From Methylophilus sp. (GTDB lineage: Bacteria; Pseudomonadota; Gammaproteobacteria; Burkholderiales; Methylophilaceae), in NCBI GenBank assembly GCA_035565395.1, contig DATMSK010000207.1, forward strand, positions 1 to 32,808: 32,808 bases of DNA, given 5' to 3'. Under the pieces are notes generated by a model that was given only the letters and a program-made list of their open reading frames with translations, was not told the origin of the DNA and searched no databases. This document shows, in pieces, positions 1 to 32,808 of this stretch. The first letter of the stretch is position 1. Each line of letters starts with the position of its first letter. A program made the position numbers and the translations under genes.

Positions 1-446
1 TCCGGGGCGGTTTCCTTGCGGCTTTCGTCAAAGCGGCCACGGTATTGCAGTTCAAAATTGTTATTAAAGCCGAAGAAATCCGGCGTGCATACCGCATCAT
101 AAGCCTTGGCCACTTGCTGGGTTTCGTCCAGCAAATAAGGGAAAGGCAGCGCCAATTCGTCAGACAGTTTTTTCATGTTCTCCGGACTGTCTTCCGGGTA
201 GTCAGAGGGGTCATTAGACATGATTGCCACGGTATTGACACCTAGCGCCTGTAGCGCTTTTACATCGGCAATCAGGCGTGGCAGGATCGCTTTTACATAG
301 GGACAGTGGTTGCAGATAAACATCACCAGCAAACCGTTTGGACCCATGCCGTCGTTCAGATTGACCAGTTTTCCGTCCACATCGGGCAAATTGAATGTCG
401 GGGCTTTCCAGCCAAAATCACATACTGGGGGACTAATGCTTGCCAT
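1..446 (-). CDS. Thioredoxin-fold / AhpC-TSA (peroxiredoxin-like) protein, 3' end runs off the window
   Basis: Not in the ORF track because it is truncated. Manual translation from the ATG at 446 gives MASISPPVCDFGWKAPTFNLPDVDGK...LLVMFICNHCPYVKAI...VAIMSNDPSDYPEDSPENMK, with a CxxC (CNHC) motif. RBS-like CAGGAG lies upstream. Confidence 0.9.
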   Translation of the reverse strand, partial: MASISPPVCDFGWKAPTFNLPDVDGKLVNLNDGMGPNGLLVMFICNHCPYVKAILPRLIADVKALQALGVNTVAIMSNDPSDYPEDSPENMKKLSDELALPFPYLLDETQQVAKAYDAVCTPDFFGFNNNFELQYRGRFDESRKETAP

Positions 447-547
447 CAGAGTTGCTCCTGCCATTAAATTCAAACCATTATGGTACGTGATTAAGCCGCC
501 GAGGTGAATCTTGGCTGGTCGCCGTGCCTGTCCCCTGGCATTTTGGT

Positions 548-553
548 TACAAT
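548..553 (+). promoter_or_regulatory. Putative -10 box (TACAAT) for rsmE, 6 nt before the ATG
   Basis: TACAAT at 548-553, ATG at 560, no Shine-Dalgarno in between. Confidence 0.5.
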
Positions 554-559
554 GCCAGC

Positions 560-1294
560 ATGAGTAATTTACGATTTCATAGCCCAACTGCATTAGCAGT
601 CGGCCAGCAAGCGCCCCTGAGTGAAAATGCCATGGCACATGCAGTGCGGGTCATGCGGCTGAAGGTGGGCGATACACTGACGCTGTTTTGTGGTGATGGC
701 TTTGACTACCAATGCGCACTGACCAGCATCGAGAAAAAGTCCGCACAGGTTGAAGTATTGAGCCACATTGAAGTCAGCAATGAGTCACCGCTGACCATCC
801 GCTTACTGCAAGGCATTTCTAGTGGCGACCGCATGGATTACACCATCCAGAAAGCGGTAGAGCTAGGCGTGACCGAGATTTACCCACTCAGTACGGAGCG
901 CTGTTTGACCAAACTTAGTGGCGACCGTGCCGAGAAGCGCATTGAGCATTGGCAAGGAGTTGCCATTGCCGCCTGTGAGCAAAGCGGCCGCGCCATTGTG
1001 CCTACAGTACATGCACCACTCACACTGGCGCAATGGTTGAGCCAGCACGCCACCCCAGACTGCCTCAACCTGTTGCTCAACCCGGTCGGGGCAAAACGTC
1101 TTGCAGCATTGAGCAAACCAGCCAATGCCACGCATTTGCTGATAGGCCCGGAAGGTGGCCTGAGCCCTGCGGAAATAGCGCTTGCCACGCAACACCACTT
1201 TCAGTCTATCGTGCTTGGCCCAAGAATTTTGCGCACTGAAACTGCCGCCCTCACCGCCATCGCCAGCATGCAGTCACTTTGGGGTGACTTTTAG
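560..1294 (+). CDS. rsmE: 16S rRNA m3U1498 methyltransferase RsmE
   Basis: HAVRVMRL, QKAVELGV, AACEQSGR, LIGPEGGLS and LGPRILRTETA are SPOUT/RsmE motifs. ATG 560 is preferred over GTG 524. Confidence 0.95.
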   Translation: MSNLRFHSPTALAVGQQAPLSENAMAHAVRVMRLKVGDTLTLFCGDGFDYQCALTSIEKKSAQVEVLSHIEVSNESPLTIRLLQGISSGDRMDYTIQKAVELGVTEIYPLSTERCLTKLSGDRAEKRIEHWQGVAIAACEQSGRAIVPTVHAPLTLAQWLSQHATPDCLNLLLNPVGAKRLAALSKPANATHLLIGPEGGLSPAEIALATQHHFQSIVLGPRILRTETAALTAIASMQSLWGDF

Positions 1295-1300
1295 GCACGC

Positions 1301-2230
1301 ATGTTTCAAGTCATGTTACAGATGGCGTTACTGATTGCCGCTGGCATGCTCTGGCAGCGGCTGGCGCCTGACCATATCCCAGCCATTTCTCACAGACGTG
1401 CACTGACAGATCTCGTTTTTTATATTCTGCTACCGGCACTGGTGATTGATGTCTTGTGGCAAGCGCCGCTGGACGCAGATACCTTTAGCATCCAACTGAC
1501 CGCAATTTCCCGGCTGTCCGTGGCGGCATTACTGATGTGGCTGTGCCTGCAGGTACTCAAAAGATTCTTTGATGTTCCCCGCGCGCAGCAGGGCGCGTTG
1601 ATGCTGGCAGCGACATTTCCTAACGCCACCTATCTTGGCTTGCCGGTCACCAGCGAAGTGCTGGGAGATTGGGCGCACGAGATGGTGCTCAAATTTGACC
1701 TGTTTGCCTGCACGCCCATTCTGCTATCGCTGGGAATGCTGCTGGGACAACACTATGGCGAGGCTGCCACCAAAAGCAATCCGTTCAAGGAACTGATTCG
1801 TGTACCGCCTTTGTGGGCATTGGTGATTGCCTGCGCATTGAATCTGCTGCATGTCCCTCAACCTGAAATGATTGCGCATGCCCTACATACGCTGGCCGGT
1901 GGCGTGATTCCGCTCATGCTGGTCGCACTGGGCATGAGCATCCGCTGGGATACCTTTAAACTCAGATTGATTCCGCTACTATTGCCCGTATGTGTAATTG
2001 GTTTACTGATTGCACCCCTGGCGGCACGTTATGCCGCAATTGCCCTCGGGCTGCATGGCAACCAGTTAACTGCCTGCATCCTGCTCGCGGCCATGCCAAC
2101 CATGGTCTTTGGTATTGTCATTTGTGAGCGCTATCGCCTTGATGGCGCTCTGTATGCCGCCGCCGTCTTCATGAGTACCTTGCTCAGCATCGCCAGCCTG
2201 TCACTGTGGTTCGTCATACTTCAGCCATAA
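1301..2230 (+). CDS. AEC (auxin efflux carrier) family membrane transporter
   Basis: 309 aa with about 10 hydrophobic segments; FYILLPAL, FPNATYLGLP and AAMPT motifs are typical of AEC/Mem_trans. Confidence 0.85.
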   Translation: MFQVMLQMALLIAAGMLWQRLAPDHIPAISHRRALTDLVFYILLPALVIDVLWQAPLDADTFSIQLTAISRLSVAALLMWLCLQVLKRFFDVPRAQQGALMLAATFPNATYLGLPVTSEVLGDWAHEMVLKFDLFACTPILLSLGMLLGQHYGEAATKSNPFKELIRVPPLWALVIACALNLLHVPQPEMIAHALHTLAGGVIPLMLVALGMSIRWDTFKLRLIPLLLPVCVIGLLIAPLAARYAAIALGLHGNQLTACILLAAMPTMVFGIVICERYRLDGALYAAAVFMSTLLSIASLSLWFVILQP

Positions 2231-2400
2231 ACGCTCCATATTATTTCTCTTCAAACTCATGAAATCTCGCATGCCGTGTGAATTTTTATCAGGCACGCTG
2301 TCATACGTCATATGACGAGTAGCCAACAGGCCAGGCTGTTTTTAAGATACTGCTAAACAGTCATTCTTTCGTATTGTGTATTTGGGATTATCAGAAGATC

Positions 2401-3573
2401 ATGCCGAAAACCACGACCAACCAATATATTGCGCCGCAACCCACGCCGCCAGCCACGCTGGTCAGTCTGCTGGCTGAAACAGGCGTCACCATCAATGGCA
2501 ATGCGCCTTGGGATATCCAGGTGTATGAAGAAAGCGTATACCGTGATGTGCTGACCAAAGGTACGCTGGGACTGGGGCAGGCATTTATTGAAGGCCGCTG
2601 GGACTGTAAGCGTCTTGATGAGTTTTTCCACCGGGTCATGCGTGCAGACATTGATGAAAAAATGGGCGGCATGGCAAAACTCAAACTGCTGGGCGAAATC
2701 ATACGGCACTCGTTTTTCAACCTGCAAACACCTGACCGCGCCTACCAGGTGGCGCAACAGCATTACGATATTGGCAACGATGTATTTGAAGCCATGCTGG
2801 ACAGCAGCATGAGCTATTCATGTGCCTACTGGGAGCATGCCAGCACACTGGAAGAAGCCCAGTTCAACAAACTGGATATGATTTGCCGCAAGCTGGACCT
2901 GCAACCAGGTGACCGGGTACTGGAAATCGGTTGTGGCTGGGGCGGCCTGGCCAAGCACATGGCGAAATATTATGGGGTGCAAGTGGTCGGCATCACGGTG
3001 TCAGTCGAGCAACAGGCACTGGCTAAAGAGCGTTGCGCTGGTTTGGCAGTGGATATCCAGCTCAAGGACTACCGTGAGCTGCATGGCCAGTACGACAAAA
3101 TTGTCTCTGTCGGCATGTTTGAGCACGTTGGTCCGAAAAACTACGAGGTGTACTTTGCAACCGCGAAACGCCTGCTGAAGGACAACGGGCTGTTTTTACT
3201 GCATACCATTGGTAATTACAAAACCGCCCTGCACACGGACGCCTGGATAGACCGCTATATTTTCCCTAACGGCAAATTACCTTCTGCCAGTGAAATAACG
3301 AATGCCATTGAGCAAGAATTCCTGATTGAGGACTGGCATAACTTTGGCCCGGATTATGACCGCACGCTGATGGCGTGGTGGGACAAATTTAACCGGGCCT
3401 GGCCGGAACTACAGTTTAAATATGATGAAAGTTTTTACCGTATGTGGAAATACTACCTGATGTGTTGTGCAGGTTATTTCCGCTCGCGGCAAGGGCAACT
3501 CTGGCAACTGGTACTAAGCAAACGGCAGAGCAACCGTATTTACCGCTCGGTACGTCCGCTGCCAGCAAGTTGA
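2401..3573 (+). CDS. cfa: Cyclopropane-fatty-acyl-phospholipid synthase
   Basis: HYDIGND, MSYSCAYW, SAM-binding VLEIGCGWG, SVGMFEHVG, YIFPNG and RMWKYYL motifs. ATG 2401 is preferred over GTG 2374. Confidence 0.93.
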   Translation: MPKTTTNQYIAPQPTPPATLVSLLAETGVTINGNAPWDIQVYEESVYRDVLTKGTLGLGQAFIEGRWDCKRLDEFFHRVMRADIDEKMGGMAKLKLLGEIIRHSFFNLQTPDRAYQVAQQHYDIGNDVFEAMLDSSMSYSCAYWEHASTLEEAQFNKLDMICRKLDLQPGDRVLEIGCGWGGLAKHMAKYYGVQVVGITVSVEQQALAKERCAGLAVDIQLKDYRELHGQYDKIVSVGMFEHVGPKNYEVYFATAKRLLKDNGLFLLHTIGNYKTALHTDAWIDRYIFPNGKLPSASEITNAIEQEFLIEDWHNFGPDYDRTLMAWWDKFNRAWPELQFKYDESFYRMWKYYLMCCAGYFRSRQGQLWQLVLSKRQSNRIYRSVRPLPAS

Positions 3574-3603
3574 TGTTGACGTAGTCTCTCTGTTCTTCCT
3601 TAT

Positions 3604-3629
3604 ATGACGGCTTTTGCCGTCATTTTTTT
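3604..3629 (+). terminator. Rho-independent terminator after cfa
   Basis: Hairpin ATGACGGC-TTTT-GCCGTCAT followed by six Ts. Confidence 0.85.
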
Positions 3630-3776
3630 GCCCCAGGATTGTAATAAAAGCATTTCTTCACTACCGATACGCACCGATCGAACTCAAACAATCCCAGCCT
3701 CTGACACTGCTTGCTTATTTCTTCATCTGCAAGCTGATACAGACCTTCGCCCAATCGAGAAAACACCCTATATTAT

Positions 3777-3805
3777 TTGCAATAAAAACCATTTTTATTT
3801 ATTAT
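3777..3805 (+). promoter_or_regulatory. Sigma70 promoter of HTH-argA
   Basis: TTGCAA (3777-3782), 17-bp spacer, TATTAT (3800-3805); about 30 nt upstream of ATG 3835. Confidence 0.7.
3781..3799. promoter_or_regulatory. Palindromic operator candidate 1 (8-3-8)
   Basis: AATAAAAA-CCA-TTTTTATT is a perfect inverted repeat filling the -35/-10 spacer. Confidence 0.5.
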
Positions 3806-3810
3806 TTTGC

Positions 3811-3826
3811 AAATTAATCTTAATTT
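3811..3826. promoter_or_regulatory. Palindromic operator candidate 2 (7-2-7)
   Basis: AAATTAA-TC-TTAATTT is a perfect inverted repeat over the predicted transcription start and 5' UTR. Confidence 0.45.
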
Positions 3827-3834
3827 AACGACAA

Positions 3835-5403
3835 ATGCTTGGATCAAACATTAGAGATTTGCGTAAATCGCAAAATTTAACCTTGCAACAGTTGGCCGCC
3901 CGCATGGGTACCGATGCCAGTAATTTGTCACGCATAGAGCGCGGCGAAATCGGCATCTCCGAAGCCTTGCTGCGCGCGGCCGCACAAGCCTTGAACACCA
4001 CACCCGGCCGCCTGTACGACGCAAACCTGACACCGGTGTCGCTCACCAACACACCTCCAGCGATTCTTTCGAGTGCCAACAGCAAGGATTTTGTACACTG
4101 GTTCCGCTCAGCAGCGCCCTACATCCATGCCTTTGGCGGTAGCACGTTTGTCATTGCTTTTGGCGGGGAAGTGGTCAGCGAACAACAGTTCATCGCCCTG
4201 TCACACGACCTTAACCTGCTTGCCAGCCTGGAAGTCAGGCTGGTACTGGTACATGGGGCACGGCCGCAAATCGAGCAGCGGCTCAAACGCGACAACCTGA
4301 CACCCAAACTACATAATGGCCGGCGGATCACGGACGATGCAGCCATGGAAGCGGTAAAAGAGGCCAATGGTGCCATTCGTGTGGAAATTGAGTCACTGCT
4401 CTCCATGGGCATTGCCAACTCACCAATGGCCGGGAGTGACATCCGCGTGGCCAGCGGAAATTTTGTGACCGCCAAACCCCTGGGCGTCCGCGAAGGTGTG
4501 GACCTGCAACATACCGGCGAAGTGCGCAAGATCGATGCCATAGGCATCCAGAAACGGCTGGATGACGGCGAGTTGGTGTTATTGTCACCTATGGGCTACT
4601 CACCCACCGGCGAAACCTTCAACCTGACACTGGAAGATGTGGCCGTGAGTGCCGCGATTGCGCTAGATGCGGAAAAACTGATTTTCCTCATGGACTCAGA
4701 AGGCGTACAAAATTTACGTGGTGAACTGCTACGCGAAATGACCTCTGCCAAAGCCAAGAACCTGTTACGCAATGTGCAGGAAAGTGACGAGCCGATTCAT
4801 TACTCGGAAGATGTGAATTACTACCTGCCTGCCGCTGTACGCGCCTGCGAGCATGGCGTGGCCAGGACGCACCTGATTTCGCGCCACATTGATGGCGCCA
4901 TTATCCAGGAGCTGTTTACGCGGCAGGGCATAGGCACCATGATTACCGAGCTACCCTTGGAAACCATGCGCCAGGCCAATATTGACGATGTGGGTGGCAT
5001 CCTGATGCTGATTGAGCCACTGGAAAATGAAGGCATCCTGGTACGGCGCGGGCGCGAACGCATAGAAATGGAAATCAACTATTTTTATGTCATGGAACAT
5101 GATAACCGCGTCATTGGCTGTGCGGCCCTGTATCCATTCCCACAGGAAAAAATGGTGGAATTTGCCTGCCTGGCCATAGATCCGGCTTATCGTGGCGGAG
5201 GCCGTGGCGACAAATTGTTTAACTTTTGCCAGCAACAAGCCAGCCAAAAAGGCTTTAAAAAGCTGTTTTGCCTGACGACGCGTACCGAGCACTGGTTCCT
5301 TGAACGTGGATTTACCGAACTGGAAATAGACCAATTGCCCCAGGAAAAGCAAAAACTCTACAATTTTCAGAGAAAATCCAAAGTTTTCATCAAATCGTTA
5401 TGA
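3835..5403 (+). CDS. argA: Amino-acid N-acetyltransferase (N-acetylglutamate synthase) ArgA with fused N-terminal XRE-family HTH domain
   Basis: Residues 1-62 read as HTH_XRE (IRDLRKSQNLTLQQLAARMGTDASNLSRIERGE). Classical ArgA begins at F86 (FVHWFRSAAPYIH), followed by the AAK domain (LVHGARPQI, ELFTRQGIGT) and the C-terminal GNAT domain (IGCAALYPF, YRGGGRGD, TEHWFLERGF, YNFQRKSK). Confidence 0.95.
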   Translation: MLGSNIRDLRKSQNLTLQQLAARMGTDASNLSRIERGEIGISEALLRAAAQALNTTPGRLYDANLTPVSLTNTPPAILSSANSKDFVHWFRSAAPYIHAFGGSTFVIAFGGEVVSEQQFIALSHDLNLLASLEVRLVLVHGARPQIEQRLKRDNLTPKLHNGRRITDDAAMEAVKEANGAIRVEIESLLSMGIANSPMAGSDIRVASGNFVTAKPLGVREGVDLQHTGEVRKIDAIGIQKRLDDGELVLLSPMGYSPTGETFNLTLEDVAVSAAIALDAEKLIFLMDSEGVQNLRGELLREMTSAKAKNLLRNVQESDEPIHYSEDVNYYLPAAVRACEHGVARTHLISRHIDGAIIQELFTRQGIGTMITELPLETMRQANIDDVGGILMLIEPLENEGILVRRGRERIEMEINYFYVMEHDNRVIGCAALYPFPQEKMVEFACLAIDPAYRGGGRGDKLFNFCQQQASQKGFKKLFCLTTRTEHWFLERGFTELEIDQLPQEKQKLYNFQRKSKVFIKSL

Positions 5404-5462
5404 GTTTTTAGCTAAAATTCAGGCTGACCCCGATTGATCGCAATCGCCTGATGATTGAATGA

Positions 5463-6356
<894 letters not shown>

Positions 6357-6394
6357 GCAACCACTCACCTTCACCGTAAAAAGCACTACAACGT

Positions 6395-7051
6395 ATGTCA
6401 CGCAGGGTGTGGATTTTCGATCTGGATGACACCCTGCACAACGCATCTGCCCATATCTTTCCGGTCATGAACCAATGCATGACCCATTACATCATGCAGA
6501 CGCTAGACATGGAGGAAGCCGCAGCCCACCAATTACGCCAGCATTACTGGCGTATTTATGGCGCCACTCTCAAGGGGCTGATGCGGCACCATGGTGTGAA
6601 TCCACATCATTTCCTGGCAGAAACACACGCCTTCCTGACGGACGATATGGTACAAACCACGCGCCAGTTGAGGCAACTACTCAACAGCTTACCTGGGCGC
6701 AAATGTGTCTTTACCAATGCGCCTCGCGCCTATGCCATGCGCGTCCTTGAAGTGCTGGGCATTGCCGATTGTTTTTCACTGGTCTTTAGCGTCGAATCCA
6801 GCCGCTTTCATGCCAAACCCAGCATGCGCGGGTTCCGGATGTTACTCAGGCAATTGCGTTGCCGTGCGGCAGATTGCACCCTGTTTGAGGACAGCCTGCC
6901 CGCCTTGATGACGGCCAAGCGATTAGGCATGCGTACGGTATGGATTAGTCGCCGCTTGCACAAACCAAACTTTGTACAATATAGGTTGCCACATGTGTTG
7001 GCACTCACTCACAGCGCTCTCAAAAAAGGGCAAAATGCATTCCCGTGCTAG
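6395..7051 (+). CDS. HAD-superfamily pyrimidine 5'-nucleotidase-like hydrolase
   Basis: WIFDLDDTLH (motif I), YGATLKGL, FTNA, KP and FEDS motifs; usual argB-HAD-slmA context. Confidence 0.88.
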   Translation: MSRRVWIFDLDDTLHNASAHIFPVMNQCMTHYIMQTLDMEEAAAHQLRQHYWRIYGATLKGLMRHHGVNPHHFLAETHAFLTDDMVQTTRQLRQLLNSLPGRKCVFTNAPRAYAMRVLEVLGIADCFSLVFSVESSRFHAKPSMRGFRMLLRQLRCRAADCTLFEDSLPALMTAKRLGMRTVWISRRLHKPNFVQYRLPHVLALTHSALKKGQNAFPC

Positions 7052-7068
7052 GCGAATGCGGTTAAAAT
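7040..7068 (+). promoter_or_regulatory. Possible internal sigma70 promoter for slmA
   Basis: TTCCCG (7040-7045), 17-bp spacer, TAAAAT (7063-7068). Confidence 0.35.
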
Positions 7069-7114
7069 ACCTGCCAAATAACAACATGAATATGGGCTGA
7101 TCCTGGAAATCATT

Positions 7115-7708
7115 ATGGCAACGATCAATAAAGAAGCACGCGCAAACCGCAAGCAGCAGATTCTGGAAACACTGGCAGGCATGCTGCAAAATCCACGCGG
7201 CGAAAAGATTACCACGGCAGCCCTGGCAGCCAAGCTGGAGGTCTCTGAAGCAGCGTTATACCGCCACTTTGCCAACAAGGCAAAAATGTTTGAAGGCCTG
7301 ATTGAGTTTATTGAGGGCGCACTCTTTGGCGTCATGAATAAAATTACGACGGACGAAACCGATGGCCTTAAACAGGTACAGCTGATGCTGCAGACCATGC
7401 TCAAGTTTGCCGAACGCAATCCTGGCATGTCGCGCGTATTGATCGGCGACGCACTCGTGAATGAAGATGAATCCTTACAGGCCCGTATTAACCAGTTGCT
7501 GGACCGGCTTGAGGCCAGCCTCAAGCAGTCATTGCGTATCGCCGAAGCACAAGGCCATAAGGTTGCGGATGCGGGAATTGCGGCCAACACCCTCATCAGC
7601 TTTGTGCTGGGCCGTTGGCACGCCTTTGCCAAAAGCGGATTCAAACGTAAACCGAGTGACAACCTTGAACAGCATGTCACACAACTGATTACCAGCTGTT
7701 TGCAATAA
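7115..7708 (+). CDS. slmA: Nucleoid occlusion factor SlmA (TetR family)
   Basis: RKQQILETLAGML, KITTAALAAKLEVSEAALYRHF and KMFEGLIEFIE are SlmA-specific. Confidence 0.93.
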   Translation: MATINKEARANRKQQILETLAGMLQNPRGEKITTAALAAKLEVSEAALYRHFANKAKMFEGLIEFIEGALFGVMNKITTDETDGLKQVQLMLQTMLKFAERNPGMSRVLIGDALVNEDESLQARINQLLDRLEASLKQSLRIAEAQGHKVADAGIAANTLISFVLGRWHAFAKSGFKRKPSDNLEQHVTQLITSCLQ

Positions 7709-7729
7709 AAGATGTAGAAAGTGTCATAG

Positions 7730-7954
7730 ATGGAAAACACCGTTTTTGGGATGAACGAAGCCCAGCTCACCGAGTTTGGCATGAGTTGGGGCCTCGCTGG
7801 TCTGATTCTGTTCATCGTGTTTATTGTCGGCAACCTGGCCTGGAAGTCCAAAGCGGGTAAAACCGGGACATTTGCGTTATTTCTTGCCCTCACCTTGGGC
7901 ATGGTTGGCTTTCTGGCTAAACTGCTTATTCAGCATTACCTGGATATCCATTAA
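7730..7954 (+). CDS. Small two-TM membrane protein, DUF2788-like
   Basis: 74 aa; the FIVGNLAWKSKAGKTGT...L.LGMVGF pattern recalls DUF2788. Confidence 0.8.
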   Translation: MENTVFGMNEAQLTEFGMSWGLAGLILFIVFIVGNLAWKSKAGKTGTFALFLALTLGMVGFLAKLLIQHYLDIH

Positions 7955-8005
7955 TCCTGCTGCAGGGAGTTTCTGCACTGCGGCCATCGTTCACAAGGAA
8001 CGTTT

Positions 8006-8644
8006 ATGCAGCAGATACTCGTCTATTCTGACTCACTGAGTTGGGGCATTATTCCCAACACACGCCAGCGACTGCCATTTGACCAGCGCTGGCCCGGCGT
8101 GTTGGAAATCATACTCAATCAGCCCGGTAGCCATTTCAGGGTCATTGAAGACTGCCTCAACGGACGTCGCACCGTGTTCGAAGACCCGTATAAGCCTGGG
8201 CGCAATGGCCTGCAAGGTTTGGCGCAACGTATTGAAATCCACTCACCTTTAGCGCTGGTTATCCTGATGTTAGGGACCAATGACTTTCAGTCTATGCATC
8301 TACACCAGGCCTGGCATGCGGCACAAGGTATCGCCAGCCTGATCCACGCCATACGTCATGCGCCGATTGAACCTGGCATGCCGGTGCCGCCCATCCTGGT
8401 GGTTGCGCCACCGGCAGTGACACACCCCCAAGGCCTGATTGCGGAAAAATTTGCCGGTGCCGAAGAAAAATGCAAGGGCCTGGCCGAAGCTTATGCCGCT
8501 GTCAGCCAGTCATTGGACTGCGCTTTCTTTGATGCAGGCAGTGTCGTAAGCAGCAGCCAAATAGATGGCGTGCACCTGGATGCAGCCCAACACCTCATTC
8601 TGGGGAAAGCCATTGCCAGCCAGGTAAATCGTTTAATTGCGTAA
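8006..8644 (+). CDS. SGNH/GDSL hydrolase, arylesterase-like
   Basis: Block I YSDSLSWG, block II LNGRRT, block III MLGTND and block V DGVH; RBS AAGGA upstream. Confidence 0.9.
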   Translation: MQQILVYSDSLSWGIIPNTRQRLPFDQRWPGVLEIILNQPGSHFRVIEDCLNGRRTVFEDPYKPGRNGLQGLAQRIEIHSPLALVILMLGTNDFQSMHLHQAWHAAQGIASLIHAIRHAPIEPGMPVPPILVVAPPAVTHPQGLIAEKFAGAEEKCKGLAEAYAAVSQSLDCAFFDAGSVVSSSQIDGVHLDAAQHLILGKAIASQVNRLIA

Positions 8645-8723
8645 ATATCGCGGCCGGACTATTGCGATGCAGGCAACAGTTCGTTAGTCTCATTTAATCA
8701 GTCACAGTAAACACTTGCACGAT

Positions 8724-9659
8724 ATGGACAACTCCCCACCTAGCGACAGCGACACCTACAAAACACTGCTCGAATCTACCAAGGCGATCCCGTGGAAGAT
8801 AGACTGGGCCAGCAAACAATTCACCTATATTGGCCCGCAAATTGAACCCTTGCTGGGCTGGGCACCTGAGAGCTGGCACTCCGTAGAAGACTGGGTGGCA
8901 CGTATCCATGAAGAAGACCGTGAACGCGTCTTTAACTTTTGCGTGCAGCAATCGCTACAGGGCCTGGATCATGAGGCAGACTACCGCGCGCTGGCAGCAG
9001 ATGGCAGTTATGTCTGGATTCGCGATGTGGTGCATGTCCTGCGGACACCCAATGGTGAGCCGGAAGCCCTGATCGGTTTCATGTTTGATATCAGTGAGCG
9101 CAAGAAAACCGAAGAACAATTATTGATGATGCAAAAACAGCTGGAAGAGTTTTCGTTCAAGGATGGACTGACCGGGGTTGCCAACCGCCGGATGTTCGAC
9201 ACCGTCCTTGAACGCGAATGGCTGGAGGCGAGGCAGCATCAGCAGCCACTGTCATTAATCATGATTGATATTGACTACTTCAAGCAATTCAATGACTTTT
9301 ATGGTCATTTGCAAGGTGACGAGGTGCTTAAACAGGTGGCCAAAACGCTATCGCATGCCGGGGTACGCGCCAAGGACTTCTTCGCGCGATTTGGCGGTGA
9401 AGAATTCGCGCTGATTTTACCCGAGACCAATGCGCTGTCTGCCAGCAAAATTGCCGAGCGCTGCCGCAACCTGGTGTTCAAGGAGCAGATTCCGCACGCA
9501 AAATCAGAGGTAAGTCAGATCCTGACCATCAGCGTGGGGGCTGGCAGCATCACACCCGGACCGGCCGATGACCTGAAGGCCTTTGTTGAATCGGTAGATG
9601 CACTCATGTACCAAGCCAAGCACGATGGCCGGAACCGCATTGTGGTAAAAAGTGCCTGA
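8724..9659 (+). CDS. PAS-domain diguanylate cyclase
   Basis: PAS_3-like N-terminus (IHEEDRE, DGSYVWIRD), DGLTGVANRR, IDIDYFKQFND, ARFGGEEF active site and RAKD I-site. Start is ATG 8724 or TTG 8715. Confidence 0.92.
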   Translation: MDNSPPSDSDTYKTLLESTKAIPWKIDWASKQFTYIGPQIEPLLGWAPESWHSVEDWVARIHEEDRERVFNFCVQQSLQGLDHEADYRALAADGSYVWIRDVVHVLRTPNGEPEALIGFMFDISERKKTEEQLLMMQKQLEEFSFKDGLTGVANRRMFDTVLEREWLEARQHQQPLSLIMIDIDYFKQFNDFYGHLQGDEVLKQVAKTLSHAGVRAKDFFARFGGEEFALILPETNALSASKIAERCRNLVFKEQIPHAKSEVSQILTISVGAGSITPGPADDLKAFVESVDALMYQAKHDGRNRIVVKSA

Positions 9660-9690
9660 CGCAGACACGTGAACAACTTAATGACTCACC

Positions 9691-10911
9691 TCAATGATGG
9701 AGGTGCAATGCAGACTGTATCGCTTGTATACGGGCTTCTGCGACCGATTGCTTGATATGTGCCGGGGAACTGCATGCCTGCGCAATAGCACCCGCATCAA
9801 CCGTCAGCGCTGCGTGCAAAGCCGCTGACAAATGTCTAGCATCGTCTAAAGCACAGTCTTCCAGGCCCAGGCGACCGCGGCTATCGCATTCGCATGCCAG
9901 TAAAAAATCCTCGAACCGCGTTCGCTGGCGGAACGCATCCAGCTCTTCCAGAAACTGCAGCAGGGTACTCGCCTTCATTTGCCGGGCAGCATGCAGTTTG
10001 CCATGGAGTTTGGCCACAACCAGCGCAAGGTCCTTGCAATCATTAGGTACCCGCAACCGCAAAACCACTTCGCGTATCAGATCCACACTGCGTAACTCGT
10101 GGCCGATATGGCGCGGCAACACCTCAGCAGGTGTCGTCCCCTTGCCCAAGTCGTGTGTCAGTGCGGCAAAGCGCACCGGCAAGCTATAGTTCTGCTTCGC
10201 TGCATAATCAATCACCATCATGACATGCACCCCGGTATCTACCTCAGGATGGTAAGTCGCCGTTTGTGGCACGCCCCACAAACGATCCAGTTCCGGCAAG
10301 ATCACCTGCAACGCCCCACAATCGCGTAGCATTTCAAACATGCGGCTGGGCTTCTTTTCCATCAGCCCTTTTGCAAGCTCCTGCCAGACACGTTCAGGCA
10401 CCAGTGCATCGACTTCACCGGCAGCCACCATATCGCGCATCAGGGTCAGGGTCTCAGGGGCAACGGTAAAATCAGTAAACCGCGCCAGGAAACGGCCTGC
10501 TCGCAATATGCGTACGGGATCCTCACTGAAGGCGTCCGTCACATGGCGTAGTATTTTTTTCTGGATATCCAGCTGCCCGTGAAAAGGATCAATCAAACTA
10601 CCATCTTCAGCCTGGGCAATCGCATTGATCGTGAAGTCCCGCCGCGCAAGATCTTCCTCGAGAGTCACTTCTGGAGCCGCATGGATGCTAAAGCCTTTAT
10701 AGCCTTTAGCGGTTTTGCGTTCGGTTCGGGCAAGCGCATGCTCTTGTTGTGTTTGTGGATGCAAAAAAACCGGGAAGTCCTTGCCTACCGGCCGGTAACC
10801 GGCCGCCAGCATCTGTTCTGGTGTCGCACCCACGACCACATAATCCCTGTCCTTGACCGGCAGGCCAAGCAGGCTATCGCGAACGGCACCGCCTACCTGA
10901 TAAATTTGCAT
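9691..10911 (-). CDS. cca: Multifunctional CCA tRNA nucleotidyltransferase with HD domain
   Basis: VGGAVRD, DRDYVV, DLARRDFTINA, EDPVRILR, HPEVDTG and THDLGKG motifs. Confidence 0.97.
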   Translation of the reverse strand: MQIYQVGGAVRDSLLGLPVKDRDYVVVGATPEQMLAAGYRPVGKDFPVFLHPQTQQEHALARTERKTAKGYKGFSIHAAPEVTLEEDLARRDFTINAIAQAEDGSLIDPFHGQLDIQKKILRHVTDAFSEDPVRILRAGRFLARFTDFTVAPETLTLMRDMVAAGEVDALVPERVWQELAKGLMEKKPSRMFEMLRDCGALQVILPELDRLWGVPQTATYHPEVDTGVHVMMVIDYAAKQNYSLPVRFAALTHDLGKGTTPAEVLPRHIGHELRSVDLIREVVLRLRVPNDCKDLALVVAKLHGKLHAARQMKASTLLQFLEELDAFRQRTRFEDFLLACECDSRGRLGLEDCALDDARHLSAALHAALTVDAGAIAQACSSPAHIKQSVAEARIQAIQSALHLHH

Positions 10912-10929
10912 GGTGAACCACAGCCAGCG

Positions 10930-11892
10930 TTAACGCCTGGCGTTAATGACTCGCCCTGCTGCGGCGCGGAAATGATCGTAAGCGCCACGGGGATTGTTTT
11001 TGACCAGATAGCCAGAGATCACCGCAAACATGTCAGTAGGCACCACACGCAATTCATTAGCCATGGGTTGCTGGCAAACATTATCCACTTGCATGGACTT
11101 CACGTTATCCCTGGAAATCAGCTTGATCGGCAGTAACTGCATAAAGCTACCTTGTAATAACGACATCTTCAGACTCAAACCAATGATTGGGCGTTGGACA
11201 TGGATGGTCTTCATCACTGCCTCAATAATCTGCTGCAAAGTCATGATCGCAGGGCCACCCAGTTCATAAGTCTGACCATAAGTCGCAGGCTCATCCACTG
11301 CATTCACCATGGCCGCGGCGACATCCTCTACCCAGATCGGCTGGAACTTGGCCTGAGGCATAGCCAGCGCCAGGACAGGAATCCATTGGATCAGTTTGGC
11401 AAACAGATTGATAAAACGGTCGCGCGTCCCAAAAATCACCGACGGCCTGAAAATCGTGACATTCAGTTTTTTGCTGAACTCCATGACCGCCTGGTCACCG
11501 GCAGCCTTGCTGCGCAGGTACTCGCTAGGGGCATTCACGGAAGCCTGCAATGCACTCATGTGCAACAGGCGCGGGATACGTAGCTCTTCGCAGAGCTGCG
11601 CAACGCGACGCGGGAACTGGTGATGCATTTGCTCAAAGCCGTTATCGCGCGTTTGATGAAGAATACCGATCAGGTTGATCACAACATCGCTGCCTTGCAG
11701 TTGCGCTTTCAAGGCAGCATGGTCATGTATATCACACTCGACCACTTGCACCTTGGGTAGCAAGATCAGGTGCTTGGCTTGCTCGCGTCTGCGGGTCAAC
11801 ACCTTTACCTGGTAGCCTGCCTGATCCAGCCTGGCAACCACACTACTCCCTACAAAACCGCTACCACCTAATACAGTCACTGTCTTCATCAT
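10930..11892 (-). CDS. NAD(P)-dependent atypical SDR, complex I NDUFA9-like
   Basis: VLGGSGFVG Rossmann motif, INLIGIL, YLRSK, RPSVIFG and QPIWVEDVA. Confidence 0.88.
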   Translation of the reverse strand: MMKTVTVLGGSGFVGSSVVARLDQAGYQVKVLTRRREQAKHLILLPKVQVVECDIHDHAALKAQLQGSDVVINLIGILHQTRDNGFEQMHHQFPRRVAQLCEELRIPRLLHMSALQASVNAPSEYLRSKAAGDQAVMEFSKKLNVTIFRPSVIFGTRDRFINLFAKLIQWIPVLALAMPQAKFQPIWVEDVAAAMVNAVDEPATYGQTYELGGPAIMTLQQIIEAVMKTIHVQRPIIGLSLKMSLLQGSFMQLLPIKLISRDNVKSMQVDNVCQQPMANELRVVPTDMFAVISGYLVKNNPRGAYDHFRAAAGRVINARR

Positions 11893-11924
11893 GCTTATTC
11901 CTGATACGTCTTGCGATTGGCCCT

Positions 11925-11933
11925 ATTGTACCA
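11925..11933 (-). promoter_or_regulatory. Extended -10 promoter candidate (TGGTACAAT) for the SDR-cca genes
   Basis: Minus strand reads TG-G-TACAAT, about 33 nt upstream of the ATG at 11892. Confidence 0.5.
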
Positions 11934-11948
11934 AAATACAGATAGAAG

Positions 11949-13928
11949 CTACTCCTGCTCCGAAATACTGATCGTCGTTGTCACAGATTCCACCTCAGCC
12001 GTCGTACGCGCGGGGATAGTCCCCAGCCGTCTTTTAAGTGTCAGCATGGGCAAGCCCAACCTGGGGGCATACATATGAGCATTCGCCAGCACTTTTTTGA
12101 CATAGTTGCGTGTTTCACTGAAGGGAATGGTTTCGGCGTAAATCGCGCCTTCGAGGGGCGTACTACCGGCCCAGCGTCTGGCGCGGCTCGGCCCGGCATT
12201 GTACGCCGCGGTTGCCATCACTTCCTGGCCGTTAAAAGTATCCAGCGTATAGCGCATATAGTAAGTGCCCAGGTTTACGTTGGTATCAATATCATGCAGC
12301 ATGCCATCATGGTAACCATTCAAACCGAGTTTTTTAGCAATCCATTTGGCCGTGGCAGGCATCACCTGCATCAAGCCACCAGCACCCACCGATGACTTGG
12401 CATAATGCATGAAACGGCTTTCCTGGCGGATGATGCCATAGACCCAGGCCTCATCAATGGCACGGTTACGCGAAGCCTTTTGTAAATAATCCCGATAAGG
12501 CGTGGGATAGCGCAATTCAAAATTGTGTGTACGGCTGGTTTTGTCTGCTGCCAGCACGGCTAAGTCATACCAGCCTTTGAGCAAGGCATATTGCGCCGCG
12601 ACAATCCGTGTAGGATCATCGAGCACTTCCAGCAAATACAGCCACTCCAACCTGGCCTCATAGCGTGCTTCAACATCAAACAGCACTTCCATACGCTTGA
12701 CCACCGGCTGCCTGGCAAACTGGCGCACTTCTTCATCGGTTGGCTGGTAAGTGGCCATGGGTTCACCTGCTACCGGCCCCAAGTCTTCCGCCGCCAGCCA
12801 GCCATAAAAATGCCGTTCTTGTGACAATTTGGCCAAGATCTGATTAGCATCTGCGATCTGCCCCTTGGCAATCAGCGCACGTGCTTTCCAGTATCGCCAG
12901 GCAGACTCATCACTGAGTGCAGCAGGCATCTCATTAATCACTTTCAGCAGCCGTTCCCAGTCCTGCTGGCGAAGGGCACTCCGGGCATACCACTCCCACT
13001 GTTCACTACTGAGAATCACTGCGTTGACCTTGCTGAACCCCTGCAAGGCATCTGACTCGTGTTTGCGTGCCGCTTCTAGCGCAATATAGGCCTGTGCCAG
13101 TTGTTTTTCTTCGTTATCCAGAAAACCACTATATTTCTGGTAACTGGCCCTGGCTACGCTGGTATCTGCTTTGGCCTGACGGTGGATCGCATAGAGGTAA
13201 AGCGCCCGCTGATAAGCTGAACGCTGCTGGATATTGCCCTTTTTCAGGGCCAGCGCCGGATTCTGTGCCATGTCATCAATTTGCTTGAATAGGCCAGCAT
13301 CGGTTTTACTGCTGCGCTTGGCAAGCACTTTGGCCAAGCCCGTTTTATTGCTGAACAAGGCATCGCGGTACAAGGTGAGCAACAGCTTTTCATCGAGCAC
13401 ACCAACCTGCTGCAAAGCCTCCATCATGCCCTGGCAATCTGCTGGTAAATCCTTGCCAGTCAGCAGTAATTTTTTGCCATCCTCATAAGCATTCGGGTCA
13501 TCCAGTGCAATACCGGCCTGTACCTGGTAGCATTGGTTACCCAGATCATTGAAACTGTAATACATCGGGATTTGCGCCCGCATTTCCACAAACTGGTCCC
13601 AAAACTGCACCCGCCCCAGGCGCTTCAGCCACAACTCGCGCACACGTTGCGATAGCAGGGATTCGTTGTTCTCCTGTAAAAAGGCCTGCACTTGGTCATA
13701 AGACAGCTGATCCAGGGTCAGGATCATTTGCCAGTATTGCAGATAAGGTAATAGCGGGGAACGGCGCTGCTTTAGAGTTTCGGTGGCTTCAATTAACTGG
13801 GGCAGGTTCCTCGCCTGGTAGGCCTGTTTTGCCTGCAAATAGACTTCGCCATCCCCAGCAAACACTGACTTGGTCATCGCCAGTAAGCAGGCAGCAAAAA
13901 TGAGGAGGGAAGTGAGTCTAGTCTTCAT
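11949..13928 (-). CDS. slt: Soluble lytic murein transglycosylase (Slt70-like)
   Basis: Signal peptide, superhelical domain, and catalytic IRQESRF, GLMQVMP, AYNAGP and ETRNYV motifs. Confidence 0.93.
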   Translation of the reverse strand: MKTRLTSLLIFAACLLAMTKSVFAGDGEVYLQAKQAYQARNLPQLIEATETLKQRRSPLLPYLQYWQMILTLDQLSYDQVQAFLQENNESLLSQRVRELWLKRLGRVQFWDQFVEMRAQIPMYYSFNDLGNQCYQVQAGIALDDPNAYEDGKKLLLTGKDLPADCQGMMEALQQVGVLDEKLLLTLYRDALFSNKTGLAKVLAKRSSKTDAGLFKQIDDMAQNPALALKKGNIQQRSAYQRALYLYAIHRQAKADTSVARASYQKYSGFLDNEEKQLAQAYIALEAARKHESDALQGFSKVNAVILSSEQWEWYARSALRQQDWERLLKVINEMPAALSDESAWRYWKARALIAKGQIADANQILAKLSQERHFYGWLAAEDLGPVAGEPMATYQPTDEEVRQFARQPVVKRMEVLFDVEARYEARLEWLYLLEVLDDPTRIVAAQYALLKGWYDLAVLAADKTSRTHNFELRYPTPYRDYLQKASRNRAIDEAWVYGIIRQESRFMHYAKSSVGAGGLMQVMPATAKWIAKKLGLNGYHDGMLHDIDTNVNLGTYYMRYTLDTFNGQEVMATAAYNAGPSRARRWAGSTPLEGAIYAETIPFSETRNYVKKVLANAHMYAPRLGLPMLTLKRRLGTIPARTTAEVESVTTTISISEQE

Positions 13929-13961
13929 GCGTCAACAATCACGTGCATCACGTGAGGACAA

Positions 13962-14144
13962 TCAAATTCTGGCCAATCGACTCAGAAAGAAAAACAGTAA
14001 CAGTAGCAGGATGACGATAAAACCACCGCGCCATACGCTTTTTAACCAGCGCCAGTAACGGGCTTGGCCCGTTTGCCATCCCAGCAACACCAATACCAGC
14101 GTACTGACCACCAGCACTGTAAATAAAATACGTATCCACCACAT
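13962..14144 (-). CDS. Small two-TM basic membrane protein, unknown function
   Basis: 60 aa with ATG start; fills the lpxC-slt gap co-directionally; two hydrophobic helices with an Arg/Trp-rich loop. Confidence 0.7.
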   Translation of the reverse strand: MWWIRILFTVLVVSTLVLVLLGWQTGQARYWRWLKSVWRGGFIVILLLLLFFFLSRLARI

Positions 14145-14164
14145 AATGTGTACGGCTTATCCTA

Positions 14165-15100
14165 TCAGGCCGGTAACAAAGGGGCCGGACTAAAATAGTC
14201 ACGCTGTTTAATGAAACCTACCGGGGCATGTGCATCATTATCAAAGGTGCAGTATTCCCAAGCGGTATCATCTGCCAGCAGTGCGCGTAATAACTGATTA
14301 TTCAGGGCATGGCCTGACTTGAAGGCTGTAAACTGGCCAATAATCGGGTACCCTAGGATATACAGGTCGCCAATCGCATCCAACACCTTGTGCTTGGCAA
14401 ACTCGTCGTCATAACGCAAGCCACCACCGTTCAATACCTTGTATTCATCCAGTACGATCGCGTTGTCCAGGCTACCACCTTTGGCTAACCCGTTGGCCCG
14501 CAGGTATTCCACCTCGTGCATGAAACCAAACGTGCGCGCACGGCTGATTTCATCAACATAGCTCTGGCTATCGTAATCAATGGTCACGGTTTTACCGGAA
14601 AACTCGAACACGGGATGTGCAAAATCAATGGTGAATTCAGCTTTAAAGCCATGATGTGGTGTAAATTTTGCCCATTTATCACCCTCTTGCACTTCTATCG
14701 GCTTGAGGATACGCACAAATTTCTTGGCAGCATCCAACTCTTGCAGACCAGCTGTCTGCAGCAAATAGATAAACGGCCCCGAACTGCCATCCATGATGGG
14801 CACTTCGGCAGCCGTCAGCTCTATCAGCACATTGTCTACCCCCAAACCAGCGAGGGCAGACATCAAGTGCTCCACGGTAGCCACGCGCGCACCTGAAAAC
14901 TCTAGGGCGGAGCTCAGGCGAGTGTCGTTCACTGCTGTCGGGGCGACCCGCATGGCAGGCGTATCGGGCAAATCGATGCGCTGGAACACCACTCCGTGAT
15001 CAGCGGGCGCAGGTTTGAGCGTCAGCGTGACTTTCTCACCGCTGTGTAGCCCAACGCCAGTGGCGCTGATCGGTTGTTTAAGCGTGCGTTGCTTTAACAT
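14165..15100 (-). CDS. lpxC: UDP-3-O-acyl-N-acetylglucosamine deacetylase
   Basis: [36 protein letters not shown] and [10 protein letters not shown]. Confidence 0.98.
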
Positions 15101-15118
15101 GGTTTTCTCTGTATTAAC

Positions 15119-15144
15119 TGATTGGCTCCATTATAAGCCAATCA
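15119..15144 (-). promoter_or_regulatory. lpxC -10 box (TATAAT) inside a 9-8-9 inverted repeat
   Basis: TGATTGGCT-CCATTATA-AGCCAATCA; minus-strand TATAAT at 15130-15135. Confidence 0.5.
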
Positions 15145-15163
15145 CTATCATTACTAATCATTC

Positions 15164-15183
15164 ACAGGCCCATCAAGGCCTGT
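15164..15183 (-). terminator. Stem-loop immediately after the ftsZ stop
   Basis: ACAGGCC-CATCAA-GGCCTGT with no U-tract, so possibly a stabilising or pause hairpin rather than a terminator. Confidence 0.4.
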
Positions 15184-15186
15184 CAA

Positions 15187-16347
15187 TTAATCAGCCTGTT
15201 TACGCAAAAATGCCGGGATATCGTACTCTTCGATCCCGGAGTTTTTCATCGCTTCAACTTGTGCACGACGGCTGTTGCTGGTAAACACGGCAGGCTCATC
15301 TTCTTCTACGGCGCTGAAGATAGGCTGGTTGGTTGTACCATCACGCAGCGTAGTCATGACCTTGAGCTCCGGCTTGGCCTGGCGTTTACCCAGTGAACCG
15401 TTCAAACCGGTGGCCACCATGGTCACACGCAGGTTGTCACCCATGCTTTCATCCATCACATTACCTACGATCACTGTTGCATCTTCTGCAGTGAACTCTT
15501 TGATGGTGTTCATCACATCATAGTATTCACGCATTTTGAAGCTGCCGCTGGCGCTAATATTAACCAGCACACCGCGTGCGTTTGCCAGGTTCACGTCTTC
15601 CAGCAATGGGCTGGCAACGGCCTGTTCTGCAGCGATACGTGCACGGTTAGGGCCGCTGGCTTCTGCGGAACCCATCATTGCCATGCCCATTTCGGACATC
15701 ACAGTACGTACGTCAGCAAAGTCGACGTTGACCAGACCTGGGCAATTGATGATTTCAGCAATACCGGACACGGCGTTATGCAACACGTCATTTGCAGCAC
15801 GATAGGCCTCAACCACAGTCACGTCTTCACCCAATACGTCCATCAACTTTTCGTTAGGGATAACGATAAGAGAGTCTACGTATTGTGAAAGTTCTTCCAG
15901 ACCTTCCTGTGCCACTTTGGCGCGCTTGCCTTCGAATGCGAATGGCTTGGTCACCACAGCCACCGTCAGGATACCCATTTCACGCGCCACTTCAGCGATG
16001 ATCGGTGCTGCACCGGTACCAGTACCGCCACCCATACCTGCTGTAATAAACAGCATGTCAGCGCCATCAATGGTTTCTGCAATGCTGTCGCGGTCTTCCA
16101 AGGCTGCTTCGCGGCCGATTTCCGGCTTGGCACCCGCGCCCAGGCCTTTAGTGATGTCAGAACCAATTTGCAGTACAACCTTGGCATGGCTCTTCTTCAG
16201 TGCCTGCATGTCAGTGTTGGCGCAAATAAACTCTACGCCAGTCACGCTCTTGGTCATCATGTGCTCAACCGCGTTACCACCGCAACCACCGACACCAATT
16301 ACCTTGATTACGGCGCCGTCATTCTCTTTGTCAAAAATCTCAATCAT
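15187..16347 (-). CDS. ftsZ: Cell division protein FtsZ
   Basis: IKVIGVGGCGGNA, GGGTGTG tubulin signature, NVDFADV and C-terminal DIPAFLRKQAD. Confidence 0.99.
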   Translation of the reverse strand: MIEIFDKENDGAVIKVIGVGGCGGNAVEHMMTKSVTGVEFICANTDMQALKKSHAKVVLQIGSDITKGLGAGAKPEIGREAALEDRDSIAETIDGADMLFITAGMGGGTGTGAAPIIAEVAREMGILTVAVVTKPFAFEGKRAKVAQEGLEELSQYVDSLIVIPNEKLMDVLGEDVTVVEAYRAANDVLHNAVSGIAEIINCPGLVNVDFADVRTVMSEMGMAMMGSAEASGPNRARIAAEQAVASPLLEDVNLANARGVLVNISASGSFKMREYYDVMNTIKEFTAEDATVIVGNVMDESMGDNLRVTMVATGLNGSLGKRQAKPELKVMTTLRDGTTNQPIFSAVEEDEPAVFTSNSRRAQVEAMKNSGIEEYDIPAFLRKQAD

Positions 16348-16429
16348 ACTAACCCTCCATTGCCTATTATTTGAGTGATTGGTTTGCCCCGCACACTCGC
16401 CCTAAAACACATTAAAAAAACGACTCAAA

Positions 16430-17668
16430 CTAAAAATTACCTGTAAACCAGCTTTTCATCCGTTCCAGCAACCTGCCTACTGACCCAGATTGCAAGTTAC
16501 CCACCATTTGTTTTTCTACCTGCTGCTTGGCCATCAGCAACAAGCCTATGCCGGTGGCATAACGCGGATTACCCACCACTTCGGATAACCCTTCCACGCC
16601 CCTGGGTACACCCAGGCGGACCGGGGTGTGGAAAATCTCTTCACCCAACTCAACCATGCCGCGCATCTGCGCCGCACCGCCGGTAATCACAATGCCGGAG
16701 GCGATCATGGACTCCATGCCACTGCGGCGCAGCTCTTGCTGCACAAACTCGTAAATTTCCTCGACGCGGTCTTCAATCACCTCAGTCAGGGCCTGGCATG
16801 ACAACTGACGTGGCTCGCGGCCATCCACAGCAGGCACTTCCACCACTTCACGTGGGTCGGCCAGCTGGCGCAGCGCACAACCATGCTTAACCTTAATTTC
16901 CTCTGCCGACTGCGTTGGCGTACGCAAAGCCACCGCGATATCGTTGGTAATCTGGTCACCCGCAATCGGGATCACAGCGGTATGGCGAATGGCACCATTC
17001 TTGAACACCGCCAGGTCAGTCGTACCGCCACCGATGTCTACCAGACAAACACCCAGCTCTTTTTCATCATCGGTGAGCACAGACTCACTCGAAGCCAAGG
17101 GTTGCAAAATGAGGTCACTCACTTCGAGACCGCAACGCTTGATGCACTTGACGATGTTCTGTGCTGCAGCAATCGCACCTGTGACGATGTGCACGCGCAC
17201 TTCCAGGCGGATACCGCTCATACCGAGTGGCTCGCGTACATCTTCCTGGCCATCAATAATGAATTCCTGAGTCAGGATATGCAGTATCTGCTGGTCGGCC
17301 GGCAAAGCAATCGCACGAGCCGTTTCCACCACGCGATCGATGTCCATCTGTGAGACTTCGCTCTCCTTGATCTTCACCATGCCATGCGAGTTGAGGCTCT
17401 TAATGTGACTACCAGCAATGCCTGAATACACAGTGTTGATCTTGCAGTCCGCCATCAGCTCGACCTCTTCAATCGCGCGCTGGATGGCCTGCATGGTGGA
17501 ATCAATATTGACCACCACGCCTTTTTTCAAGCCACGGGAAGCGTGTTGCCCGACACCAATCACCTTCAATGTGCCTTCCGGCAAAATTTCTGCCGCAATC
17601 GCCACAATTTTGGAGGTGCCAATATCCAGCCCCACGATCAAATTTTTATCTTCTCTGACTCTACTCAT
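16430..17668 (-). CDS. ftsA: Cell division protein FtsA
   Basis: GLDIGTSK, VDIGGGTTD, and a C-terminal amphipathic helix ending WFTGNF. Confidence 0.98.
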   Translation of the reverse strand: MSRVREDKNLIVGLDIGTSKIVAIAAEILPEGTLKVIGVGQHASRGLKKGVVVNIDSTMQAIQRAIEEVELMADCKINTVYSGIAGSHIKSLNSHGMVKIKESEVSQMDIDRVVETARAIALPADQQILHILTQEFIIDGQEDVREPLGMSGIRLEVRVHIVTGAIAAAQNIVKCIKRCGLEVSDLILQPLASSESVLTDDEKELGVCLVDIGGGTTDLAVFKNGAIRHTAVIPIAGDQITNDIAVALRTPTQSAEEIKVKHGCALRQLADPREVVEVPAVDGREPRQLSCQALTEVIEDRVEEIYEFVQQELRRSGMESMIASGIVITGGAAQMRGMVELGEEIFHTPVRLGVPRGVEGLSEVVGNPRYATGIGLLLMAKQQVEKQMVGNLQSGSVGRLLERMKSWFTGNF

Positions 17669-17705
17669 GTCTTTTCCTTGACCTTCTTTCTGGCAGTCTT
17701 ATTCT

Positions 17706-18410
17706 TTAAGCACCCGGGCGTGGCATACGCAGTGCAAAGCCATTCGGGTAGCGCAAATCGGCATAACGCCAGTCACTCTCTGCAATATTTGCCTGCTGGC
17801 GGTATGCCAGCACAAACTGTTGCAATCTTTGTTTTGCCGCTTCACGTCCCAGCATCATCTGGCGGCCATCTGCGGTTCTAATCTCCCAGGCGCGGCGTGA
17901 AGACAAGCTCAGTTGCTGAATTTCCAGCGGCGTCTCTGTCAGCATCTGCGCAAAACTGGCATAGCCTTGCGCCACTTCCTTCACCGCATCCCCGGGGCCA
18001 TAAAAGGTTGGCAATTGCTCATCAGAAGCGGCCTGGAACAACTCACCATGCTTGTTGACCAGTGCCACTCCTCCCCAGCGCCCCAGCGCCTGATGCTCTT
18101 CAATTTGCACCACAATCGTGTCTGGCCACTGGCGGCGTACAGTAACTTTGCGCGCCCAGGGCAGCTTCTCAAACGCGATGCGGGTACGTTGCAAGTCCAG
18201 CGTATAAAAATTGCCTTTCAGGTACTTGCTGACAATCAACTGGATCTGCTCATGATTGACATGATCCAGATTGCCTTCCACCTGCACCTGTTTCACTGGA
18301 AAAATCGGCAGGTGTATGACCACAAACAAAGCGGCGTACAGCAGCATCACCACTGCCAGTGAAAACAGCAGGTTGGCAATCCAGTTCAGCAATGTTGGCC
18401 TATCCCACAT
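17706..18410 (-). CDS. ftsQ: Cell division protein FtsQ
   Basis: N-terminal TM, POTRA domain (LPWARKVTVRRQWPD) and DLRYPNGFA. Confidence 0.95.
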   Translation of the reverse strand: MWDRPTLLNWIANLLFSLAVVMLLYAALFVVIHLPIFPVKQVQVEGNLDHVNHEQIQLIVSKYLKGNFYTLDLQRTRIAFEKLPWARKVTVRRQWPDTIVVQIEEHQALGRWGGVALVNKHGELFQAASDEQLPTFYGPGDAVKEVAQGYASFAQMLTETPLEIQQLSLSSRRAWEIRTADGRQMMLGREAAKQRLQQFVLAYRQQANIAESDWRYADLRYPNGFALRMPRPGA

Positions 18411-18426
18411 GCCCGCAGTTATCCTC

Positions 18427-19347
18427 TTAAACCTTATCCAGTGTTTGTTGCAAAATACGAACGACTAGTGCATCAAAGTCCATGCCGGCCGCCTTGGCTG
18501 CCATCGGCACCAGGCTATGGTCTGTCATGCCTGGACTGGTATTCACTTCCAGGAAATAGTGTTTACCTGCCTCATCCATCAAAAAGTCCACCCGGCCCCA
18601 GCCCTTGCACCCCAGTACTTTGAATGCCTGCAAGGCTTCAGCCTGGATTTGTTTTTCCTGCTCGGCAGATAAGCCACAAGGGCACAAGTACTCGGTGTCA
18701 TCACGCAGGTACTTGGCTTCATAGTCGTAGTATTCGTTTTTCGGCACGATACGCACGATGGGCAGTGCCGTGTCACCCAGAATGCCGACGGTATACTCGC
18801 CACCACCGACAAACTGCTCGGCAATCACCAGGGGGTCTGACTGCTTAGCCAAGGTGTAGGCAGCTGCCAGGTCACCGGCCTGCTTCACTTTGCTCACACC
18901 GATGCTGGAACCTTCATTGGCGGGTTTCACGAACAGTGGCAGTCCCAGGGCGGTGACGACATTTTCGACATGTGAACTGTCATCCATGAGCACATAGTTA
19001 GGCGTGGTCACGCCAGCAGCCGTCCACAATAATTTGGTACGCCATTTATCCATGCCCAATGCGGAAGCCATCACGCCACTGCCGGTATAAGGGATATCCA
19101 TGAGTTCCAATGCGCCCTGGATAGTGCCGTCTTCGCCAAAACGGCCATGCAATGCAATAAAAGCCCGGTCATACGCCTTCAGCGCAGACAGCTCATGTGT
19201 AGCCGGATCGAATGCATGCGCATCGACGCCCTGGCGTTGCAACGCCGCCAACACGGCAGAACCGCTCTTAAGCGACACTTCACGCTCGCCAGAACGACCA
19301 CCAAACAACACTGCGACTTTGCCAAAAGTTTGCTGATATGCACTCAT
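18427..19347 (-). CDS. ddl: D-alanine--D-alanine ligase
   Basis: [33 protein letters not shown] and EVNTSPGMT. Confidence 0.97.
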
Positions 19348-20249
19348 GCTGTTAAAACACTTTCTCCAATAACTTTTACTTCTTGCACCAATGCCACGCC
19401 CTGTTTTGTACGCACTGTCGTTTTGACATGCTCAATCAGAGCTTCAATATCTGAGGCACTGGCATGCCCCAGATTCACAATAAAGTTGGCATGCTTTTCT
19501 GATACCTGCGCCCCACCGATGGTGGTGCCTTTTAAGCCTGAGGCTTCAATCAAGCGGGCAGCAAAGTCACCTTCAGGATTCCTGAAGGTTGAGCCAGCGC
19601 TAGGCATATTCAGTGGCTGGCTGGCCAATCGCTTGGCCAGCAGCTGTTTAATCTGCTCGGCTGACGCTTTGCCATCTCCCGCAGGCACAGTAAACCAGCC
19701 GCCAAGAAACCACTCATCGGCTGCCGGATGCTGCACATGGCGATAAGTTGGTTGGTATTCTGCCCGCGCACGCACTTGCACCGCGCCGGCACGGTTAATC
19801 GTTTTCACCTCACTGACCCACTGCCAGGTTTCACCACCATAACAACCGGCGTTCATCGCGAGCGCGCCGCCCACGGTGCCGGGAATGCCTGCCATGAATT
19901 CGGCACCTACCCGGTTTTGACTGGCTGCAAATCTTGCCAACTTGGCACACGTCACGCCAGCATCGGCATAAATACGCTCACCTTGCATTTCCAATGCCTG
20001 CAAGGCCTGATGCATCACAACCACCGTGCCGCGCACACCACCATCACGTACCAGTAGGTTGCTACCTAGGCCTATAAACGTCAGCGGCTCACTGGCGGAC
20101 AATTGCTGCAGAAACTGCTGCAACTGTTCCACGCTATCGGCCAGCACCAGACGATCGGCCGGCCCGCCCACTCGCCAGCTGGTATAGCGGGCTAACGGCT
20201 CGTCATGCAGCACTTGTAAACCAGTCGTTTTTAAGCCTGAAGCATTCAT
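19344..20249 (-). CDS. murB: UDP-N-acetylmuramate dehydrogenase
   Basis: [36 protein letters not shown] and KHANFIVN. Confidence 0.97.
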
Positions 20250-21640
20250 GCGCTAGCTAGCTCCCTGGTTTTAGCTGCCACGCTGCCAATATTGCCGGCG
20301 CCCATTACAACGACGACATCACCAGGCTGCACGCTATCCAGAATGGTGGCGGGTAACTCATCCGTGGTTTCAACAAAGCGTGGTTCAACCTTGCCATTGA
20401 CGCGGATGGCACGGATCAGGCTGCGCGTATCCGCCGCCACAATCGGCGCTTCGCCAGCGGCATACACTTCCGTCAGCAACAGGGCATCAACCGTAGAAAG
20501 CACTTTCACGAAATCCTCAAAGCAATCACGCGTACGCGTATAACGATGTGGCTGGAACGCCAGCACCAGACGGCGACCTGGAAATGCGCCGCGCGCCGCG
20601 GCAATCACTGCCTGCATTTCAATCGGGTGGTGGCCGTAATCATCCACCAGCGTGAAATGCCCACCATTGACCGGGATTTCACCGTAACGCTCAAAACGAC
20701 GGCCCACGCCACGGAATTCAGCCAAGGCTTTGAGGATGGCGGCATCCGGCACATTGAGCTCAGTGGCAATCGCAATCGCGGCCAGGGCATTCAGCACGTA
20801 ATGATGGCCTGGCAAATTCAAGGTGATTTCGTTACGCAGGGTCTTGCCGTTTTTGCGCACCAGCGTGAAATGCATCTTGCCGTGATCCGCCACAATGTTT
20901 TCAGCACGGATACTGGCTTCTTCATGTGTGCCATAGGTCGTCACTGGCCGGGTGACACGTGGCAGAATTTCACGCACATTGGCATCGTCTATGCACATCA
21001 CGGCCATGCCCCAGAACGGGATCTGCTGCAAAAATTCAACGAACGCCGTTTTGAGCTTATCAAAACTGTGCTCGTAGGTATCCATGTGATCCTGGTCGAT
21101 ATTGGTCACCACAGCCAGGATAGGGGTCAGGTGCAGGAAAGACGCATCAGACTCATCGGCTTCGACCACGATCCATTCGCCGGTACCCAGGCGCGCATTG
21201 GCACTGGCGGCTTCCAGCTTGCCGCCAATCACAAAAGTGGGATCCATCTCGGCCTCAGCCAGGATGCTTGCTATCAGGCTGGTAGTCGTGGTTTTACCGT
21301 GTGTGCCTGCCACTGCAATACCCTGCTTGAAACGCATCAGCTCAGCCAGCATCACAGCACGTGGAATGACTGGCACTTTACGTGCACGGGCGGCGATGAT
21401 TTCAGGGTTTTCTTCATTAATCGCACTAGAAACCACCACGACATCTGCGTCACTCAAATACTCGGAAGCGTGTCCCTGGTAAACCGTGGCACCAAAACCT
21501 TGCAGGCGCTTGGTGGTCGCGTTGCTGGCCAGGTCAGACCCACTCACCTCAAAACCAAGGTTGAGCAACACTTCGGCAATGCCACTCATGCCTGAGCCGC
21601 CTATGCCGATAAAGTGAATCTTTTTAACTTTATGTTTCAT
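20246..21640 (-). CDS. murC: UDP-N-acetylmuramate--L-alanine ligase
   Basis: [26 protein letters not shown] and DDYGHHP. The start is ATG 21640 (ATGA overlap with the murG stop), not 21757. Confidence 0.97.
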
Positions 21641-22737
21641 ACTGAACCTGGTTTCCCGTTTGTCTTTGCGATCGCCAGCTGCTGGCAAATCTCTGCAACC
21701 TGTTGCGTAGCTTGTGGCCTTGCCAAGGCTCTTGCTTTGCTTGCCATCTCCAAGCAAGTGTTGCGATCCAGCGTTTTAAGCGTATTTGCCAGTTGTGTGA
21801 CATCCAGGTCACGCTGCTGAATCAGCAATGCCGCCCCTGCCTGCTGCAAATAAGCCGCATTCGTTGTCTGGTGGTCATCTACCGCAAACGGGAATGGCAC
21901 CAGGATGCTGGCAGCGCCTACATTGGCCAGTTCTGCCACCGTCAATGCACCCGCGCGGCAAATCACAAGATCAGCCCAGGCATAGACTTCGGCCATGTCA
22001 TGGATAAATGCACGGCAATCTGCGGCCACACCCGCTTCTGCATAATTCTTTTTAAGTGCTTCAATCTGCTTCTCACCGGCCTGGTGAATGATCTGCGGAC
22101 GCGCATTGACAGGCAATTGTGCAAACGCCTGCGGGAGCAAGGTATTCAACGCCACGGCGCCCAGGCTGCCCCCAACAACTAACACCCGTAACACGCCATG
22201 ATGTTCGGCAAAACGCTGCTCCGGGACTGGTAACGTCGTAATCACTTCGCGCACCGGATTACCGACCATCTCGCCTTTGGTGCCCAATGCATTGGGGAAA
22301 CCAGTCAATACACGGCTCGCAATGCGGGCCAACACTTTATTGGTCAGCCCGGCAATGGAGTTTTGCTCGTGAATCACCAATGGCACTCCTGCCAATCTGG
22401 CCACGACACCGCCTGGAAACGCAGCAAAACCACCCATGCCCAACACCACATCAGGCCGTTGCTGTTTAATGGCCTCCCTGGCTTGTGCAAATGCGCGGGC
22501 CAGTTTCACCGGCAAAGTCAGCCAGCCCATCAGACCTTTGCCGCGCACGCCTTGCATGGTCATCATGGCTTTGTCATAGGGCTTGTCGGCAATCAGGCGA
22601 TTTTCCATACCGCCTTCAGTGGCGAGCCAGACAATTTTCCAGCCTTGCGCATGCAACGCGTCGGCCACGGCGATAGCAGGATACACATGCCCTCCTGTGC
22701 CGCCTGCCATCACCATCAATGTGTATGCACGGCTCAT
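21637..22737 (-). CDS. murG: Lipid II GlcNAc transferase MurG
   Basis: [26 protein letters not shown] and DDHQTTNA. Confidence 0.97.
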
Positions 22738-23900
22738 CAGTTCAAGCCTTTCTGCAAACGACGGTTTTCAAAATCAATACGCAATAACACGGACAGCGCA
22801 ATGCAATTGGCCAAAATGCCACTACCACCGTAAGACAGTAGTGGCAAAGTCAGGCCTTTGGTCGGCAACAGGCCCATATTTACACCCATATTGATAAAGC
22901 CCTGTACGCCCATCCACACGCCGATGCCTTGTGCGAGTAACGCTGAGTAATAACGCTCATTGGCCACCGCTTCCTTGGCAATACTGAAGGCGCGGATCAC
23001 CAGCCAGGCAAACAGCAATACCACAACTAGAACCCCCACATAGCCCAACTCTTCGGCCACCACGGCCAGCAGGAAATCGGTATGTGCTTCTGGCAGGTAC
23101 AACAGCTTTTCTACGCTGCCACCCAAGCCCACACCCCAGAACTCACCGCGACCAAACGCGATCAAGGCATGAGACAGCTGGTAACCGGTATCAAACGGGT
23201 CATCAAATGGATTTAAAAAGCCTTTCATGCGTTCCAAGCGATAAGGCTCCATGACCACTAGGCCAATCACTGCCAATGGCAGGGCACCGAGCATCGCCAA
23301 GAACACTTTCAGGTTGACGCCACCTAGCCACATGATGGAAAACGCAATCGATGCAGTCACGGCAAAAGCACCAAAATCCGGTTCTTTAAGCAGCAAAACA
23401 CCTACAAACACCATCACGCCTAGCATCGGCAAGAAGCCTTTTTTAAAGCTGTGCATATTGCTGGCCTTGCGCACGGCATAGTCCGAGGCATACATGGCAA
23501 TAAATAACTTCATGAGTTCTGAAGGTTGCAGATTCATGATCAGCAGTGAAATCCAGCGGCGGCTACCATTCACCACCTTGCCAATGCCTGGGATCAATAC
23601 CAGGATTAGCAGCACAATGCCCATAATAAACAGGTAAGGCGACATTTTTTGCCACCAGGCCATCGGTATCTGGAATACGATCACGGCAGCCACCAGGCCA
23701 ACGACGATATACAAGGCCTGACGTACCAGGAAGTAAGTACTGTTGTGCCCGAACATCTTGCTGGAATCAGCATAGGCAATTGAGGCTGAATAGACCATCA
23801 CCATGCCGAACGCCAGCAAGGACAGCACCACCCACAATAACGACACATCGTAGTTAGGAGAGTTGTAGCGCTCGCGATTCATCATGAGTGGCCCAAGCAT
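22737..23900 (-). CDS. ftsW: Septal peptidoglycan glycosyltransferase FtsW
   Basis: MVYSAS, RRWI, QPSE, EPDFG, LPEAHTDF and SYGGS; GGAGG RBS before ATG 23900. Confidence 0.97.
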   Translation of the reverse strand: MLGPLMMNRERYNSPNYDVSLLWVVLSLLAFGMVMVYSASIAYADSSKMFGHNSTYFLVRQALYIVVGLVAAVIVFQIPMAWWQKMSPYLFIMGIVLLILVLIPGIGKVVNGSRRWISLLIMNLQPSELMKLFIAMYASDYAVRKASNMHSFKKGFLPMLGVMVFVGVLLLKEPDFGAFAVTASIAFSIMWLGGVNLKVFLAMLGALPLAVIGLVVMEPYRLERMKGFLNPFDDPFDTGYQLSHALIAFGRGEFWGVGLGGSVEKLLYLPEAHTDFLLAVVAEELGYVGVLVVVLLFAWLVIRAFSIAKEAVANERYYSALLAQGIGVWMGVQGFINMGVNMGLLPTKGLTLPLLSYGGSGILANCIALSVLLRIDFENRRLQKGLN

Positions 23901-25255
23901 GCGACCTCCATGGCTTTCACCGCTTCCACAAATACTTGCGCTCTATGTTCGTAATTGCGGAACATATCGAAACTGGCACACGCTGGTGACAACAGCACTG
24001 CGTCCCCTTCTTCGGCCAGGGTTTTGGCAATGTGAACCGCTGCGGTCAAATCCACCGCATCCACGACCGGCAATTGCACGTTGTGCAAAATTTGCTGGAT
24101 TTTGGGTCCATCGCGACCAATCAGCACGACGGCCCTTGCATGGTGCAATACCGCTTCGCGCAAGGGGCTGAAATCCTGGCCTTTACCATCCCCGCCAGCA
24201 ATCAGTACCACTTTTTGTGGTTTCCCCTGTTTGAGCATGCCACTGATGGCCGCGCAAGTCGCACCGACATTGGTCCCTTTAGAGTCGTCGTAGAAGTCAA
24301 CGTCATCAATATTTGCTACCCACTCTACACGGTGCGGCAACCCACTAAAGGACTGCACGGTATGCAGGATAGAGACCTTGTCTATCCCAATAGACTGGGT
24401 CAGGGCAATCGCCGCCAGTGCATTGGCGATATTGTGTTTGCCTCGAATCTGCAAACTGTCTGCTTCAATATAGTGTCGGTTACCTGCGCATAACCAGCCC
24501 GCATCATTCAGACCGTAATCGTTGATGGTCGGGGAAGGATTCACGCCAAACGACACCTGTGGCAACTGGCCAGCAAGTGCAGCACTAGGCGCGTCATCAC
24601 GATTCACCACTGCAATGCGGGCCTGCTGGTAAATACGGGCTTTGGCATGCGCATAATCCTCCATGCCATCGTACCGGTCCATATGATCTTCAGACAGGTT
24701 CAGGATAGTGGCTGCGTCTGCCTGTAGGCTATAGGTCGTCTCCAGCTGGAAACTGGAAAGCTCGAGTACATAGACATCAGGCGCAGTCATTTCCAAGGTG
24801 TCCAGCACGGGCAGGCCAATATTGCCGGCGACAATGGTATTCAACCCTGCCTGCTTGCAGATCTCGCCGACCAATGAGGTCACCGTGGTTTTACCATTGG
24901 ACCCTGTGATCGCAATCACTTTGGCATACGGTGCACGGAAACGGGCAAACAGCTCCACGTCACCAACCACGCTTTTACCTTGCGCCCTCAGTTCGACAAT
25001 GGCAGGCTCTCTCAAAGAAACACCCGGGCTTGCCACAATCAGGTCCATGGCAGCCAATAAAGAGGCATTGAACGCGCCAAGATGGTACTCCACATCGGGA
25101 AACTCTTGATGCAGACGATCCAGGCCAGACGGATGCAGGCGTGAATCAAACATCACCACTTCCGCGCCCATCTGGCGCAGCCAGCGCAATGCCGAGAATC
25201 CGGTTTCACCCAGTCCCAGTACTGCAATACGCTGTTGTTCGAAGTGTTTTTTCAT
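23882..25255 (-). CDS. murD: UDP-MurNAc-L-Ala--D-glutamate ligase
   Basis: [24 protein letters not shown] and SPACASFD. Confidence 0.97.
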   Translation of the reverse strand: MKKHFEQQRIAVLGLGETGFSALRWLRQMGAEVVMFDSRLHPSGLDRLHQEFPDVEYHLGAFNASLLAAMDLIVASPGVSLREPAIVELRAQGKSVVGDVELFARFRAPYAKVIAITGSNGKTTVTSLVGEICKQAGLNTIVAGNIGLPVLDTLEMTAPDVYVLELSSFQLETTYSLQADAATILNLSEDHMDRYDGMEDYAHAKARIYQQARIAVVNRDDAPSAALAGQLPQVSFGVNPSPTINDYGLNDAGWLCAGNRHYIEADSLQIRGKHNIANALAAIALTQSIGIDKVSILHTVQSFSGLPHRVEWVANIDDVDFYDDSKGTNVGATCAAISGMLKQGKPQKVVLIAGGDGKGQDFSPLREAVLHHARAVVLIGRDGPKIQQILHNVQLPVVDAVDLTAAVHIAKTLAEEGDAVLLSPACASFDMFRNYEHRAQVFVEAVKAMEVACLGHS

Positions 25256-25283
25256 GCTTTCGCCTGACGTTTGACCCAGTGTC

Positions 25284-26387
25284 TTATCTCAATTTCAAGG
25301 TGGACAACCCAACCAGTACCAGCATCATGGTAATAATCCAGAAACGAACCACGACTTGCGTTTCTTTCCAGCCCTTTTGCTCATAGTGGTGATGCAAGGG
25401 TGCCATGAGGAAAATGCGTTTACCGGTGCCAGTCATTTTCTTGGTGTATTTGAAATACAGCACTTGCACCGCGACCGAGAAGGTTTCCACCACAAATACG
25501 CCACCCATGATGAATAACACGATTTCCTGGCGCACTATCACCGCGACCACACCCAACGCAGCGCCGAGTGCCAGCGCACCAACATCCCCCATAAATACTT
25601 CGGCCGGATAAGCGTTAAACCAAAGAAAGCCAAGCCCGGCACCTGCCATGGCTGCACAAAACACCATCAACTCACTTGCACCAGCCACATAAGGAATGCC
25701 CAGGTATTTGGAAAATACGGCATGGCCGGCCACGTAAGAAAAGATAGCCAGTGCGCTCCCCACCAGCACGGTTGGCAGCGTTGCCAGGCCATCAAGGCCG
25801 TCCGTCAGGTTGACTGCATTACTGCTACCGACAATCACCAGGTAAGTCAGCACAATGAAACCGACCGCACCGAGCGGGAACACCAGATGTTTGAAGAAAG
25901 GCACGATGAGCGTGGTTTCTTCCGGCGTGGTTGCTGTGGCATACAGGAAACCCGCAACGCCAAAACCGATCAGGCTTTGCCAGAAATACTTCTCTTTGGC
26001 AGACAATCCTTTGGGATTTTTGTAGACCACTTTGCGGTAGTCATCTACCCAGCCCACGGCGCCAAAGCCTAGCGTGGTAATCAGAACTACCCAGATAAAA
26101 CGGTTATGCAGGTTGCCCCACAGCAAGGTTGCAATCGCAATCGCCACCAGGATCAGCGCACCGCCCATGGTCGGTGTACCCGCCTTAACCAGATGCGTTT
26201 GCGGACCATCATCACGCACAGCCTGGCCAACCTTGTATTCAGTCAGCTTGCGGATCATGGCCGGGCCAACCATAAATGAAATCGCCAGTGCCGTCAGTGT
26301 CGCGAGCACAGCGCGGAAGGTGATGTAATTAAATACATGGAATCCATGTACATCAGCTGCCAGCCATTTTGCCAATTCAAGTAACAT
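25284..26387 (-). CDS. mraY: Phospho-MurNAc-pentapeptide transferase
   Basis: [29 protein letters not shown] and APLHHHYE. Confidence 0.98.
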
Positions 26388-26395
26388 AAGCTTCC

Positions 26396-27760
26396 CTATT
26401 TCCCCACTAACTCAGTGGCCTGTGATTCCACCAAGGCATTGACGACCCGCTCCATTTGCATGAACCGTGACCCCTTCACCAATACCACATCGTTTGTTGT
26501 TGTTTCATGCTGCAAAGCCGCCACCAAAGCCTCGAGCGAGGCAAAATGCTGTGCTTGTGCCCCAAAGGCTTGCACGGCTGCTTGCGTTAACTTGCCCAAG
26601 GCATACATCCTGGCGATGCCACTCTCTTTAGCGTAACGACCGACCTCTGCGTGCATGGCCTCCGCATCCGTACCTAACTCGCCCATATCGCCCATCACAA
26701 ATACGGTATTTGCACCACTGCTTTTCAATACATCCAGGGCAACCTTCATGGAGTCCGGATTGGCGTTATAAGTATCGTCAATCAACCTCGCACCATTGGC
26801 TGCCACTTTTTGCTGCAAACGGCCTTTCACACCGGCAAAGCCTTGTAACCCTTGCGCAACTTCCGCCAGGCTGGCGCCAGCTGCCAAACTGGCCGCCGCC
26901 GCGGCCAATGCATTCATGATGTTGTGTGCGCCGGGTACCACCAGCGTCAATGTCACGGCGTCGCCCTGGTAATGCAGTTCAAAAGTGGACTCTGCATCCG
27001 TGATTTCGCCACGCACATTAGCCGCTGGATGCAAACCAAATGTGAGCACGCGACGTTCTTTATTTAATCCGCGCCAGTAGTCTGCAAATTCGCTATCCGC
27101 ATTGATGACTGCAATCCCGTCATGACTCAATCCAGCAAAAATCTCGCCTTTGGCTTTGGCAATGTTTTCGCGTGAGCCAAGTTCACCGATATGAGCGGTA
27201 CCTGCGTTATTAATGACCGCCACATCAGGGCGGGCCAAGCGCGTCAGGTAGTCAATCTCGCCCAGGTGATTCATGCCCATTTCAATCACTGCACAACGGT
27301 GAGCAGGCCGCAACCGTAACAAGGTAAGCGGCATGCCAATGTCATTATTGAAGTTACCCGCTGTTGCCAACACATTGTCTGCACTACCCACATGCGCCTG
27401 CATGATGGCAGCGATCATTTCCTTGGTGGTTGTTTTGCCATTACTGCCCGTGACGGCGATTAATGGCAAAGCCAGTTGCTGACGCCACCAACTGGATAAC
27501 TGACCCAATGCCAGGCGTGTATCTTTTACCAATACCGTCGGCAAGTGCGTTTCAACTGGCTTACTGACCAGCGCGGCCACCGCTCCTTGCGCAGCCACCT
27601 GGTCCAGGAAATCGTGACCATCAAACTTTTCCCCTGCCAAAGCGACAAATAATTGTCCTGGCTTAGCACGACGACTATCAGTGTCGACTGAAGTCACCAC
27701 GGCGTCGCCACCTTGCAAAGTGCCTTTTAATACGTCAGCAATGGTGTGCAGTGAAATCAT
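26396..27760 (-). CDS. murF: UDP-MurNAc-tripeptide--D-Ala-D-Ala ligase
   Basis: [29 protein letters not shown] and KGSR. The start is ATG 27760, overlapping the murE stop. Confidence 0.96.
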
Positions 27761-29217
27761 GCTTGCACCTTTTGCTTTAATGCGTGTTGATTGGGTACGC
27801 TCTTTTTCAATGCGTTTTGCACCCACTCGGCATCACTGAATGGATAACGAATCCCCTGGATTTCCTGGTAATCTTCATGCCCCTTGCCAGCCACCAACAC
27901 CACATCCCCTTTACTGGCCTGACTGACGGCAAGCGCGATGGCTTTTGCCCGGTCCACCTCTACATTGACTTCACGCATCATGCCTTCAGCAATGGCAGCG
28001 ATAATGGCATAAGGATTTTCGGTACGTGGATTATCATTGGTCACAATGACTGTATCCGCCAGCTCATCGGCAATTCGCCCCATTTCACTGCGTTTGCCAC
28101 TGTCACGGTCACCGCCACAGCCGAATACGCAGAGCAATTTGCCACGGGCCTGAACACGTAAGGTATGCAGTGCTTTCTCCAATGCATCCGGCGTGTGTGC
28201 GTAATCCACCACCACCAATGGCAAATCGCCCCCGCCAAACATCTGCATGCGCCCAGCGACCGGCACCAGGCCAGAGACAGCCTGCAAGGCAGCAGGCAAA
28301 GCCACCTCATTGGCAAGCAGGCATGCCAATACCGCCAACGCGTTATAGACGTTAAACTGCCCTAAGGCATGCAGCTGGATATCGCCGCGGCCTTGCGCCG
28401 TATGTACCTGGATTTCAAACCCAGTCGCATGCATGGTGACTGCCGTGGCACAAACATCAGCCTCCTGATGCAAGCCATAACTCAGCACCTTTTTGCCCTG
28501 TTTGCGCAATGCATCAATCAAATCCAGGCCAAACGTGTCATCTGCGTTCACCACAGCAGCAGAGAGTGTTTGCCAGTCGAACAATTTACGCTTGGCAGCC
28601 TGGTAAGCTTCCATGGTGAGGTGGTAGTCAAGATGATCGCGCGTCAAATTCGTAAACACCGCGACATCAAATGCCACCCCATTAACACGTCCCTGGTCCA
28701 GGCCATGTGAAGACACTTCCATAGCAACCATGCGAACGTCATCCAACACAAATGTGGCCAGCATTCTTTGCAACTCCACGGGGCCGGGAGTCGTATTTTG
28801 CGTTGGTTGCAAATCCTCGATTGGGCCATTACCCAAGGTTCCAATCACTGCGGACTTCTGTTGCAGGAAACGATAAGCCTGTGCCAGCCAATGCGTCACC
28901 GTGGTTTTGCCATTAGTGCCCGTGACCCCCACGCACCACAATTGCTCGGATGGGTCTTTATAAAACTGGCTGGCGATGTGCCCGACTTGTGACTTGAGGT
29001 CCGCAATAGCGATGTTATGCACGGTCCACTCAGGATTCCAGTCAAAACCCTCGCTATCCCAGATCACCGTATTCACGCCTTTAGCAATAGCATCCTCAAT
29101 ATAGTCGCGGCCATCGCTGTGCTGACCCGGGTATGCGAGGAACAGGCCATGCTTTTCGACCTGGCGGCTATCAGCCGTGATGCCGTGTACTGGCGCTGGA
29201 ATAATGTACTTACTCAC
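27757..29217 (-). CDS. murE: UDP-MurNAc-dipeptide--meso-diaminopimelate ligase
   Basis: GTNGKTT, MEVSSH, DYAHTPD and DNPR (meso-DAP specificity motif); GTG start after GGAGG. Confidence 0.96.
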   Translation of the reverse strand: MSKYIIPAPVHGITADSRQVEKHGLFLAYPGQHSDGRDYIEDAIAKGVNTVIWDSEGFDWNPEWTVHNIAIADLKSQVGHIASQFYKDPSEQLWCVGVTGTNGKTTVTHWLAQAYRFLQQKSAVIGTLGNGPIEDLQPTQNTTPGPVELQRMLATFVLDDVRMVAMEVSSHGLDQGRVNGVAFDVAVFTNLTRDHLDYHLTMEAYQAAKRKLFDWQTLSAAVVNADDTFGLDLIDALRKQGKKVLSYGLHQEADVCATAVTMHATGFEIQVHTAQGRGDIQLHALGQFNVYNALAVLACLLANEVALPAALQAVSGLVPVAGRMQMFGGGDLPLVVVDYAHTPDALEKALHTLRVQARGKLLCVFGCGGDRDSGKRSEMGRIADELADTVIVTNDNPRTENPYAIIAAIAEGMMREVNVEVDRAKAIALAVSQASKGDVVLVAGKGHEDYQEIQGIRYPFSDAEWVQNALKKSVPNQHALKQKVQA

Positions 29218-30947
29218 ATCGCCTCCTTGACTTCAGCGGCATCTGCCGAGGTAGTGGCCGGGACCACATTGCCATCTTGCGGAATCACCAGCATGCGCAA
29301 CACATCGTTCATGACTGCACTAAAGACCGGTGCAGCCACGCTGCCACCGTAATATTCACCATTACTAGGCTCATCTATCATTACCGCCATGATCAGGCGT
29401 GGATTCGAAGCGGGCACCATACCAACAAAGGAACCCACATATTTGTCATGCTCGTACCCACCCGCACCCAGCTTGTGCGCAGTGCCGGTTTTGCCTGCCA
29501 CCCGATACCCCGTGACCTGCGCTTTCAATGCCGTCCCCCCTGGCTGCACCACCAGCTCCAGCATGTCTTTCACTGAATTAGCCACCTTGGCTGAAAACAC
29601 CTGGCGGCCCACAGGCGGCTCAGACAGTTTGGTCAAGGTCACAGGCAATAACTCACCTTCATTGGCAAACACAGTGTAAGCGCGCGCCAGCTGCAACAAG
29701 GTCACGCTGATGCCGTGACCATAAGACATGGTGGCCTGCTCGATAGGACGCCAGGTCTTGTAATCGCGAACCTTGCCCGCCGCTTCACCAGGGAAACCAA
29801 TTTTAGTTGGTGTCCCAAAGCCCAATTGCACATAGGTATTCCACAACTGCTCGCGATTCAGATCGAGCGCCATTTTGGCGGAGCCAACATTAGAAGACTT
29901 CTGAATCACTTGCGACACGCTGAGCACCTGGTTAGGGTGTGCATCATGTATGGTTGCAGTGCCTATACGCAGGTAACCCGGCGCAGTCTGGATTTTGGTA
30001 TCCGGCTGGTATGGGCCAAACTCCATCGCAGCAGCGGCAGTCACCGGCTTCATCGTCGAGCCCGGTTCAAAAATATTGACGATGGCGGAGTTACGCAGCT
30101 TGCTGGCGACATTGACCGGATTATTGGGGTTATAGGTCGGAATATTCACCAGCGCCAGTACCTCACCAGTCTGGGCATCCAGCACCACTGCTGCAGCCGC
30201 TTTGGCTTTATGTTTTTCCACTGCGCGAGACAATTCACGGTGGACCACGTATTGCACAGTACGGTCTATGCTCAATACGAGATCCTGGCCATCGTGCGGC
30301 AACTTGACCGCCACCAGGTCTTCAACCACATGCCCCTTACGATCACGCACAAAGTCACGCTTGCCTGGCGTGCCAGACAACACATTGTTGCGATATAACT
30401 CCATGCCCTCAACACCGGTATCATCCACACCGGTGAAACCGACGATATGCGCCGCCACTTCTGCCGCCGGGTAGAAGCGTTTGTATTCCTTCTGGCTGAA
30501 TACACCGGGCACTTTCATCGCCATCACCTGTTTTGCCACATCGGGCGCCACTCTCCGTTTGATATACACAAATTCTTTTTTCTTTTGCTGCACTTTCTGC
30601 TGCAACTCTCTTGCTGGCATCCCCAGCAATTTGGCCATTTGTTTCAACTGCACCGCCGAGATTTGCACATCGGTCGGGTTCACCCACACCGACTCCACCG
30701 GCAAACTGATCGCCAATGGTTTGAAGTTACGGTCATAAATCTTGCCGCGATGTGGCATCAACACCACTTTGCGCCGTGAAAACGCCTCTCCCTTTTTAAT
30801 CAGGTAATCCTTATGCAAGGTTTGCAGGTAAAACCCGCGCCCCAGCAGCAGGGCAAAGCTCAACAGCAACAACACCAACAGCGTTCTTCTACGCCAGGCG
30901 GGCAGCTTCACCAGCTTGTGTTGACTCTCTTTCAGCAACATGACCAT
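29214..30947 (-). CDS. ftsI: Septal transpeptidase FtsI (PBP3)
   Basis: TM anchor, RGKIYDRN, EPGSTMK (SxxK), SSN (SxN) and KTGT (KTG). Confidence 0.97.
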   Translation of the reverse strand: MVMLLKESQHKLVKLPAWRRRTLLVLLLLSFALLLGRGFYLQTLHKDYLIKKGEAFSRRKVVLMPHRGKIYDRNFKPLAISLPVESVWVNPTDVQISAVQLKQMAKLLGMPARELQQKVQQKKKEFVYIKRRVAPDVAKQVMAMKVPGVFSQKEYKRFYPAAEVAAHIVGFTGVDDTGVEGMELYRNNVLSGTPGKRDFVRDRKGHVVEDLVAVKLPHDGQDLVLSIDRTVQYVVHRELSRAVEKHKAKAAAAVVLDAQTGEVLALVNIPTYNPNNPVNVASKLRNSAIVNIFEPGSTMKPVTAAAAMEFGPYQPDTKIQTAPGYLRIGTATIHDAHPNQVLSVSQVIQKSSNVGSAKMALDLNREQLWNTYVQLGFGTPTKIGFPGEAAGKVRDYKTWRPIEQATMSYGHGISVTLLQLARAYTVFANEGELLPVTLTKLSEPPVGRQVFSAKVANSVKDMLELVVQPGGTALKAQVTGYRVAGKTGTAHKLGAGGYEHDKYVGSFVGMVPASNPRLIMAVMIDEPSNGEYYGGSVAAPVFSAVMNDVLRMLVIPQDGNVVPATTSADAAEVKEAM

Positions 30948-30967
30948 TAACCTGCAACCATTCCTGC

Positions 30968-31246
30968 TTATGGTGCCGCAGGCACATCTATCATAATCAC
31001 TTGGGTCTGCTGCATGCTCGGGCTATGCATGTGCAAACGCGTGGTTGCAAAATCTTCCAACCGCGAATGCATGGCCCAGGTACTTTGCTCAATCTGTAAC
31101 TGGTCGTACTCCGTCATGTACTGCTTGGTCAACACTTCCTGCCTGTCCAACTCAAAATACAATTTGCGCGCCTTGTATTGCGCGGTCACCACGCCCAACG
31201 CCATGGCAATCGTCAATGCAAACAAAATCAAATTCAGGCGCAACAT
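30968..31246 (-). CDS. ftsL: Cell division protein FtsL
   Basis: TM plus coiled coil (LQIEQSTWA); located between rsmH and ftsI. Confidence 0.92.
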   Translation of the reverse strand: MLRLNLILFALTIAMALGVVTAQYKARKLYFELDRQEVLTKQYMTEYDQLQIEQSTWAMHSRLEDFATTRLHMHSPSMQQTQVIMIDVPAAP

Positions 31247-31267
31247 GACCCAACCCTATTCCGCCCA

Positions 31268-32257
31268 TTACTGCACATGAGTACGCTCAGCGACACGCAG
31301 CACCGCGCTGCGCGACCGCACATTGGCCGTCACTTCCGCCTTACCGGGCTTGATCGCCCGGCCAACAGAAACCAGGCGCGGCTGGGGCAGGTCCTTGGCG
31401 CGGACCGGCAACCCCGCGGGCAGGTTATCCCTGTCTTCTTCAGACTGGATAAATCGCTTGACGATACGGTCCTCCAGCGAATGAAAGCTGATCACTGCCA
31501 GCCGCCCTTGCGGACACAGCAATTTTAAGCAATCAGGCAACACTAACGAGAGTTCCTCAAGCTCTTGATTGACGAAAATCCGTAGAGCCTGAAATGTGCG
31601 CGTTGCAGGGTTCTGGCCCGGCTCATTCTTGGGGATGGCGCCTGCCACGACCTTGGCAAGTTGCCCTGTAGTGGTGATGGCACGCCCATCTTCGCGCTCT
31701 TTAACAATCGCCCTTGCAACCTGCTTAGCAAACCGTTCTTCACCATAATCCCTTATCACCTCACCCAATTGTTTTTCAGACATCGTCACCAGCCACTCTG
31801 CGGCTGTTTTACCCCGACTTTGATCCATACGCATATCCAGTGGCCCGTCAAAACGGAAACTGAATCCACGCACACCCTCATCAATTTGCGGCGACGAAAT
31901 ACCCAGATCGAGCAATATTCCATCTACCGCTTGCACACCCAGCCCCACCAACACTGTTGCCATCGCTGAAAAATGCGCATGCACCATCGTAAAACGCGCA
32001 TCGGCGATTGTTTGCCCATGCGCCACGGCCGCCAGATCGCGATCCAAGCCGATCAGTCGTCCTTTGCTACCTAATTTGGAAAGAATAAGACGGCTGTGCC
32101 CACCACGCCCGAAGGTACCATCCACATACACACCGTCAGCCTGCACATTCAAAGCATCTACCGCTTCATGCAATAACACGGTGATATGACTGGCGGCGAC
32201 TGGTGACACTGACGTTTCCGTCAAGGACGCGGGCGCTGACTTCGCGCCCCGCGTCAT
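31268..32257 (-). CDS. rsmH: 16S rRNA m4C1402 methyltransferase RsmH (MraW)
   Basis: [34 protein letters not shown] and SFHSLEDR. The start is ATG 32257 (ATGA overlap with mraZ). Confidence 0.96.
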
Positions 32258-32700
32258 AGCGAGAATCCTTCTAGCTCTTGCGGTATCTGCAGCTGGTCGG
32301 TCGCCATCAGGCTTTCCAGCTGCTGATCCCATGCAGCAACATCCCACAACTCAAAATGACTACCTTGCCCGACCATCATCACGTCTTTATCGAGCTTGGC
32401 AAACTTGCGCAGTACGGCATTCACCAGCAAACGACCGGCAGAATCCAGATGCATCACATCCGCCTGGCCCACGATCATGCGTTGAATACCACTGGTTTGA
32501 GGATTAAAACTGGACAAACTGGTCAGCTTGGTTTCAATCGGCTCCCAAGCGGCTTGCGGATACAGGATCAGGCAGCGATGTGGATGCGCTGTCAGCACCA
32601 CTTCACCTTGCCCGCCTGCGGTCAGGGCGTCACGATGCTTGGCCGGCACACTGAGCCGTCCCTTTGCATCCAAACTTAACTGTACCGCCCCGCGAAACAT
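32254..32700 (-). CDS. mraZ: Transcriptional regulator MraZ
   Basis: MFRG...[10 protein letters not shown] and a second LDSAGR SpoVT/AbrB repeat; first gene of the dcw cluster. Confidence 0.96.
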
Positions 32701-32748
32701 GAATAATTACCTTAGCCAACCCGTTTTGATTAAAAATGGAATGAATTT

Positions 32749-32783
32749 CCCACAATTCAACACAAAATCACTCTTTTGCACAC
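32749..32783 (-). promoter_or_regulatory. MraZ-binding repeats (10-bp periodic GTG boxes)
   Basis: Minus strand carries GTG/GAG/GTG/GTG(GG) at plus positions 32781, 32771, 32761 and 32751, an exact 10-bp period. Confidence 0.7.
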
Positions 32784-32808
32784 TATAGATAAAAAAAAAG
32801 TGCTTGGC
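32782..32808 (-). promoter_or_regulatory. dcw (Pmra) sigma70 promoter
   Basis: -10 TATAGT (32782-32787), 17-bp spacer, and -35 NNGCCA cut by the window end. Confidence 0.6.

Follow-up and report, generated by a model that had tools for sequence, protein, structure and literature searches.

An XRE-type DNA-binding domain fused to N-acetylglutamate synthase throughout the Methylophilaceae: a candidate trigger enzyme with predicted operators at argA and metW

Introduction

Several metabolic enzymes carry a DNA-binding domain in the same polypeptide. Such fused trigger enzymes (PMC5397151, PMC6524683), which include PutA, BirA, NadR, and the archaeal RbkR, serve here as the class of comparison; RbkR was first identified by comparative reasoning of the kind used here, and in vitro work later confirmed it (PMC5397151). 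Classical ArgA, the N-acetylglutamate synthase (NAGS) known from N. gonorrhoeae (PDB 2r8v, 3d2p), combines an amino acid kinase (AAK) domain with a GNAT domain. As described in PMC4490483, the N-terminal helices of that enzyme interlace pairwise, and arginine, bound beside this helix, makes the ring about 10 Å wider. The terms helix-turn-helix, DNA-binding, transcription, and fusion do not occur in a review of NAGS, and no description of a helix-turn-helix (HTH)-ArgA fusion was found in the literature searched, most subscription journals and supplements lying outside its scope.

The window, by which we mean the whole 32,808-nt stretch of Methylophilus sp. DNA analyzed here (contig DATMSK010000207.1), encodes a protein that shares with classical ArgA the AAK and GNAT domains, the arginine motif, and the catalytic residues, and that has in addition an N-terminal XRE HTH and a linker, both of which classical ArgA lacks. 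A DNA-binding domain and an intact enzyme stand in one conserved chain, as in the fused trigger enzymes. As in PutA, BirA, NadR, and RbkR, the metabolic enzyme bears a DNA-binding domain, and here it is predicted to be the likely sensor; the fusion differs from all four in the enzyme, the pathway, the presumed hexameric AAK scaffold, the presumed allosteric end-product sensor, and its range, which is a single family. Like ArgR/AhrC, it is presumed to form a hexamer that binds arginine and represses through tandem palindromes at argA. However, the two are not homologous, with no PF01316 match in the fusion, their boxes are different, and whereas ArgR controls argABCEFGH and carAB (PMC5343134), the box attributed to the fusion was found at argA and metW only. 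The HTH of Cro/CI-like XRE repressors (HTH_3 plus Peptidase_S24, phrog_4) resembles that of the fusion, recognition helix included (P0193, P0203), and these repressors have tandem operators over their own promoters, as the fused argA appears to have in candidate form; the fusion has ArgA in place of the S24 domain and sits at a housekeeping chromosomal locus. From these comparisons of sequence, we lean toward reading the fusion as a trigger enzyme, one whose targets for repression are argA(-argB) and probably metW and whose switch is likely arginine.

Results

Architecture and integrity of the fusion gene

The XRE-HTH/ArgA fusion gene occupies positions 3835..5403 of the forward strand as a single uninterrupted ORF of 522 aa, just as an earlier note on this DNA had read it. 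Contigs from three independent DNA studies carry the gene with no indel or joint, and the substitutions listed between 3835 and 4200 fall at third codon positions. With these independent contigs intact, an assembly artifact over 3835-5403 is ruled out. A contig from an RNA library (3762-4243), which may be of DNA origin and gives no start site or level, likewise spans the HTH-ArgA junction. A stop or frameshift separating the HTH from argA, which the earlier note had named as evidence against its proposal, was seen neither in these contigs nor as a clean split in the seven non-standard family matches described below.

At the N terminus, the Pfam profile HTH_3 matches residues 6-58 (3850..4008, forward strand; E = 1.5e-11, 44.6 bits against a cutoff of 23), and this match together with the five-helix fold places the domain in the XRE (Cro/C1) class to which it had first been assigned. 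Residues 27-37 (3913..3945, forward strand), which we take from knowledge of the XRE family to be the recognition helix, include N30, L31, S32, R33, and E35, invariant in 64/64 orthologues. Pfam further detects AA_kinase at residues 104-349 and Acetyltransf_1 at 412-482, and the NCBIfam ArgA profiles PRK05279 (689 bits against a cutoff of 344) and TIGR01890 (575 bits against 203) span residues 81-522 and 86-522. The second of these agrees with the placement, in the earlier note, of the start of a complete ArgA at F86, encoded at nt 4090. An internal start between the domains had been thought absent, and this reading stands: in the translation, M24 is followed by no further Met until M171, and the alternative starts over residues 40-100 are TTG, CTG, and GTG only, none of which has, by eye, an obvious Shine-Dalgarno sequence. 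Because the sources name these proteins merely "amino-acid N-acetyltransferase," any second role is hidden in the annotation.

Selection on the HTH and the character of the linker

Pooled dN/dS values (NG86 over 11 disjoint pairs), which are rough because dS is near 1, are 0.033 for the HTH, 0.007 for residues 27-37, 0.017 for AAK, 0.033 for GNAT, and 0.152 for the linker. By this measure the HTH, which is conserved among the orthologues, is under strong purifying selection at a value equal to that of the GNAT domain. The linker (4018..4086, forward strand), which had been described as rich in Pro, Thr, and Ser, is not conserved as such: the stretch from residue 60 to residue 86 ranges from 12 to 48 aa across the 64 orthologues. 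In a monomer model (pTM 0.53, which leaves the orientation of the domains unfixed), pLDDT is 78-87 over residues 1-60 and low over the linker, which is poorly ordered. So variable a linker, low in pLDDT, is more readily seen as a loose tether than as a lever, and it argues against the rigid repositioning of six HTH heads that had been envisaged.

The enzyme half

The best match of the fusion in both sequence and fold is classical NAGS (N. gonorrhoeae; PDB 2r8v, 3d2p). Its AAK domain (4087..4950, forward strand), delimited by Pfam, NCBIfam, structure alignment, and a dimer model, comprises the N-terminal helix, the oligomerization region, and the arginine site. The arginine-site motif given in PMC4490483 is E-(L/I)-(F/M)-(T/S)-x-x-G-x-G-T plus a key Lys; in the alignment to 2r8v it corresponds to E-L-F-T-x-x-G-x-G-T of the fusion (E359-T368; 4909..4938, forward strand), with K281 and Y96, the arginine-site residues K201 and E270 falling on K281 and E359. 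K281, E359, L360, F361, T362, G365, G367, and T368 are present in 64/64 orthologues. In the GNAT catalytic domain (4960..5400, forward strand), R405, E442, C445, T481, R513, and S515 align with R316, E353, C356, S392, R425, and S427 of N. gonorrhoeae NAGS (residue names from PMC4490483). The mapped arginine-site and catalytic residues are invariant or nearly so, the counterpart of S392 being Thr481. Both sets of residues are intact and the HTH is under purifying selection, so that both halves of the protein look functional.

Modeled in two copies, residues 1-372 gave a score of 0.52, a mark reached in this test by 20/30 solved pairs and 1/23 single chains, against 0.00 for the best control. 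The interface is AAK-AAK (residues 175-261), and separate runs share at least 85% of their contacts at a pLDDT of at least 80; the model passes through its likeness to solved NAGS/NAGK. No HTH residue is among the confident contacts, residues outside that list being uncertain rather than apart.

Distribution and origin

The fusion query matched 149/151 Methylophilaceae genomes, and 143 of the 150 matches listed (six more lie beyond) start within the HTH, at residues 1-12. The other seven comprise two long-linker fusions, an N-gap in the linker (L281, G056), two frameshifts inside the AAK domain (L283 in G014 and L282 in G134), and two contig ends; the frameshifts and the N-gap are probably assembly errors. 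AA_kinase is also present in all 120 relatives listed for residues 1-100; those among them that bear a name belong to Methylophilus, Methylotenera, or Methylophilaceae, from which we infer that the fusion belongs to this family. In every orthologue read, bar one with an assembly gap, the HTH is in frame with the start of ArgA. The fusion is retained in two genera with genomes of 1.2-1.4 Mb, which we take to be Methylopumilus and OM43. Two loci from the most divergent streamlined genomes (L045 and L066, genus g27) have the recognition helix NLSKIEQG and a very short linker. Outside the family, none of the 142 matches listed from the same order begins before residue 52 (139 weaker ones lie beyond, and the tally includes the unpublished G176), and a match to residues 1-100 at an E of 1e-12 occurs in 0/399 of the other genomes scored from the class. 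The architecture, whose taxonomic spread the earlier note had proposed to map, is family-wide in Methylophilaceae, probably of single origin, and not found outside the family in the order and class searches.

Sixty-five fused ArgA proteins (of 70 loci, the five left out also having the HTH) form one clade against 20 unfused ones with a FastTree support of 0.815, and no HTH lies near any of the 20 unfused sister argA genes. The gene rsmE is directly upstream in 16/20 of these sister loci and no more than 300 nt upstream in 40/65 fused loci. The nearest stand-alone HTHs include CI-like proteins with HTH_3 plus Peptidase_S24; a search for shorter stand-alone forms gave two matches only, both looking like fragments of the fusion. 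The single fused clade, the rsmE synteny, the lack of an HTH near unfused argA, and the CI-like nearest HTHs point to a single insertion: the HTH was probably captured once, with its own autoregulated promoter, from a CI-like repressor inserting between rsmE and argA.

In most relatives rsmE abuts argA. In the window (524-3573) the two are kept apart by a gene for a membrane transporter and one for a cyclopropane fatty acid synthase (cfa). A terminator-like hairpin after cfa (3604..3623, forward strand) sets these upstream genes apart from the argA promoter. Downstream, the likely cotranscribed argB (acetylglutamate kinase; 5475..6356, forward strand; TIGR00761, 256 bits) starts 71 nt past the end of the fused argA and is strongly conserved, mostly at 83-97% identity. 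Because argB comes next after argA in 39/65 fused loci of the family versus 0/20 unfused sister loci, it may have been brought under the control of the new candidate operator. Further along, an ORF of 284 aa on the reverse strand (7048-7902) is without a Pfam or NCBIfam match.

Palindromic boxes at the argA promoter

Two palindromes of the form TGYR-W5-YRCA (Y = C/T, R = A/G, W = A/T) lie upstream of the fused argA. In the window, candidate operator box 1 (3778..3790) overlaps the -35 element of a sigma70-like promoter, TTGCAA-17-TATTAT (3777..3805, forward strand; a consensus match only, with the same geometry in relatives), and candidate box 2 (3808..3820), 30 bp from box 1, lies just after the -10; the right half of each is decayed in this clade. 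One box over the -35 and another just after the -10 make up a repressor layout. With the spacing left free, the spacer is 16-18 nt, or 29-31 bp from center to center, in 57/65 loci. The pair beats dinucleotide shuffles in 63/65 fused promoters versus 0/20 unfused ones; the matrix excluded the genus under test in each case, and at most 3/60 shuffles were allowed to reach the score. This test partly scores the -35, which is the left half of box 1, and AT content is 0.74 in the fused promoters versus 0.32-0.65 in the unfused. A strict double-box pattern was found in 78/151 genomes (reversed control, 0), and the matches listed sit mostly at argA, with 46 further matches beyond. Terminator-like and repeat sequences occur among the other double-box matches.

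The half-sites change with the protein. TGTA makes up 87/96 half-sites at loci whose proteins read A28-G29..L39 versus 4/120 where they read x-G..Q39; loci of the latter type use TGCG, TGCT, and TGCA, and one Q39 member nested inside the L39 clade is without TGTA. This co-change amounts to about three clade-level events among kin rather than to independent samples. The conserved palindromes are thus operator candidates at the gene's own promoter, assigned to the fusion by correlation. The fused HTH likely binds TGYR-W5-YRCA and represses the argA(-argB) promoter, and we hold autorepression through the candidate boxes to be highly probable. At L049 and other loci of genus g35, in several genomes, three tandem boxes about 30 bp apart lie upstream of argA; these would match three HTH pairs.

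In the S29 clade (8 loci), to which the window belongs, the right halves of both promoter boxes are lost, and a full box lies at argA codons 9-13 in 8/8 loci, with a score of at least 9 in 3/57 others. In the window, this candidate operator box 3, TGCGTAAATCGCA, is at 3860..3872, 52 bp from box 2. Its p value per sequence is 0.015-0.045 against synonymous resampling, and its codons TTG, AAA, TCG, and CAA are fixed in 8/8 loci; elsewhere in the gene, four-fold columns are fixed in this clade in 0/19 cases in the rest of the HTH and in 4/96 in AAK. We read the loss of the promoter boxes and the gain of box 3 as operator turnover, which would be the best sign that a candidate site is still in use in the window's clade. 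Taken singly, boxes can arise by chance: those scoring above 13 number 31 in the window's genome, against 10-28 for permuted matrices.

A second candidate target at metW

The box recurs at the start of the metW coding sequence, downstream of metX. In the window's genome, a double box with elements 30 bp apart (G000:C126:6229-6271; L126:3030-3072) lies there behind a predicted succinyl-type metX, and its score of 28.3 is the second best genome-wide, the best permuted-matrix score being 21.4. Boxes scoring at least 9 are present at metW in 30/50 family loci versus 0/15 outgroup loci, and within the family in 23/28 derived-clade loci and 7/22 elsewhere; none was found in the two streamlined genera sampled, nor in 2/3 basal members of the window's genus. 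In two genera, the codons GTA and ACA of the box are fixed in 14/14 loci around a middle codon that changes the amino acid, and 0/30 four-fold columns in the body of metW are fixed in those genera. In the window's clade, TTA and ACA are fixed in 8/8 loci versus 5/43 columns. Counting against this target are its patchy occurrence and the AT-richness of gene starts; only 11/28 derived-clade metW loci keep a p of <0.05 under an AT-boosted codon null. MetW is described as necessary for MetX activity in Pseudomonas (PMC13683966). Most betaproteobacteria control metXW through an RNA element that in Methylophilales is found at metZ (PMC4239095). Judged by its sites, metW is probably also repressed by the fusion, which suggests a link between arginine and methionine; no description of such a link was found in the literature searched.

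The top double-box score in the window's genome, 28.6, belongs to an inverted element of 45 bp (G000:C190:4538-4582; L132:2039-2083; also L274 and L275), flanked on one side by a gene for a probable efflux transporter and on the other by a divergent gene. It is kept in three genomes of the genus and may be the operator of another regulator. A single box-like site lies just upstream of a gene that is lepA-like by sequence (L277:1364, in G000:C70).

Scope of the predicted regulon

In five complete genomes, no box was found within 1.5 kb upstream of argJ, argC, argF (with argD), argG, argH, or carA; the best score at these six sites is at most 7.3 in 30/30 loci versus 14.7-23.1 bits at argA. The same genomes hold 91 exact TGYA-W5-TACA sites, of which 83 loci were compared and 7 others are argA or metW; no other arg gene recurred among the 83. 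The exact-match loci that recur are argA, metW, a mid-gene site (2 genomes), and a site in a short gene lying between fabG and fabF (2 genomes), and the last two were set aside as they look like coding matches. ArgR (PF01316) exceeds the cutoff in 0/101 family genomes. The carriers in this sample are without argR, then, as the earlier note had thought worth checking, but because ArgR is confined to gammaproteobacteria and betaproteobacteria lack it (PMC5343134), its absence says nothing special about this family. Without boxes at argC, argJ, argDFG, argH, and carA, the fusion is not an ArgR-like regulator of the pathway. The proposal that ArgA doubles as a transcription factor and an analogue of ArgR therefore divides: the conserved HTH, the candidate operator, and the intact arginine pocket speak for a regulatory role, whereas the pathway-wide part fails at 0/30 loci.

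Discussion

An HTH on ArgA, with matching palindromes in the gene's own promoter and at metW, suggests that the enzyme likely doubles as a repressor. We envisage a hexamer of the classical D3 type, in which the N-terminal helices would interlace pairwise; since the HTH hangs on this helix, the heads would emerge as three pairs. Each box would be occupied by one pair, and a distance of 3-5 helical turns (30, 42, and 52 bp) between boxes would be bridged by two pairs, with neighboring boxes on roughly the same face of the DNA. RNA polymerase would be blocked by protein bound over the -35 and the start site, and intragenic boxes would serve as roadblocks or looping anchors. Arginine, held beside the N-terminal helix, would raise the affinity for DNA, so that a single ligand would shut off the enzyme and its production alike. 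This is the least certain step, and against it stands the point that feedback inhibition by itself would suffice to preserve the arginine pocket; on balance, we are inclined to accept arginine control on top of autorepression. In the fullest version of the scheme, ArgA would be a hexameric repressor gated by arginine, reading tandem operators through the geometry of its ring and also throttling metW, the activator of MetX, by way of sites lying inside coding sequence; this version is tentative and rather unlikely to hold in every part.

The HTH could instead bind the boxes with arginine irrelevant, the hexamer serving only to oligomerize it and ArgA(-ArgB) being held at a fixed level. The long, variable, and poorly ordered linker would suit such an autorepressor, as would the narrow regulon with no other arg genes and the likely descent from an autoregulated CI-like repressor; moreover, ArgJ is present in 5/5 complete genomes, and alongside ArgJ, ArgA may merely top up the acetyl cycle. 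Yet a separate gene would suffice for that purpose, whereas the HTH stays in the ArgA frame in all but one of the orthologues read; it is also attached to the helix moved by arginine, and metW makes a more sensible second target if there is a metabolic signal. We regard a repressor of this kind as the main rival, possible but somewhat doubtful. It is improbable that the boxes belong to another regulator, for instance of the LysR type, with the fused HTH doing something else. LysR-type sites follow a T-N11-A rule, and the 13-bp boxes have that shape and a tandem arrangement. MetR is widespread in betaproteobacteria (PMC4239095), and a site at metW would suit a methionine regulator, but the boxes are missing from 20/20 unfused syntenic promoters and change with residues of the HTH. 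MetR itself was rejected as their owner, its consensus being ATGAA-N5-TTCAT (PMC4239095) against a C or T at position 3 in 96% of argA half-sites.

A role analogous to that of ArgR for the whole arginine pathway would accord with the lack of ArgR in 101 family genomes and with a presumed hexamer bearing an arginine site; set against scores of at most 7.3 in 30/30 other arg/carA loci and the lack of any other arg gene among the 83 compared, it is very improbable. Finally, half-decayed promoter boxes in the window's clade might mark the HTH as a vestigial or structural appendage, and the frameshifted copies in G014 and G134 and the N-gap in G056 might cast the fusion as an artifact. We give this hardly any credence: the HTH has a dN/dS of 0.033 and a near-invariant recognition helix, the fusion is retained in genomes of 1.2-1.4 Mb, and a new box appears precisely in the clade with the decayed ones, while independent contigs are intact and both frameshifts fall inside the AAK domain.

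The control of arginine genes in betaproteobacteria has been little studied, and for one family the fusion offers a specific answer in which both the predicted operator and the residues involved are named. A phage-type repressor domain appears to have been domesticated onto a housekeeping enzyme, and the change and turnover of its operators are visible on the tree. If the favored reading of the fusion as an arginine-responsive trigger enzyme is true, an amino acid biosynthetic enzyme with a well-studied allosteric switch would join the short list of fused enzyme-regulators. The metW sites stand out in a lineage where, by the account in PMC4239095, the usual RNA element has left metXW. Were the reading to hold there as well, one enzyme would couple methionine synthesis, at its entry step, to arginine status across a whole family of one-carbon specialists, a coupling that would extend to its streamlined members, which retain the fusion.
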